From contig CAJIYT010000006.1 of assembly GCA_905181715.1 (NCBI GenBank), forward strand, positions 6,315 to 70,314: DNA of 64,000 bases, in the 5' to 3' direction. Origin of the DNA: an uncultured Candidatus Poseidoniales archaeon. Lineage in GTDB: Archaea; Thermoplasmatota; Poseidoniia; Poseidoniales; Poseidoniaceae. The notes beneath the pieces are model-generated. The model saw nothing but the letters and a program-made list of their open reading frames with translations, ran no database searches and was not told the origin of the DNA. Positions within the stretch are counted from its first letter, which is position 1. Each line of letters opens with the position of its first letter. Positions 1 through 64,000 of the stretch are shown piece after piece. The translations under genes and the position numbers were made by a program.

Positions 1-1
1 T

Positions 2-3000
2 GAAGCATTAGAAGCACTCGGACTAGATCCAATGAATGTAACTATGCACCGTTCAGTTGCATCTGATACAATTCACCCCCTAACTGGATTGGCTGTTGGA
101 GATTATTATCTCGCAGATCAACAACCATTCGATCATGATAACGATGGAGTCCCCGACGAGGATATCGATGGATCTGGCCCAGGACGGTACGATGAAGATG
201 ACGATAATGACGGCCGCATCGACCAATTCAAATGGCCATGCGATTTTGACTCCGATGGCTTTCAAGATTATTTTGATGATGATGACGATGGCGATGGTAT
301 TAACGATTTGATAGATCTTAATCCATACGACAAATCAGTGACCGGCACCATGAGTGGCAGCACTAACTCCTTTGATGCCGCTAGGCTTTGGACTCACGGC
401 GGAGCATCCGGTTACAGAGACTTTTCTGCAGGAATCAATTTCGAGACCACAGAACAAAACCGAGTCGACGCAAATGACGATTTCGATTGGGAAGGAGGTA
501 CTGATGGTGATGGCGCAGCAGGAGTGCCAAGCTTCACCGATATCCACGACGGCGATCTCGACGGCGATGGAAATCCTAACTTCTTAGACCCAGACAATGA
601 TAATGATGGGACTCCAGATAGTGCAGATAATGACGACGATAATGACTTATTGCTTGATATGTGGGACCCGGATGACGACAACGACGGCATCGCAGATACT
701 TGCTGGAACATCGATGTTAATGGCGACGGCTTGAACGACTACACACAACTTAACAGCGCTCCTTACCAAACCCCTGGTGCAGATGGCGACGGCGATGGCA
801 TCATCGACTGCGAAATAGATTATGATGGAGATTTGGATGACGATCGCTGGCGAGCGTTTGATCAAAACTATAACGGGATTTGGGATTGGCTTGATGCCGA
901 CATGGGCGGAACACAAACCCCAGACGATGAAGAAAATACCAATAACGACGCATTCAATTTCGCATATGATATGGACGACGACCAAATTCAAAACGAGAAC
1001 GATTCTTTTCCATTGAACTCTACCGTTGAAACCAATGGCTGGAATTGCCCAACTCTGAACACCCCTGTCCCCCTAAACCCTGATCCGAAGTGCGACACAA
1101 TGCGCGCATCATTTGCAGCATTCAATGATTGGGATGGCGATGGCATTTCAAATTGGGACGATGTCGATGACGACGGTGATGGAATAATCGACATCCTTGA
1201 TATCGATTGGGATTGTGATCTGGATAACGATGCTGATTTACACGATATAGACGGCAGTAAATATCGCGACGACGGGCCAAATAGCCTTGATTCCGATATT
1301 GACGGAGATGGACTTACCAACAGTATCGATTGGGATGACGATAACGATGGATTGACTGATTTATACGACCCTGATGATGGTAATTGTGGGATTGTAGATT
1401 ACGATCTTAGCGATGGATTTGTCAGGCCATATTACCCTCAAGAAGACGGCGATGCACTCGATGGTAGCGCCGATGGCCAAACCTACAGTGATGGCATGGA
1501 AGCACACTGGAACATGGTATTCATGACCAACCCCTTCCTTAACGTAGGACTAAATTACAACGGCTTTGATGCGACTACAAATCCTGTTACTAATGGTAAC
1601 GTACCCGAATTCTATTGGTTTATCTTCGCCCGCTGGTCCTCCTACAATGGGGGCAATGAATGGGATGTTGATTCCGATGGAGACTCTTTGCTTAATGGCT
1701 TAGATATCGATCAAGACGCAGATGGAATGCCTGATTGGTGGGATCAAGACGAAAGCAATGATGGTATAATGGACGTTGATGATATCAAAATGGGCGGATC
1801 ATTCAATATGACAGTATGTGGCTGGGTTGCCGGAAATCTCGTAGCGAACGGCGGAGGGTATACTTGTGGTTACGATTATGCAGCAGCCTATCATATGCCC
1901 CTTACTGGAACTAACGCTCAATTCGGGTCACCATATTCTACTAGGCCCGATGCAATTATCGACCAAGGGGCTCTTGTAAGCGCCAATGTTGATTATTCTT
2001 GCACACCAGGCGCACAAGGCGGATGCTGGCACTATGAATTCGACCAACAGACCGCAGATAGTGCTTTGACTTTCCAAGAGATAGAGAACAATCGTGATGG
2101 ATTCCTTCCGTGGATTGGCTTGCGATACGGTATTTGGCAATGGACCAGTGATGCGCCAAACGGTGTTAGCAATTTCCCAGACGAACTAGGTGCAGACAAA
2201 CTAGACAACCACGTCGATGGCGATATAGATGGCGATTTCACCAATAACTCTCTAGATCTCGATGACGATTACGACTCAGTGTACGATTGGTATGATGTCG
2301 ATGATGATAATAACGGCTTATGGGATTACTTTGAAGTCGATACCGACGATGACCTTGACACCGACGAGGGCCAATTAAATTCAAACTTCTTTAGTGGATT
2401 AAATTGTATCGATAACGACGACGACGGCAATGATGCTGACGTAGACGACGATGGATGGTTCCAACCAGTTTGGGACCGCGGAAATTTAAGCCAAGGCCTC
2501 AGACAGCCAAAATTCTACGATGTAGATAATGATAACGACGGAGTGCCAGATCCAGAGGATTTAGATGATGATAACAATGGCAATAACGACGTAGATCAAG
2601 AGCTGGACCCAGGGTGTTTCTGGGGAGAAGAACAGTCACCATTCGATCATGATAATGATGGAATAGTCGATTGGAGCGATGATGATTTTGACGGAGACGG
2701 CATTTCTAACACTGCTGAATTAGCAGCTAGCGGTTTAACCGCTGTATTTGATCATGATAATGATGGCGCCCGTGACGATCTGGACGACGATGATGATGAA
2801 GACGGCATGGAAGACGAGGATGAAGTACTTCTTTGGCCTTCACGCTTCGACCGTAATTCTACAAACCCATGGGATCACGACGATTTCGGTAATGGGGAGG
2901 CATTAGCAAACCCATCCGATTTGAGTACTGGTCCAGATGGAATCGATCAAGACGACGATTGGGATTCCTGGAATGATCTTGATTTCGACCACATGGAAGA

Positions 3001-6000
3001 GGGACAGCAATGTACTCAAGGAGCTAACACTTTCCCTGCTAGCGATTGGGATCACGACAATGATTGTAAGTTAGATGCTGACGATAAGGCTTCGACTTTT
3101 ATCAATTTAGCAACCCCAGATACCCTTTGGCTAGACGCACAAACCCCGGCGATATTCCGAGGTAGCGTTGAATGGATTAATCCAGCGACTCTAAGCCTTG
3201 AACCGTCGCCTGGTTTACCTGTTCAAGTTCATATCGAATGGAACGGAAACAATACTACAGCGATTGAAACAATCGATGTTCTCACCGATGCAGGTGGTAA
3301 TTTCTCAGTCGGGCAATTCCTCTTCCCAGAGGACCTGCACGTTGGCGACGACACTACCTATCGCATCTATGCAGAAGTAACAGAGATGTTTGCCTTTAAT
3401 GGTAATCGCTCGATAGAGTATGATGTCGGCTGTAAAGCAAATTTAACCGTCCGTATCGACGATGTATGGGAGTACTTCCGCAGTGATGAGCAACCATTCT
3501 GGCTTGATTTCTACAGCCTATACGAAGCGGATTATAATAGAGCGATTTATGATAATCGTATCAGGCATGCACCTATCACTTTCGAAATCACTGGAGGAGA
3601 CTTCGGTAATACAGCGAACCCAACTAATTTCACAGGCCCATGGGGCTCAGGATACATGACTGATTCAGTAGGACTGGCCACTCTGACCTTCGTTCAAGAC
3701 GTTGGTTCAGTCGGTTCCTGGAAGCAGATAAAATGGAACTCCACCGCAGATAATGGCCTACTACAGCCGACTGGGGGATACGAAGAAATCATCTGGAATA
3801 ATCTAACTAAGAAGCACGATATTGTAGATGACGGATCCGGAAACCCAACTAGATATTATTGGACAAATACTAGTTTACCAGCAGGCGAAATACAGGTCAT
3901 CGGCCATGTTATTCCAGAACTAGCAGGCGAGTGGCCGGGTCATTCCGGATTGGAATGGCCGTTCCCTTACCTGAATGGCGACAAGACCGAACCTCAAAAC
4001 ATCCGTGTAATGCATCGCATGAATATCGAGGGACAAATGACTTTTAGTGGAATCTCACCTGTTTATTATTGGAAAGGAAATATCAATAATTTCGATGGCA
4101 CTTTTGGTAATTGGGCTTCATTATTCCACCAACAAGCACTAAATGCAGCAGGAATCACATTCGAGGAAGCAAACCTCTACAAGCCATATCCACTACTTTG
4201 GGATGGAAATCCAGCTAGTTTAGCCGGCGAAGAAGCAAAATTACGCGGTTTCCTGAGTATTGCAAACTCGACACATTGGCGTATTAATTTGGTCAATGGA
4301 GGGGATAGTGATCTACCACCTTGTGGCCCAGTGACCCCTTCAGACCCTGCTAGCCCAATACGTTGCGAAATAGTTCCTGAGATGAAAACTCTTAGTTCAT
4401 TAGACATCGAAGGCAAGATAACCAACCGCACAAACGAACCATGGGACAAAGATCCAATCTCATTACAAGTGGATATTGACGGCAACGGCCAATTCTCAGG
4501 TATTTCAGAAAATGCAGGCACAATTAACGAGAGTAAGTTTGGTGCCGATGCATCATATGCGTTCAATTGGAATTGGAAAAAGACATATGCAGCAGGAAAC
4601 TATGGTATGAGAGTTGATTTCACCAACGGGAAAAATTACTTCACAGGCAACTCAACAGAACTATCACCAACAGGGGCTTATATCAACGTCACAGTTGTAG
4701 GGACTACTCAGTTCCTAATGCAGAGCGTTCCTCGCCTTTATCGTAACACTACAACGACGATCGATGCCAGATTACTCGATCAAAGCGGAAATAACCCAAT
4801 ACGTGATGTGCAAGTAAATTGGACTTGGTCGTATGATGGCCGTCAAGGCGTTAATTATACCGACGGAAATGGTGTTTTCCAAATACCGTTCGAGGTAAAC
4901 ACCACAGACGATCTTGGCAACTATACCCTGACTTTCCAATACGCAGGAAATCAACTATTCGAAGGCAATATTGCAACTCAATCGATTTGGGTGGTTTCAC
5001 GGACTTATCTCAATGTGGTCCAAACCGATCCTAATTTCAGACAATCGGGAGATCGGTGGGATTTCACAGCTCAGGTTGCAGATGACAATATGACGTATAT
5101 ACGCGATAGTGGAGGTTTGGCTTTAGACGGTGAAAATTCCCCAGGCGGCGGTTTAGTCGATGTTATTTATGAAGGGACTGATTTTAATGGCGTGACACAT
5201 AGACAAGTTGTGGCAACTCTTGCTCCAAATGCTGGATTGATTTCGCTACCCGAACCTCAACCAGACGGCAGCCATCTCTGTTTCTATGACGGTAATGGCG
5301 ATATGGTGCCAGACCGCGATATTAACAACGACGGAGTCCTCTCAAGAGAGGAAACCATCGGTTGTCTCAAAGCAAACATCACACCACTACTTCCTCAATT
5401 GCTCAGCGAAGACCCTGACGGATTCCTTCCGAATGGATTCGGGCCAGTCAGTGTAATTTTGCGCTTTGAAGAAACATTGCCTAACGAAGGTTGCTTGTCT
5501 TTGAATGTAAACACTCTGGGACAGCAAGGAAAGTGGGACCCGTGTGTTGACGAAATAGGCAACGATCACTTCAGAGTCTTAATGTCATACAATACCAATG
5601 GCTTCTCATTGATAGGTAGGACCAATTTAGTCGTCGATGATCAAATTGTCTATACTAGTGAAATAAATCCACTAACTGGATTGGTTGTACCAAAGCCGAT
5701 GGTCGTTACCGGCCAAATCTCTGATGAGCTTGGTACAAATCTTTCCTTTAGGAAGATTAGAGTCAACTATGAGATGGTAAACAGTGCCGAAGGACCAATA
5801 GCTTGTCTTAATGGTGTAACCGATATCGATGGAAAGTTTGCAATTACCTGCCCACTCGACGATATTACAGCTGGAAATGCGAGAGTAAGTGTTATCTATT
5901 CTGCATGGGATAATAACGACGCATATCGCTATCAGAATAAGACACTTCAGACCGAATTCGATGTATTCAGTAATTCGTCATTGGTACTAACAGAAGTCGG

Positions 6001-7366
6001 ACCATTCAGGTCTAGTATTGAGCAATATATCGCCCCTAATGGAACCATTTACGATGTACTTTACCTCAAGGAGAGTTTCCACATCGACGCTATATTGTCG
6101 CAATCTAATGGTTTACCAGTTGGCGGAAAGTGTTTGAATATCTATCTGGATCCTGAACAAAATGTCAGGCCAATCGCTACCATCCATACACGAGAGTCAG
6201 ATGGAACAATCGAATGGTATAGTAGTGACCCTACTCAAAATCCAACTCTGAGAGGAGTGGAGACTACAGGCGGGAAACTAGAAGGATTTAGAACCTTGAA
6301 AATAGCCTTTGAACCAGATCGAAATGTCCCAGGCGGATGCGATAAAGAAACATCAACTGTGCTCAATGGCTCATTTATCGAGAAAACAATTCTTGTTCGC
6401 TCACAAATAGATTTGACCATGAAAACATCGTGGGCAAACGCAGGTTCGAATGGCTTATTGGAGGGCGATCAGGTTCTCGGTGAAGTTGCTTTACTCAGAA
6501 AGCGTTTGGATTTGGCAGTTGAAAGCGAAGAGATATGGTTTGTCAGGCAATATTGGGACGCATCCAATGGCGAATGGGTTACAGAGGGAAGAAATGAATC
6601 TATAACCAATGAACAGGGTATGGCTAACTTCGAATGGGCTTTCTCTGGCAGATCCTGCGAGGGAGAACCTTGTTCGGGTAGATGGAGAATCGTGGCATAT
6701 TATCCAGGTTCGACCTTCTTTGCTGAATCAAGCGACAATATCACATTAGAATTATCATGGCAAGAACGAACGATTACTGATAGCGCGGGTGGGTTTTTCA
6801 CACCAAGTACGATTATGGGCACAGTCATCATGCTAATGTCTGCTTTGATTGCAGGAATCCTGTATTATCGTAGATCCGCCGCACGTCGTCAAATAGAGGC
6901 TTTACGTGGAATTTTGACCGATACTATGTTGCAATTACAGGCTGCGAATGAATACATTGCTATCATTTTCGATTGCTACAAGCAATTGGTGAAGCATTTC
7001 AGACGCCATGGATTTATGAAGAAGGTCTATGAAACAACTAGAGAATTCGAAGCAGCTGTTAGAAATGCATTCTACATGGTCCCAGCGGATCAACTAGGGG
7101 AATTCCTTTCGATATTCGAAGAGGCACGATACTCCGATCACGACATTGGTCCTAGCCACAGAGACAGAGCTATGCAAACTCTAGGGGCAATCTCTCAGAG
7201 CCTAGATATGGCACTTGGAGACGCCGGAATGATTGCTCGTTCTGAAGAAGACACCGGCAAGTTGTATGACCAACTAACCAAAGCTGGAGAATTCAAAACC
7301 GCAGATGGAACTGTGATTCAGGCTGGCCTCGACTCTGAAGCCGAACAATCTAATTTCAAGATTTAA
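2..7366 (+). CDS. Giant membrane-anchored acidic protein, 5'-truncated by the window edge (>2450 aa): TSP3-like DxDxDG repeats, Ig-like stalk, one TM helix, C-terminal DUF4129-like domain
   Basis: The frame is open from nt 2 (EALEALGLDPM...), so the ATG at 32 is probably internal. Dozens of DxDxDG motifs occur in the first ~1000 aa. TM segment TIMGTVIMLMSALIAGILYY. Tail YKQLVKHF..G...T.REF....FEEARYSDHDI matches the DUF4129 pattern. Confidence 0.85.
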   Translation, partial: EALEALGLDPMNVTMHRSVASDTIHPLTGLAVGDYYLADQQPFDHDNDGVPDEDIDGSGPGRYDEDDDNDGRIDQFKWPCDFDSDGFQDYFDDDDDGDGINDLIDLNPYDKSVTGTMSGSTNSFDAARLWTHGGASGYRDFSAGINFETTEQNRVDANDDFDWEGGTDGDGAAGVPSFTDIHDGDLDGDGNPNFLDPDNDNDGTPDSADNDDDNDLLLDMWDPDDDNDGIADTCWNIDVNGDGLNDYTQLNSAPYQTPGADGDGDGIIDCEIDYDGDLDDDRWRAFDQNYNGIWDWLDADMGGTQTPDDEENTNNDAFNFAYDMDDDQIQNENDSFPLNSTVETNGWNCPTLNTPVPLNPDPKCDTMRASFAAFNDWDGDGISNWDDVDDDGDGIIDILDIDWDCDLDNDADLHDIDGSKYRDDGPNSLDSDIDGDGLTNSIDWDDDNDGLTDLYDPDDGNCGIVDYDLSDGFVRPYYPQEDGDALDGSADGQTYSDGMEAHWNMVFMTNPFLNVGLNYNGFDATTNPVTNGNVPEFYWFIFARWSSYNGGNEWDVDSDGDSLLNGLDIDQDADGMPDWWDQDESNDGIMDVDDIKMGGSFNMTVCGWVAGNLVANGGGYTCGYDYAAAYHMPLTGTNAQFGSPYSTRPDAIIDQGALVSANVDYSCTPGAQGGCWHYEFDQQTADSALTFQEIENNRDGFLPWIGLRYGIWQWTSDAPNGVSNFPDELGADKLDNHVDGDIDGDFTNNSLDLDDDYDSVYDWYDVDDDNNGLWDYFEVDTDDDLDTDEGQLNSNFFSGLNCIDNDDDGNDADVDDDGWFQPVWDRGNLSQGLRQPKFYDVDNDNDGVPDPEDLDDDNNGNNDVDQELDPGCFWGEEQSPFDHDNDGIVDWSDDDFDGDGISNTAELAASGLTAVFDHDNDGARDDLDDDDDEDGMEDEDEVLLWPSRFDRNSTNPWDHDDFGNGEALANPSDLSTGPDGIDQDDDWDSWNDLDFDHMEEGQQCTQGANTFPASDWDHDNDCKLDADDKASTFINLATPDTLWLDAQTPAIFRGSVEWINPATLSLEPSPGLPVQVHIEWNGNNTTAIETIDVLTDAGGNFSVGQFLFPEDLHVGDDTTYRIYAEVTEMFAFNGNRSIEYDVGCKANLTVRIDDVWEYFRSDEQPFWLDFYSLYEADYNRAIYDNRIRHAPITFEITGGDFGNTANPTNFTGPWGSGYMTDSVGLATLTFVQDVGSVGSWKQIKWNSTADNGLLQPTGGYEEIIWNNLTKKHDIVDDGSGNPTRYYWTNTSLPAGEIQVIGHVIPELAGEWPGHSGLEWPFPYLNGDKTEPQNIRVMHRMNIEGQMTFSGISPVYYWKGNINNFDGTFGNWASLFHQQALNAAGITFEEANLYKPYPLLWDGNPASLAGEEAKLRGFLSIANSTHWRINLVNGGDSDLPPCGPVTPSDPASPIRCEIVPEMKTLSSLDIEGKITNRTNEPWDKDPISLQVDIDGNGQFSGISENAGTINESKFGADASYAFNWNWKKTYAAGNYGMRVDFTNGKNYFTGNSTELSPTGAYINVTVVGTTQFLMQSVPRLYRNTTTTIDARLLDQSGNNPIRDVQVNWTWSYDGRQGVNYTDGNGVFQIPFEVNTTDDLGNYTLTFQYAGNQLFEGNIATQSIWVVSRTYLNVVQTDPNFRQSGDRWDFTAQVADDNMTYIRDSGGLALDGENSPGGGLVDVIYEGTDFNGVTHRQVVATLAPNAGLISLPEPQPDGSHLCFYDGNGDMVPDRDINNDGVLSREETIGCLKANITPLLPQLLSEDPDGFLPNGFGPVSVILRFEETLPNEGCLSLNVNTLGQQGKWDPCVDEIGNDHFRVLMSYNTNGFSLIGRTNLVVDDQIVYTSEINPLTGLVVPKPMVVTGQISDELGTNLSFRKIRVNYEMVNSAEGPIACLNGVTDIDGKFAITCPLDDITAGNARVSVIYSAWDNNDAYRYQNKTLQTEFDVFSNSSLVLTEVGPFRSSIEQYIAPNGTIYDVLYLKESFHIDAILSQSNGLPVGGKCLNIYLDPEQNVRPIATIHTRESDGTIEWYSSDPTQNPTLRGVETTGGKLEGFRTLKIAFEPDRNVPGGCDKETSTVLNGSFIEKTILVRSQIDLTMKTSWANAGSNGLLEGDQVLGEVALLRKRLDLAVESEEIWFVRQYWDASNGEWVTEGRNESITNEQGMANFEWAFSGRSCEGEPCSGRWRIVAYYPGSTFFAESSDNITLELSWQERTITDSAGGFFTPSTIMGTVIMLMSALIAGILYYRRSAARRQIEALRGILTDTMLQLQAANEYIAIIFDCYKQLVKHFRRHGFMKKVYETTREFEAAVRNAFYMVPADQLGEFLSIFEEARYSDHDIGPSHRDRAMQTLGAISQSLDMALGDAGMIARSEEDTGKLYDQLTKAGEFKTADGTVIQAGLDSEAEQSNFKI

Positions 7367-7434
7367 AGCGATTAATTATAGGTATTTGCTTGATTTGATA
7401 TAGGCGCAGCATTGATGGTCTCTCGCGTACTCGG

Positions 7435-7884
7435 TTGGGCATGGAGGATTGGAAATCTCTCATCGATCAAGCAATGCAACAGGAATCAACCGATTTAATC
7501 GGAGCCCATAAAATATATGGCGACGCAGTGCAAGTAGCATTGTCCAATGCTCAGTTATTACTTGGCGACCTGGAAGCAGTACAACTAATGGAATCTATTT
7601 ATGGGGCCTTAGTTGCCTATTCACAGCAAGTGATGCTTAGAATGCGTGCTGAAGATCCAGAGATCGGAGGCGTAGATCACGCTTTCAGAGCCGGACAAGC
7701 ATACGGGGTTAGTTGTGTTCTCAACCATCTGATTGACCAACTCACCGATGTATCAGCAATCACTTCTTTAGAGGCGCTTGATGATTTCTCAGATACACTA
7801 CATGATGAGATTGTAGTTCAAGCAAGAGGGGCTGGCCTAACCGTCGAATTACTCGATGCAAAGGGCGAGATACTCTACGATTGA
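7435..7884 (+). CDS. Hypothetical helical protein (TTG start at 7435 or ATG at 7441)
   Basis: 149-aa ORF filling the gap between the giant protein and the r-protein operon; no family recognised. Confidence 0.7.
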   Translation: MGMEDWKSLIDQAMQQESTDLIGAHKIYGDAVQVALSNAQLLLGDLEAVQLMESIYGALVAYSQQVMLRMRAEDPEIGGVDHAFRAGQAYGVSCVLNHLIDQLTDVSAITSLEALDDFSDTLHDEIVVQARGAGLTVELLDAKGEILYD

Positions 7885-7926
7885 GATTTACTAGCACATT
7901 ATAGGACGCAGTATCGCGTCGGTGCC

Positions 7927-7969
7927 TTCATAACAGGTTGTCAAGTCGCCGAGATGCTTCCATAGCATC
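7927..7969 (+). promoter_or_regulatory. Putative promoter and leader of the rpl18e operon: TATA-like TTCATAA, GTCGCCGA, short hairpin GATGCT-tccat-AGCATC
   Basis: Read directly from the sequence; the same arrangement occurs upstream of rpl21e. Confidence 0.4.
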
Positions 7970-7980
7970 GAGTGAGTCAT

Positions 7981-8346
7981 ATGAGCAGACCAACAAGCAA
8001 GACCAACCAGAGTCTCATCGATCTAATCGATGAACTAAAGGCCAAATCTCGCGACACCGGTTCAGCACTATGGCGAGATGTTGCCCTACGCCTTTCAAGG
8101 AGTCGTAGCAACTGGGTTCAACCGAATCTTAGCCGCTTGAGTAGATATGCCCCCGAGGGCGCAACCGTCCTCGTCCCGGGCAAACTTCTCGGCAGTGGAG
8201 ATCTCGTGCGAAGTCACAACGTCGCCGCCTACAGTGTTAGCGCTGGTGCCCGTGAGAAGATCGAGGCAGCTGGAGGACGCGTAATGTCCCTTAGTGAGCT
8301 GATGAATGAAAACCCAAAAGGATCGGAGGTGATTATCCTTGGATGA
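7981..8346 (+). CDS. rpl18e: 50S ribosomal protein L18e (eL18)
   Basis: MSRPTSKTNQ..., LWRDVA.RL.RSRSN..QPNLSRL, VLVPGKLLGSG, A.EKIEAAGG; conserved archaeal operon order. Confidence 0.96.
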   Translation: MSRPTSKTNQSLIDLIDELKAKSRDTGSALWRDVALRLSRSRSNWVQPNLSRLSRYAPEGATVLVPGKLLGSGDLVRSHNVAAYSVSAGAREKIEAAGGRVMSLSELMNENPKGSEVIILG

Positions 8347-8824
8347 TACGACCTACGTATTCGATGCCGATGGCCTGATAATGGGCCGTTTGGCGAGCAA
8401 GGTCGCCGACCTTCTGTATAAATCAGCACGAGCTGGTGGAGAAGACAAAGTAATAATCGTCAACGCTGAAAAGGCAATCGTTTCTGGAAAACCATCCAGT
8501 GTCATGAAGGAATACCATCAGAAGTATGAACTCAACCATGCACGTAAGGGTCCATTTTTCCCACGTATGCCTGATATGATACTCAAGAGAGCCGTTCGTG
8601 GAATGCTACCTTATCAGAGGAAAAGCAGTGGACGCAAAGCATTGCTAGCACTTCGTGTTGAAATTGGCTGCCCTTCTAATTTGAAAGGCGACCTACCTGA
8701 AGGACACGAACAAGGCGATGATTCAAAAATCCGCAGGGATTTACCAGCTCGATACGTCAGTCTCGGTGCAATAAGCGCAGATCTTGGCGCACCTGCACAC
8801 CGCTGGGCCGGAGGTGAACAGTAA
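8339..8824 (+). CDS. rpl13: 50S ribosomal protein L13 (uL13)
   Basis: DADGLIMGRLASKVA, NAEKAIVSG, GPFFPRMPDMILKRAVRGMLPY; TTG start overlaps the rpl18e stop. Confidence 0.96.
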   Translation: MDDTTYVFDADGLIMGRLASKVADLLYKSARAGGEDKVIIVNAEKAIVSGKPSSVMKEYHQKYELNHARKGPFFPRMPDMILKRAVRGMLPYQRKSSGRKALLALRVEIGCPSNLKGDLPEGHEQGDDSKIRRDLPARYVSLGAISADLGAPAHRWAGGEQ

Positions 8825-9258
8825 TGGCACGTAAGAAGAATAAGATCGTACACACCTCTGGAAAGAGAAAGACCGCGGTTGCAAGAGCTACAGTAAAGGC
8901 AGGAAAGGGAAGGGTTCGAGTCAACAGTGAACCTATCCAGATTCTCCAGCCAGCACTATCCCGTCAAAAGGCAATGGAACCACTAATTATCGCTGAGGCC
9001 ATGAAGAGAATGAGTAAAGTAGACATCAATATCCTAATTCATGGCGGAGGTGTGATGGGTCAAACCGACGCTATCAGAACCGCTATCGCAAGGGGTTTGG
9101 TTCACTATAATGGTGGCGCAGAAGGAATTGACGATGAACTGAGAGATGAGTATCTTCGCTTTGATCGCAATCTTTTGGTCAACGACCCTCGCCGTAAGGA
9201 ACCGAAACATCAACTCGGTCGTGGCGCAAGAAAGAAGAAGCAGAAGTCCTATAGGTGA
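8824..9258 (+). CDS. rps9: 30S ribosomal protein S9 (uS9)
   Basis: SGKRKTAVARA, GGGVMGQTDAIRTAIARGL, DPRRKEPK..GRGARKKKQKSYR. Confidence 0.97.
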   Translation: MARKKNKIVHTSGKRKTAVARATVKAGKGRVRVNSEPIQILQPALSRQKAMEPLIIAEAMKRMSKVDINILIHGGGVMGQTDAIRTAIARGLVHYNGGAEGIDDELRDEYLRFDRNLLVNDPRRKEPKHQLGRGARKKKQKSYR

Positions 9259-9263
9259 TATAA

Positions 9264-9467
9264 ATGATAATTCCAGTACGTTGCTACAGTTGCGGTGGTT
9301 TAGTCGCTCACAAGTGGGAAGAATTCAATGAGAAGCTTGAGGCCGGTATCGAGTACGCTCAGGCTCTTGACGAGGTTGGTTTAATCCGTTATTGTTGCCG
9401 GAGAATGTTTCTCGGGCACGTCGACCTCATCACTGAGATTGCACCGTTTAGTCGATCCCGTGAATGA
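9264..9467 (+). CDS. rpoN: DNA-directed RNA polymerase subunit N (Rpo10)
   Basis: MIIPVRCYSCG...RYCCRRM motif; follows rps9 as in other archaea. Confidence 0.96.
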   Translation: MIIPVRCYSCGGLVAHKWEEFNEKLEAGIEYAQALDEVGLIRYCCRRMFLGHVDLITEIAPFSRSRE

Positions 9468-9474
9468 AGTTCCC

Positions 9475-9549
9475 GGGCCCGTGGGTTAGCTTGGCCTATA
9501 CTTGGCGGCTGGGGGCCGTCAGACTCCAGTTCAAATCTGGACGGGCCCA
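9475..9549 (+). tRNA. tRNA-Pro(GGG)
   Basis: Acceptor GGGCCCG/CGGGCCC, anticodon arm GGCGG-CT GGG GG-CCGTC, T arm TCCAG-TTCAAAT-CTGGA; CCA not encoded. Confidence 0.95.
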
Positions 9550-9624
9550 TTTCAAAAGTAGCTGTAATCGACAAACAGACTCTTATCTATGGCTATTAGC
9601 GATAACCGTAGATGGTCATCTTGA

Positions 9625-9645
9625 TGTGGTATGAACCATACCACA
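9625..9645. promoter_or_regulatory. Perfect 9-3-9 palindrome TGTGGTATG-AAC-CATACCACA (putative operator)
   Basis: Exact inverted repeat ending 4 nt before the ATG at 9650. Confidence 0.45.
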
Positions 9646-9649
9646 AGTC

Positions 9650-12600
9650 ATGCGAGGCATCTACGCGGTCCTACTTACAATATTGATTTTGACATCTACA
9701 ATTCTACCACTGGTAGATGCGGCAGATACCGTCACTGCTGGCGATGACGTAATGTCGGGCATAGAAGTGCTTGACGGCAATTATACCGTTAGCGCTGGTG
9801 ATACGTTGACTATCGCTGCCGGAACAACTCTTGATGCTAAGGATTATTGGATATTAGTCGAAGGCTCACTGGTCGCTACAGATGCTACATTTTTCTCATC
9901 GACTCCAGGTTCAGGTCAGAACGGCACTTCTGCCGGGGTTTGGAATGGAATAATAATCGCACCTGATGGAGATGCCGTGCTAGACGGAGTTACAATTTCT
10001 GATGCTCGAACTTGTATTTCTGTCGCTGGCCGCTTGGATGCTACTACCCTTACACTTTCGCATTGCTTGATTGGTATGGAAATTTCCGGTACTGCGAATC
10101 TTACAGGACTTAACGGAATCGACCTTCAGTCGGAAGGAATAAGGAACACTGGAACTCTAAATATTACAGATTCAAATATTTCTAATACCGGTATGGCAAT
10201 TTCCTCGTCAGGCAATCTCGATGTTGATAATCTTGATATTGTAGATTCTGGAGCAGGGGTATATGTCACTGCAGGTAGTGCAACAATCGACAATCTCGAA
10301 GTGGTAAACCTCTCGATGGGATTACACGTCGAAGATGGAGTAAGCGGTTATATGACTGGTATGACCGGAGAAAGAAACGTATTGGCAATAGATGCTGGAG
10401 ATAGTTCTAACTTCCCTTTCCAAGATATTTCTTTGGGAGCAGAACGACTCCTTCAAGCATGGAACCCAGGGGATATATCAGTTTCTAACGCACATATCAA
10501 CGGTTCTTTCAATAGCGAAAGAGCAGCAATCGATATCGTTTCAGACGCGAAAGTTTCCTTTACAGATTTCACTCTAGCCAATGTCAGCCATGGGATTGAC
10601 ATTACCGGGACAGGAGAGTATAATTTCAATAATTCGTTAATCACATCATCCGGTCTTGGAATTCAAGCATCTGGTAGCCTATCCCTCGGTATCGACACCA
10701 TGGTCGCCGAAGTCGATCAGACAGGAATGATTCTTAGCGAAATAGACAGCGTATTAACCGACGTAACAATCAATATCAGTTCAGTGGGAGACAATGGCAT
10801 CGAACTCTTGTTTGGCAATCATAATATCAACAATCTGGAAATAAATAAACCATATAATTCTCAAGAACACGATTCTATTGGTATGCATGCATGGTTGACA
10901 AATTCGCTAACAGTTTCCGATCAAATGAATATCAGCGGGTTTGCCACAGGGTTAAGATTAGAAGACGGTAAAATGACTATTGATGATCTTAATGCAGGAC
11001 TCTCAGAGGACCTCTCTCTCGATATAATCAACAGCGAATTAATTATTACAGGACTCCTTTCAACCAGTGCGGCCGCAATGGCGATTATCCTTAGCGAAGA
11101 ATCTACGATCACAGTAACGAATTGGGCTTCTCAATACCATGCAGATGGAATTACTATCGGCGGATCAAGTACTGCTTCGATTAGGGCATGGACAGTATTC
11201 AATACCGCTGGCACTGATGCAAGTGGAACAGGAGTTCTATATCATCCCGTCATCGATTCCCCAGATATCGCCGAAAGTCTAGACTCGGCGGTTCTCAGTG
11301 AGACAGCAATAACAATCACGGATTTATCAGATGTAGGTATACCTGCTGTGGTTGAAGTTCACGGCTTCATTGGCACAGCTGCTGGCGATGGCACAATCAC
11401 CATCCCACTAACTGCAGGTGGAAGTACGGTTGTTGCAACCCATCAAAATGTAGGGGCAAGTGATTCTCTGAGTAGCGGGATTAGCGCCCAAGTCCTAAGA
11501 GTGCCAATAATACCAGATGGAGACTGGACTATTTCAGCAGGACAATCTGTTGTATTGAGTGCCCCTGCTGACGACTCATCACACATTGCTGATGGCAATA
11601 TCACCATCGAAGGTGGTGGAAGCCTCTTTTTGCAAGGTTCAACCCTTGAAATGCCCAGCGGCACTACTTTGACTGTAATCGGAAGCGGAATATTTGGTGG
11701 TGCTGATGCAACTCTTGCGGGAGGAAATGTTTCAGTTGCAGAAACCTATGCTATCGCTAATACCGGTTCGTTGACCATCAAAGAAAACCTTAGTTGGAGT
11801 TGTAATGGCTTGGCAGAGGCCTCAGGAATAACCGTTGAGGGTAACCTTGAGATTAACGGAGGCACGGGCTGTATGGTGAAGATCACTGACGGCGAAGTCC
11901 AAGGAACGGTTACGGTATATTCTGATAGTGAATTACAGATACACACTTCTCTGCAAGTAACAGTTCTCGACAAAGGAGAGCCAGTTGAGGGAGCAACCGT
12001 CAATGTCAATGGTAATCTCGCTAGTACCGATTCTACAGGTATTGTAGTTTATTCAACAGCTTCGAGAACCGTTGATTCTACGGGAGAGCAATGGGCTGGC
12101 CGTCTGGATGTATCCATCAACAGCAACAACCTTCCTGAGATGTTTACTTGGGACACCAATTACTCGATGAATTACCAATTCATGGCTTCTACTATTGCGC
12201 CAGGTTCCATTACTGAATGGATGGTACTCGAAAGAGTGTGGAGCCCATATCATTTACAGGGTGATTTAACGATTCCAAGCGGTGAAACTCTTACGGTTAG
12301 AGACGGTGTTCATCTTAGGGTAGGCGATGGTGATTCGATTATTGTCGAGGGTACTGCTGACATCGGTTCTGCGGTAATAACCTCGGTAGGAAACTCGGCC
12401 CGTTGGGGTGGATTTGAGACCGGTTTCGATGCAGACTCCGCATTATATCTCACAGGCACTCAAATCGCTGAAGCAGCACCAGGAATCACGATGAATGGCT
12501 TAAGCAAAATCGAACTACAATCAGTATTGATATCTCGGTCAGGATCTTCAGACCCATTGATTCGCACTACTGCGGCATCAAGCGGAACTTTCGACATTAC

Positions 12601-14266
12601 TGATAGTGAGCTGAACCAAGGCGGTAGCGGCTGTATCGAATCCCAAGGAGCGATAATTTTAACGATGAATAGCGTAGAATTGAAATCCTGTTCAGGCCCA
12701 GCTCTTTGGGCACAGGGAATAGAGGCAGACTTCATGGATTTGGTAATTGGTAGTGGCTCTTCAATTGGTCTAGATTTGACTGCAGTCATGGGAACGATTG
12801 CAGGAGTTGAAACATCTTTGCACGATGGTAATAGCGAGGCAATAAAGGTAAACCTTGCAGAGGACTTACACCTGTCGGGCCTTAATCTCTCAGCACCTCA
12901 AGATACTGCATTGAAAGTTGTCAATAGTAAAAATCTGGTTGTAAATGGTTTGAATATACTTACCGCACCAGGAATAAAAATAGATTCTACTACCGGTGAA
13001 TTCGCCGGTATGTCGATCGATTGTGGCGGTACTGGAACAGCGGTATCTGTTACATCTCTTCGTACATCTGGCGCCATTTCCTTTGCCGGATCAGGGATTA
13101 GTTCCTGTGATACAGGAATCGAAGTAACATCGGTATCCGAATATAATTCAGCAGTGACATTTAGCGATTTAGAAATCGTCGCTACAATTACATTATCTGT
13201 CGACGGAGTAGATATCTACAGCAAAGACGGGTCCTTTACCGGCGAAATACAATGCGCAAACGCTACAGTCGATTTAATCGACGCGGAGACGACAACCACA
13301 ACGGTTTCTTCGGGTGAGATTAGGCTTTGGAATAGTTATATTGTGCAAGCAACCCTGTATGGAGATGTTGTTAGTGCAAGCTTTTCAGTCGATAATGGCG
13401 ACGGAGGGTGGTCAACAGAATTTAGTGGCAGTAGTACAGAAGTACTCATCCCGTATGCAGTAATATCTAGTTCCGGAGAAAACACATCTGATTCAGCGTC
13501 ATTCACAGTAATGGCTGACGGAGCATCTCCAATGACGCAAAACATAGCGGTTGGCCCAACCGTAGACAATCTAATCACAATAATTCTGACTGGCAATTCA
13601 GCACCATCAGTTACCATCCTTAGTCCATCTAGTGATTCTAAATTGATGGAAGGCGGATACTTCATGGCGTCAGCAGAAGTAAGTGACGATGTCTCTCAGA
13701 CTGAGAATATGATAATCACTTGGCAACTTAGCGATGACACGGGAGTATTGATCGAGGAGAAAACCGGCTTGACTGCCAACTTCACCAACCTTCAACCTGG
13801 TACTTTCTTACTAACACTATCTGCAGAAGACCAGCAAGGCATGGCTAATACAACCAGTGTTGCCATTGTCGTAACTTTACTCGATAGCGATGGAGACTGG
13901 ATCGATACTTGCAGCGATGCAACTTGGTTTGATTCACTGGTAAGTATCCATTGCGGACCAGACGTATATGATGAGGACGACGATAACGATGGCTATTATG
14001 ATGAACAAGATCAATGGCCTAGAGACCCATGTGCGGCCCTAGATACCGATAGAGACGGTCAGCCGAATAGCATTGATTGTCCAGAGGGTTATTCTACACT
14101 TCTCGTCGAAGACCAAGATGATGACAACGATGGAACCCCCGATATATTAGAGGGAGCAATATCCGGGCAAGATGATAGTTCTACTCCGGTAACACTGATT
14201 CTTGGAATTGGATTGATTATCATATTGGCAGGAATCATATTTTCACGAATGCGAAAAGAGGAATGA
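9650..14266 (+). CDS. Large secreted, C-terminally anchored surface protein with parallel beta-helix-like repeats, a PKD/Ig-like domain and TSP3-like repeats
   Basis: N-terminal signal peptide; long I/G/S/T/N-rich beta-helix-like blocks; NSAPSVTILSP...F.LTL.AED.QG Ig domain; DDDNDG/DTDRDG repeats; TM plus RMRKEE tail. Confidence 0.8.
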   Translation: MRGIYAVLLTILILTSTILPLVDAADTVTAGDDVMSGIEVLDGNYTVSAGDTLTIAAGTTLDAKDYWILVEGSLVATDATFFSSTPGSGQNGTSAGVWNGIIIAPDGDAVLDGVTISDARTCISVAGRLDATTLTLSHCLIGMEISGTANLTGLNGIDLQSEGIRNTGTLNITDSNISNTGMAISSSGNLDVDNLDIVDSGAGVYVTAGSATIDNLEVVNLSMGLHVEDGVSGYMTGMTGERNVLAIDAGDSSNFPFQDISLGAERLLQAWNPGDISVSNAHINGSFNSERAAIDIVSDAKVSFTDFTLANVSHGIDITGTGEYNFNNSLITSSGLGIQASGSLSLGIDTMVAEVDQTGMILSEIDSVLTDVTINISSVGDNGIELLFGNHNINNLEINKPYNSQEHDSIGMHAWLTNSLTVSDQMNISGFATGLRLEDGKMTIDDLNAGLSEDLSLDIINSELIITGLLSTSAAAMAIILSEESTITVTNWASQYHADGITIGGSSTASIRAWTVFNTAGTDASGTGVLYHPVIDSPDIAESLDSAVLSETAITITDLSDVGIPAVVEVHGFIGTAAGDGTITIPLTAGGSTVVATHQNVGASDSLSSGISAQVLRVPIIPDGDWTISAGQSVVLSAPADDSSHIADGNITIEGGGSLFLQGSTLEMPSGTTLTVIGSGIFGGADATLAGGNVSVAETYAIANTGSLTIKENLSWSCNGLAEASGITVEGNLEINGGTGCMVKITDGEVQGTVTVYSDSELQIHTSLQVTVLDKGEPVEGATVNVNGNLASTDSTGIVVYSTASRTVDSTGEQWAGRLDVSINSNNLPEMFTWDTNYSMNYQFMASTIAPGSITEWMVLERVWSPYHLQGDLTIPSGETLTVRDGVHLRVGDGDSIIVEGTADIGSAVITSVGNSARWGGFETGFDADSALYLTGTQIAEAAPGITMNGLSKIELQSVLISRSGSSDPLIRTTAASSGTFDITDSELNQGGSGCIESQGAIILTMNSVELKSCSGPALWAQGIEADFMDLVIGSGSSIGLDLTAVMGTIAGVETSLHDGNSEAIKVNLAEDLHLSGLNLSAPQDTALKVVNSKNLVVNGLNILTAPGIKIDSTTGEFAGMSIDCGGTGTAVSVTSLRTSGAISFAGSGISSCDTGIEVTSVSEYNSAVTFSDLEIVATITLSVDGVDIYSKDGSFTGEIQCANATVDLIDAETTTTTVSSGEIRLWNSYIVQATLYGDVVSASFSVDNGDGGWSTEFSGSSTEVLIPYAVISSSGENTSDSASFTVMADGASPMTQNIAVGPTVDNLITIILTGNSAPSVTILSPSSDSKLMEGGYFMASAEVSDDVSQTENMIITWQLSDDTGVLIEEKTGLTANFTNLQPGTFLLTLSAEDQQGMANTTSVAIVVTLLDSDGDWIDTCSDATWFDSLVSIHCGPDVYDEDDDNDGYYDEQDQWPRDPCAALDTDRDGQPNSIDCPEGYSTLLVEDQDDDNDGTPDILEGAISGQDDSSTPVTLILGIGLIIILAGIIFSRMRKEE

Positions 14267-14267
14267 T

Positions 14268-14801
14268 ATGTCGACCACCACCTTACCAGACCCGAATCTT
14301 TTCGCTGGGACTATGGTAGGGGTATTGGCCTTAATTGTAGCGTGGGATGCCTGGGCTCTATCTAGAACCAGAAGCGATATCCCAGTCATCGGCGAATTGG
14401 CAAATGGGGGTTATGCTTGGCAAAGTGAAGGCCCACAGGAAGTGATTAGACAATGGGGCAATCTGTTCGCAATGGCGGCAATGATAGCCCTTCCCTGGGC
14501 ATTGGCCGAAGCATCATCAACCATGATGTGGTGGGTTATTCTATGGGATATTCTCCTCTCACTTCATCTCATTTCACTAATGATTGCAAAACGATATGCA
14601 ATTACTTCAACTCATTTATTTGCCGATGGTCAGCGCTATGATTGGCATCGTTTGCGAATGCCAATCAGTCAACCAAAGCGACGAATAATGTTGCAAAGAA
14701 AGGGCTGGAGTATCTTTGCACCTCTTCCTTTAGGCGGTAACCCGGATATGCTGAGAATTGCTCGTAGTCGTATCCGTGCTATTCTCGACGAAGAAGAATA
14801 A
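14268..14801 (+). CDS. Hypothetical membrane protein (about 3 TM plus a small PH-like C-terminal domain)
   Basis: Hydrophobic helices; YAITSTHLFADGQRYDWHRL tail; starts 1 nt after the upstream stop. Confidence 0.7.
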   Translation: MSTTTLPDPNLFAGTMVGVLALIVAWDAWALSRTRSDIPVIGELANGGYAWQSEGPQEVIRQWGNLFAMAAMIALPWALAEASSTMMWWVILWDILLSLHLISLMIAKRYAITSTHLFADGQRYDWHRLRMPISQPKRRIMLQRKGWSIFAPLPLGGNPDMLRIARSRIRAILDEEE

Positions 14802-14839
14802 TGGCAATCACAAAAGGCAGTCACCTCTTGGCTTGACTC

Positions 14840-15268
14840 ATGGAGTGGACACGTAGTGGGGATGATTTGTTTATTCGCCTTGATCCCGGGGAAGAAATTC
14901 ATCAGAAGTTATGCGAACTGACCGACGAGATTGGTATTAACGCAGCAGCGATAACCAGTGGTATTGGACGCACTCGAGAGAACATCTATGGCTACATGAA
15001 TGAGGAAGGGGTTTATCAGCGCAGAGACCTAGTTTCACCTTCAGAATTAGTCAGTCTTTCTGGAAACATAGCTCGAACCGAAGAAGGTGCAGCCTTCACC
15101 CATATCCATTGCTGCTGGTCAGACGACGACAACAACGTTCACGCGGGACACATGTTCCAAGCCACAGTTCACGTAGTCGCTGAAATACATATTAGGATAT
15201 TATCCAATTCGATAATGACCCGTTGTCCATTAGCAGATTTCGAACTTCTAGGCTTACAATTTTCGTGA
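14840..15268 (+). CDS. PPC / DUF296 domain protein
   Basis: FIRLDPGEEI...AAITSGIG, ELVSLSGNI, HIHCCWSD...VHAGHM match the PPC His motifs. Confidence 0.88.
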   Translation: MEWTRSGDDLFIRLDPGEEIHQKLCELTDEIGINAAAITSGIGRTRENIYGYMNEEGVYQRRDLVSPSELVSLSGNIARTEEGAAFTHIHCCWSDDDNNVHAGHMFQATVHVVAEIHIRILSNSIMTRCPLADFELLGLQFS

Positions 15269-15299
15269 TGTTCATATCCTGTTGCATAGGTGAACTAAC

Positions 15300-17324
15300 A
15301 TGGCCGGAGCGGAGCGAATCCAACATCTGGCCGAGGCGGTCAGATATCATCGTGAATTGTATTACAATCACGCCGCTCCAGAGATAAGTGATGCAGAATT
15401 CGACACTCTTTGGGACGAATTAGAGCAATTAGATCCTGATAACGATGTTTTACATCAAGTAGGACCTGAACCATTACCAGGGACTGTGAAAGTAGAACAT
15501 ATCTTCCCAATGCGGTCTTTAGATAAAGGAACTTCAGATGAAGATATAGTTCATTTCGTCACTCAGTCTACCTCTGGTGGGGAACGATATTTGGCCCAAC
15601 CAAAATTGGACGGTTCAGCATTATCACTCGAGTATATCGCCGGTAATCTTCACAGGGCTGCTACCAGAGGTAGTGGGGAGAAAGGAGAAGATGTGACCTT
15701 GAATGCCAAGTTAGTTGCAAATATTCCTATGCGTCTAAACCACCCAGTCGATTGTCATGTACGAGGAGAGGTGGTTATGCCCCTAGCGGTTTTCGAAGAG
15801 AAATATAGAGATATTTCACCGAATCCTCGGAATTTATGTTCAGGCGCATTACGCCAAAAACATGGGGATGGAAAGGCTGATGCTTCAGATTTGGTATTTT
15901 GTGCTTATGATGTAAAATTCGTTAACAACCCGCCTACTGCAAGATATGATAGTGAATTATTGAGTTGGTTGCAGAAGGTAGGCATCGAGCCCGCACCATG
16001 GCAAATCTTTGATTCTGAAACACCGAATAAAGAAATGATTGAATATACCAAAGAATGGAGTATGAGAAGATCTTCATACGAATTCGAAATCGATGGAATC
16101 GTATTCAAATTAGATGATCTTGCGCAGCGTGAAAATTTAGGGATGACCGCTCATCACCCGCGCTGGGCATTGGCATGGAAATTCCCTTCTCAGGAAGCCC
16201 ACTCTGTTCTTTTGGATGTTGATTGGCAAACGGGAAGGACTGGGGCGGTAACTCCAGTCGCTAGAATCGCCCCTCAAATGGTAGGCGGCGTAACCGTTGA
16301 AAACGTTACACTGCATAATGTAGGGGAGGTTGAACGATTAGGAGTTAGAATCGGAGACAAAGTTACAATCACTCGTAGAGGAGACGTGATTCCGAAAATA
16401 ATTGAGAACCTCGGGCCAGCCTCAGATGCAGATTTACAAGATAGATTCCATGCCGACGGAAGCGCTTTTATCGGTAAATTGGTTATTGGGGAAATAAAAA
16501 TCCCAGCCGATTGTCCAGCCTGTAACAGGACGCTAAGCATGGAGGGTGCATTTCTTCGATGTATCGACCTAGAATGTGATGCTCGAACAACTCGGGCATT
16601 GACGTATTGGTGTCGTACGTTGGAGATGGATGGAATAGGGGGTAAGTTGATTGAAGCCTTGCTAGAAAATGGACTAGTGATAACAATCGCCGACTTATAT
16701 CGCCTCAGTCATACACAAATAGCGACTCTCGAAAGGATGGGGGAAAAATCAGCAACCAATGTAATCGAAGAGATACATTCTTCGCGTGAAATGGGATTAT
16801 CACAATTCCTTCACGCACTCGGCATGCCACGCATCGGACCAGAAGTAGCAACTGCAATAGCACAACATTTCGTTTCTCTTGAAGCGCTTCTTATGTGGGC
16901 GAACAAGGGAGAGTCAGATTCGCTTACCGTCATAGATGGAATTGGCGATAAAGTAGCTGAGATTTTCCTTCAGGGGATACTCGACCGTCTTTCTTTGATC
17001 ACCGACCTCACCTCACACTTACTTATTTCATCTGAGAAAGCAGCCAGTATCGGGGTCTTTAGTGGGAAGAATTTCTGCATCACCGGTTCGCTTACTCAAC
17101 CACGCAAGCAAATCCAGGAACGAATAAAGAAGGCAGGAGGAAAGATTGTTAGTAGCGTGGGAGCTAATCTCGACATCCTCATTGCCGGAGAAAAAGCTGG
17201 CAGTAAATTGGCTAAGGCTGAATCTTTAGGGGTCGAAGTATGGAGCGAGGAAAAACTGGATTTGAAACTCAACGGGGAGGATCAAACTATTCCAGCCTCT
17301 GCCAAGACAATCTTCGATTACTGA
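15300..17324 (+). CDS. ligA: NAD+-dependent DNA ligase (bacterial LigA type)
   Basis: YY...PEISDAEFD, KLDG adenylation motif, TRGSG..GEDVT, EVRG-like VRGEV, NPRN, DGIVFK, PRWALAWKF, GRTG..TP, Zn finger CPAC..C....C, HhH repeats, C-terminal BRCT (FCITGSL...GSKLAKA). Confidence 0.97.
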   Translation: MAGAERIQHLAEAVRYHRELYYNHAAPEISDAEFDTLWDELEQLDPDNDVLHQVGPEPLPGTVKVEHIFPMRSLDKGTSDEDIVHFVTQSTSGGERYLAQPKLDGSALSLEYIAGNLHRAATRGSGEKGEDVTLNAKLVANIPMRLNHPVDCHVRGEVVMPLAVFEEKYRDISPNPRNLCSGALRQKHGDGKADASDLVFCAYDVKFVNNPPTARYDSELLSWLQKVGIEPAPWQIFDSETPNKEMIEYTKEWSMRRSSYEFEIDGIVFKLDDLAQRENLGMTAHHPRWALAWKFPSQEAHSVLLDVDWQTGRTGAVTPVARIAPQMVGGVTVENVTLHNVGEVERLGVRIGDKVTITRRGDVIPKIIENLGPASDADLQDRFHADGSAFIGKLVIGEIKIPADCPACNRTLSMEGAFLRCIDLECDARTTRALTYWCRTLEMDGIGGKLIEALLENGLVITIADLYRLSHTQIATLERMGEKSATNVIEEIHSSREMGLSQFLHALGMPRIGPEVATAIAQHFVSLEALLMWANKGESDSLTVIDGIGDKVAEIFLQGILDRLSLITDLTSHLLISSEKAASIGVFSGKNFCITGSLTQPRKQIQERIKKAGGKIVSSVGANLDILIAGEKAGSKLAKAESLGVEVWSEEKLDLKLNGEDQTIPASAKTIFDY

Positions 17325-17359
17325 AGCATTCATCAAGGGCCACTTCAAGCGGTCTTCAA

Positions 17360-17433
17360 GGACCCATAGTGTAGCCTGGATATCACCCCGGCCTCCGGAG
17401 CCGGAGACCCGTGTTCGAATCGCGGTGGGTCCG
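17360..17433 (+). tRNA. tRNA-Arg(CCG)
   Basis: Acceptor GGACCCA/TGGGTCC, anticodon arm CCGGC-CT CCG GA-GCCGG, T arm CCGTG-TTCGAAT-CGCGG. Confidence 0.95.
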
Positions 17434-17498
17434 CCTTTGAAACTAATTGCGATGTAAATAATGGGTATGGTTATACTTTCAATCATTAAGCAACAGTC

Positions 17499-19973
17499 AT
17501 GCGACGCATCATGGTTATCATAGTGGCGTGTACTTTTCTATTGAGTTTGAGCACACCACTAAACCAAGCAAAGGAAACCGGTATGCCAGGAAGTACAGGT
17601 TGTTCTTGTCATGGCACTGCTGGATCGGTAACATTTGCTCTTGTAGGACATCCGAATGAATACACCGCTGGGGCAACGTATAGTTTGTCTTTGGAATTAA
17701 CAGGGAGCCAGACAGGAACTGTTGGTGGCTTTTCTTTCATTGTTTCAAAAGGAACTTTCAGTAACGGAGGACCGGGGATATTACTTGCTGGCAATGAGGC
17801 CTCACATACTAATAGCGATAACAGAGCTTGGACATTTGACTGGGTTGCGCCTGGCACAGGTTCGGGCTTGATAACCTTCGATGCTTATGGCGTAACTGCG
17901 GATAATTCATCGACCAGTACTGGCGATAATTGGAATTCAGAGACTTGGCTTTCCTTGGAATCCCCTGCTGTTTCCAATGAGCCCCCAGTAGCTAACAATG
18001 TTATTTTATCGCCAACCAATGCTAAATCAACAGACGATTTGACAGTCACCTATACCTATTCTGATCCCGAGAACGACCCCGAATCTGGAACGATTATCGA
18101 GTGGTACAAAGATGGTATGAAACAAGTTTCACAATCAGGAAACGTCGTTTCAAAAACATTAACCGGGAAGGGCGAGATTTGGTCTGCCCAAGTCATTCCT
18201 AACGATGGAAACGAGGCAGGGGAATCAAGCGAATCGAATTCACTTACAATACTCAACGGCGCACCTTCGATAACTATTGCTTCAATCAGCCCAGATAAAC
18301 CGACAGCAGATCAGGCTCTGTCGTTATTACATACCGCAGAAGATCCAGATGGGGACTCGACAACAATAACCGGCATACGTTGGTTTGTTGACGGTTCAAA
18401 GGTTGACACACTGGACGATGAAAGCCAGGTTCCAGTAATCGCTACCCGTGCGGGTGATATTTGGCACGCCCAGTTGCTGATTAGTGATGGCGAATTAAAC
18501 AGTGATTGGTTCACTACGGATTCCATTGTCATCAATGGTACCAATACCGCACCAGTGGTTGATTCTGTAACAATAAGTCCAACCTCTCCAACAACGACAG
18601 ATGATTTAGACGCCGATTGGGCTTTTTCCGATGCGGAATCCGACTCTATTACAAACTGGCAACTCCGTTGGAAAATCGACGATGTAATCTCTCAAAATCA
18701 TGATGGTAAAGAGATAATTTCTTCCGAACAAACCAGTAAAGGACAGTCATGGAAAGTGGGTATAAAGGTATTTGATGGTACAGATTGGTCACAAGAGGTT
18801 TGGTCAAGTGCCGTGGTAATAGGCAATACTCCACCCGTGCTAAATACACTTTCATTAAAGCCAGATATAGCTCAAATCAGCGATTCAATAGACTATGATT
18901 ACACTTTTACCGATGTAGATAACGATGCGATAATACAAACTGAAGAGACATGGTATGTCGATAATACCGTAGTGGATAACATCGCCTCTTTACCCGCCGA
19001 TTTCAAATTAAGTGATATAATTAAATTAGAATTACGAATCAATGATGGTAGCGCTTGGTCAACAACAGTTTCAGCCCAAATAACTCTACAAAACACACTA
19101 CCTCTGGTCAATATTAGTAGTACAGTAGTCGAACCGGATTCATTGAGCAATTTGAACATCTCAATCGAGACAAGTGATGCGGATGGCCATAGTGTTACGA
19201 CGACAATAGTTTGGACAAAAAATGGCTATCTTGTGGCGGGATTAAACGATTCGCTTAGTGTACCTGCGGCGCTCTTGGCTCCTGGAGCAATATGGATTGC
19301 AACCGCAACTCCGGATGATGGCATAGGGCAAGGTGTAGCTGCAAGCAGGAGTTTCACAATAGGAAACATTCCGCCCATGGCGGCGATTAGCATAGAGGAA
19401 GGGAGCAAGTACGTCGGTCTCTCAATTTCATTGTCTACGACTAATTCTAGCGATCCCGATGGCATTATTGTTGACGCTAGTTGGCTGATTGAAGGGCAGA
19501 TGTATTCGGGTATTGAAATCAATTTCATTCCGACCCTGACTAGCAATCAAGTAACTCTCACGGTATATGATGATCAAGGAGCCTCACATAATGTAAGCAT
19601 CACAGTCGATGCAGTAATTCCACCAATGCCTTCTGAGGTATTAGTAGTGCAAGAGGGTAGCGGAATTCGCTTGACTTGGCAAGGAACAGCAGGACAATAT
19701 CAGATATTGAGAGATGGACAGCAAATCGCTCTTGTCGATGAAAAGACATACTTCGACGAACCTACACTTGGAGGTGAACATTCTTACCAGATCAATTCGA
19801 TAATCGATGGTTCAGTCATTGATTCAGGGCCTATCCAAAGCGCAAACATCGACATCTCAGCAATTTCCTTCGAGGAATCTAGCGATGATCTAGCCTCGCT
19901 GATTATGGCCATAGCGATGATGATTATTGGCGGGCTTGGTATCGCAGTATCTTTTGTCAATCGAGGTGATTAA
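17499..19973 (+). CDS. Secreted anchored protein: CSCH motif, Reeler/choice-of-anchor-V-like domain, five Ig-like repeats, PKD, FN3-like domain, C-terminal TM
   Basis: Signal peptide; GCSCHG; Y.AGATY...GGF...G.F...SHT...WTFDWVAP..G...F.A.G...GD; repeated N.xP.V..V.ISP...D.D.D.....W..DG units of ~95 aa; C-terminal TM. Confidence 0.8.
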   Translation: MRRIMVIIVACTFLLSLSTPLNQAKETGMPGSTGCSCHGTAGSVTFALVGHPNEYTAGATYSLSLELTGSQTGTVGGFSFIVSKGTFSNGGPGILLAGNEASHTNSDNRAWTFDWVAPGTGSGLITFDAYGVTADNSSTSTGDNWNSETWLSLESPAVSNEPPVANNVILSPTNAKSTDDLTVTYTYSDPENDPESGTIIEWYKDGMKQVSQSGNVVSKTLTGKGEIWSAQVIPNDGNEAGESSESNSLTILNGAPSITIASISPDKPTADQALSLLHTAEDPDGDSTTITGIRWFVDGSKVDTLDDESQVPVIATRAGDIWHAQLLISDGELNSDWFTTDSIVINGTNTAPVVDSVTISPTSPTTTDDLDADWAFSDAESDSITNWQLRWKIDDVISQNHDGKEIISSEQTSKGQSWKVGIKVFDGTDWSQEVWSSAVVIGNTPPVLNTLSLKPDIAQISDSIDYDYTFTDVDNDAIIQTEETWYVDNTVVDNIASLPADFKLSDIIKLELRINDGSAWSTTVSAQITLQNTLPLVNISSTVVEPDSLSNLNISIETSDADGHSVTTTIVWTKNGYLVAGLNDSLSVPAALLAPGAIWIATATPDDGIGQGVAASRSFTIGNIPPMAAISIEEGSKYVGLSISLSTTNSSDPDGIIVDASWLIEGQMYSGIEINFIPTLTSNQVTLTVYDDQGASHNVSITVDAVIPPMPSEVLVVQEGSGIRLTWQGTAGQYQILRDGQQIALVDEKTYFDEPTLGGEHSYQINSIIDGSVIDSGPIQSANIDISAISFEESSDDLASLIMAIAMMIIGGLGIAVSFVNRGD

Positions 19974-19974
19974 A

Positions 19975-21099
19975 TTGAGGATAAGAGTTATTGCAATACT
20001 CGCGATTCTCATATTCTCAGCATCTTGGACTCCGATGACCTCAGCAAAGTCAGGCGGAGAAGGAGATGACATTCGTTCTATGCAATGCGGAGGATCATGT
20101 CATTCAGACCCGGCGCTTAATGCCACCAGTGCAGCAATGGTTTCTGTAGAGCAGCCGAGTTCGAAGTGGGCCGGCCTATTGACTACAGTCACTGTTAATA
20201 TCACCGATTTCCCAGAATCAGAGACACGAATAGTAGGCGTTTTCCTATTGACCAACGATCAAGGTGCCAAAGATACCCCTCAGCATGAGGGTTGGACAAT
20301 AGTTGCAGATCCAAACGGCGGAGTAGTGAATTATATCGAAACCAGAGTCTCTAACGGTGAAACCAGCGTCTCGGTAACTTGGACACTAAAAGCCCCAGTT
20401 GTTGCTGGGAACTATACTCTACTTGCTAGCATACACCACGGAGGAGTTGGAAATAGCGTTTCCATTCATGGTAATTCCTGGCCGATTTCTTTTACAATAG
20501 ATGAACCACCCGAAGACCTTCCACGACTAGCATCAACCTTTACTCCACCAAATACAAGATTAGTGAACCAAGAGACAATAATCACCCTTGAAACTGAAGA
20601 TGTTACTGATTATATTGTGGAGATGAGAGTTCCTGGCGCCCAATCGGTAACTCTTGACGTCGTCGAAGGTACTTTCACAATCCCCCCTGCAATCAATTCC
20701 GGTTCAATCGAATGGCGAGCAACACTTTCTGGAGTTGGGCCAGATCAACAGACCCCTTGGTTCACGTTGATAGCAAAGGAAGAAGGATGGCAATCAGATC
20801 GAGTAGAACTGTATTTGCAAGCTTTCTCTTTACTGTTTTTGATGACTGGTTTGGTTTTGGTAAGCAATAGGAAGCCTAGAGCGGAGAAAATTGATTTGGT
20901 TGGAGTTATGGGACTACCTCAGCCAGATATCACCGCACAGATAATTTCTGAACCACAGCAGCATTCAACCCCAGTTGTCGAACACAACCCCGTAATTTCC
21001 ACAATTCCTCCAGTGCCAATAGAAGGGCTACCGGCTGGTTGGACGATGGAGCAATGGCAACATTATGGCGAGCAATATCTTCAAGGAGGGTTGAGATGA
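19975..21099 (+). CDS. Secreted anchored protein: CGGSCH motif, Reeler-like domain, TM, cytoplasmic Pro-rich tail ending GLPAGWTMEQWQHYG
   Basis: TTG start preceded by SD GAGGTGAT and 1 nt after the upstream TAA; signal peptide; VTWTLKAP..AG.Y.L.A Reeler-like strand; TM LYLQAFSLLFLMTGLVLV. Confidence 0.78.
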   Translation: MRIRVIAILAILIFSASWTPMTSAKSGGEGDDIRSMQCGGSCHSDPALNATSAAMVSVEQPSSKWAGLLTTVTVNITDFPESETRIVGVFLLTNDQGAKDTPQHEGWTIVADPNGGVVNYIETRVSNGETSVSVTWTLKAPVVAGNYTLLASIHHGGVGNSVSIHGNSWPISFTIDEPPEDLPRLASTFTPPNTRLVNQETIITLETEDVTDYIVEMRVPGAQSVTLDVVEGTFTIPPAINSGSIEWRATLSGVGPDQQTPWFTLIAKEEGWQSDRVELYLQAFSLLFLMTGLVLVSNRKPRAEKIDLVGVMGLPQPDITAQIISEPQQHSTPVVEHNPVISTIPPVPIEGLPAGWTMEQWQHYGEQYLQGGLR

Positions 21100-21614
21100 T
21101 ATCAGCAGGCACCTTCCATGTGATCACTACCGAATTAGTAGTAGGAATGTTTGCATTAGCCGGTATCGCTTATCTGCTATTAGTTTTAGATAAAAAGCGA
21201 GAAACCGCAGATATAGTTGCACACTGGGCAATGTTAGGGGGATTGCTTGCTCTTCCTCTAACAATCATTTTTGGGATATATGCAAACCCAACAGAGCAGA
21301 TTAGTAATCAATTATTGGCTAATAAGGTTCTATTGTCTTTTTCAGCACTTGGTATTTCAGTGGGTGTTTTGCTTAATCGTTGGCTCAATAAGGGTCCAAT
21401 CTCCGGCAGGTTACACCCTTCGATTGGAATGGTTGCATGCGGGATGATACTATTGGTTGCTTCTTTAGGAGGAATGTACACCCGCGGAGAATCATTATTG
21501 TTCTTCTTACCCAAGGATATCGTGCTGATATTCCCTGTATGGGCTAGCACGATTCTATTGTTGATGGGCCTGATGCTTATTTCAAAATCAGCCGTAGATC
21601 ATCGACGAGGCTGA
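21096..21614 (+). CDS. DUF2231-like multi-pass membrane protein
   Basis: ATGA overlap with the upstream stop. FHVITTELVVG / AHWAMLGGLLALPLTIIFG / LVASLGGMYTRG align with the DUF2231 helix pattern, but two typical His are replaced. Confidence 0.6.
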   Translation: MISAGTFHVITTELVVGMFALAGIAYLLLVLDKKRETADIVAHWAMLGGLLALPLTIIFGIYANPTEQISNQLLANKVLLSFSALGISVGVLLNRWLNKGPISGRLHPSIGMVACGMILLVASLGGMYTRGESLLFFLPKDIVLIFPVWASTILLLMGLMLISKSAVDHRRG

Positions 21615-22394
21615 AGAACTAGTTTCAGTTTCACCAGTGCCTTCTACCATTGAACGCACCTGCTCTTCGATTCTCTCTGCTTCTTCGAGTAATGGTGCGT
21701 GATCGAGATCGATGGCAGGTAATAATTCATTGAGATGACTGATTAGAGTGGCTGCTGCTCTAGCATCAGGGATTGTCGGGTCAGCCTCAACCATGATGCT
21801 CATGATATCCAATCCTCTTCTCCGACCTTCGCCAAGAAGGACGCCAGTAATGCCTTTGATTACACCCTGTTCAAGCGGTTTAATGCCCAAAGAACCTATT
21901 AATTCACGCATTTTAACCGTCGAACCGACACCGAGAACACTGATATCGTCACTATCTTCGTATTCTACAACCGGTTCTTGGCCATTCATCGTACTCTTCA
22001 TTCCTTGTTTGGCAAAAGCATCGATAAGAACTCCAACTGCAAGGTCGGCACTCTTTGACCAATTGAATAGCGCATCAACGATACCGTGAACCAAGGGTTC
22101 TGGAACAATTAGTTCAGACATCAATAAAATTACCTTATCACATTTGGTTAGTTTCGGCGAGCAGATAGGTGTCCCGGCATAAGCGCGAATAGGCGGCAAA
22201 GGTTCACCATCCTGAACTAGGCAAAGTGGCGGGAGGTGAGGGTCGATTACACCACCCACAAATTCTAATTCCAATTTTTCAATTAGATAATGCGCGACGA
22301 TGCTTGAGACCATGCCAACAGATGGAAAACAACAGAAAATAGTTGCATCTTTGGTATCAACTAGGTCACTAATCTTAACAATCGCTTCGGCCAT
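21588..22394 (-). CDS. PAC2 family (proteasome assembly chaperone-like) protein
   Basis: CCFPSVGMVSSIVAHYLIEKL, PPIRAY, GVIKGITGVLL, PDARAAATLI, IDLDHAPLLEEAERIE; true start taken as the ATG at 22394. Confidence 0.9.
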   Translation of the reverse strand: MAEAIVKISDLVDTKDATIFCCFPSVGMVSSIVAHYLIEKLELEFVGGVIDPHLPPLCLVQDGEPLPPIRAYAGTPICSPKLTKCDKVILLMSELIVPEPLVHGIVDALFNWSKSADLAVGVLIDAFAKQGMKSTMNGQEPVVEYEDSDDISVLGVGSTVKMRELIGSLGIKPLEQGVIKGITGVLLGEGRRRGLDIMSIMVEADPTIPDARAAATLISHLNELLPAIDLDHAPLLEEAERIEEQVRSMVEGTGETETSSSASSMIYG

Positions 22395-22485
22395 GTTCCG
22401 GCCACGGTTCGTATTGCGTATGAACGTCACTACCTTTCGGTCTAGCCCAAGAGAGGCTTGATGACGGAGGAGTTGATGGCCGAAC

Positions 22486-23637
22486 ATGACCGAATCGGAA
22501 GTTGTATCACATACGCTTTCGCCATCAGCATGGAATCGATTCGAGACATGCCCGCGGCAATATTGGCTCAGCCGGCAAAAACTACCGCGTAAGGCCGGTA
22601 TGGCCGCTAGCCTTGGTACCATAGTCCATGCCTCCATTGAGGATTTATTGCAAATGGATTTGTCAGGTCGAGATGATCTTGAGATTGGATGGCTCGGCTC
22701 TACTGGTGAGAAGTTCTTGCGTCAGCGTTGGGAAGAAGAGAAGGAGATTTTCCATAACACCCCACGTAGGCCTAAATGGAAAGAAGAGGATTTTCCCAAA
22801 GCAAAGCGCCAGCAACGAGGAGCAATCCGTATGCTCTTACGTTTTATTGACTCGCCCGAAATTTCCAACGATAAAGTTTCAATTGCTCATTGGCGTAAAT
22901 TGCATTCACGGGTTATTGCCGTAGAAGGTGAATTGCGAACAGCCGACGACCGCCTCATGGGCCGATTGGACATGTTATTGGCAGATGTCGACGAAAAGGG
23001 AAACCTTCGCTCTTGGGTTGTTGCCGATCTAAAGACAGGAAGGGTGCCCGAAGGAGGAATTCTCAAACCCGAAGTTCATCGACAATTACTCCTTTATCGC
23101 GATATTCTTGGTTCGAATAATCAGAACGCACCTCCAATACGCGCAGAGGGTTGGTACACCGATGACGCTGGTATTTACACGGCCGAAGGAGATTCGGTGA
23201 TGGAAGCCGCTCTCAAAGCGTGGGAAGCGACGAAACCGAGCGAGACCCCCCTTGAAGCAACACCAGGAGAGAAATCCTGTGGTGGATTTTGCGATTGGAA
23301 AGCATGGTGCCCGCATTGGTGGAATTGGCGAGCCAAAGGCGGAGGAAGCAATTCTGATTTCAAAGACATCGTGGTATTATTGCAACATTACGATTCAGTC
23401 TCAGGTGGAGGAGTTGCTGAGATGTGCGAACCTGCAGATGAATCCGGAAGGGTGTTGCCCACGGGTTTACAGATGGCTATAAATTTCGATAATAGAGGAA
23501 AAGAAGCTCTCGAGGAGTTGCTTGAAAGCGGACATAAAGGTCCACTTTTCATAGGAAGTGCAATGATGAAACGTGGCACCTGTCGTGTGGGGCATTGGTG
23601 TGATGTCCTCGCTTGGTCACCCATTCCTGATGCTTGA
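22486..23637 (+). CDS. PD-(D/E)XK nuclease, Cas4/AddB-like, with a 4-Cys Fe-S staple
   Basis: LSPSAWNRFETCPRQY, GTIVH, GRLD, ADLKTG, QLLLY, CGGFCDWKAWCP. Confidence 0.88.
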   Translation: MTESEVVSHTLSPSAWNRFETCPRQYWLSRQKLPRKAGMAASLGTIVHASIEDLLQMDLSGRDDLEIGWLGSTGEKFLRQRWEEEKEIFHNTPRRPKWKEEDFPKAKRQQRGAIRMLLRFIDSPEISNDKVSIAHWRKLHSRVIAVEGELRTADDRLMGRLDMLLADVDEKGNLRSWVVADLKTGRVPEGGILKPEVHRQLLLYRDILGSNNQNAPPIRAEGWYTDDAGIYTAEGDSVMEAALKAWEATKPSETPLEATPGEKSCGGFCDWKAWCPHWWNWRAKGGGSNSDFKDIVVLLQHYDSVSGGGVAEMCEPADESGRVLPTGLQMAINFDNRGKEALEELLESGHKGPLFIGSAMMKRGTCRVGHWCDVLAWSPIPDA

Positions 23638-24450
23638 AATATATTCTTTCAACTTGCTCCGCGCTTCATCATCTTCGATACCATTAGGCGAGAGAAGCCA
23701 ATCGATGTATCCAGAATCGTCATCAATTATTTGCGAGACATCTTTGCCCCTGTGACGTCCAAAAGAAAGAACCAATCCTTCACCATCGATACGAATTCTT
23801 CCAAGTGGATCTAAGGTTTCCAAATCATCCATTCCACGACCTAACTCTGAAGCATCATCGCGAACATCACCGTGCATTAACCAACTTTCAACATCCTCGA
23901 TTGAGCGACGAAAGGGAGCGGGGTTTTCTTGCATCAATTTCCACAGTAATAGCAAACTCGCTGCAGCATCAGCAGCAGCGTCGTGAGCATTTCTCAAGTC
24001 TATGCCATAACGTTGACATTGAGCCGAAAGGCGATGTGGTCTGGCGATTTTCAATCTCCTCACCAATTCTAAGGTGTCGATTACGACTTTGGGTTCAGGA
24101 GGAGATTTACCACAACGAAGAAACTCCTTATCCAGCAACGGCAAATCGAATCTCCTCACATTATGACCAACTATCACAGCACCATCTATCAAATCAAAGG
24201 CCTTTTGCGAGAAGGCGGAGAATAGCGGTTGCTCCCTGACATCAGAATCCATGATTCCGTGAACCGCTGATGCTCCGGGTGGAATCGGCCTTTGTGGATT
24301 TACCAAGGCTTCCCAAGTGATCGGAGAATCATCTTCCATCGAACCAAGCAATGCGATTTGAACTATTCGATCACGATTAGTCGATACGCCAGTGGTTTCC
24401 AGATCTAGTGCCAAGACCCTCTGTCCTGACAACATCTCGGTTACCATCAT
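23617..24450 (-). CDS. DEDDh 3'-5' exonuclease (DnaQ / Pol III epsilon-like) with ExoX-type C-terminal domain
   Basis: DLETTG, DRIVQIA, VGHNVRRFD, HDAAADA; tail LSFGRHRGKDVSQIIDDDSGYIDWLL. Confidence 0.9.
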   Translation of the reverse strand: MMVTEMLSGQRVLALDLETTGVSTNRDRIVQIALLGSMEDDSPITWEALVNPQRPIPPGASAVHGIMDSDVREQPLFSAFSQKAFDLIDGAVIVGHNVRRFDLPLLDKEFLRCGKSPPEPKVVIDTLELVRRLKIARPHRLSAQCQRYGIDLRNAHDAAADAAASLLLLWKLMQENPAPFRRSIEDVESWLMHGDVRDDASELGRGMDDLETLDPLGRIRIDGEGLVLSFGRHRGKDVSQIIDDDSGYIDWLLSPNGIEDDEARSKLKEYISSIRNG

Positions 24451-24522
24451 CTGGGCCAATCTGCCCTGATGCTTCAACCCCTCTACACAAGAATCATTAC
24501 CGAGATAACCGAATTCTAGTTC

Positions 24523-24879
24523 ATGGGCATCAGAGACTGGTTCAAGCGACCCGAACCAGTTCCGGTTCCAACATTTGCTGAAACAGAGGCTCTAGCGGAG
24601 AAAGAGTTAGCCAAGGAATATTCCGAATCGTTCGAGGATGGAGTCAACCAAGCTATCGATTTGCTCGATGGAGAAGAGGAGAAGTTAGTCGAACCCGAAG
24701 TAGAATCACCGGCTAAAGAATATGATGTTGGAGATATTGAGGTAGACGTTCTCTTAGACGATGAAATGAGTTCCAATGTTGAAATCAATGTAGTCAACCA
24801 TATCGATATCAACGAATTGGAATCTCCACTTGAGAACGCAGAGATAGTCGGCGACATCTCTCAAGAAGTCGATATGTGA
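24523..24879 (+). CDS. Hypothetical highly acidic protein
   Basis: 118 aa, very E/D-rich, N-terminal MGIRDWFKR; fills the gap between two genes. Confidence 0.65.
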   Translation: MGIRDWFKRPEPVPVPTFAETEALAEKELAKEYSESFEDGVNQAIDLLDGEEEKLVEPEVESPAKEYDVGDIEVDVLLDDEMSSNVEINVVNHIDINELESPLENAEIVGDISQEVDM

Positions 24880-24935
24880 CCAAACATGGACGCGCGCCCG
24901 TCATCATTAGATAGGAGCGCGTTGGACATACGCCT

Positions 24936-26105
24936 ATGTCAGCGAGGAGAGAATGGCTCCTCCTGCTCACAACCCTGCTCCTCTTTGCACCAGGATGCAC
25001 CCAAGTATTGGAATTAACAGTCCAACCGCGCGCTGTACTTACCGCTAACCCAGTCAGTATCCAGGAAGGGGAAATGGTCGGCTTTGATGCTAGGGACTCG
25101 GATGCAGTCGAGGGCGTAATCTCCGAGTTTCGCTGGAATTTTGGTGACGGTAGCACCCAGACCACCATCTCAGGATACACCTCTCATCTCTACGAGGATA
25201 ATGGCATATTCATAGTTGAATTAGTAGTGATGAACGATCAAGGAGGAGAGGATAGTACTACTGTTACGGTAAAGGTCAACGGAGCACCACTTCTCAATCT
25301 CAGTATACCAGATGAAGTTAGAGCAGGCGATATCGCTTTACTCGACGCAAGTGATTCAACAGATCCTGAAGGAGTGCCTCTTGCCTATGTTTGGGACTTA
25401 GATACCAACACAGATAGTGACGGCGATGGAAATGCGGCAAACGATGTCGACGCGACCGCACAAAAGGTCTACCTCGATACCAATCAAAGCACTACCATCA
25501 GCGGATTGTTGACCATAGATGATGGGCAAGGAGGAATAACCTCGGAACCATTCATAATCGATGTTCTTACAAGGAAGTATCAAGTTACCTGGCAAACCAA
25601 AGAATTGACTTGGGAGTGGAATGATTATCTTGAGCAGGGAGAGGTTTGGCAGAGTAGTATGTTTCCAGGAGATGGAACCCGCATTATGTCTTATCATGCA
25701 TTACTAGAATTGGATAATGATTTACCGCCTGCTGATAATTTCACTTTGGAATTGAAAATGATAGATGATGGTTATTCTAAATCTAATGCTACCGAGCCGG
25801 GAAACATTACGCAAAATGACCCAATAAAGGCTGAATTATCTGATGATGACATCAATCCAGCAGGCGTCTCTGAAGAATACGAGGCTGATTCTGAGCAGGA
25901 ATTACTTGAAAGACTCTTGGGGATGAACGATGCAGATGCAGGACAAGGCGAATGGATTTGTTATGTGGTTGCCGACCAGACAGAGCCAGACCCTGCAATC
26001 CCAATTCCTGGAACCGATCTTGATACTGGAAATAATTGGACACTGTCTCTAACTGTTACCGTTCAAATCCCTGTTCTGAAGGAAATCGCTTACGATCAGT
26101 CTTGA
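24936..26105 (+). CDS. PKD-domain lipoprotein
   Basis: Lipobox-like LLLFAPGC; FDARDS.....F.WNFGDG PKD signature; second PKD LDASDSTDPEG..L.YVWD. Confidence 0.85.
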   Translation: MSARREWLLLLTTLLLFAPGCTQVLELTVQPRAVLTANPVSIQEGEMVGFDARDSDAVEGVISEFRWNFGDGSTQTTISGYTSHLYEDNGIFIVELVVMNDQGGEDSTTVTVKVNGAPLLNLSIPDEVRAGDIALLDASDSTDPEGVPLAYVWDLDTNTDSDGDGNAANDVDATAQKVYLDTNQSTTISGLLTIDDGQGGITSEPFIIDVLTRKYQVTWQTKELTWEWNDYLEQGEVWQSSMFPGDGTRIMSYHALLELDNDLPPADNFTLELKMIDDGYSKSNATEPGNITQNDPIKAELSDDDINPAGVSEEYEADSEQELLERLLGMNDADAGQGEWICYVVADQTEPDPAIPIPGTDLDTGNNWTLSLTVTVQIPVLKEIAYDQS

Positions 26106-26452
26106 AACGAGACCGGCTGAACCGATTTCCAATTTGCAGTTGCTAACTTTTTTGCCTTACCATCTGCGATAATCGGGTGGATACTGTTGAGGCGACCATG
26201 CATACCATGGACTTGAAATTTAACTCGCAACTCAATGCGACCATCTCTCTGAGCGATTTCGAGCTGATTTTCATCTAACTCATGATTTGCCATGCTATCT
26301 TCGCCATCAGCGTTTCGAACCGAAAGAGTGGTCCCACTGATTGAAAGACGTGGTTTGAAATCGTGGTCATCAGGGTGATTCATCCACACATTCAAATCTA
26401 CAGAGAGTAAATCTCTTGTGTTAATACGGGTAATTGAAATCGTATCCACCAT
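26096..26452 (-). CDS. Hypothetical protein
   Basis: Plausible beta-rich ORF; ATG at 26452 preferred; 3' end overlaps the PKD gene. Confidence 0.65.
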   Translation of the reverse strand: MVDTISITRINTRDLLSVDLNVWMNHPDDHDFKPRLSISGTTLSVRNADGEDSMANHELDENQLEIAQRDGRIELRVKFQVHGMHGRLNSIHPIIADGKAKKLATANWKSVQPVSFQD

Positions 26453-26560
26453 CGCAATCAACCCCCCCCATCGGGCGGACATTGATGGGTCTTTCCATTG
26501 CTAGAAGTACTTGGGACGCCCCGGGTTTCTTTGATATGGAAGGAAAATGAATCTCGACTT

Positions 26561-26845
26561 ATGTCACCCCCAACAATAGGTAAAGGCGCACAAAAGAAAG
26601 CACGATTGAAAAGACTGATAGATGAGGTTAAACGCTTTGTATATGCAAATCCTGGTTGTTCAGCCCAAACGATTGCAGCATCACTTTCCATCGACCGCAA
26701 TATGCGTAACCACGGATTGACCCCTCGTAAGATTGGATTTTTTATTCCCCGGCATCTAAAGACACATCTAACCTGGTGGTATGATTACAATGCTGGCCGT
26801 CGTGTTTACGCCCCAATACCAGAAAATGATGAGACGACAATGTGA
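26561..26845 (+). CDS. Small basic winged-helix-like protein
   Basis: LIDEVKRFVYANPGCSAQTIAASL...TPRKIGFFI...GRRVY; ATG at 26561 preferred. Confidence 0.6.
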   Translation: MSPPTIGKGAQKKARLKRLIDEVKRFVYANPGCSAQTIAASLSIDRNMRNHGLTPRKIGFFIPRHLKTHLTWWYDYNAGRRVYAPIPENDETTM

Positions 26846-26871
26846 TGTGTGTCTTGCCAATCGCTGGAGGC

Positions 26872-27534
26872 ATGGGAGAGGTTGCAGCTTATTTCGATCT
26901 CGACGGCACCCTTCTCGATGCTAGTAGCGAAAAGACACTGACCGCGCACTTGCTAAAGAAACAACCATGGCGCATATTGATCACAACTCCGGCATGGACT
27001 CTCCGCTTGCTAATTGGTTTACTAAGTGGAAAGTCATTTTATGATGCAGCAAGAAATCGCGGTCACTTTACTTTAGCTAAATGGCAGACTCTCGAAGATT
27101 ATTCCAATATCCTTGTAAAATCTAAATTGGCAACTAAAATACCCGAAGAGGCCAAAGAGAGAATTGAATGGCATAGGCAACAAGGTCACCGATTGGTATT
27201 GGTAACAGCGACAGTTGCGCCTATGGCTGAAGCAATGGCCAAAGAGTTAGCAATGGATACAGTATACGGTTGTGGACCGGGAAATAGAGACGGCATTATC
27301 TCGGGTAGTGAGAAAGGTTGGTCCGTACCACGTAGAAAGGGAAAGGCTCCTATCGTGCAAAAGGACGCAGAAGAGAACAGTCACGATTTGGCACAGTGCT
27401 GGGCTTATGGTAATACTATGGCAGACTCATGGTTCATGCGTATCTGTGGTAATCCTTGTGCAGTTAATGCTGAATCAGCACTGCTCAAGATGGCCAACGA
27501 ACAAGACTGGCAGAATTTTTCATGGCGTATTTGA
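26872..27534 (+). CDS. HAD-IB family hydrolase (SerB/PGPPase-like)
   Basis: YFDLDGTL motif I, LVLVTAT motif II, GKA, AYGNTMADSWFM motif IV variant. Confidence 0.9.
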   Translation: MGEVAAYFDLDGTLLDASSEKTLTAHLLKKQPWRILITTPAWTLRLLIGLLSGKSFYDAARNRGHFTLAKWQTLEDYSNILVKSKLATKIPEEAKERIEWHRQQGHRLVLVTATVAPMAEAMAKELAMDTVYGCGPGNRDGIISGSEKGWSVPRRKGKAPIVQKDAEENSHDLAQCWAYGNTMADSWFMRICGNPCAVNAESALLKMANEQDWQNFSWRI

Positions 27535-27548
27535 GCCATGCGTCGCGC

Positions 27549-27573
27549 TTATATCAGGAGGGCCGGTGGCCGG
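27549..27573 (+). promoter_or_regulatory. Putative tRNA-Arg(GCG) promoter (TTATAT ... GTGGCCGG)
   Basis: TTATAT starts 32 nt before the tRNA 5' end. Confidence 0.45.
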
Positions 27574-27580
27574 AATCCAA

Positions 27581-27654
27581 GGCCCCATAGTGTAGCCTGG
27601 ATATCACAGTGGCTTGCGGAGCCACGAACCCGTGTTCGAATCGCGGTGGGGCCG
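27581..27654 (+). tRNA. tRNA-Arg(GCG)
   Basis: Acceptor GGCCCCA/TGGGGCC, anticodon arm GTGGC-TT GCG GA-GCCAC, T arm CCGTG-TTCGAAT-CGCGG. Confidence 0.95.
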
Positions 27655-27701
27655 CTTAAGTAAACCGTAGAATTATATGCGACCGTTTTTCCCAGCGGCC
27701 T

Positions 27702-30700
27702 ATGTCCAATAAAGTTAGACCGCTCTTCCTTGCGTCTTTGATGATTTTGTCTGTGATTTTAATTGCTCCTACTGCCCAAGCAGCAGATAGTGATAATGAT
27801 GGGGTTGATGATGCAGATGACGCATTCCCAAACGATTCGAATGAATGGAATGATACCGATGGCGATGGTGTCGGCGACAATTCAGATGCCTTCCCAGAAG
27901 ACCCCGATGAGTCAGAAGACTCTGATGGTGATGGTTTAGGTGATAATTCAGATTGTGAACCCGAGGATTCAGCAGTAACATACACCAATAATCCAGTTTC
28001 ATGTTCGGGTTTCACAGAATTATCCTATCCTTATGTGGCACAAGCAGGTTCTAGTGACCCCCCTGGCCTTTATGACGTTCATTTCGCAGTATTAGAGACA
28101 TCTGGCAACGAATGCACAGAGTGTTCGAATGAAGAAATAGATTTGATGAGTTCCAGCGGGACTCTTGATATCGGGATTATGAATGAATTTCAAAACTGGT
28201 CAGATCAACACGAATTCGTAGAGTTCTATTTCCAATATATTGATGATAACAGAAACGAACAATATGATAGCGGCGAAATCTATGTGATATCGTGCGAAAG
28301 TAGTACGACTCAAGGCCATATTGTAATCGCCGATGGGCGAATTTACGCATATGATTATGAAGAATTCTGGCCTGATGCTTATGGCATTAATATTGTAAAT
28401 GAAGACGACGATGAAGAGCCAGAACCTGATACCGACGGCGATGGCTACTTAGACGAGGATGATGCCTTCCCTGAGGATTCGAATGAATGGGAAGACTCTG
28501 ATGGCGATGGTGTAGGTGACAACTCTGATTGTGATCCTTACGACTCATCAGTAACAAGCACGAATGAAGAATTATGCATGGTAGTTGGTTTGAAAGACTT
28601 CGATGAATCGCCTGCAGGATGTGACGGCGAACACGAAGATGAAGGCAGTGATTGCTGGAATGGCTACTTAAGAGCCGATAAAAACGAAGTGAAGATTGTA
28701 TTAAAAAACTTAGATGATGCTTTAGAATACACATTAAATATTACTGATAGCGAATATGAGTCTGGTTCTAATCAGGTATTCCATTATACGGCATTCCAAT
28801 ATTTAGTGACAGAAGAAGGCCACCAAGAAATGTATGAAGAAAGGGTGCACATCAATTCTGATGAACCTCAATTTATCTGTTCAAGAAACCTAGAAATAAC
28901 CCTCTCTTATTTTGATCCAAATGATCAGGATAATGATTCGCATCAGGTTCAATATTGGCAGGATGTCAATTATTACGGGTGCGAATCTCGCCCACAACCA
29001 CAAGCTATGCTAAAACACGCTGATGGTGGAGAGATTAAGGAAAACTCACCCGATGAATTATTCACACAAGGCGCATCTGTAGAATTATCCTTCGAAGTTC
29101 ATAATTTAAAGAATGACACAAATTACTCTCTACAATGGCGAGCGACGGATGAAATGAATGATGCCGGACAGATGCAAATGAGTTATTTCCATAATGAAAC
29201 TCTAGAATCTATATCATCCAATAACTCAGATGGTACGTATGAACATTACTGGACTCTAAACATTCCCAGTGATTCTTGCCTGGTAGATATAGAATATGTA
29301 TTGACAGAATTAGACTATGACGGTTTCAATGAAAAGCACGGCATGGTTGATGTGTTAATTTGTGATTGGCTTGTAACATCCCGAACAGGTGAAGATACTT
29401 TTACTTCAGAAGCCTTCTTAAATCTCGACACACAAGGATTGGTTTTGAATATTAATGATAATTATGGCCTTTGGACGCACTATTACGTCGATTATGTGAC
29501 AGGAAACCGAGATAAAATTCTTACTCAAACAGAATTTGATTCATACTTCGAGATGTTCACCGAAGAAGGGGATGATGATTGCATCAGTGCAGAAATCGGT
29601 AATGCTTGGACAATGAACGGCCAATTAATTGAGAAAGACCATTCCTATTGCGAATATGCATTCGACGACAACGGTACTCAATTCTCAGCATATGTTCTTC
29701 TTAATGGTTCATGGCAAGCCGATGCAAATGGTGAATGGGTTCTTGAAATCTATACTGGAGATATTTACAGTGATTGTACAATTGTAACCTCAAATTCTTC
29801 GGCAGCCGAGCAATTTCAGGGGATGTTCAAATGTGTGAGTGATGAATTAGAGTCAAATTACTATGATAATGATGGTGGAGATTTCGAAGATTCTTGCCAA
29901 GTAAATAATGATACTGGCAAATGGTCTTGTAAGTATTATTGGCAACATTCTGAAGAGCCTCCTACTGAATATGATTCATGTGAAAGAGAGACGTATGATG
30001 AAGACGACTGGGTCCAATTTGAATGTCAGAACGAAGGACAATATCGAATAAATCACTATCAGCAAGATCAGTGCAACCCTTCTGATGGAGTCTTCTATTG
30101 TAAACACCCTTCAGATCCTTGGGAAACCAATTATGGAGATGAGAACACCTGTGTATGGAATGCTGACCCAATGTATTGGGAATGTGACAATGGCAGCTGG
30201 TGGAGATATTGTGAAATGCAGCATGCAGATGCTGCAGATTCTAACAACAGCGAACGTATATGGTATTGTACGGATATCTTTGGAAGCGACGAGTCATTCG
30301 GTAATACCACTGGAAACAGCCATTTTTCGGACGAAACCGTGCCTTCTGAAGCAGATTTGCAAACCGTTCGATACGGCGTAACTAGTAGTGATAGTTTTGA
30401 TTTAATTAACGCCAAATTCGTCCGTGATGACGGAGTCAGTTTGATGATGGCTGTATCTTCAGGATCAGCCTATGTCGATATTCCTTATGATTGGGATCAG
30501 ATGGAACGTGGACGCTTTGTCTGGAAGGCAGTCTCTGATGACTCGAGTAATGGAACCGATGATTCAAACAACACTTCCACTGAAAACAGACTCCCTGTAT
30601 GTGATGTATTCGCTGTATCCAATGTTGGCGCATCTGGACAGATAGCAGCCTCGGATATCGCTGCAAAACTTGCAGGTAATACCGCTCTTACAGCCCCACT

Positions 30701-31082
30701 AACTGGAACACTAACTGTTCCACTGACAGCTGGGTCGTATGAGTTCATGGTGGATTGCACAGATCCGGATGGAGATGACCTTGTAATTTCAATCAATGAT
30801 GGCATAACAACGGTCACTGCAGAAGCAATGGATGGGCACTTCTATGGCGGCTTAGGATTTATTGTGAAAGAGGAATCTACCTTCACCTATGAAGTGACAG
30901 TAACATGGACTGATGGAACCGAATCTGGGGAAGTTAAGGTGACATTTGATGCAGTAATGGGAACACCAGAACCAGATGAGACAGCATCTACTAGCGGATT
31001 GCCAGGATTTACCGCGCCACTATCGATGCTTGCACTTCTTGGAGCAGCTATGCTCCTTGGACGACATAAAAAAGAGGAATGA
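27702..31082 (+). CDS. Secreted acidic surface protein with TSP3-like repeats, Cys-pair repeats and a PGF-CTERM sorting signal
   Basis: Signal peptide; DSDNDGVDD..DAFP.D..E..D.DGDGVGDNSD repeats; C-terminus GLPGFTAPLSMLALLGAAMLLGRHKKEE (PGF + TM + basic tail). Confidence 0.85.
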   Translation: MSNKVRPLFLASLMILSVILIAPTAQAADSDNDGVDDADDAFPNDSNEWNDTDGDGVGDNSDAFPEDPDESEDSDGDGLGDNSDCEPEDSAVTYTNNPVSCSGFTELSYPYVAQAGSSDPPGLYDVHFAVLETSGNECTECSNEEIDLMSSSGTLDIGIMNEFQNWSDQHEFVEFYFQYIDDNRNEQYDSGEIYVISCESSTTQGHIVIADGRIYAYDYEEFWPDAYGINIVNEDDDEEPEPDTDGDGYLDEDDAFPEDSNEWEDSDGDGVGDNSDCDPYDSSVTSTNEELCMVVGLKDFDESPAGCDGEHEDEGSDCWNGYLRADKNEVKIVLKNLDDALEYTLNITDSEYESGSNQVFHYTAFQYLVTEEGHQEMYEERVHINSDEPQFICSRNLEITLSYFDPNDQDNDSHQVQYWQDVNYYGCESRPQPQAMLKHADGGEIKENSPDELFTQGASVELSFEVHNLKNDTNYSLQWRATDEMNDAGQMQMSYFHNETLESISSNNSDGTYEHYWTLNIPSDSCLVDIEYVLTELDYDGFNEKHGMVDVLICDWLVTSRTGEDTFTSEAFLNLDTQGLVLNINDNYGLWTHYYVDYVTGNRDKILTQTEFDSYFEMFTEEGDDDCISAEIGNAWTMNGQLIEKDHSYCEYAFDDNGTQFSAYVLLNGSWQADANGEWVLEIYTGDIYSDCTIVTSNSSAAEQFQGMFKCVSDELESNYYDNDGGDFEDSCQVNNDTGKWSCKYYWQHSEEPPTEYDSCERETYDEDDWVQFECQNEGQYRINHYQQDQCNPSDGVFYCKHPSDPWETNYGDENTCVWNADPMYWECDNGSWWRYCEMQHADAADSNNSERIWYCTDIFGSDESFGNTTGNSHFSDETVPSEADLQTVRYGVTSSDSFDLINAKFVRDDGVSLMMAVSSGSAYVDIPYDWDQMERGRFVWKAVSDDSSNGTDDSNNTSTENRLPVCDVFAVSNVGASGQIAASDIAAKLAGNTALTAPLTGTLTVPLTAGSYEFMVDCTDPDGDDLVISINDGITTVTAEAMDGHFYGGLGFIVKEESTFTYEVTVTWTDGTESGEVKVTFDAVMGTPEPDETASTSGLPGFTAPLSMLALLGAAMLLGRHKKEE

Positions 31083-31131
31083 TTGATTTAAGTCATAGTC
31101 GAATAGAGCTAGTTCTCAATTCGTATCGAAC

Positions 31132-31167
31132 TATGGCCTTACGGTGAGTATCATAGGCCATATTTTT
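31132..31167 (+). terminator. Hairpin plus T-run between convergent genes
   Basis: TATGGCCT(15 nt)AGGCCATA followed by TTTTT. Confidence 0.35.
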
Positions 31168-31188
31168 GCCTTTGATTGTACTAGGCGA

Positions 31189-31524
31189 TTAGAATCCGGG
31201 CTGGGCGCAATTGAAGCAAAGGGCACCGGGGCCGTCCACTACAGAACCACAGCGTGGACATTGCGATGAACCTGTTTGGTTTTTTGGCAGGTCATCACGT
31301 AGGATGATACCACCGATGAAGACCATGATAATCCCTACTAAAGATCCCAGCAAACACACTAATTGAATGGTTTTGAAGTCATCGCAAGTGTTACCATTAG
31401 TTAGTAAACATTCGAGTCGAAGGTCTCCAGCGAATGAAAAGAGAGGCATGAATATTGCAATTAATAGTACTCCCGATGCCATCAAATGTCCTGCACGCAT
31501 GAATAGTGTCACTAGTATTCTCAT
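31189..31524 (-). CDS. Small 2-TM protein with C-terminal zinc ribbon
   Basis: Two hydrophobic helices; CPRC...CFNC. Confidence 0.7.
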   Translation of the reverse strand: MRILVTLFMRAGHLMASGVLLIAIFMPLFSFAGDLRLECLLTNGNTCDDFKTIQLVCLLGSLVGIIMVFIGGIILRDDLPKNQTGSSQCPRCGSVVDGPGALCFNCAQPGF

Positions 31525-31566
31525 TAGAAACCTATGGCAAAGGTAGAAGCCATTTAATCAGCAATA

Positions 31567-31932
31567 TTATTCGATATCTGATTCAGGTTCCCATCCCCAT
31601 TTCTGAATGTGTAGAGAGTCAATTTTTACTAAACCAAAAAGGAACGATTCTTCATCATGGAATAGGAAGTTCTCAGCACCAATCGTTCTAGATTGAACAC
31701 CTGACATATATTTTTGGGAATCTTTATTCTCTTCTTCGATCCAACATCTCCTTCGCATATGGTTTACAACTTCCTCCGGAGTATTTCCATAAGCATATTC
31801 TTCTCTGATTTCTCCACCACTTTTCCACCAAACAACAATTTTAAATTTTTCACTTAACTCCTTTCCAATCATAATTAATTCCTTTGCAATCAAAGCATCG
31901 CGCTCATCTGGAGTCATTAGTGGTCCGCCCAT
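31567..31932 (-). CDS. Hypothetical protein
   Basis: ATG at 31932 (or 31917) preferred over the longer track start; no family recognised. Confidence 0.55.
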   Translation of the reverse strand: MGGPLMTPDERDALIAKELIMIGKELSEKFKIVVWWKSGGEIREEYAYGNTPEEVVNHMRRRCWIEEENKDSQKYMSGVQSRTIGAENFLFHDEESFLFGLVKIDSLHIQKWGWEPESDIE

Positions 31933-32073
31933 GATGGTTAATCTAATATCCACATATTCATCCTTTTCATTGATTTCAAAGTTAATTAGTACTAATCGTA
32001 CAAGTTTACCTGTGCCATGAAGAGCGACGATTATAGGCAAGATGGCTGTTTAACTCAGAACGCATCTTCGAGG

Positions 32074-33429
32074 TCACTCACTAGGGGCTTCAAGCCAACG
32101 ACCCTGGAAGGTTGAATCTGAATTGTCGACGCGAATAAAGAGGTCGAGTGAAGACCAAACCAAACTGTTGAACCCACTCTCCATCCCTTCTTGCCCTCCA
32201 GCTTTTGCAGTCATAAAATCGAGAGTATCCGAAGGTGAATGCCATTCTTGCCAGAATGAAATTTCTCCGCCCGGGCTAAAGAAATTAAACGTTGGATAGT
32301 CGGCAGAAAAGAATGAACAGTGATCTGAAGCGCACGATTCCGCAATCTGCCAATTGATAGGATTGCCTTCAGTTGGTTGATACGCAAGGTCATCGTCTAT
32401 TATTGTCCCAACCCAGTCATACATCAATTGCATGTTATCATCGCTTGCCCCTGCAATACTGATTTGCCATTCGTACTTTGTTGCAGAAAAAATCTCTCCG
32501 CCCGGCCCAACTAATGGCTCAGATTGAGGTATTATTGGATAATTAAGGGAAACCATATCGAAATTCATGTAAGCTTTAACAGTCACATTTTCAGGCAAAT
32601 GCTCAACATATGCTCGAGAGCCAAGCAATCCTTCTTCTTCACAAGACCAGAGTGCCGCAACAACCGTATGATCAAATTCCATTGAAGCAAGAGCCTGCGC
32701 CATTTCTAGTGAAACAGTTGAACCAGATGTATCGTCGTTTGCACCTTCATTCGTACCTCCTCCCGGAGGAGTGAACAGGTAAGCGATGTCGAAGTGCCCT
32801 CCAATTACGATATACTCATCGGGATTGGTTCTGCCCCAATTATATCCTACAACATTTAGTTGGTCAGGGTCATCATCATATCGTGTAACCTCAACAAAAT
32901 CAAAGCCCATATCCCACATCTCATCAGCCATAGCCTCAGCTGCAGCCTCGTATGCATCGCCTCCTTCGTGAACAGATGCACTTGCACACCAGCGGTTGTT
33001 ATACGAGGACGTGAGCATATCGATTGTCTCGTAAGCACGTCGGCCATCAACCAACATGTATTCTTCACTATCCAGCAGTGTTAGTGTCGCATTCCAAAGC
33101 AACTCACCAGCTGAAATTGAAATATCTACACTTTCTCTTTCAGAGTCTAGAATAAGTAATTGCAGTGATTTCTTTTCAGGTGGAAAAGTTGTCTCCACAG
33201 GATCTCTAGCAACTCCGGAATCATCAACATAAAATAAGCCAGCAGATCGATTAAATGTCCAATTAACATTTGAATCTACTTCGATCATCATATATTGTCC
33301 ACGCGTTGCTTCTGAAACATCTCCGACAGTTAATTGAGGAGTGATTTCAATTGTTTCCTCGCCAAAGCAGCCCGAAAGAGGCACTGCTAACAGTAGAAGA
33401 GTCAGAAGCATGACTCGTAGCAGGCGCAT
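32074..33429 (-). CDS. M28 family zinc peptidase, lipoprotein
   Basis: Lipobox AVPLSGC; IVIGGHFD, GANDDTSG, WSCEEEGLLGS, YMNFDMV, SDH, WHSPSDT. Confidence 0.92.
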   Translation of the reverse strand: MRLLRVMLLTLLLLAVPLSGCFGEETIEITPQLTVGDVSEATRGQYMMIEVDSNVNWTFNRSAGLFYVDDSGVARDPVETTFPPEKKSLQLLILDSERESVDISISAGELLWNATLTLLDSEEYMLVDGRRAYETIDMLTSSYNNRWCASASVHEGGDAYEAAAEAMADEMWDMGFDFVEVTRYDDDPDQLNVVGYNWGRTNPDEYIVIGGHFDIAYLFTPPGGGTNEGANDDTSGSTVSLEMAQALASMEFDHTVVAALWSCEEEGLLGSRAYVEHLPENVTVKAYMNFDMVSLNYPIIPQSEPLVGPGGEIFSATKYEWQISIAGASDDNMQLMYDWVGTIIDDDLAYQPTEGNPINWQIAESCASDHCSFFSADYPTFNFFSPGGEISFWQEWHSPSDTLDFMTAKAGGQEGMESGFNSLVWSSLDLFIRVDNSDSTFQGRWLEAPSE

Positions 33430-33595
33430 ACAGAGCGCTCGCAGAGGTGCTATTTGTCCCTGATGGTCACACACCAACTTTGTTAAAAAATCAAATGTTT
33501 TGTTTTTAGTTATTTTATTGAACGCGAGGAAGAAACGAAAATGGGGTAATATTAATTCTTACCATTACAGTCAGAACACACATTTGAAACTCACT

Positions 33596-33629
33596 GTTTC
33601 AGAGATAGTCAAACTATCTCTATTGAAAC
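33596..33629. other. Intergenic inverted repeat GTTTC-AGAGATAGT-CAA-ACTATCTCT-att-GAAAC
   Basis: Perfect 9-bp stem with a 3-nt loop plus an outer 5-bp pairing. Confidence 0.5.
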
Positions 33630-33728
33630 CGATCAGCGCATTATCTAGTGATTAGACATTAGTTGGAAAGGACTTGTGAATCGGTTTATCCATAGTCTAG
33701 GTGTCTTAGTGCTTATATTCGGCAAAGC

Positions 33729-34523
33729 TTATCGCAAATCGCGCATCTGAATGAACTCCCAACCATTCGAATTAGCCATTTCAAAAAGCCTAGATAAATC
33801 TTCATGACTAATTGTATCTCTAGTTCCGTTAATATCATGTGCATATAGCAGAATCGTCCCCTCTTCCTCTTCATCAATTGTCAGCAAAACATTCTCTAAA
33901 TGTGACTCTTGACCACTAATCTTTAATGCTTTAAAACCACCAGTATCCAGACAATCAGTATGCCATGGATGAATCTCATCTCCAAAAATCGAACTACTAG
34001 AATAACCCACACCCCTTACAATCGGAATCTTAGTTTGAATTAAATCATCCATCGAATCTGTACGTGCTCCGAAAGGATAAGCAAATGAATCGATTTCAAA
34101 ATCATTATCTTCCATAATCGATAAACTTGTAATCACCTGGCTTTGGAACCATTCCTCTTCACTACCCCCTTCTTCAACAAACGTGACTAAGGAGCTGTGG
34201 GTAAGTGTATGGAGGCCGATTTCATGCCCCTGGTTTTCAAAGGAATGCAAGGTGACGTAATCCTCATCTGAGAGTGATTCTTGACGGTCGATGAAGAATG
34301 TAACATTAACTCCGTATTGGTCAAAGAGCGGCATGGTAGAGTTCCATCTTTCCAAATGGGCTTTATCATCAAAAGATAATGCGATTCGTTAATCTTTGGC
34401 AGGATTCGAACAATCTCCATCAACAAAATAGTCGACTACAAAATAGCCAGAGAAACCAATACCGGTAATGAGGAGTATTATGCAAGCTATTTGGGGCCAT
34501 CTATTGCCATCTAAAGAACCCAT
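33729..34523 (-). pseudogene. Polysaccharide deacetylase (NodB/CE4) with N-terminal TM anchor, interrupted by an in-frame TAA at codon 45 (34391-34389)
   Basis: ATG 34523 reads MGSLDGNRWPQIACIILLITGIGFSGYFVVDYFVDGDCSNPAKD*RIALSFDDKAHLERW..., in frame with ORF 33729..34355. NodB motifs SFDD, HEIGLHTLTH, FAYPFG and LYAHD are present. Confidence 0.8.
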
Positions 34524-34615
34524 GTTGAGAGGCTGGTGATTCAACTATTTGTCACTTATTTTCAGCCTAGGGGGCAATATCATCTTTGAAAGGCGAAACA
34601 ATCTAAATTGAGAAT

Positions 34616-34726
34616 TTACATTCCTAAAAAGAAAACCATTACCATTATTACAACTGCTAAAACAATAATTATCTGAGTAAAGCGATTAGGTTTTTCTTCC
34701 TCTTCAATGGATTCGATATCGTCCAT
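34616..34726 (-). CDS. Small single-TM protein (36 aa), not in the ORF track
   Basis: MDDIESIEEEEKPNRFTQIIIVLAVVIMVMVFFLGM*; ATG 8 nt after the stop of the upstream co-oriented gene. Confidence 0.55.
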   Translation of the reverse strand: MDDIESIEEEEKPNRFTQIIIVLAVVIMVMVFFLGM

Positions 34727-34734
34727 TATAATCC

Positions 34735-35184
34735 CTAGAAAAACCATATCATAAAGCAGTATATGATAAAGATAACTACAAAACCGACAACTGTGTAACT
34801 CTGTATGTCAGGATTTACTTCCTCTATGCTAATTATCTTATTGATATACCGGATAATTACTGCAAGTAGATTGATAGATAAACCAATCAGAAGAAACCCT
34901 ATCGGAAATATCATAATAAATCCATCATATCCAGAGGGGGGATAAATTGTGAAATAAATCCACAGACCTACAACTCCAATCAGCCCAATGACCGCAATTC
35001 CTGCTCCAATAATATTCATCCATTTTAGAACATTATGGAATAACTGTTTACTATCGCTATCCCGAGAAAACTCCTCATCGCAATGAGGGCATTCGAATAG
35101 CCCAAAAGCGCCTTCCTCTAGCGCGATATTTTTGTCACAATGAGGGCACAGAATCTCATTCACATCACGCCTACTAGTCTTCAT
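34735..35184 (-). CDS. Zinc-ribbon plus 3-TM membrane protein
   Basis: CPHC...CPHC followed by hydrophobic helices. Confidence 0.75.
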   Translation of the reverse strand: MKTSRRDVNEILCPHCDKNIALEEGAFGLFECPHCDEEFSRDSDSKQLFHNVLKWMNIIGAGIAVIGLIGVVGLWIYFTIYPPSGYDGFIMIFPIGFLLIGLSINLLAVIIRYINKIISIEEVNPDIQSYTVVGFVVIFIIYCFMIWFF

Positions 35185-35282
35185 GCCATAACTGTTGACT
35201 AGCCTCCGCGTAGTAAGGGCATTATTTATGTAGCATTATTGGTATGAGATAGATTTATTGAGCAAATGATTGAGGAGCAAAT

Positions 35283-38200
35283 ATGAACAAGCGCTTGGTT
35301 TCAATTAACCTCGTCTTGTTATTTTTTCTTTCGGCCATATTAGTCCCTTCAGCCAATGCAGACTATGATTCGGATGGCATAACCGACGATGCTGATATTG
35401 ATGACGACGGTGATGGCGTTGCTGATATTGGTGACTCTTGCCCAACTGGGACATTAGATTGGATTTCAAACGAAACAAGTGATTATGATGGTGATGGTTG
35501 TAAAGATCGTTCAGTATTAATTGATTTTTATGATACTGAAGATTGGACTTATCAGGAATTCACATTTACGATAACAGCAGGCCAATCCTTTGACATCTAC
35601 CATGAATGCGCCCCAAATTGCCGATACGAAACCAAAATCACCATGGAGAAACCAGATGGAAATTCCGTTTTCTGGGGGAGCTATTTTATCGAAGACGAAA
35701 GAGAATCGACATTCCCATTCTACGCGGAATCGAGAGGGAGACTCTCACAAATATTCGGAATGCTGGGAGATGTAGTTTATGGTGATAATTCCATAACAAA
35801 TTCATGGAATCAAGCAGGAACCTATTCAATTAATATTACCGATTATAATCAGGATTATTACAATGATGGATACGATGTTGATAACGGGGGCGTCTCTCTT
35901 TTCGTGTATTTGGTTGGTTCTGAGGACGCTGAAGATATCGATGATGATGGCGATGGCGTAGTCGATTCTCTCGATCTCTGCATGCTTGGCGAAAGGAATT
36001 GGATCTCTACAGAATCTACAGATGCAGACGGTGATGGATGCCGAGATTTAGACGAAGATGATGACGATGACAATGATTTATGGGGCGACCACATGGATCC
36101 GTGTACAAATTATCAAACTAGCCCAGTCGATGGCGTAGGGGTTCGAGAATACCTCTTGAGCGATTCATTTAACGAATCGAATTCCGAAATCGAACCTGCA
36201 ATAGGTCATGGAACACCAGTCTTTGAGGACCTGAACGGCGAGAGTGCGCTGTATCTGGGCGGCTATGATGCAGTCGAATTTCCGAACAGTCTTACCGATG
36301 GATTAAATCATTCAGAACGAGTTCAGTTTTCTTTTGATTTCAATCTTAATGATTCTTATTTTAACAATTCACACCTAACTGCTGGTAATTCTAGTCCTGA
36401 CTATCAAGGACAACCCGGAGACGGAATTAGAATTTTAATTTCTAATCAATTAGCAGGGTTTGGCAATCTCGGTTATTCATTATGGGTGAAGAGTGATGTT
36501 GATGATGCTAGAAATTACGGGCTTTCAATGCAGATTACCCAACCAGGGATTGGAAACCATTTCCTTAATCCCATGCTCAATCGTAATCTGTCCTTTGAAA
36601 AGTGGTATACTTTGACAATCACATATGACTTTGCCTTAGAGAATCCAACAATCGAAGTTCTTCTAAATTCACAGCGGTATGTGTATTCATTAGGTCCGAA
36701 AATTGACGATATTGAATGTATTAAGGCGCATTTGATCGAGACTCCTGTTCGAATCGGCTCAGATTTAACCGGAAGTAAATTTGGCACTGAAGAAGTAAAC
36801 AGTGAAGGTGTGTTTGGCAAAGTAAATTCAACACCCTCCATTGGAATGTATGTACGAAATTTCAGTGCTAGTTCACCCGTTCCTTGGGGATCATCGATTG
36901 AGATGAATAGTGCGTTAAATGCGCTGATTGAACATATGAATGGCAATATCACACTAGATGAAATAGGAATAGATGGGAATTTAGAAAAGGTCGTTTCAAA
37001 TCTCTATGTTCCATGGTCTGACATTGGTGTAAACGCAGTGCGCTATATCGATACATATGCTGCAACTCAAGGCGCAATATTTGATGCTGGAGAAATTAAG
37101 TGGACTCCTTCTACAGATCATCCTTTGCGATATATTGGCTTTACAATGCAAGTCTATATTTTAGAATCAGTATTTACTTCCGAAAACATCCTTCAATCAG
37201 AAGGGATTGATTTTCCTGATGCTAAATATTTCCCAGGCCTCGTGGGCGAAAATGCCGTGAGAGTCGCAGATGGGAAAGCAATGATACGAGGAACCTATCA
37301 AACAGATCCAGCGCGAAGTTTCGGCGACGATAAGCGATTAATACAGCCGACTGGATTTTTTGCACCAGCAGGTGAAATAGTTACGATTGAGGTTGCAGGA
37401 GAACATACCGATGGCGGATTAGTGGCTTGGGTTGGTGCTCATCAAGCCGATCTTCGAGTGGTCACAGATGGCGCATATGCACGGTTTCCCAAAGTTGGAA
37501 TGTCTTTCCCGATAGATTCAGCAACTACACATGTGGCCAATCCATTTGGTGGTTCAATATACATCATGACACCAGACGGTGCACAGGAAGGAGATCTCGA
37601 AGTTACAATCTCAGGAGCTGTATCTTCGCCTTTATTTTCAACCAGAGAACTCAGCCAAACTACCTATGAAGAATGGAAGATTGCGGTGGAAAGCAGAGAT
37701 GCGCCATGGGGAGATATTGCCTCCGACCGGTTCATGGCGAGTTTCCCTCTAAAGCACTTGGAATATTCAAGGGATTTACTGTGTTCTTTCGACGGAACTC
37801 CCGGGACCTTTAGTTATCAGAGTTGTACCTTTTCAGTGCCCGAAGGAGAAAACATCACACTAGAACCAGCTGTTGGCCACCACGATGAAGAGGTTACAAT
37901 AAAAATCACCTATCCTGGCTCTACTACTATAACTTATGATTTAGACACCCTGTACGAAAATTCAGCACAGGGAGAGGGTGATCCAGAACCAGAATGGCAT
38001 ACATCTGGTAGCGGCGTTTTTTCAAAGGTTTCTAATCAAAGCGGAGAGTATAAAGTTGAACTCATCAGTTCTGAAGGAAATGGCGGAGCAACTTTCTATG
38101 GCGCGGTGATGAATTATTCTAAGGTTTACAATCCAACTGAACTGCTTGAAGTTTGGGACGGTGCGATTGATTCATACTTAGTCCTTGGAGGGTGGCCATT

Positions 38201-39539
38201 AGAGAGAGGAGATGCACAGCAACATATGTGGCTATTACCTGATATCCAAACCCCTGCTGCTGGAACAGTAGCACCTGCTGAAAACCCGATGAGTATGGCG
38301 GCAGATGTTAATTCGATTCGGGAAAGTACCATGGCCTCACGCCGAGACCTTTCGTGGTGGGCCGACCCTCGATTTGTAGTAGAAGAAGTATTCAACAAGG
38401 GAATAATGACAGTTTGGCATGAATGGGGACATATGCACAACATTCCATCACTGTTGGGGGAGGGTGAATCGACAGTCAATGTCCCAGCCGCAATAATTCT
38501 TAATACCATATTCAATCAATCGCTCGACGACTCATTAGCGAATGCAACTTTTCAAGGATTTAATCGTAGTGAAACAGCAATAGATTGGATGGTTACTTCG
38601 AATTTCCGTAACGGTGAACGGATTGGTGAAGGATACAAGGGCTATACCGCGGAAGGATATCCACTCGACCAAGTAAGTTACCAGGCGAGAGGAATTGGAA
38701 GATATATTGATATGGCTTATCTCTATGGTTGGGATTCCGTTGGCGGGACACACAATGTGTTCTATCAACGTATAGTTGACGGTTCAACGAAATTAAGTGA
38801 AATTGGCGTGACCAGCGATTCTGATTTCACCAAGACATCATCTCAGGTAATTGGCGCTAATATGGCGCCATTTTTCGAGTTCTGGGGGCTAGAAGTAGAT
38901 CAAGAAATACTCGATGAGTTGAATTTGATGCCGCGTTCAGAACCCGTAAAATCATTACTTCTGGAGTATAGGGAGATTCTTCCAAGGAATATCGAAGAAT
39001 TTACTGAATGGCATGACTCAACCGAATCACGTATGGGAGCATGGCAAGGTCCTCAGGTAACCTCTTATCTAGCTACATACAATAATTCCACAGGGCAGGC
39101 AGGTTTAGATCGCATTGACACAATATTATGTCTCTATTTCGAAGTCAATTGTGCGAATGTACCTGGTGTTATTCCTAACCCCGCGCCTGTAGAAAACGAT
39201 CCACCATCTGATGACAATGATGCTTCTAATGAAGAAAACGAAACATCTTCAGATGATAATGAAACCTCCACTGGAGACAACGAGACTACTTCTGATGGCA
39301 ACGAGAGTATAGCAGGAAACTCAACAGACCCTGATAATGAGACCACAACCCCTGATAATAATTCGACAATAAATAATGGGGATGGAGATACTGGAGTTGC
39401 TAAAGATAGTGCTAGAGAATCAAATTCAGAAACCTCACTAATTATATCAGCATCAATCATATTAATTGTCATAGCAATTCTAATCACAACCCAATTAAAA
39501 AGAAAGAAAAACCTAACCCCAGAAATAGAAGAAGAATAA
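35283..39539 (+). CDS. Secreted anchored M60-like (enhancin-like) metallopeptidase with TSP3-like and LamG-like domains
   Basis: Signal peptide; TGFFAPAGEIVTIEV (M60 N-domain); NPFGGSIYI; PWGDI; HEWGH at 38418-38432; GEGESTVN; C-terminal TM plus KRKK. Confidence 0.88.
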   Translation: MNKRLVSINLVLLFFLSAILVPSANADYDSDGITDDADIDDDGDGVADIGDSCPTGTLDWISNETSDYDGDGCKDRSVLIDFYDTEDWTYQEFTFTITAGQSFDIYHECAPNCRYETKITMEKPDGNSVFWGSYFIEDERESTFPFYAESRGRLSQIFGMLGDVVYGDNSITNSWNQAGTYSINITDYNQDYYNDGYDVDNGGVSLFVYLVGSEDAEDIDDDGDGVVDSLDLCMLGERNWISTESTDADGDGCRDLDEDDDDDNDLWGDHMDPCTNYQTSPVDGVGVREYLLSDSFNESNSEIEPAIGHGTPVFEDLNGESALYLGGYDAVEFPNSLTDGLNHSERVQFSFDFNLNDSYFNNSHLTAGNSSPDYQGQPGDGIRILISNQLAGFGNLGYSLWVKSDVDDARNYGLSMQITQPGIGNHFLNPMLNRNLSFEKWYTLTITYDFALENPTIEVLLNSQRYVYSLGPKIDDIECIKAHLIETPVRIGSDLTGSKFGTEEVNSEGVFGKVNSTPSIGMYVRNFSASSPVPWGSSIEMNSALNALIEHMNGNITLDEIGIDGNLEKVVSNLYVPWSDIGVNAVRYIDTYAATQGAIFDAGEIKWTPSTDHPLRYIGFTMQVYILESVFTSENILQSEGIDFPDAKYFPGLVGENAVRVADGKAMIRGTYQTDPARSFGDDKRLIQPTGFFAPAGEIVTIEVAGEHTDGGLVAWVGAHQADLRVVTDGAYARFPKVGMSFPIDSATTHVANPFGGSIYIMTPDGAQEGDLEVTISGAVSSPLFSTRELSQTTYEEWKIAVESRDAPWGDIASDRFMASFPLKHLEYSRDLLCSFDGTPGTFSYQSCTFSVPEGENITLEPAVGHHDEEVTIKITYPGSTTITYDLDTLYENSAQGEGDPEPEWHTSGSGVFSKVSNQSGEYKVELISSEGNGGATFYGAVMNYSKVYNPTELLEVWDGAIDSYLVLGGWPLERGDAQQHMWLLPDIQTPAAGTVAPAENPMSMAADVNSIRESTMASRRDLSWWADPRFVVEEVFNKGIMTVWHEWGHMHNIPSLLGEGESTVNVPAAIILNTIFNQSLDDSLANATFQGFNRSETAIDWMVTSNFRNGERIGEGYKGYTAEGYPLDQVSYQARGIGRYIDMAYLYGWDSVGGTHNVFYQRIVDGSTKLSEIGVTSDSDFTKTSSQVIGANMAPFFEFWGLEVDQEILDELNLMPRSEPVKSLLLEYREILPRNIEEFTEWHDSTESRMGAWQGPQVTSYLATYNNSTGQAGLDRIDTILCLYFEVNCANVPGVIPNPAPVENDPPSDDNDASNEENETSSDDNETSTGDNETTSDGNESIAGNSTDPDNETTTPDNNSTINNGDGDTGVAKDSARESNSETSLIISASIILIVIAILITTQLKRKKNLTPEIEEE

Positions 39540-39564
39540 AACACGGCTTCTTAGTCGATGATTT

Positions 39565-39873
39565 ATGGTAGAAGTAATGGAATTGGGCAATTCAGCTCTA
39601 CAGGGGTTAATACTCGGGGTTTTGGCAGCATTTGTGTTCAAATTCGCATCAAAGGCAATCAAATTTCTACTCGTAATTCAATTCATACTTTTGAAATGGC
39701 TTGAATCTAGACAGATGATTATCGTTGACTGGCATAGAATTACCTTTGGACTGGCCGAAGAAAAGGATTTACTTCAGCAAGCAGATACCATCGTCTATTC
39801 TCTGATCGATACAGGTTCGTTTGGCATAGCTGCCATTATCGGTTTCGCTTCTGTAAGGCGATTTTTCAAGTGA
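39565..39873 (+). CDS. FUN14-domain membrane protein
   Basis: GLILGVLAAFVFKFASKAIK...LKWLE...IIVDW pattern. Confidence 0.75.
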   Translation: MVEVMELGNSALQGLILGVLAAFVFKFASKAIKFLLVIQFILLKWLESRQMIIVDWHRITFGLAEEKDLLQQADTIVYSLIDTGSFGIAAIIGFASVRRFFK

Positions 39874-39896
39874 CAGAAAGAAGAGAAAAACCTAAT

Positions 39897-41186
39897 CTAA
39901 CTCTTAATTCTTTCAGGAGTGACCCATTCATCCCAACTTGAATCAAATCCAACATAGTGAATCAGATAGGACTCTCCCGAAATATCTTGGATGATTGCAT
40001 CCCACCAAGTCCCTTCCCATTCAACTTGAATTTGCATACCTCGGGAATATGTGTTATTGAATGGGTGCTCATCAGGCCTTTCAGTCCACCCAGTTGGCCC
40101 AACTACATACATCGTGTTCCTTGTTTCAACCCTAGCAGTTGCCCTAGCATCGTATGTAACAGATTGAATAGCTGAGGACTTGATCTTACCTTCACCTAAC
40201 TTTGGATGAGCATATGCATACCCTCTTAGTATTCCATCGGAAATTATAGCATCACGAATGACGACTTCTGGTTTGGTTTGCGATAATTCTGAATCTTCAG
40301 AACCAAGCATAAATTTAGCAAGAGAACGATAGTCAATTTCTGAATCTAATCCAATTCCCATTTCGCTAAATTCTTGCATTACATCATCTATTGATATCTG
40401 TTCATCACTCATTTCAGTGAGAATTGTAAAATATTCTTTCGCAGAAATTGTTCCGCTATTATCTGCATCAAAAACTTGGAATGCTTCGATAAGTTCTCTT
40501 TCTTCTTTAGATTCGTTTTCGATATAATCTTGAACTTCTTTAGATTCTTCATTTAGAGGTTCGATCCTTCCCCATTCGACATTATACTCTACGTCTCCAT
40601 CATCAAAATGAATGTTGAATGTAAAATCTGCGTTCTCACTGGCGATTTTGCCAGGGAAATAGTGACCATGGTTTTTCCAATTAACGAATACTCTGTCTCC
40701 TGATTTTAAGGGTATGCTTGCTGGGCGTATAGTTCCTGGTGACGTCCCAATCACAACGGCTAATTTAGTTTCGATTGCAGTGTCCTTAGGAACTTCAACC
40801 CTGTAGGTACCGTCATCATTTATTGCTACTACTTTACATCGATTTAGCCATCGAGCATTTGTTGGACTGTGGTACTCAACATGGTCTCCAACTTGGAAGG
40901 ATTGAGGTAGTTCAATATCGGGAGCAGGTGGGGCTTGAGGAGGAGTATTATCTCCGAGCATCCCTAACTGTTGCAGTGCTGCTATAACCGCTGCAGTAAC
41001 AGTTGCAGGGTCATTGTTAATCACCGTATTACTAACTACATCTCCACCTATTACTGAGTCTTGCATTGAGAGCGTTTGATTGTTATCGGGAGGGGTCAAG
41101 GGTTCTGATGCAGGAGGAGCGGGAATCCATTCATTACCTATCCATATGAACTTACCATCTGGACTGTAAACAGGAGCATCGGTCAT
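39897..41186 (-). CDS. Multi-domain cytoplasmic protein: 2x Tudor/SH3-like, EF-hand region, unknown beta domain, C-terminal chromo-barrel/Tudor-knot
   Basis: ATG at 41186 (429 aa); FQVGDHVEY..., GDRVFVNWKNHGHYFPGKI...IHFDDGD, AFQVFDADNSGTISAKE, VEWEGTWWDAII...YLIHYVGFDSSWDEWVTPERI. Confidence 0.85.
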   Translation of the reverse strand: MTDAPVYSPDGKFIWIGNEWIPAPPASEPLTPPDNNQTLSMQDSVIGGDVVSNTVINNDPATVTAAVIAALQQLGMLGDNTPPQAPPAPDIELPQSFQVGDHVEYHSPTNARWLNRCKVVAINDDGTYRVEVPKDTAIETKLAVVIGTSPGTIRPASIPLKSGDRVFVNWKNHGHYFPGKIASENADFTFNIHFDDGDVEYNVEWGRIEPLNEESKEVQDYIENESKEERELIEAFQVFDADNSGTISAKEYFTILTEMSDEQISIDDVMQEFSEMGIGLDSEIDYRSLAKFMLGSEDSELSQTKPEVVIRDAIISDGILRGYAYAHPKLGEGKIKSSAIQSVTYDARATARVETRNTMYVVGPTGWTERPDEHPFNNTYSRGMQIQVEWEGTWWDAIIQDISGESYLIHYVGFDSSWDEWVTPERIKS

Positions 41187-41244
41187 AACTATCGCATAAT
41201 GTTGTAATACTTCTGCTTTGAGAATAAAATCACTCTTTATAAAT

Positions 41245-42861
41245 TCAAGGAAGGCCTTCAGAAGAATCTTCCTTAGGGGTGCGGTCACCCGAACTGAACA
41301 TTAGATACATCAGTCCAGTTAGACCAATTCCAATCATTAGCAGGTGGCTAATAGTGAAATGTTCGAGTATCGAATTGTAAAAACTTTCACTAGTCGCAGC
41401 CGTCTTGTGTGATGCATGAATAACAATCGATATAATTGGAAGAGCCCCAAGAGTCGCGAAGAACTTAACTGAGTTAATAGTCACTTTTTCGACTAAATCA
41501 GTAGTGAAATCTTCTAACATATTAGTTATTGCAAAGGCTGCAAGAATCGATCCAGGGATAATTATTGCATAATGCAGTTGTCCAAGTAGGGAGGGGGGTG
41601 AAAGCAATGTCAGTCCAAAAAGAGCACCAAGATAGATTATGAAACTTCGTTCAACAGGCTCGAGTATTTTGTCTAGGGGGATGATTGAGAGGATTGCAAG
41701 GAATGGTGTGAAAGTCAGCAGACTAGCTACTATTCCGGCCACCATAACTCCTACGACTGACTCAAGATCAGTTAGTATATTACTTACTAATAGAGCCGTT
41801 GCAAGGCCGCCTATTACAGCGAATAGAATCGCTAATGCCACCTTTTTACCCATCGAGCGCTCCCCCTCATCTTCAGTAAGCTCACCAATGATTAGGAATA
41901 ATAGGACTGGTAGTACAACTATTACTCCAATCGGTGATGACAAGATCGACAGTATTATCGCAGGTACAATCAGAAATGAATGAGGCTTCTTTCCTGCCAA
42001 TCTACTGGTTGAGAATAGCACTGCAAATAGGGTGAACATTTGCGCCATAGCAATACCTAGGGGCAGTGAATTTACATCTGCTTGAACAAGATAGAAAAAG
42101 TACGAAAACATGGCGATAATAGAGAACATTTTCGCCATCATCGAGGGCTCATCTTTAGCTCTTTTCTTGGCAATAGCATGTTTATCAACCTCCTCTTCCG
42201 AAATTGTCGAGGATGCAGAAGATGAGCTCTCATCATTTCTAGAATCTAATTCTTCTCCTAAAGTAAGAGGATCATTTGCCACTCTTTTTATCGCTCCGAG
42301 AGATTCTTTTCCTTCCTTGATTTTCGTATTGGCTTCAGAGATTAATGATTCTGCATTCTCAAGAATATCGCCAATTTCTTCGACAATACCCTCCATACTA
42401 TCTCCTACTTCGTCAATATCTATCGATAGGTTAATGCCTCCTAATTCTTGAAGTGTCCATATCCTCAGCGTAATCTTTCGAATTAGTAATAATGAGACGA
42501 ATGAACAGAAGATATTGATGGCTAAAACAGAGTTACCTACTGATAATTTTGTTTGAAGAGCCTTTACTGCATAGGCATGAGCAAGAGGTAAACCATCTTT
42601 CCAGTCCATATCCTGCCAACTAAGGGCTGGAACCCAATTGTCACCTATGTCATTCGAATAATCAATAGATGGATCATCTGGATTATTCGAAATTTCCTTC
42701 ATGTCGAAATCTACATCAGGTATCCCTCCGGGGTTATGATCTATTGATAATTCAGCCATGCTGAAGGTTACAAGTAATGCAAGCATAATTGGTAGCGACC
42801 AATTCAGAACTCTTTTGAGGATTATATCATCAAGCTTAGTCAGGAAATGCAAGGCGCCCAT
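41245..42861 (-). CDS. Hypothetical polytopic membrane protein with an acidic coiled-coil insert
   Basis: Roughly ten or more hydrophobic helices; ATG at 42861 (or 42885); lies directly downstream of tRNA-Leu. Confidence 0.75.
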   Translation of the reverse strand: MGALHFLTKLDDIILKRVLNWSLPIMLALLVTFSMAELSIDHNPGGIPDVDFDMKEISNNPDDPSIDYSNDIGDNWVPALSWQDMDWKDGLPLAHAYAVKALQTKLSVGNSVLAINIFCSFVSLLLIRKITLRIWTLQELGGINLSIDIDEVGDSMEGIVEEIGDILENAESLISEANTKIKEGKESLGAIKRVANDPLTLGEELDSRNDESSSSASSTISEEEVDKHAIAKKRAKDEPSMMAKMFSIIAMFSYFFYLVQADVNSLPLGIAMAQMFTLFAVLFSTSRLAGKKPHSFLIVPAIILSILSSPIGVIVVLPVLLFLIIGELTEDEGERSMGKKVALAILFAVIGGLATALLVSNILTDLESVVGVMVAGIVASLLTFTPFLAILSIIPLDKILEPVERSFIIYLGALFGLTLLSPPSLLGQLHYAIIIPGSILAAFAITNMLEDFTTDLVEKVTINSVKFFATLGALPIISIVIHASHKTAATSESFYNSILEHFTISHLLMIGIGLTGLMYLMFSSGDRTPKEDSSEGLP

Positions 42862-42942
42862 AATCTTAGATGTGAAACTTTTCATTCATCAACAATTCGG
42901 TGAAGTATTCAATTCAGCACTAATTATAGTAATAATTTTGAG

Positions 42943-43026
42943 TGCGGGGGGCAGGATTCGAACCTGCGAACCACTGAGGACCGGGACCTAAACCCGGCGC
43001 CGTTGACCAAGCTTGGCAACCCCCGC
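42943..43026 (-). tRNA. tRNA-Leu(TAG)
   Basis: Minus strand: acceptor GCGGGGG/CCCCCGC, anticodon arm CCGGG-TT TAG GT-CCCGG, long variable arm, T arm GCAGG-TTCGAAT-CCTGC. Confidence 0.95.
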
Positions 43027-43092
43027 GCAAACCGTCGTTCCGACTTGTGCTTTTCAATTTGTAGGCTGCTTCATCTAGGGGTGCCTTGACGG

Positions 43093-46000
43093 TTGCACAT
43101 GGATGAACCTTCGGTCACTAGGTTTGCTCGCTTGGCAGATTGGTTGATACCCCGTCGAAACAAGGTTCACATCGCTGTTTTCCTTCTTTCAATCTTGATG
43201 ATTCCCGGTGCTTTGACCGCATTGGAACCAATCGACATGGAATCCTATGAGATGGAATCTCCTGAGCTGAACGCACAAGAAGTAATCGAGACTAAATTCG
43301 AGACTACTGAGATCATTCTCGGCTTTGCAGTTTCATTGCGAGATACATCATTTATCGGCACGACACCGTCTCCTGTTCCTTTCACTAGTGACGGCACACC
43401 AGATTGGCCCTCCTTTGCTCCTGCAAATCAAATTGCACCTGCAGGTGAGGCATGGGAAGGCGTTGAATCTCCAAATGGAGGTATCCTCAACTTGACAGTG
43501 TTACGCGAACTAGATGTCAAGCACGAGGTGATTTACGATCATCCATTGGCGCCATACATGAAAACATTCGTCAATGACGTAACAGGTCTACAGACCCCTG
43601 GAGTAATGTCATTAGTCGACATCTTCCGAGGATTCATGAACAATTCCTCCGTACTGACCGCACCCCGCGTGACAGTAGGAGGGTTAGAACCTCCACTTGC
43701 AGATTGGAGTGATTGTGGCTCATTGGCTTGCTTGACTTTTGATGATGAAAATTTGACTCAGGCTCACATAGACCTAGCGGCTAATCGAATGGCTTTAGCC
43801 GATGGTGCAGCCTTCTTGCGTTGGACTTCGCTCGACCGAGGATTTGTTGCAGATTCGACTTCAGCAGTACTCGGACCAGTAGGCGGCGCACTTGCAGAAA
43901 ATGGGACATGGGATGGTGCTACTTGGCGTGGTGGTCGTTGGGCAGCCTCTTCCTCTTGGCTATTGGTCCAACTCGACCATGCCAAATTGAAAGCAGACGG
44001 ATTCACTATATTTTGGAAAGATAGCCATCCAGAGAAGAAAGTCCGCTTTGCTGAGGATGGCTTTTTGGTGGGGGGGTATCGCTTGCATGATTCACAATTG
44101 GTATTGCATCCACCAAATTATTCCGCAGAGGAATGCCCTAGTGATGATGGTCTCCCCTGTTCGGTAGAATGGACATACATGGATCTGGAGGGTAGACTGC
44201 GCAGTACTGATAATACGGTTGTCACTCTTCTAGTTGGTCAAGCGATAAATGTTGAAGTCAACCGTGAGATGCAATCCTCTTTTGCGTTAATTATTATGAT
44301 GGGCTTAGCGGTAATCATACTACTCTACTTGAGTTTACGTCGCCTTTCAGACGTGGTTATTGTGGGCATCGCTTTGACCGGTGCCCTATTGTGGATGCAG
44401 GGGATGATAGGCCATGCCTCGACTCTATTCAATTTCTTGAACTGGGATTTATTGGCTCGTAGCCAATTCTCTAATCTATTGCCGATTTTGGTTTTGGCAT
44501 TGGGCATCGATGATAGTTTACACGCGTTACATCGCTACAAAGAGGAGAGAGGCTTGGGCCATGAGCCAAAAATAGCAGCAAGGACGACTTTACATAGAGT
44601 CGGAAGAGCCATTCTCCTGACCACGTTGACAACAATAGCAGCATTTTCGGCCAATCTCTTTTCTGATGTTGCCGCTCTTCGCTCGTTCGGCCTCGAAGCT
44701 GCTTTTGGATTAGTAGCCGCCTTTTTGTTGACCGGAATGTGGGTTCCATTGCTTAGGCTATCTGCTGACGAATGGCTTGAGAAGAGAGATAGGGCATATA
44801 CAGAAGGCGGTAAATCACACTTGATTTCCCCTGAGAAGTTAAAACGAATTGCACTATTCTCTGGCAATCCTCCAAACTCCATCAAAATAGCGCTTGTCGC
44901 AGCTTTGCTAACTATTCCTGCAGCATGGGCAATGGTAAACCTAGAAGGGGATTTCGCAGTAGAGGATTTCCTCGAGGAGGACGCGGATATGGTTTATAGC
45001 ATCGATCTTGTAACCGAGAGGTTCAGCGACGAGGGAGAACCAGCTCTACTCTTGTTGGAAGGGGATGTAGCAGACCCGCGTGTATATGCGGCAATCGATG
45101 AACTTAGGCAAAATATGGATCAGAGGGTCCCCGGTGTTCCCGACAAAGTAACCCGCGAGCCCGACGGTAAAATCGACCTCTTAGCAATAGATGAAATGAT
45201 TGAATTAGCAATTATTTCGATGATAGAAGACCCCTCTCCATTCGAGGCCGCAGGCTGGAACGAGAGTAGTTGTGAGAAGGTAGGTATTCTATCATTACCG
45301 AATCTAGAAGATCGTAATTGTCTACTCTTTTTGTATGGATATCTGGTGATATATGGGGTTCCGGGTGGGTCTTCTGTTCCGGCAATCCCTGCTGGTTTGG
45401 TGGGTTTATTCATGAATCCTGATGTGGCGATTGACACGTCAAAACCATGGCTTGACATCGAAGGAAATGAGGTGACATGGAGTAGGATGTTACTGCGTTT
45501 TGGCGTTACTGGTTCTGATGATTTCTCTAGTATGGGAGCCGGCCTTGCCAAGTTGAAAACGGACTTAGCCCCATTGAATAATCTCAGTAGTGGCACATGG
45601 GATACGCCTGGAGACATCTCGAACGAGGAAACCCCATTGACTTGGGTAGTCGCAACCGGTAAGCCGGTAACGCGCTATGTTGCAAGCAATGCTATGCAAA
45701 ACGAAATGCAATCAAGTATGATTCTGGGCTCTCTCTTTGTCTTTATCACCTTGAGCATCGGTTTCAAATCTCCCAAGCAAGCAATTATCGCGCTGATTCC
45801 AATTTTACTGGTTGTTGTTTGGCTCTATGGTTTGATTTGGCTATTCGGATATAGTCTGAACATTGTTACAGTTACGATTGCAACTATTTCATTAGGCGTC
45901 GGTATTGATTATTGTATTCACGTGACTGAACGATATCGGGAAGTGCGAGAAGAAGGAGGCGATCACGAAGCAGCATTACTCGGTGTAGGAGGAGCATGCG

Positions 46001-46200
46001 CTTTAGCACTGGTCGGATCGGCAGCATCAGATATTGCAGGGTTTACTATTATCGCATTCTCACCAATGGGCTTGTTCAGCTCCTTCGGTATCTTTTCAGC
46101 AGCGATGATTGCTCTTTCCCTAATCGCTTCACTGATACTTACTACAGCGGCTCTCGGGCTGCTTCAACCCAAAGTCAATCCTTTGCCGGTTGATTCTTGA
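43093..46200 (+). CDS. MMPL/RND family transporter
   Basis: Two halves of 1+5 TM with large loops; LGIDDSLH and LGVGIDYCIH RND motifs. Confidence 0.92.
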   Translation: MHMDEPSVTRFARLADWLIPRRNKVHIAVFLLSILMIPGALTALEPIDMESYEMESPELNAQEVIETKFETTEIILGFAVSLRDTSFIGTTPSPVPFTSDGTPDWPSFAPANQIAPAGEAWEGVESPNGGILNLTVLRELDVKHEVIYDHPLAPYMKTFVNDVTGLQTPGVMSLVDIFRGFMNNSSVLTAPRVTVGGLEPPLADWSDCGSLACLTFDDENLTQAHIDLAANRMALADGAAFLRWTSLDRGFVADSTSAVLGPVGGALAENGTWDGATWRGGRWAASSSWLLVQLDHAKLKADGFTIFWKDSHPEKKVRFAEDGFLVGGYRLHDSQLVLHPPNYSAEECPSDDGLPCSVEWTYMDLEGRLRSTDNTVVTLLVGQAINVEVNREMQSSFALIIMMGLAVIILLYLSLRRLSDVVIVGIALTGALLWMQGMIGHASTLFNFLNWDLLARSQFSNLLPILVLALGIDDSLHALHRYKEERGLGHEPKIAARTTLHRVGRAILLTTLTTIAAFSANLFSDVAALRSFGLEAAFGLVAAFLLTGMWVPLLRLSADEWLEKRDRAYTEGGKSHLISPEKLKRIALFSGNPPNSIKIALVAALLTIPAAWAMVNLEGDFAVEDFLEEDADMVYSIDLVTERFSDEGEPALLLLEGDVADPRVYAAIDELRQNMDQRVPGVPDKVTREPDGKIDLLAIDEMIELAIISMIEDPSPFEAAGWNESSCEKVGILSLPNLEDRNCLLFLYGYLVIYGVPGGSSVPAIPAGLVGLFMNPDVAIDTSKPWLDIEGNEVTWSRMLLRFGVTGSDDFSSMGAGLAKLKTDLAPLNNLSSGTWDTPGDISNEETPLTWVVATGKPVTRYVASNAMQNEMQSSMILGSLFVFITLSIGFKSPKQAIIALIPILLVVVWLYGLIWLFGYSLNIVTVTIATISLGVGIDYCIHVTERYREVREEGGDHEAALLGVGGACALALVGSAASDIAGFTIIAFSPMGLFSSFGIFSAAMIALSLIASLILTTAALGLLQPKVNPLPVDS

Positions 46201-46261
46201 GGGGCTGGCAGTTGGGCAATGTGTTGCACGTGGGGTCGGCCCCTGTGCAATAGGTGATGAT

Positions 46262-57218: not shown

Positions 57219-58476
57219 TATTCCACCTCATTACACTTGGGATTGCTGAGCCAGCACTGATGCTACGCATCCCATCTTCTGTCCTTAACCATGTATCTTC
57301 AATACCAATTGAGCCGGTTTCGTGGACTACTTTCGGTTCGATAGCCATAACGCCGGCGACCGGTAATGGCCTGTCAAATCCTGCTGCGACCACGGGGGTC
57401 TCATCAAGTTGCAAACCGATAGAATGGCCAAGGAAACGTGATTGATCTGGAGCCATGCCCATCAAATGATCTGCATGACCTAGTTCTTCTGCTAGTTGCA
57501 GGCCTTTGTGCCATGCTTGGGAGCAATCCTCGCCCTCACCTAGAGATTGGACTACACAATCGCTGACATCTATCATGTCATCAATTCGGTCCTGCCATTG
57601 TTGAGAAAGTTCACCGGCGACAAACATACGAGTCGCATCTACAACATAGCCACGATGAACATGAACCAAATCAACTAGTACAGGCTCGTCTTTGACCACC
57701 TTGGAAAAGCCCGACCCCATCGATGACATTGGATGAGGGCCACTTCCACCGATAGCCGAATCGAAAAAAGAAGGGATGCCGCCTGCACGACCAGCCACTA
57801 TTACTCCACGATCACATTGCAACGGAAACCGGCGCATCTGAACATTGCCACCAAAACCGGACTTACGGCTGACAGACTCGGCTGCCGCTACCAATTCCAA
57901 TTCAGTAATACCAGGTTTTCCTGCCGATAAAACAGCCTCAAACATCTGACTCTGAATGTCAGCAGCTTCGTCCATCATCGAGATTTCCCATGCACTTTTC
58001 ACTTCGCGCTGATTATGGATTAACGAGGTGCAATCTTGTGTTGATCTTAGTAGCGTAGCGAAACGCGAGATGAATGAATGGGGAATCTCGCCAAATTGTA
58101 GAGCAGGGCTTTGGCCTAGAATTTCACTAAATTGGCTTAGAGATGGAAATTTAACAACCCGATGAGGAGAGTCTCCTTCGCCCGATTCATAGAGTGCTCT
58201 TGATAGGGAGCGGCGAACGAAGAGGGTAGCCTCACCTTCTGCTGGAACGAATAATGATGCGTTCTGCCGCCCGCCAGAATAGTAGTAAAGGTCAACAGGG
58301 GTTTGGATTAATGCTCCACTAAAACCCTCATCACGCAATCGATTACGGAGCCCCTCTTGACGAGATTCTAGTTCCGAAACAGGGACACGCCAATCCTCGC
58401 CTTCAGGGCCACAGATCTCGACCCCCATCTCCTGCATATCACTCGGGTATAGCCGATGGTTCAAAACCACTCGCAT
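57211..58476 (-). CDS. M24B Xaa-Pro aminopeptidase family (Creatinase_N plus M24)
   Basis: DLYYYSG, REVKSAWEI, VLVDL....GY..D.TR, GHSIGL, IEPK, GIEDT. Confidence 0.9.
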   Translation of the reverse strand: MRVVLNHRLYPSDMQEMGVEICGPEGEDWRVPVSELESRQEGLRNRLRDEGFSGALIQTPVDLYYYSGGRQNASLFVPAEGEATLFVRRSLSRALYESGEGDSPHRVVKFPSLSQFSEILGQSPALQFGEIPHSFISRFATLLRSTQDCTSLIHNQREVKSAWEISMMDEAADIQSQMFEAVLSAGKPGITELELVAAAESVSRKSGFGGNVQMRRFPLQCDRGVIVAGRAGGIPSFFDSAIGGSGPHPMSSMGSGFSKVVKDEPVLVDLVHVHRGYVVDATRMFVAGELSQQWQDRIDDMIDVSDCVVQSLGEGEDCSQAWHKGLQLAEELGHADHLMGMAPDQSRFLGHSIGLQLDETPVVAAGFDRPLPVAGVMAIEPKVVHETGSIGIEDTWLRTEDGMRSISAGSAIPSVMRWNNE

Positions 58477-58501
58477 CTAGAATGGTTCTAGTTTACTCGG
58501 C

Positions 58502-59452
58502 CTATTCGACGATTTGTAACTCACGAGCGCTAGTATTTGCCAACCGCTGTTCGGCAATATCACAATAATCCTTGAGCAGATCCATGCCTATCCAATGACG
58601 GCCACATTCCTTTGCAGCAATCGCAGTTGTTCCTGAGCCTAAAAATGGGTCGAGAATTACATCACCAGCGAAACTGAACATCTCGATACAGCGCCGTGGT
58701 AATTCGATTGGAAACGGAGCCGGATGGTTTACTCTTTTGGCTGATTCAGTTGGAAATGACCATATTGATTTGGTCTGCCGAATGAAATCATCTCCCTCTA
58801 TTGTATCGATGCGACCGTCAGATCTTTGCGATTTACTCCTGGGTAACTTGTAATTTCCTTTACTGAATATCAGCAAATATTCGTGAATATCGCGTAAACA
58901 TGGATTGGAAGCGCTCTTGAAACTACCCCATGCACAAGACGAACCAGCACTGGCACTCTTGTCCCAAATCACTTCACCACGGTGAAGAAAACCAATGCTA
59001 TTCATCATGAGATTGATGTGACTAGAGAGAGGGATATACGGCTTACGTCCAAGGTTTGCGACATTAACCACCATTCTCCCACCCGGGGCTAATACCCGAT
59101 AGCACTCGCTGAATACAGCATTCAATAATTCGAGATACTCGGTTAATGACAAATCTTCATCATACGCCTTACTCGCATTATACGGTGGCGAGGTTACTAC
59201 CAGATGTACACAATTATCCGGCATATCCATCTTCCGACTATCGCCACATATCACTCGATCTTTGAATTCATCTGGCAGTTTTTGCTCAATACCAACATCG
59301 CGTTGATTGGCGAGTTCATCATACATACGGGCAGAATAGTAGGTACTAGAATCATGACCTTCACGTTTGGAAACCCCAAAATCGCTAGTTGAAGTACGCG
59401 CACGTGATCTCGGCCCTTCAAAGGAATCGATCCCCTTATCTTTATCCGCCAT
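58502..59452 (-). CDS. Orphan site-specific DNA methyltransferase (N4-C/N6-A, beta-class motif order)
   Basis: LVVTSPPY (motif IV) precedes HPAPFP and VILDPFLGSGTT (motif I); no endonuclease gene adjacent. Confidence 0.92.
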   Translation of the reverse strand: MADKDKGIDSFEGPRSRARTSTSDFGVSKREGHDSSTYYSARMYDELANQRDVGIEQKLPDEFKDRVICGDSRKMDMPDNCVHLVVTSPPYNASKAYDEDLSLTEYLELLNAVFSECYRVLAPGGRMVVNVANLGRKPYIPLSSHINLMMNSIGFLHRGEVIWDKSASAGSSCAWGSFKSASNPCLRDIHEYLLIFSKGNYKLPRSKSQRSDGRIDTIEGDDFIRQTKSIWSFPTESAKRVNHPAPFPIELPRRCIEMFSFAGDVILDPFLGSGTTAIAAKECGRHWIGMDLLKDYCDIAEQRLANTSARELQIVE

Positions 59453-59557
59453 CAAATCACATCCTCCTCAATGAGATTATGATGTTTTGCAAAAATCTGA
59501 CTTGCTTGACGCGCGTTTGGACCGAGTTCCTCAAGAACCAAACGCGACTGGAGCGGA

Positions 59558-60823
59558 TTGATGGAGAGGGTTCTCACCATTGACGATGTCCAACTCGATG
59601 GACGCACTGTCCTTGTTCGCGTCGATATCAACAGTCCGCTCGACCCAGAGTCGAAGATATTTCTTGATTATACTAGAATGAAGATGATATTACCAACTTT
59701 GAACAAGTTGGCTAAAGCCAAAGTTGTAATTCTTGCTCATCAATCAAGACCTGGAAAGAAGGACTTCATTTCCACACATGCGCATGCGAGAGAGTTGCAG
59801 GGTATGATCGGAAGGCCTGTTAAGTGGGTAAACGATATCCATGGTCCTACTGCTCTGAAAGCGATTGAGGAGATGAAGGATGGAGACATACTGCTATTGA
59901 ATAATGTACGGATGGATAGCGATGAAGTCAACCTAAGGGGTGATTTCAACACACTCTCTGATTCCACTTTAGTGCAAAGATTAGCTAGCGTCGCTGATGC
60001 GTTTGTCTACGATGCTTTCGCCTGTGCTCATCGCGCCACTCCTTCGACGACAGGCTTCACTCACCTTCTGCCTTGTATCAGTGGCGAATTGATGAGGTCG
60101 GAAATAAGTATTCTCGAAGGCATCATCAATAATCCAAACCGACCATGCATCGCTGTTCTTGGTGGTATCAAAGTCGATGATTCAGTCGGAGTTGCTGATA
60201 ATATGCTGCGCACAGGTGTTTGTGATAGAATCTGGGTGACTGGCGGTGTAGCTAACTTATTCCTAGAGATCTCTGGGATAGAAATAGGGCAACTAAACCA
60301 TAATTTCCTAGTAAAAGAATTGGGTAAAGCTTGGAAAAGCACTGTTGAAATCGCTAAATCGTTATTGCGAGATTTCCCTGATAGCATTGTTTTACCAACC
60401 GATGTGGCTGCCAATGTTGAGAGTAGTCGTGTCGATCTACGTGTCGAGAATTTGCCTTTGGAAGCACCATTATTCGACATAGGTATCAACTCGATTCGAG
60501 CCTTATCGAAGGCGATTAAGCAAGCAGGCACGGTGATACTCAATGGACCAGCAGGTGTTTTTGAGATACAGGATTTCGCCTTGGGTACAATAGAGATGCT
60601 CAACGCCTGCGCAGAAAGTTCGGCATTCACCGTTATTGGAGGCGGTCATACCGCAACCCTGGTTAAGAGGATGAATATATCGAAACGAATGAATCATGTG
60701 TCGACTGGAGGGGGGGCTTGTCTTGAGTTATTGGCCGGAAGAACCCTACCGGCATTGGCAGGCTTAGAGGCTAGTGCAAAGCGCTTTGAAATGAGTATCC
60801 AAGAGCCGATTGATAATCGGTGA
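59558..60823 (+). CDS. pgk: Phosphoglycerate kinase (archaeal type)
   Basis: VLVRVDINSP, AHQSRPG, LLNNVR, DAF..AHR, LGGIKVDD, NGPAGVFE, GGGHT, HVSTGGGA. Confidence 0.97.
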   Translation: MMERVLTIDDVQLDGRTVLVRVDINSPLDPESKIFLDYTRMKMILPTLNKLAKAKVVILAHQSRPGKKDFISTHAHARELQGMIGRPVKWVNDIHGPTALKAIEEMKDGDILLLNNVRMDSDEVNLRGDFNTLSDSTLVQRLASVADAFVYDAFACAHRATPSTTGFTHLLPCISGELMRSEISILEGIINNPNRPCIAVLGGIKVDDSVGVADNMLRTGVCDRIWVTGGVANLFLEISGIEIGQLNHNFLVKELGKAWKSTVEIAKSLLRDFPDSIVLPTDVAANVESSRVDLRVENLPLEAPLFDIGINSIRALSKAIKQAGTVILNGPAGVFEIQDFALGTIEMLNACAESSAFTVIGGGHTATLVKRMNISKRMNHVSTGGGACLELLAGRTLPALAGLEASAKRFEMSIQEPIDNR

Positions 60824-60847
60824 TGTCTTGAGCGAAGCCGGTGTGGC

Positions 60848-62116
60848 TTGAACATGGACGATGAGGGCATCCTTTACACGAATGCCATTCTAATCGACGA
60901 TTACCAACAGCGACACTTAGGCGATTTCATTCTCGGTGCAGATGGCTCGTGGTCCAGTGCTAAAGGCGATGAAGATGTCAAGGAGAGAATCGATGGTTCC
61001 AACCGCCTCATCACACGTGGTTTGCAGAATTGGCATACCCATCTTGCTATGCAATTGAACGCTAGGGATTTTAGCGATGGTGCTCCGCTTAATGAATGGC
61101 TTAGAAATTCAATTTTCCCAACAGAATTACGCTTGAGCCGTGACATATGCCGATCAGGAGTTGCAGCTGCAGCCGCTGAGATGATTAGCACCGGCTGCAG
61201 TTTTGCCAATGACATGTATCACTTTCCTGAAGCGATTGGTCCTGTGCTTGGAGATGCCGGCTTGAGAGCGCAAGTCTCAGGTCCGGTGACAACTTGGCCA
61301 CCAACTGCGACCGGTGATGACGAACAAGCCCTGCGCGAGTTGCGAAACCTACTATCCGAAGGGCCAATCGCAGGTGGTAGAGTGAGTTATGGCGTCGCTT
61401 CACATTCGATTTACACCTGCAGCGAAGAAACCCTGTTGAAAGGTAGAGATTTAGCACTTGAATTCGATGCAAATCTCCATATCCATGTTTCAGAAACCCG
61501 TAAAGAAGTCGCTGATTGTTTTGACGCACATGGTATGTATCCAATCGAATACCTTGACTCGCTTGATTATTTCATCGAGGGGAAGGTGAACTGCGCTCAT
61601 GGTAGCTGGGCCAAGAAAAACGAGATGAGAATCCTAGCTGCTAAAAGTTCTAAGATGATACACTGCCCTTCCTCAAATATGAAGCTCGCGTGCGGAGGTA
61701 CTCTTTCTCTTCCAGCATATCTCGAAGCAGGAGTGGATGTGAGAATCGGCACCGATGGTAGTGCTTCCAATGGCAATGGTCTGGATGTGTTGGCCGAAGC
61801 GAGAACTGCAATTCTAGTTCAGCGTCATGATCATTGGAATGCTGGAGAATTGACCGCCGCTGCTGCTTTTGCTATGGCTACTGCAGGTAGTAAGGATTGG
61901 GCTGTATGGAATCTGAATAATATCCGCATGCACCCAGTTGGTCGATCCAATAACCGACACATTGCTAATTTAATCTATAATGGCGCTGAATGCCTCGACC
62001 TTTGGGTTGATGGTAAGGCATTACGAAGAGATGGCATAACGCTTACCCTAGACGAGGAAAAGGTCATCGAAGAATTGAATCATGCAGTCGATGATTATTA
62101 TCGAGAGATCGAGTGA
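60848..62116 (+). CDS. Metal-dependent amidohydrolase (MTA/SAH deaminase-like)
   Basis: NWHTHL, HSIYTCS, HIHVSET, HCPSSNMKL, GTDG.ASN. Confidence 0.88.
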   Translation: MNMDDEGILYTNAILIDDYQQRHLGDFILGADGSWSSAKGDEDVKERIDGSNRLITRGLQNWHTHLAMQLNARDFSDGAPLNEWLRNSIFPTELRLSRDICRSGVAAAAAEMISTGCSFANDMYHFPEAIGPVLGDAGLRAQVSGPVTTWPPTATGDDEQALRELRNLLSEGPIAGGRVSYGVASHSIYTCSEETLLKGRDLALEFDANLHIHVSETRKEVADCFDAHGMYPIEYLDSLDYFIEGKVNCAHGSWAKKNEMRILAAKSSKMIHCPSSNMKLACGGTLSLPAYLEAGVDVRIGTDGSASNGNGLDVLAEARTAILVQRHDHWNAGELTAAAAFAMATAGSKDWAVWNLNNIRMHPVGRSNNRHIANLIYNGAECLDLWVDGKALRRDGITLTLDEEKVIEELNHAVDDYYREIE

Positions 62117-63253
62117 TCATCCAACCTCAAAGAAAGCAATACCAAGAACCACATAACAAGCGATTAGCATTGCACCCTCAAGCCAATTTGATTTACCATC
62201 AGACAAAATCATATTGGCAATTAGAATTGAGATGAAAGTAGCAACTGTCTCTAATATCCCGAAGTCCATTGAGAGGTCGACCCCCATTACCCAGGCGAAT
62301 ATCACCATTAACGGTGCTACGAATACCGCTATTTGCACGCTGCTGCCGATAGCGATGCCAAGAGCGAGGTCCATCTTGTCCTTGCCCGCTACCAATACTG
62401 CCGAGAAATGTTCTGCTGCATTACCAAAGAATGGCAGCAATATGACCCCGATGAATAACTCTGGTAATCCCCAACTACTCGCTGCATCATGGATTGAATG
62501 GACTAATATCTCAGCCATTATTCCAACGAAAATAGTTGCTAAAATCAGCAAGGTCCAAGCATCTTTAATCGTCATAGTGGGATTATCATGAGCTTCCTGT
62601 TCATGTGCAGGCTCGTAGAGATAAGTATGGGTTTTCAATTGGAATATCAAAGCCAGACAATAGATCAATAAGAGTACGATTGCAGCATATCTAGATAACT
62701 CAAGCACAGCAGTTGAAGTTCCACCTGCCATGCCTAACGCGAATGGGATTATCAGTGCCATTACCGCCAACATCAGCAATGAACCATTGGACGAATTAGC
62801 ATCTGTACTGAATTTTTGCTCGCTGTGATTTATTCCACCCCATAATAATGCTAACCCTAGAACTAGGAGTAAATTACCCAAAATAGAACCGATTAAAGAT
62901 GCTTTAACTACCGTAATCATGGTATCAGCAACCTCAGGTGAGCGATATGCAGTGATTATCGCAAGTGTAGCGATTATTATTTCCACAGCGTTACCAAAAG
63001 TAGCGTTTAACAGACCCCCTATTGATTCGGAGTAACGCAGAGCAATCTCTTCGGTAGCTTTACCCATCAAGAAGGCTAAGGGCATTATTGCTACCATTGA
63101 CGTTGCAAAGGCTAAGGTTGGATCGTGAGCAAAAAATTTCGCCCACAAAGCTAATGGTACCGCTAATAATAGCCAATTTAATTTATTGGAGAAAGGTGAA
63201 AACGACTGAAGAAGAGCGTTGCCACTATTTGCTTGAACGACCTCTTCAGCCAT
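62117..63253 (-). CDS. Ca2+/H+ antiporter (CAX/ChaA family)
   Basis: GGLLNATFGNAVE, GSILGNLLLVLG, GNAAEH, GSSVQIA, SNWLEGAMLI; SD GGTGAT before ATG 63253. Confidence 0.94.
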   Translation of the reverse strand: MAEEVVQANSGNALLQSFSPFSNKLNWLLLAVPLALWAKFFAHDPTLAFATSMVAIMPLAFLMGKATEEIALRYSESIGGLLNATFGNAVEIIIATLAIITAYRSPEVADTMITVVKASLIGSILGNLLLVLGLALLWGGINHSEQKFSTDANSSNGSLLMLAVMALIIPFALGMAGGTSTAVLELSRYAAIVLLLIYCLALIFQLKTHTYLYEPAHEQEAHDNPTMTIKDAWTLLILATIFVGIMAEILVHSIHDAASSWGLPELFIGVILLPFFGNAAEHFSAVLVAGKDKMDLALGIAIGSSVQIAVFVAPLMVIFAWVMGVDLSMDFGILETVATFISILIANMILSDGKSNWLEGAMLIACYVVLGIAFFEVG

Positions 63254-63264
63254 CCTATCACCCC

Positions 63265-63999
63265 TCAATCCTTCTTACGGGTGACTTTGCGTCCAACTTT
63301 GCGGGCAGCTGGCTTACGAGCAATCTTCCGCTTTGGTTTTTGCATAGCCCCTTCAGTCTCATCATCATCAAAACCAAAGTCGTCGATATCCTCATCATCC
63401 TCATCTGGAATCTCAACAACCTTCTTTTTCTTTGGCCGAGTCTTGCGCTCCAACTTATTTGCGGTGTCAAAGGGATCGTCTTCTTCCTCTTCCTCAGGTT
63501 CTGCAGATACTGCTTTTTCTTCTTTAGCGCCGCCGCCAGTAGCGATATCATCCATGTCTGGATCAGCCGAGGTGCCGATGAATTCTGACATCCAGTCTTC
63601 ATCTTCCTCATCATCATCACGACGCTTCTTTTTAGGTGCAGAAAGGGATGTGATTAAGATCATAGCAGCAGCGATCAATGAAAACATACTGACGCCAGAG
63701 ATTATCCAAACCAGAGTATAAGGTGCATCTGCAAAGGTCGGGTCATTATAGACGACTTCAGGATCATCAGAGACAGGATTTTCGTTCTCACAGATGGTCG
63801 CACCATCTTCGCGGTGACGGCACCAATCGACAACGAAAATAACACTGCTATCTTTTTCATTTCCTGCAGTATCAATGGCTCTGATGATTACTTGGTGTTG
63901 ACTAAATTCGAAATTCCCAGCAGCGAATTCCATTTGGAAAGACCACTCGTTATTATTCACATTTAGGATATTGAGTCCGGTCACATTACGCCATGGCTC
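63265..63999 (-). CDS. C-terminal part of a membrane-anchored protein cut by the window edge (Ig-like domain, TM, acidic then Lys/Arg-rich cytoplasmic tail)
   Basis: The frame is open to the window end (EPWRNVTGL...); TM WIISGVSMFSLIAAAMILI; tail KPKRKIARKPAARKVGRKVTRKKD. Confidence 0.8.
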   Translation of the reverse strand, partial: EPWRNVTGLNILNVNNNEWSFQMEFAAGNFEFSQHQVIIRAIDTAGNEKDSSVIFVVDWCRHREDGATICENENPVSDDPEVVYNDPTFADAPYTLVWIISGVSMFSLIAAAMILITSLSAPKKKRRDDDEEDEDWMSEFIGTSADPDMDDIATGGGAKEEKAVSAEPEEEEEDDPFDTANKLERKTRPKKKKVVEIPDEDDEDIDDFGFDDDETEGAMQKPKRKIARKPAARKVGRKVTRKKD

Positions 64000-64000
64000 A

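What the first reader, a model, noticed from the sequence alone, without database searches (positions are those of the whole stretch)
17499..21614. Coupled trio: two Reeler-like surface proteins with atypical Cys..CH motifs plus a DUF2231-like membrane protein (candidate extracellular redox or metal-capture module)
Seen: three tightly coupled genes (1-nt gap, then ATGA overlap). Both secreted proteins start their mature region with a C..CH motif (GCSCHG; QCGGSCHS) directly before a Reeler/choice-of-anchor-V-like sandwich. One is raised on five Ig repeats plus PKD and FN3-like domains; the other is short and membrane-proximal. Knowledge: c-type heme attachment uses CxxCH, and CX3CH variants are known. 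Eukaryotic ferric-chelate reductases (FRRS1/SDR2) combine Reeler, heme-binding DOMON and cytochrome b561 domains. Inference: a distal-to-proximal-to-membrane relay for heme, metal or electrons. Caveats: CxCH is non-canonical, and the membrane protein lacks two usual DUF2231 His.
Basis: partly seen in the sequence, partly recalled or inferred. Interest (0 to 1): 0.62.

Follow-up and report, generated by a model that had tools for sequence, protein, structure and literature searches.

The report
Reeler-fold haem-type surface protein operon
Three tightly coupled genes of an abundant ocean archaeon (Marine Group II) encode two surface proteins, whose Reeler-like tip very probably carries a covalently bound haem on an unusual Cys-x(1 or 3)-Cys-His site, and a small membrane partner; together they look like an outward electron-transfer branch of a respiratory chain in which this domain has replaced classical cytochromes c.

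Summary
There are three co-directional genes: g1 (17499-19973), g2 (19975-21099, TTG start) and g3 (21096-21614). They are separated by a 1-nt gap and an ATGA overlap. GCSCHG and CGGSCH lie about 10 residues behind the signal peptides.

g1's tip is a bona fide choice-of-anchor V domain (NF041895, 81 bits) with a Reeler fold (AF2 and Foldseek: F-spondin reeler domain, E 2e-6). g2 is a divergent relative. g3 belongs to a small family of its own (195 representatives) that only brushes DUF2231, below cut-off.

The trio is conserved as a unit in about 100 of 121 Poseidoniales genomes, in at least three different flanking contexts.

Evidence for a c-type haem and electron-transfer role:
- The 'CH' dyad is invariant, while the first Cys sits at n = 1, 2, 3, 4 or is absent. 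This includes canonical CxxCH in one g1 orthologue and in bacterial family members.
- A distal His is at least 90% conserved.
- Paralogues are fused to CoxI and sit in the Rieske/cytochrome b operon.
- The genome has a full archaeal Ccm system but no classical cytochrome c.
- In distant Thermoplasmatota the g3-g2 pair is kept, but g1 is replaced by a 9-haem cytochrome or an EB_dh dihaem protein, next to Ccm, NrfD/FeS and multihaem genes.

Haem binding itself is untested. The relay idea is plausible but not shown.

The parts
17499..19973 (+). g1: 824-aa membrane-anchored surface protein. It consists of a signal peptide, a Reeler/choice-of-anchor V tip domain, a stalk of 5 Ig-like repeats plus PKD-like and FN3-like domains, and a C-terminal TM.
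   Evidence: ORF. NF041895 at E 1e-22. Internal repeats. Orthologues sit upstream of g2 in more than 20 loci.
17565..17945 (+). g1 choice-of-anchor V / Reeler-fold domain (residues 23-149)
   Evidence: NF041895 scores 80.9 bits against a cut-off of 42. AF2 pLDDT is 84.9. The Foldseek top hits are the F-spondin reeler domain 2ZOT/3COO/2ZOU, E 2e-6, TM 0.5-0.6.
17598..17615 (+). g1 motif G-C35-S-C37-H38-G (CxCH), the proposed haem c attachment site
   Evidence: C37 and H38 are invariant and C35 is at least 90% conserved in 49 family members. Orthologues show CxCH, CxxCH (G027) or CGG[AG]YCH.
17805..17807 (+). g1 His103, the conserved distal His and candidate sixth haem ligand
   Evidence: At least 90% conserved in alignment A5, bacterial members included.
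17973..19361 (+). g1 stalk: five ~95-aa Ig-like repeats (residues 159-621)
   Evidence: phmmer of repeat 1 against g1 finds 5 copies.
19383..19868 (+). g1 PKD-like (629-712) and FN3-like (713-790) domains
   Evidence: Only weak hits support these: PDB PKD 6aem at E 0.035, and Pfam BiPBP_C at 0.0016 and RGI_lyase at 0.0096.
19896..19958 (+). g1 C-terminal transmembrane anchor
   Evidence: Read from the sequence (LIMAIAMMIIGGLGIAVSFV).
19975..21099 (+). g2: 374-aa short membrane-anchored paralogue. It consists of a signal peptide, a CGGSCH helix, a Reeler-like sandwich, a second Ig-like domain, a TM and a conserved cytoplasmic tail.
   Evidence: 117 homologues. AF2 pLDDT 83.8. A profile of choice_anch_V hits g2 family members at E 1e-8 to 1e-11, partly through the signal peptide. 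hhalign without the signal peptide gives E 2e-4.
20086..20103 (+). g2 motif C-G-G-S-C-H (CxxxCH)
   Evidence: The second Cys and the His are invariant, and the first Cys is at least 90% conserved, in 89 sequences. AF2 puts the motif in a short helix.
20119..20778 (+). g2 two beta-sandwich ectodomains
   Evidence: AF2 secondary structure. Foldseek matches are generic tandem Ig/FN3.
20800..20865 (+). g2 transmembrane helix
   Evidence: AF2 helix 275-296.
21007..21096 (+). g2 cytoplasmic tail motif PPVPIEGLPAGWTMEQWQHYGEQYLQ
   Evidence: Shared with at least 7 giant surface proteins of the same genome and with many Poseidoniales loci.
21096..21614 (+). g3: 172-aa membrane protein with 5 predicted TM segments. 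By the positive-inside rule its N-terminus is outside, placing the invariant His8 (21117-21119) and Lys77 (21324-21326) at the outer face.
   Evidence: Alignment A6 has H8, G17, G60, K77 and G125 invariant. Only 195 relatives are found among 1.84 billion representatives. DUF2231 scores stay below cut-off. g3 is always adjacent to g2, even in distant Thermoplasmatota.

Best explanation
The trio is an outward-facing electron-transfer module of Marine Group II archaea (Poseidoniales).

g1 and g2 are Sec-exported, C-terminally anchored proteins. The N-terminal Reeler-fold (choice-of-anchor V) domain of each is proposed to be a monohaem c-type cytochrome. Haem would be fixed by the archaeal Ccm system to a contracted or expanded site (C-x-CH in g1, C-xxx-CH in g2), with the motif His as proximal ligand. 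In g1 a conserved distal His would be the sixth ligand.

g1 holds its haem domain on a stalk of about 7 Ig-type domains (an inferred 25 nm), whereas g2 sits close to the membrane.

g3 is a 5-TM protein that always accompanies g2. It is proposed to be g2's membrane partner. It could act as a docking subunit, or as a cofactor-less quinol site formed by the outward His8/Glu13/Lys77 that feeds g2's haem.

Electrons would then pass between the membrane (or the Reeler-type subunits of the Rieske/cyt b complex and of CoxI) and an external donor or acceptor via g2 and g1.

Shown here: anatomy, fold, conservation, synteny and genomic associations. Inferred: haem binding, direction of electron flow, the role of g3 and the external partner.
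For: 1. Motif behaviour typical of haem c sites.
- The 'CH' dyad is invariant while the upstream Cys varies in spacing.
- g1 orthologues carry CxCH, CGG[AG]YCH, and canonical GCGSCH in G027. The G027 segment is also the only place in 31 genomes that rings with Pfam Cytochrome_CBB3 (E 0.0066).
- g2 carries CxxxCH. The distant relative P0114 carries GCGCH.
- Bacterial bona fide choice_anch_V proteins (77-131 bits) carry CxxCH (P0174, P0178, P0179), Cx4CH (P0176, P0177), or only xCH (P0175).
- The distal His is at least 90% conserved.

2. Respiratory context of paralogues in the same genome.
- One copy is fused to COX1 (PF00115, 1e-146), next to CuA-COX2, COX3 and SCO1.
- One copy heads the Rieske/cytochrome b operon.

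3. Haem maturation machinery is present without classical substrates.
- Present: CcmA/B, CcmC, CcmF, a Trx-CcdA fusion, and CcmE with the archaeal C-x3-Y end.
- My scan of all ORFs found no credible CxxCH cytochrome.
- In 31 Poseidoniales genomes: choice_anch_V 31/31, CcmE 27/31, PF00034 1/31 (0/19 high-quality), PF13442 0/31 over cut-off.
- Across 151 Thermoplasmatota genomes, choice_anch_V and CcmE co-occur: 41 have both, 10 and 9 have one only, 91 have neither. The odds ratio is 41, not corrected for phylogeny.

4. Slot replacement in distant relatives.
- In L013/L014 the order is a 9-haem cytochrome c, a g2 homologue, a g3 homologue, then CcmA, CcmB, CcmC, CcmE and a thioredoxin.
- In L097 the order is CcmF, an EB_dh protein with two CxxCH, a g3 homologue (E 5e-22), a g2 homologue, an NrfD+4Fe4S fusion, and an MtrC-like multihaem cytochrome.

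5. The trio travels as a unit in at least 3 flanking contexts.

6. The Reeler fold is confirmed. The same fold template (3COO) was proposed for predicted CxxCH monohaem cytochromes of Ignicoccus (PMC4429474).
Against: - No experiment or spectrum shows haem in any member of this family.
- CxCH is not an established natural haem c site, and from memory E. coli Ccm has been shown to work for n = 2-6, not n = 1.
- The motif region has only moderate model confidence (pLDDT about 65-79). I had no model coordinates, so a Cys-Cys disulfide or the absence of a haem pocket cannot be excluded.
- The conserved distal His of g1 appears to be replaced by an invariant Glu (E121) in g2.
- A single haem on a cofactor-free 25-nm stalk cannot conduct electrons; it would have to swing or collide.
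- g3 has one invariant His only, so it cannot carry electrons across the membrane by itself.
- The co-occurrence with Ccm outside MGII is expected for any respiration-linked protein.
- The own genome is only 85% complete.
Confidence: 0.55

Rival explanations
1. The domain is a redox or metal-handling module with a metal centre other than haem. Candidates are Cu (a halocyanin- or PCuAC-like role) or Fe held by Cys, His38 and His103. The trio would then carry electrons, or deliver or capture metal, at the cell surface.
For: - Two Cys and two His are conserved on a beta-sandwich.
- One paralogue is fused to CoxI next to SCO1 and CuA-COX2, where a copper chaperone would also make sense.
- From general knowledge, related archaea use blue-copper proteins in place of cytochrome c1. 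An earlier scan note also says this, and I did not check it.
Against: - The spacing of the first Cys varies (n = 1, 2, 3, 4) and it can be absent, while the adjacent Cys-His dyad is invariant. That fits a thioether plus axial His, not a fixed metal cage.
- Bacterial members carry canonical CxxCH.
- Ccm genes would be left without any substrate in MGII.
- In distant relatives the g1 slot is taken by haem proteins, not cupredoxins.
Confidence: 0.13
2. The trio is a haem (or iron) acquisition relay analogous to the Gram-positive Isd/NEAT system. A distal receptor on a stalk (g1) would capture free haem non-covalently and pass it to the short g2 and then to the membrane protein g3 for uptake.
For: - The long / short / membrane architecture resembles IsdH/B, IsdA/C and a membrane importer.
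- Cys/His sites can bind haem non-covalently.
- The surface ocean is iron-poor (general knowledge).
Against: - g3 is a 172-aa 5-TM protein with no transporter signature, and no ABC or TonB-type genes flank the trio in any of at least 3 contexts.
- The same domain is built into CoxI and the Rieske/cyt b operon, which are electron-transfer settings.
- Partners in distant relatives are multihaem cytochromes and NrfD/FeS proteins, not uptake genes.
Confidence: 0.1
3. The trio has an ordinary adhesion or surface-architecture function. The Reeler-like tips would bind a ligand such as a polysaccharide or another cell. The two Cys would form a structural disulfide, and the His would be structurally conserved.
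For: - Animal Reeler domains (F-spondin) bind heparin and carry no cofactor (the templates found).
- g1 has a classic adhesin-like stalk.
- NCBIfam treats the domain only as a surface-anchored module.
- The g2 tail motif is shared with many giant surface proteins.
Against: - A disulfide does not explain the invariant His next to the second Cys, the tolerance of n = 1-4 spacing, or the loss of the first Cys.
- It does not explain the fusion to CoxI or the position in the Rieske/cyt b operon.
- It does not explain replacement by cytochromes next to Ccm genes in relatives.
Confidence: 0.1
4. g1 and g2 are cytochromes as in the best explanation, but g3 is not an electron or quinol partner. It would be a dedicated maturation or assembly factor for the atypical CxxxCH site of g2, comparable to NrfEFG or the special CcsA lyases.
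For: - g3 is always adjacent to g2 and often translationally coupled with it.
- In L013 the g2-g3 pair lies directly upstream of the Ccm operon.
- From memory, atypical haem sites (CxxCK, Cx15CH) are known to need dedicated lyases.
Against: - The CxCH paralogues in the CoxI and Rieske operons, and g1 itself, have no g3-like neighbour.
- g3 shows no similarity to CcmC/CcmF/CcsA haem-handling proteins.
- It has only one invariant His.
Confidence: 0.12

Closest known systems
Predicted Reeler-fold monohaem cytochromes c of Ignicoccus hospitalis (Igni_0579/Igni_1052, 'cluster 38' of Kletzin et al. 2015, PMC4429474)
   Same: Both have an N-terminal haem-type motif directly before a beta-sandwich that models on the F-spondin reelin-N domain (3COO). 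Both have a conserved distal His, sit in an archaeal host with the Ccm variant, and are membrane-anchored (compared).
   Different: The Ignicoccus proteins have canonical CxxCH, while g1 has CxCH and g2 has CxxxCH. They are not known to form a trio with a stalked copy and a 5-TM partner. Neither case has been verified experimentally.
NCBIfam NF041895 choice-of-anchor V domain proteins (and NF041894 MXAN_6652 family)
   Same: g1 is a member, at 80.9 bits against a cut-off of 42. Bacterial members share the N-terminal C-x(n)-CH site and the distal His.
   Different: The family is described only as a surface domain with alternative anchors, and no cofactor or redox role is attached to it. g2 does not reach the model. 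The MGII copies use a C-terminal TM instead of PEP-CTERM, MXYO-CTERM or T9SS tails.
Cytochrome f of the b6f complex, and CbsA of the Sulfolobus SoxLN-CbsAB complex (from general knowledge)
   Same: These are beta-sandwich cytochromes, outward-facing on a single C-terminal TM, that take the place of cytochrome c1. In cytochrome f the haem motif also lies close to the mature N-terminus.
   Different: The folds are unrelated to Reeler. Cytochrome f has CxxCH with the N-terminal amine as ligand. CbsA binds haem b. Neither forms a stalked/short pair.
Extracellular electron-transfer gene clusters with multihaem cytochromes (Mtr/Omc type; NrfCD-type quinol modules)
   Same: In distant Thermoplasmatota the g3-g2 pair is embedded in just such clusters, with NrfD+4Fe4S, an MtrC-like MHC with PKD domains, and Ccm genes. 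Surface display on Ig/PKD domains is also shared.
   Different: The MGII trio has only one putative haem per protein, so there is no haem wire. It has no NrfD/FeS neighbour. Its host is an aerobic photoheterotroph.
Eukaryotic ferric-chelate reductase FRRS1/SDR2 (Reeler + DOMON + cytochrome b561)
   Same: A Reeler-fold domain is combined with membrane redox machinery on the outer face.
   Different: No DOMON or b561 domain was found in the trio. g3 has a single invariant His rather than the four of b561. No haem site is known in the eukaryotic Reeler domain.
Pfam PF09990 DUF2231 membrane proteins
   Same: g3 and two orthologues align over nearly the whole profile (positions 2-130 of 139), and g3 has an N-terminal His at the start of TM1.
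   Different: Scores of 18.7-23.4 bits stay below the 26.4-bit cut-off. Only 1 of 19 family members rings in hmmscan. A profile search finds just 195 relatives, not the large DUF2231 family.

Membership tests
NF041895 choice-of-anchor V domain | g1: HMM score over the curated cut-off (42 bits) | tested here: met
   80.9 bits, E 1e-22, residues 23-149. The genomic search gives 86.2 bits.
NF041895 choice-of-anchor V domain | g2: HMM score over the curated cut-off | tested here: not met
   No NCBIfam hit for g2, P0113 or P0114 at E<=0.1. Only remote similarity is seen: BLASTP E 0.018, hhalign E 2e-4 with probability 45%, and my family profile against g2 relatives at E 1e-8 to 1e-11, partly through the signal peptide.
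Reeler domain (Pfam PF02014 / F-spondin reelin-N fold) | Pfam HMM match | tested here: not met
   No PF02014 hit for g1 or g2 at E<=1. Several homologues carry a precomputed PF02014 hit.
Reeler domain (Pfam PF02014 / F-spondin reelin-N fold) | Reeler-type beta-sandwich fold | tested here: met
   The AF2 model of g1 residues 1-170 (pLDDT 84.9) has as best PDB matches 2ZOT, 3COO and 2ZOU, E 2e-6 to 6e-5, TM 0.5-0.6.
c-type cytochrome | CxxCH haem-binding motif | tested here: not met
   g1 has CSCH and g2 has CGGSCH. Canonical CxxCH occurs at the same site in the G027 g1 orthologue and in bacterial family members.
c-type cytochrome | Export of the apoprotein by Sec, and a haem-attachment system present in the genome | tested here: met
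   Both proteins have Sec-type signal peptides. CcmA/B, CcmC, CcmE (CxxxY), CcmF and Trx-CcdA are present.
c-type cytochrome | Covalently bound haem | not testable with these tools
   This needs a haem stain, pyridine haemochrome or mass spectrometry of the expressed domain.
Pfam PF09990 DUF2231 | g3: HMM score over the gathering cut-off (26.4 bits) | tested here: not met
   18.7 bits for g3. 1 of 19 family members rings. The best orthologues reach 23.4 and 23.0 bits, and 0 of 31 genomes are over cut-off.
Pfam PF09990 DUF2231 | Conserved His pattern of DUF2231 | not tested
   I had no DUF2231 seed alignment. g3 has one invariant His (H8), and H43 is conserved only within MGII.
FRRS1/SDR2-type ferric reductase | DOMON and cytochrome b561 domains | tested here: not met
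   No such Pfam hits in g1, g2 or g3.
Isd/NEAT haem relay | NEAT domains and a membrane ABC importer | tested here: not met
   No NEAT hit, and no transporter genes flank the trio in L010, L011 or L099.

The most novel reading that the evidence does not exclude
The Reeler / choice-of-anchor V fold would be a widespread, unrecognised class of beta-sandwich c-type cytochromes in Bacteria and Archaea. Its haem site would tolerate C-x(1-4)-CH, including a natural CxCH that the archaeal Ccm system can mature.

In Marine Group II this class would have replaced every classical cytochrome c. It would serve as the c1-like subunit of the Rieske/cyt b complex and as the electron-entry domain fused to CoxI. 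In this trio, a stalked cytochrome and a short one, together with g3, would form a minimal cofactor-less quinol (or docking) module that carries respiratory electrons up to about 25 nm away from the cell.
Probability: 0.3. Interest if true: 0.85.

Novelty: new variant of a known kind. Interest (0 to 1): 0.7.

Why it matters
Marine Group II archaea are among the most abundant microbes of the surface ocean and remain uncultured. How electrons pass between their complex III and their oxidase, and why they keep a full cytochrome c maturation system without any recognisable cytochrome c, is unexplained.

If the Reeler-type domain is their cytochrome, three things follow.
- Their respiratory chain becomes readable.
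- A new fold class and a new attachment motif (CxCH) are added to c-type cytochromes.
- Thousands of bacterial 'choice-of-anchor V' surface proteins gain a testable function.

It would also give a lead for the unexplained Reeler domain of eukaryotic ferric reductases.

The trio studied here would then be an outward branch of that chain. It could concern extracellular iron or organic-matter redox chemistry in the ocean.

Tried and rejected
- Word-index homology search with the g1 tip alone found nothing. It worked only with a 12-sequence alignment.
A smaller alignment worked.
- Foldseek of the whole two-domain g2 model gave only generic tandem Ig/FN3 matches, which is uninformative.
- The apparent in-frame TGA codons and the '1212-aa open frames' of g2 orthologues are simply the g1 stop codon abutting the g2 ATG in the same frame. 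There is no recoding and no fusion.
- DUF2231 membership of g3 stays sub-threshold throughout. Long g3 relatives have no informative fused domain.
- The weak Cyt_bd_oxida_I hit of g3 (E 0.015) was not pursued because it is insignificant.
- A literature search for 'CXCH' plus haem returned only the Rieske CxCH box and a pipeline regex. A search for 'DUF2231' found one unrelated database paper. No paper on MGII cytochromes c was found.
- Allen et al. 2009 (Ccm substrate spacing) is not held, so that point rests on memory.
- A lipobox reading of the Cys was rejected: the motif lies about 10 residues beyond the hydrophobic core, in a polar context.

Full report
**Anatomy.** The window lies in a 1.76-Mb Poseidoniales (Marine Group II) assembly that is 85% complete.

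Three co-directional ORFs follow a tRNA-Arg at 17360-17435:
- g1, 17499-19973, 824 aa.
- g2, 374 aa, starting at TTG 19975, one base after the g1 stop.
- g3, 21096-21614, 172 aa. Its ATG overlaps the g2 stop as ATGA.

The TTG start of g2 is the right one. In orthologues an ATG at the same aligned place directly abuts the g1 stop.

g1 is built as follows:
- A Sec-type signal peptide, then G-C35-S-C37-H38-G.
- A domain that scores 80.9 bits (cut-off 42) with NCBIfam NF041895, choice-of-anchor V.
- Five internal ~95-residue repeats.
- Weak PKD-like and FN3-like segments.
- A C-terminal TM.

g2 is built as follows:
- A signal peptide, then the conserved stretch NPGGxGD...C-G-G-S-C-H, which AF2 puts in a short helix.
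- Two beta-sandwiches and a TM helix.
- A cytoplasmic tail (AF2 pLDDT 83.8).

g3 has five hydrophobic segments. By the positive-inside rule its N-terminus is outside.

**Fold and family.** An AF2 model of the g1 tip (pLDDT 84.9) finds the F-spondin reeler domain (2ZOT, 3COO, 2ZOU) as best PDB matches, with E 2e-6 and TM 0.5-0.6. Several homologues carry precomputed Pfam Reeler hits.

g2 has no family hit but is a distant relative of g1:
- Pairwise BLASTP aligns the motif and the first strands (E 0.018).
- hhalign without the signal peptides gives E 2e-4.
- My choice_anch_V profile hits g2-family members at 1e-8 to 1e-11, partly helped by the signal peptide.
- One g2 relative (P0114) carries GCGCH, the g1-type spacing.

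g3 only brushes DUF2231:
- It scores 18.7 bits, and two orthologues score about 23 bits, against a cut-off of 26.4.
- Only 1 of 19 members rings in hmmscan, and 0 of 31 genomes are over cut-off.
- A profile search of 1.84 billion representatives returns only 195 relatives, none with a Pfam assignment.
- Invariant residues are H8, G17, G60, K77 and G125.

**Conservation and linkage.** g2 has 117 homologues, all from marine Euryarchaeota/Thermoplasmata. The second Cys and the His of its motif are invariant, and the first Cys is at least 90% conserved.

In every fetched locus with enough flank, an ~810-930-aa g1-type gene precedes g2 and a ~170-200-aa g3-type gene follows it. The surrounding genes differ in at least three ways:
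- LigA and PAC2, as in the window.
- A 3-hydroxyacyl-CoA dehydrogenase and glycosyltransferases.
- RNase PH and an AP endonuclease.

So the trio moves as a unit. A full-length g2 is found in about 101 of 121 Poseidoniales genomes and is missing from three whole genera. The module is therefore widespread but dispensable.

**Why haem c is the best reading.**

1. Motif behaviour.
- Across 49 choice_anch_V domains, the Cys-His dyad (C37, H38) is invariant.
- C35 and a distal His (H103) are at least 90% conserved.
- The spacing of the first Cys varies at one and the same site.
 - In g1 orthologues it is CxCH, CGG[AG]YCH, or canonical GCGSCH in genome G027.
 - In g2 it is CxxxCH.
 - Bacterial bona fide family members (77-131 bits, T9SS tails) have CxxCH, Cx4CH, CxCH, or a lone xCH.
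- An invariant Cys-His with a movable or dispensable first Cys is the signature of thioether-linked haem with an axial His. This rests on established knowledge: CxxCH, Cx3CH, Cx4CH, Cx15CH and A/FxxCH sites. It is not what a fixed metal cage or a structural disulfide would show.
- The G027 segment is also the only place in 31 genomes that rings, weakly, with Pfam Cytochrome_CBB3.

2. Paralogues. Before consulting earlier notes, I found that all six choice_anch_V copies of this genome carry G-C-x-C-H.
- One copy is fused to the N-terminus of COX1 (PF00115, 1e-146), beside CuA-COX2, COX3 and SCO1.
- Another copy heads the operon with a Rieske protein, cytochrome b and a cyt b C-part/4Fe4S/CCG fusion.
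- These are the places where cytochrome c domains or c1/f-type subunits normally sit.

3. Maturation machinery without classical substrates.
- The genome encodes CcmA/B, CcmC, CcmF, a thioredoxin-CcdA fusion, and a CcmE ending in C-P-S-K-Y, the archaeal variant.
- A scan of all ORFs found no credible CxxCH cytochrome. The CxxCH hits were Fe-S proteins, thioredoxin and Zn-ribbon proteins.
- In 31 Poseidoniales genomes, choice_anch_V is present in 31, CcmE in 27, and PF00034 in 1 (0 of 19 high-quality). PF13442 is over cut-off in none.
- Across 151 Thermoplasmatota genomes the two traits co-occur: 41 have both, 10 and 9 have only one, and 91 have neither. The odds ratio is 41. Outside Poseidoniales the counts are 17/6/9/91. 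This test is not corrected for phylogeny and is supportive only.

4. Slot replacement in distant relatives.
- In a non-MGII Thermoplasmata genome (L013/L014), the gene before the g2 homologue is a 9-haem, TM-anchored cytochrome c. The g3 homologue is followed directly by CcmA, CcmB, CcmC, a 48-aa gene, CcmE (CxxxY) and a thioredoxin.
- In another (L097), the order is CcmF, an EB_dh-domain protein with two CxxCH, a g3 homologue (E 5e-22), a g2 homologue, an NrfD+4Fe4S fusion and an MtrC-like multihaem cytochrome.
- The conserved core is thus g3+g2. The partner in the 'g1 slot' is always a haem protein.

5. Precedent. Kletzin et al. (PMC4429474) predicted two Ignicoccus membrane proteins with N-terminal CxxCH and a conserved distal His to be monohaem cytochromes c. 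They modelled them on the same reelin-N template (3COO).

**Mechanism proposed.**
- Shown: two outward-facing, TM-anchored Reeler-type domains with haem-type sites, one on a long stalk and one short, plus an obligatory 5-TM partner of g2.
- Inferred:
 - Ccm attaches haem to both sites.
 - g2 with g3 forms the membrane-proximal station. The outward His8, Glu13 and Lys77 of g3 would either dock g2 or form a cofactor-less quinol site of the kind seen in NrfD/NrfH-type enzymes (general knowledge).
 - g1, on an estimated ~25-nm flexible stalk, shuttles electrons by collision between g2 (or the Reeler subunits of complex III and CoxI) and an external partner.
- Neither the direction of flow nor the external partner can be told from sequence.

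**Caveats.**
- No member of the family has been shown to bind haem.
- n = 1 spacing is unprecedented. From memory, E. coli Ccm handles n = 2-6 (Allen et al. 2009, not held).
- The distal His of g1 seems to be replaced by an invariant Glu in g2.

**Rivals.** The rivals are a non-haem metal centre, a haem-uptake relay, plain adhesion, and g3 as a maturation factor. All remain possible but fit the motif variation, the respiratory paralogues and the neighbourhoods less well.

**Earlier scan notes**. These describe the same domain in other MGII genomes, including the CoxI fusion, the Rieske operon and the same trio, and they agree with my independent results. One note pointed me to the Ignicoccus precedent, which I then read myself. 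The notes are not independent evidence.

**Verdict.** The trio is a new variant of a known kind, namely a c-type cytochrome / extracytoplasmic electron-transfer module on an unusual fold and motif, with a clear and cheap decisive experiment.

Noticed in passing
window 21007-21096 (g2 tail); own genome C16:21378-24782, C21:14115-17573, C9:36272-41683, C9:65720-70543, C39:25238-27736, C4:161749-164205, C35:8010-11408: A cytoplasmic tail motif, PPxPxxGLPxGWTMEQWxxYGxxYL, lies behind the TM anchor of g2. It is shared by at least 7 giant (800-1800 aa) surface proteins of this genome and by hundreds of Poseidoniales loci. It looks like an undescribed sorting or docking signal. g1 lacks it.
   Followed up: partly
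own genome C39:13941-16247(-) and C8:14906-15784(-): One choice_anch_V CxCH domain is fused to the N-terminus of cytochrome oxidase subunit I. A free anchored copy heads the Rieske/cytochrome b operon.
   Followed up: yes
own genome C8:9908-12709(-): A 934-aa protein combines a cytochrome b C-terminal-like membrane part with two 4Fe-4S motifs and a CCG (HdrD/GlpC-type) domain. It lies directly downstream of cytochrome b.
   Followed up: no
own genome C15:34318-34716(+) and C15:43831-44895(-); the same pairing in G003, G005, G008, G012, G014, G017, G020-G024, G027, G029: CcmE (archaeal CxxxY type) lies 8-16 kb from the ~340-355-aa choice_anch_V paralogue. That paralogue sits next to a TatC-like gene and pntAB. 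This loose linkage recurs in at least 12 genomes.
   Followed up: partly
L110 (G027:C24:1500-8200): The g1 orthologue of one Poseidoniales genus carries canonical GCGSCH (CxxCH) where others have CxCH or Cx4CH.
   Followed up: yes
L013 4397-6004 and L097 2678-4216: In non-MGII Thermoplasmatota the gene in the g1 position is either a 9-haem TM-anchored cytochrome c with a CarboxypepD_reg domain, or an EB_dh-domain protein with two CxxCH. The neighbours are Ccm genes, an NrfD+4Fe4S fusion, an MtrC-like multihaem cytochrome and two TatC genes.
   Followed up: partly
window 15300-17324: A bacterial-type NAD-dependent DNA ligase (LigA: adenylation, OB, HhH and BRCT domains) lies just upstream in this archaeon. 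It is conserved there in relatives.
   Followed up: no
window 9650-14266: This is a 1538-aa secreted protein rich in beta-helix-like repeats. It has an acidic DxDxDG-type region and a C-terminal TM, and is one of many giant surface proteins in the window.
   Followed up: no
L096 (G002:C53:3742-4029) and L064: The only classical cytochrome c (PF00034) hit in 31 Poseidoniales genomes sits on one small contig of G002. A 'Verrucomicrobiales' MAG contig carries the MGII tail motif. Both may be binning errors.
   Followed up: no

What the first reader, a model, noticed from the sequence alone, without database searches (positions are those of the whole stretch)
39897..41186. Tudor/chromo-barrel plus EF-hand protein: a candidate Ca2+-responsive methyl-lysine reader in an archaeon
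Seen: two Tudor/SH3-like barrels (aa ~96-155, ~160-211), a calmodulin-like region with one canonical loop DADNSGTISAKE, a beta domain (GYAYAHPKL..G.IKSS...VETRNTMY), and a final barrel WEGTWWDAII...YLIHYVGFDSSWDEWVTPERI. Knowledge: this last motif parallels the chromo-barrels of MRG15 (YFIHYSGWNKNWDEWV) and MOF (FYVHYVGFNRRLDEWV), and the aromatic-cage positions are aromatic here. Inference: a multivalent reader or scaffold gated by calcium. Caveat: Agenet/Tudor-knot-like domains also occur in bacteria with unknown ligands.
Basis: partly seen in the sequence, partly recalled or inferred. Interest (0 to 1): 0.68.

Follow-up and report, generated by a model that had tools for sequence, protein, structure and literature searches.

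The report
Archaeal multi-Tudor protein with EF-hand pair
A marine archaeon (Marine Group II, Poseidoniales) encodes a real, conserved cytoplasmic protein built from three chromatin-reader-type barrels with intact aromatic cages plus a calmodulin-like EF-hand pair. The calcium site is kept in only one branch of the family, no known lysine methyltransferase is present, and what the protein binds is unknown.

Summary
Window 39897-41186 (-) encodes a 429-aa soluble, acidic protein with these parts: an N-terminal W-x-G-x-E-W hairpin and a DSVIGGD module; a divergent Tudor-like barrel; a 53BP1/KDM4A-type Tudor barrel; a calmodulin-C-lobe-like EF-hand pair; an orphan beta domain; and an MRG/Eaf3-type chromo barrel (Pfam Tudor-knot above threshold). 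The aromatic-cage positions are almost invariant across the family.

- The canonical EF loop (Glu at position 12) is confined to the window's own clade. About two thirds of family clusters carry Lys there, so calcium gating is not a family property.
- No SET, DOT1 or Methyltransf_16 gene is in this genome, and SET occurs in only 2 of 251 Poseidoniales genomes.
- The gene is patchy: about a third of species genomes match, with variants that lack domains. It has no conserved neighbours.
- The C-terminal barrel belongs to the "bacterial chromo-like" domain family described in 2018, but here it is intracellular.
- The Tudor barrel's nearest outside relatives are giant protist Tudor-repeat proteins, some of which also carry EF-hands.

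Best reading: a lineage-specific multivalent peptide-binding adaptor, possibly a reader of methyl-ammonium marks. It is a new variant of known kinds. The same scan already flagged the family in other genomes.

The parts
39897..41186 (-). Whole gene: 429 aa plus stop. The protein is soluble and acidic (pI 4.4, net charge about -39).
   Evidence: maximum Kyte-Doolittle 19-residue window 1.28, so no transmembrane segment or signal peptide
41236..41243 (-). TATA-like box TTTATAAA, about 50 nt upstream of the ATG and directly after the stop of the upstream gene. It suggests the gene has its own promoter (inferred).
   Evidence: sequence read directly
41112..41174 (-). N-terminal hairpin motif SPDGKFIWIGNEWIPAPP (aa 5-25). 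It recurs in other Poseidoniales proteins, and a zinc ribbon replaces it in one variant.
   Evidence: (strands 13-15 and 20-22)
40959..41066 (-). DSVIGGDVV...NNDP-AVT-AVIAALQQLG module (aa 41-76): a short beta segment plus an amphipathic helix. It is a shuffled module of unknown function.
   Evidence: (P0166, P0240)
40719..40901 (-). Barrel 1 (aa 96-156): a divergent Tudor/SH3-like barrel. H102, E104, Y105, W113 and Y128 are invariant.
   Evidence: hhalign against barrel 2: 93.5%, E 2.4e-7; weak match to PHF20 Tudor; four tandem copies in L012
40554..40709 (-). Barrel 2 (aa 160-211): a 53BP1/Crb2/KDM4A-type Tudor barrel. W170, Y176, F/Y177, F194, D196 and D198 are invariant or nearly so.
40299..40541 (-). 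Long helix plus EF-hand pair (aa 216-296), resembling the calmodulin C-lobe.
40434..40469 (-). EF loop 1, DADNSGTISAKE (aa 240-251). It is canonical in this protein, but Glu251 is replaced by Lys, Gln or Thr in the other main clade.
40056..40274 (-). Orphan beta domain (aa 305-377), the most conserved part of the protein. It also occurs fused to membrane proteins.
39903..40040 (-). C-terminal chromo barrel / Tudor-knot (aa 383-428) with cage residues W390, W395, Y411, F414 and W418.

Best explanation
The gene encodes a non-enzymatic, cytoplasmic, multivalent adaptor that is specific to the archaeal order Poseidoniales.

Shown:
- It is a string of independently folding modules: three Royal-family barrels, one EF-hand pair, one orphan beta domain and an N-terminal hairpin/helix module.
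- These modules are shuffled among several Poseidoniales proteins.
- The aromatic-cage positions of barrel 2 (53BP1/KDM4A type) and of the C-terminal chromo barrel (MRG/Eaf3 type) are under strong purifying selection.

Inferred:
- The cages bind a cationic, probably methyl-ammonium-bearing group on partner proteins. Candidates are methyl-Lys or methyl-Arg, or another quaternary-ammonium mark.
- Several weak sites on one chain would give avidity and allow bridging of partners.
- The EF pair is first of all a structural or helix-clamping interaction module. It can add Ca2+ sensitivity only in the MGIIa clade that includes this window, where loop 1 is canonical. In the Lys-12 clade it must work without Ca2+.
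- The N-terminal module and the beta domain probably link the protein to the same partners as the TPR and membrane proteins that share them.
For: Domain identities. Cage conservation; the mapping onto MRG-type barrels comes from the HMM alignment.

Strong conservation along the whole length: 64-85% identity across both families of the order.

Folds: Foldseek matches the full model to multi-Tudor and Agenet readers (AGDP3 1.2e-7, SETDB1 triple Tudor, SGF29).

Soluble and acidic, so neither secreted nor membrane-bound.

Module shuffling:
- N-module with TPR repeats (L006)
- N-motif with a membrane transglutaminase-like protein (L007)
- zinc ribbon in place of the hairpin (L009)
- beta domain on membrane proteins (L010, L011)
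- four copies of barrel 1 (L012)
- paralogue with two copies of barrel 2 and an EF pair (L013)

EF-loop clade split.
Against: - No ligand or partner is known.
- No SET, DOT1 or Methyltransf_16 writer is in the genome (85.5% complete). SET is almost absent from the order.
- There are no conserved gene neighbours to suggest a pathway.
- The gene is dispensable for many Poseidoniales: only 91 of 251 species genomes match at all, and 30 of 65 high-quality genomes.
- Aromatic residues at cage positions also stabilise the barrels, so conservation alone does not prove ligand binding.
Confidence: 0.45

Rival explanations
1. One reading: a Ca2+-gated methyl-lysine reader acting on archaeal chromatin, for example on the order-specific multi-histone-fold protein encoded 15 kb away.
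For: The cages are intact and the EF loop is canonical in this protein. Poseidoniales carry a unique acidic multi-histone-fold protein (PMC13260811). The closest solved relatives of both barrels are histone-mark readers.
Against: The Ca2+ ligand Glu12 is absent from about two thirds of the family. No lysine methyltransferase of the three main families is present. By the literature, the histone-fold protein is present across the order, whereas this gene is patchy. There is no gene linkage in other genomes. That histone-fold protein may not bind DNA.
Confidence: 0.15
2. A scaffold that reads no modification. The barrels act like SH3 domains on unmodified proline-rich or basic linear motifs, possibly including the protein's own invariant WIPAPP and PPxxP linkers. 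The EF pair is purely structural.
For: No writer was found. Conserved Pro-rich linkers are present, with P22, P24, P25, P86 and P87 invariant or nearly so. Modules are shared with a TPR scaffold protein. ZapC shows that prokaryotic Tudor/chromo-like domains can bind an unmodified tail (PMC4686002, abstract).
Against: A complete five-aromatic cage of the MRG type and the W/Y/F/D set of the 53BP1 type are more than fold stability needs.
Confidence: 0.25
3. A nucleic-acid-binding protein, using the RNA or DNA binding reported for some chromo barrels, Tudor-knots and SH3-like barrels.
For: Pfam describes PF11717 as an RNA-binding knot of a chromodomain. SH3-like barrels often bind nucleic acids (10.1101/217323). 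Foldseek also returns Spt5 KOW repeats.
Against: Net charge is about -39 and pI 4.4. The C-terminal barrel has pI 4.2, and no module is basic.
Confidence: 0.07
4. A sensor of free quaternary-ammonium osmolytes such as glycine betaine, choline or TMAO, using the aromatic cages.
For: This rests only on general chemistry: aromatic boxes bind trimethylammonium groups, and such solutes are abundant in the surface ocean. No tool result supports it.
Against: Royal-family cages are known to read side chains in a peptide context. There is no output domain and no transporter linkage.
Confidence: 0.04

Closest known systems
Prokaryotic 'chromo-like' domains (Kaur, Iyer, Subramanian & Aravind, bioRxiv 10.1101/217323)
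   Same: The C-terminal barrel is 41-54% identical to copies of this domain in proteins that, judged by their domain make-up, are bacterial: caspase fusions (P0185), an ECF-sigma protein (P0232) and a Ser/Thr-kinase protein (P0240). Per-domain scores are 46-59 bits, almost as high as to divergent members of its own family. The aromatic cage is conserved. The paper notes rare euryarchaeal members and EF-hand fusions.
   Different: The paper describes the bacterial versions as consistently secreted, often in tandem and fused to peptidases. Here a single copy sits at the C-terminus of a soluble protein with no signal peptide, in an archaeon, combined with Tudor barrels.
MRG15 / Eaf3 / MRG701 / MRG2 chromo barrels (H3K36me readers; Pfam Tudor-knot PF11717)
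   Same: The profile of the C-terminal barrel hits them at E 2e-11 to 3e-9. The ...HY.G[WF]..[SN]WDEWV motif is shared, and all five cage positions are aromatic.
   Different: There is no MRG domain, no acetyltransferase-complex context and no canonical histone tails. Position 1 of the cage is Trp here instead of His (MRG15 numbering recalled from memory).
53BP1 / Crb2 tandem Tudor and KDM4A hybrid Tudor domains
   Same: The barrel 2 profile hits KDM4A at 5.7e-8 and 53BP1 at 2.5e-7. Pfam Tudor_3 is above its cut-off. The W...Y[YF]PG...F[DH]FDDGD signature is shared.
   Different: The partner barrel (barrel 1) is strongly diverged. Asp198 replaces the last cage Tyr of 53BP1 (residue mapping recalled from memory). 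There is no DNA-repair or demethylase context.
Giant protist tandem-Tudor proteins (e.g. Tribonema minus KAG5192664.1, Hondaea GBG28986.1, Pythium TMW64474.1)
   Same: These are the nearest non-archaeal relatives of barrel 2, at 35-40 bits per domain. Some unnamed large relatives from metagenomes (P0137, P0157, P0251) also contain EF-hand pairs.
   Different: They are proteins of 1,000-7,600 aa with 10-29 repeats. No single alignment runs from a Tudor barrel into the EF-hand pair, so a transferred Tudor-EF unit is not shown.
Calmodulin C-lobe
   Same: About 40% identity over 70 aa, E 2e-11. The helix-loop-helix pair is predicted.
   Different: There is only one pair, embedded in a larger protein. 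The second loop is degenerate, and the first loses Glu12 in most orthologues.

Membership tests
Tudor-knot / chromo barrel (Pfam PF11717, MRG/Eaf3 type) | HMM match above the curated threshold | tested here: met
   28.9 bits against a cut-off of 20.8. Scanned alone, 31.6 bits. The profile hits Eaf3 and MRG proteins in the PDB at E 2e-11.
Tudor-knot / chromo barrel (Pfam PF11717, MRG/Eaf3 type) | Five aromatic cage positions | tested here: met
   W390, W395, Y411, F414 and W418 align to the cage columns of MRG701/Eaf3. They are conserved in 106-111 of about 111 members that have the domain. Cage geometry was not measured.
Tudor-knot / chromo barrel (Pfam PF11717, MRG/Eaf3 type) | Small beta barrel fold | tested here: met
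   AlphaFold2 predicts strands 385-390, 393-403, 406-411 and 419-422 with pLDDT 84-88.
Tudor-knot / chromo barrel (Pfam PF11717, MRG/Eaf3 type) | Binds methyl-lysine on histone tails | not testable with these tools
   Needs peptide binding assays.
Bacterial chromo-like domain proteins (Kaur et al. 2018) | Sequence membership of the domain | tested here: met
   41-54% identity and 46-59 bits to copies in bacterial-type caspase, sigma and kinase fusion proteins. The genome scan finds Nannocystaceae, Myxococcales, Pseudanabaena and Magnetococcales among the best matches.
Bacterial chromo-like domain proteins (Kaur et al. 2018) | Secreted or extracytoplasmic location | tested here: not met
   No hydrophobic N-terminus or transmembrane segment (maximum Kyte-Doolittle 19-residue window 1.28).
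53BP1/Crb2/KDM4A-type Tudor | HMM or profile match | tested here: met
   Tudor_3 scores 27.9 bits against a cut-off of 25.8 for the domain alone. PDB profile hits at 5.7e-8 to 2.5e-7.
53BP1/Crb2/KDM4A-type Tudor | Aromatic and acidic cage residues | tested here: inconclusive
   W170, Y/F177, F194 and D196 are invariant. The residue-by-residue mapping onto 53BP1 rests on my recollection of its numbering. The last cage Tyr is Asp198 here.
Canonical Ca2+-binding EF-hand | 12-residue loop matching PROSITE PS00018, with Glu or Asp at position 12 | tested here: met
   DADNSGTISAKEY at aa 240 matches. Across the family only 25 of 121 clusters match, and position 12 is Lys in 74 of 121.
Canonical Ca2+-binding EF-hand | A paired second functional loop | tested here: not met
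   In loop 2 (GIGLDSEIDYRS), position 1 is Gly in 117 of 121 clusters, and position 12 is Ser in this protein.
Canonical Ca2+-binding EF-hand | Measured Ca2+ binding | not testable with these tools
   Needs ITC or a 45Ca overlay.
Calmodulin | Four EF-hands in a free-standing protein of about 149 aa | tested here: not met
   One pair only, embedded at aa 216-296.

The most novel reading that the evidence does not exclude
Poseidoniales run an intracellular mark-reading system of their own. A non-SET writer (a class I methyltransferase, or an existing trimethylammonium mark such as diphthamide on aEF2) creates methyl-ammonium marks. This multi-cage protein reads them. In the MGIIa clade, Ca2+ binding to the EF-hand switches the read-out. 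That would be a prokaryotic, cytoplasmic analogue of eukaryotic reader biology, assembled from bacterial and eukaryote-like parts.
Probability: 0.12. Interest if true: 0.8.

Novelty: new variant of a known kind. Interest (0 to 1): 0.5.

Why it matters
Current surveys treat methyl-mark reader domains as eukaryotic innovations (10.1101/2021.11.30.470311). They treat prokaryotic chromo-like domains as secreted (10.1101/217323).

This family is a counter-example. It is a cytoplasmic prokaryotic protein that combines two reader classes with intact cages and an EF-hand pair, and it occurs in one of the most abundant archaeal groups of the surface ocean.

If a ligand were found, it would show either protein-methylation signalling without SET enzymes or a non-chromatin ancestral use of these cages. 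The natural Glu/Lys switch in the EF loop between the two clades is a ready-made experiment on Ca2+ dependence.

The likely origin by domain transfer, and the gene's absence from many Poseidoniales, limit its bearing on eukaryote origins.

Tried and rejected
- **Conserved operon partners:** none. Neighbours differ completely between genomes. In the window the neighbours are an unannotated membrane protein, a FUN14 protein and an M60-like peptidase.
- **Writer search:** SET, DOT1 and Methyltransf_16 are absent from the genome. SET is in 2 of 251 genomes of the order.
- **Viral carriage:** no relatives in IMG/VR.
- **Beta domain as a fourth Royal-family barrel:** rejected. hhalign probability is below 1% against both barrel profiles. 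There is no PDB sequence hit and no significant PDB fold hit; the best is the DNMT1 RFTS beta-barrel lobe at E 0.2.
- **A Tudor-EF unit transferred whole from eukaryotes:** not supported. No credible single alignment spans both.
- **Literature:** no paper in the library mentions both Tudor and Poseidoniales. A 2022 survey notes only 'calcium-binding domains' in clade-specific Poseidoniales modules (PMC9258230).
- **Bacterial promoter and terminator scan:** uninformative for an archaeon.
- **Cage geometry:** could not be measured, because model coordinates are not exposed to the Python box.
Full report
**The gene**

The frame at window 39897-41186 on the minus strand is open and gives a 429-aa protein, P0001. 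The mechanical ORF list extends it to a GTG at 41288. That extension overlaps the upstream membrane-protein gene (41245-42885). Most homologues start at the same Met, and a TATA-like TTTATAAA lies about 50 nt upstream of the ATG.

The protein has no hydrophobic N-terminus and no transmembrane segment; the maximum Kyte-Doolittle 19-residue window is 1.28. It is acidic, with pI 4.4 and 71 Asp+Glu against 32 Lys+Arg, like the rest of the window's proteome (median pI 4.8). It is a soluble cytoplasmic protein.

**Organism and family**

A search of 5.8 billion proteins gave 387 homologues. The 120 listed are mostly about 430 aa long and 64-85% identical to the query. Where named, they come from Candidatus Poseidoniales, Poseidoniaceae or Thalassarchaeaceae (Marine Group II archaea). 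NCBI calls some of them 'Tudor-knot domain-containing protein'. The best genome matches to the C-terminal domain are MGIIa/Poseidoniaceae MAGs. The window's genome has a single copy.

**Anatomy**

- **aa 5-25:** a hairpin, SPDGKFIWIGNEWIPAPP.
- **aa 41-76:** the module DSVIGGDVV..TVINNDP.AVT.AVIAALQQLG, a short beta segment followed by an amphipathic helix.
- **aa 96-156, barrel 1:** no Pfam match. It is homologous to barrel 2 by profile-profile comparison (93.5%, E 2.4e-7) and weakly similar to the PHF20 Tudor domain.
- **aa 160-211, barrel 2:** Pfam Tudor_3 is above its cut-off when the domain is scanned alone (27.9 against 25.8 bits). Its profile hits the KDM4A hybrid Tudor (5.7e-8), PHF20L1 and 53BP1 (2.5e-7).
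- **aa 216-296:** a long helix followed by an EF-hand pair. EF-hand_1 is above its cut-off, and the calmodulin C-lobe matches at E 2e-11 and about 40% identity.
- **aa 305-377:** a beta domain with no Pfam or PDB sequence match.
- **aa 383-428:** a chromo barrel. Tudor-knot scores 28.9 against 20.8 bits. Its profile hits Eaf3, MRG701, MRG15 and MRG2 at 2e-11 to 3e-9, then L3MBTL, FMRP, ARID4A and MOF.

The full-length AlphaFold2 model is of modest quality (pLDDT 65.8, pTM 0.33), as expected for beads on a string. The barrels are better resolved (75-88). Foldseek finds multi-Tudor and Agenet readers first: AGDP3 AGD1-4 at 1.2e-7, then the SETDB1 triple Tudor and SGF29.

**Cages**

In the HMM alignment to MRG701/Eaf3, the five cage columns correspond to W390, W395, Y411, F414 and W418. 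These are conserved in 106-111 of the roughly 111 cluster representatives that have the domain.

In barrel 2, W170, F194, D196 and D198 are invariant or almost so, Y176 is conserved in 119 of 121, and position 177 is Tyr or Phe in all. My mapping of these residues onto 53BP1 (W1495, Y1502, F1519, D1521, with Asp198 replacing Y1523) is from memory.

Barrel 1 keeps H102, E104, Y105, W113 and Y128 invariant.

This weakens the claim.

**The EF-hand**

The window's loop DADNSGTISAKEY is the only PS00018 match in the protein. Loop 2 (GIGLDSEIDYRS) has Gly at position 1 in 117 of 121 clusters, so it is degenerate.

Across 121 cluster representatives, position 12 of loop 1, the bidentate Glu, is Glu in 38, Lys in 74, Gln in 6, Thr in 2 and Arg in 1. 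Only 25 match PS00018.

On a FastTree of 104 full-length members, all 26 rows of the window's clade have Glu. The other clade (78 rows, including sequences named Thalassarchaeaceae) has Lys, Gln or Thr with a single exception. The tree needs 7 changes, against 31.6 expected from shuffled labels.

The remainder of the EF pair is equally conserved in both clades. Ca2+ gating is therefore at most a property of the MGIIa-type clade. The conserved role of the pair must be independent of Ca2+, for example clamping a helix. That last point is inference.

**Distribution**

Of 251 species genomes of the order, 91 have any match at E <= 1e-5. Roughly 55 have a near-full-length gene, spread over all three families and 17 of 25 genera. 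Among genomes at least 90% complete, 30 of 65 match.

Several variants exist:
- forms of about 375 aa that lack the chromo barrel
- forms that lack barrel 1
- forms of 539-568 aa with an extra domain of about 110 aa before the chromo barrel (L008)
- a 353-aa form in which a zinc ribbon replaces the hairpin, with barrel 2 duplicated and the protein ending after the EF pair (L009)
- a 335-aa paralogue in the window's own genus, with two hairpins, two Tudor barrels and a degenerate EF pair (L013)

Within the phylum (301 genomes, 138 genera), Tudor-knot occurs only in Poseidoniales and only in this family. None of 14 control prokaryote genomes has it.

Gene neighbourhoods differ completely between genomes, so no partner can be inferred from context. 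No relatives were found in viral contigs.

**Module sharing**

- The N-terminal module is fused to TPR repeats in a protein of about 490 aa found in many genomes (L006).
- The hairpin alone starts a 701-aa membrane protein with TSP3 repeats and a transglutaminase-like core (L007).
- The DSxIGGD module also follows the double zinc ribbon of a Ser/Thr kinase with bacterial-type architecture that ends in chromo-like barrels (P0240).
- It also ends a protein made of four copies of barrel 1 and a coiled coil (L012).
- The beta domain occurs after a transmembrane helix in a 127-aa protein (L010) and at the end of a DUF3592 membrane protein (L011).

**The beta domain**

Modelled alone, the beta domain is confident (pLDDT 86.7, pTM 0.71). 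It has no significant PDB neighbour; the best is the DNMT1 RFTS beta-barrel lobe at E 0.2 and TM 0.52. It is unrelated to the barrels.

It does resemble a set of small uncharacterised phage proteins in BFVD (E 5e-4, TM 0.64, 20-28% identity). Sequence support is weak (phrog_33444, 9 of 16 members, best E 0.003). This gives no function.

**Origins of the parts**

The chromo barrel is 41-54% identical to chromo-like domains fused to caspases, to an ECF sigma/anti-sigma-like protein and to a kinase. Per-domain scores are 46-59 bits, compared with 58-69 bits to divergent members of its own family. The genome scan places Nannocystaceae, Myxococcales, Pseudanabaena and Magnetococcales among the Poseidoniales hits.

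This is the family described by Kaur et al. They reported it as consistently secreted in bacteria, rare in euryarchaea and sometimes fused to EF-hands. The domain was probably exchanged horizontally; that is inference.

Barrel 2's nearest outside relatives are giant tandem-Tudor proteins of stramenopiles and other protists, at 35-40 bits per domain. Several large unnamed relatives from metagenomes also carry EF-hand pairs. No alignment spans Tudor and EF together, so transfer as a unit is not shown.

**Writers**

The genome is 85.5% complete. It has no SET, DOT1 or Methyltransf_16 gene. SET occurs in 2 of 251 genomes of the order, and neither carries this gene. A class I methyltransferase that these models do not recognise cannot be excluded.

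**Verdict**

The protein is a reader-like multivalent module array in an archaeon. However, calcium control is clade-specific rather than a property of the family, the mark and its writer are unknown, and the C-terminal domain type and its prokaryotic occurrence were already published.

I rate it a new variant of known kinds. It is an intracellular archaeal combination of Tudor, chromo-like and EF-hand modules with an orphan domain, and it is of moderate interest.

Earlier notes of this scan on orthologues in other genomes reached similar readings. I treat them as leads, not as support. My added findings are:
- the split of the EF loop between the two clades
- the patchy distribution and the domain-loss variants
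- the network of shared modules
- the absence of known writers
- the phage-like fold of the beta domain

Noticed in passing
window 40056-40274 (-), aa 305-377: The orphan beta domain models confidently. Its only significant structural neighbours are small uncharacterised phage proteins, including ones from Pantoea phage LIMElight, Serratia phage Muldoon and Escherichia phage VR7 (Cd.1) (BFVD Foldseek E 5e-4 to 1e-2, TM 0.5-0.67). There is also a weak match to phrog_33444.
   Followed up: partly
L006:818-2290 (-), L007:1428-3533 (+), L009:924-1985 (+): The N-terminal SPDGK.xW.G.EWxP hairpin, with or without the DSVIGGD module, is a mobile module in Poseidoniales. It is fused to TPR repeats and to a membrane transglutaminase-like protein with TSP3 repeats. 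In one variant a CxxC...CxxC zinc ribbon replaces it.
   Followed up: partly
L008:498-2123 (+): Orthologues of 539-568 aa carry an extra domain of about 110 aa (FYTVQGAGTGKCNGTY...WWYLADRNSLDSKRGDFY) between the beta domain and the chromo barrel. It was not identified.
   Followed up: no
P0137, P0157, P0251, P0136: Giant proteins of 1,900-7,600 aa from metagenomes, apparently protist, combine many 53BP1/Crb2-type Tudor repeats with EF-hand pairs, and in P0251 with SAM domains. This is a eukaryotic parallel of the Tudor plus EF-hand combination.
   Followed up: partly
window 35283-39539 (+) and 39565-39873 (+): The downstream neighbours are a 1,418-aa secreted M60-like (enhancin-type) peptidase with Asp-rich calcium-binding-type repeats and a C-terminal transmembrane anchor, and a 102-aa FUN14-family membrane protein.
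   Followed up: partly
window 9475-9549 (+): ARAGORN calls a tRNA-Pro(GGG) here, but the Rfam tRNA model does not report it at gathering threshold.
   Followed up: no
L095 (G215:C12:7231-7392) and L096 (G009:C22:2307-2411): These are the only two SET-domain matches in 251 Poseidoniales genomes. They lie in short open frames of 103 and 52 aa and may be fragments.
   Followed up: no
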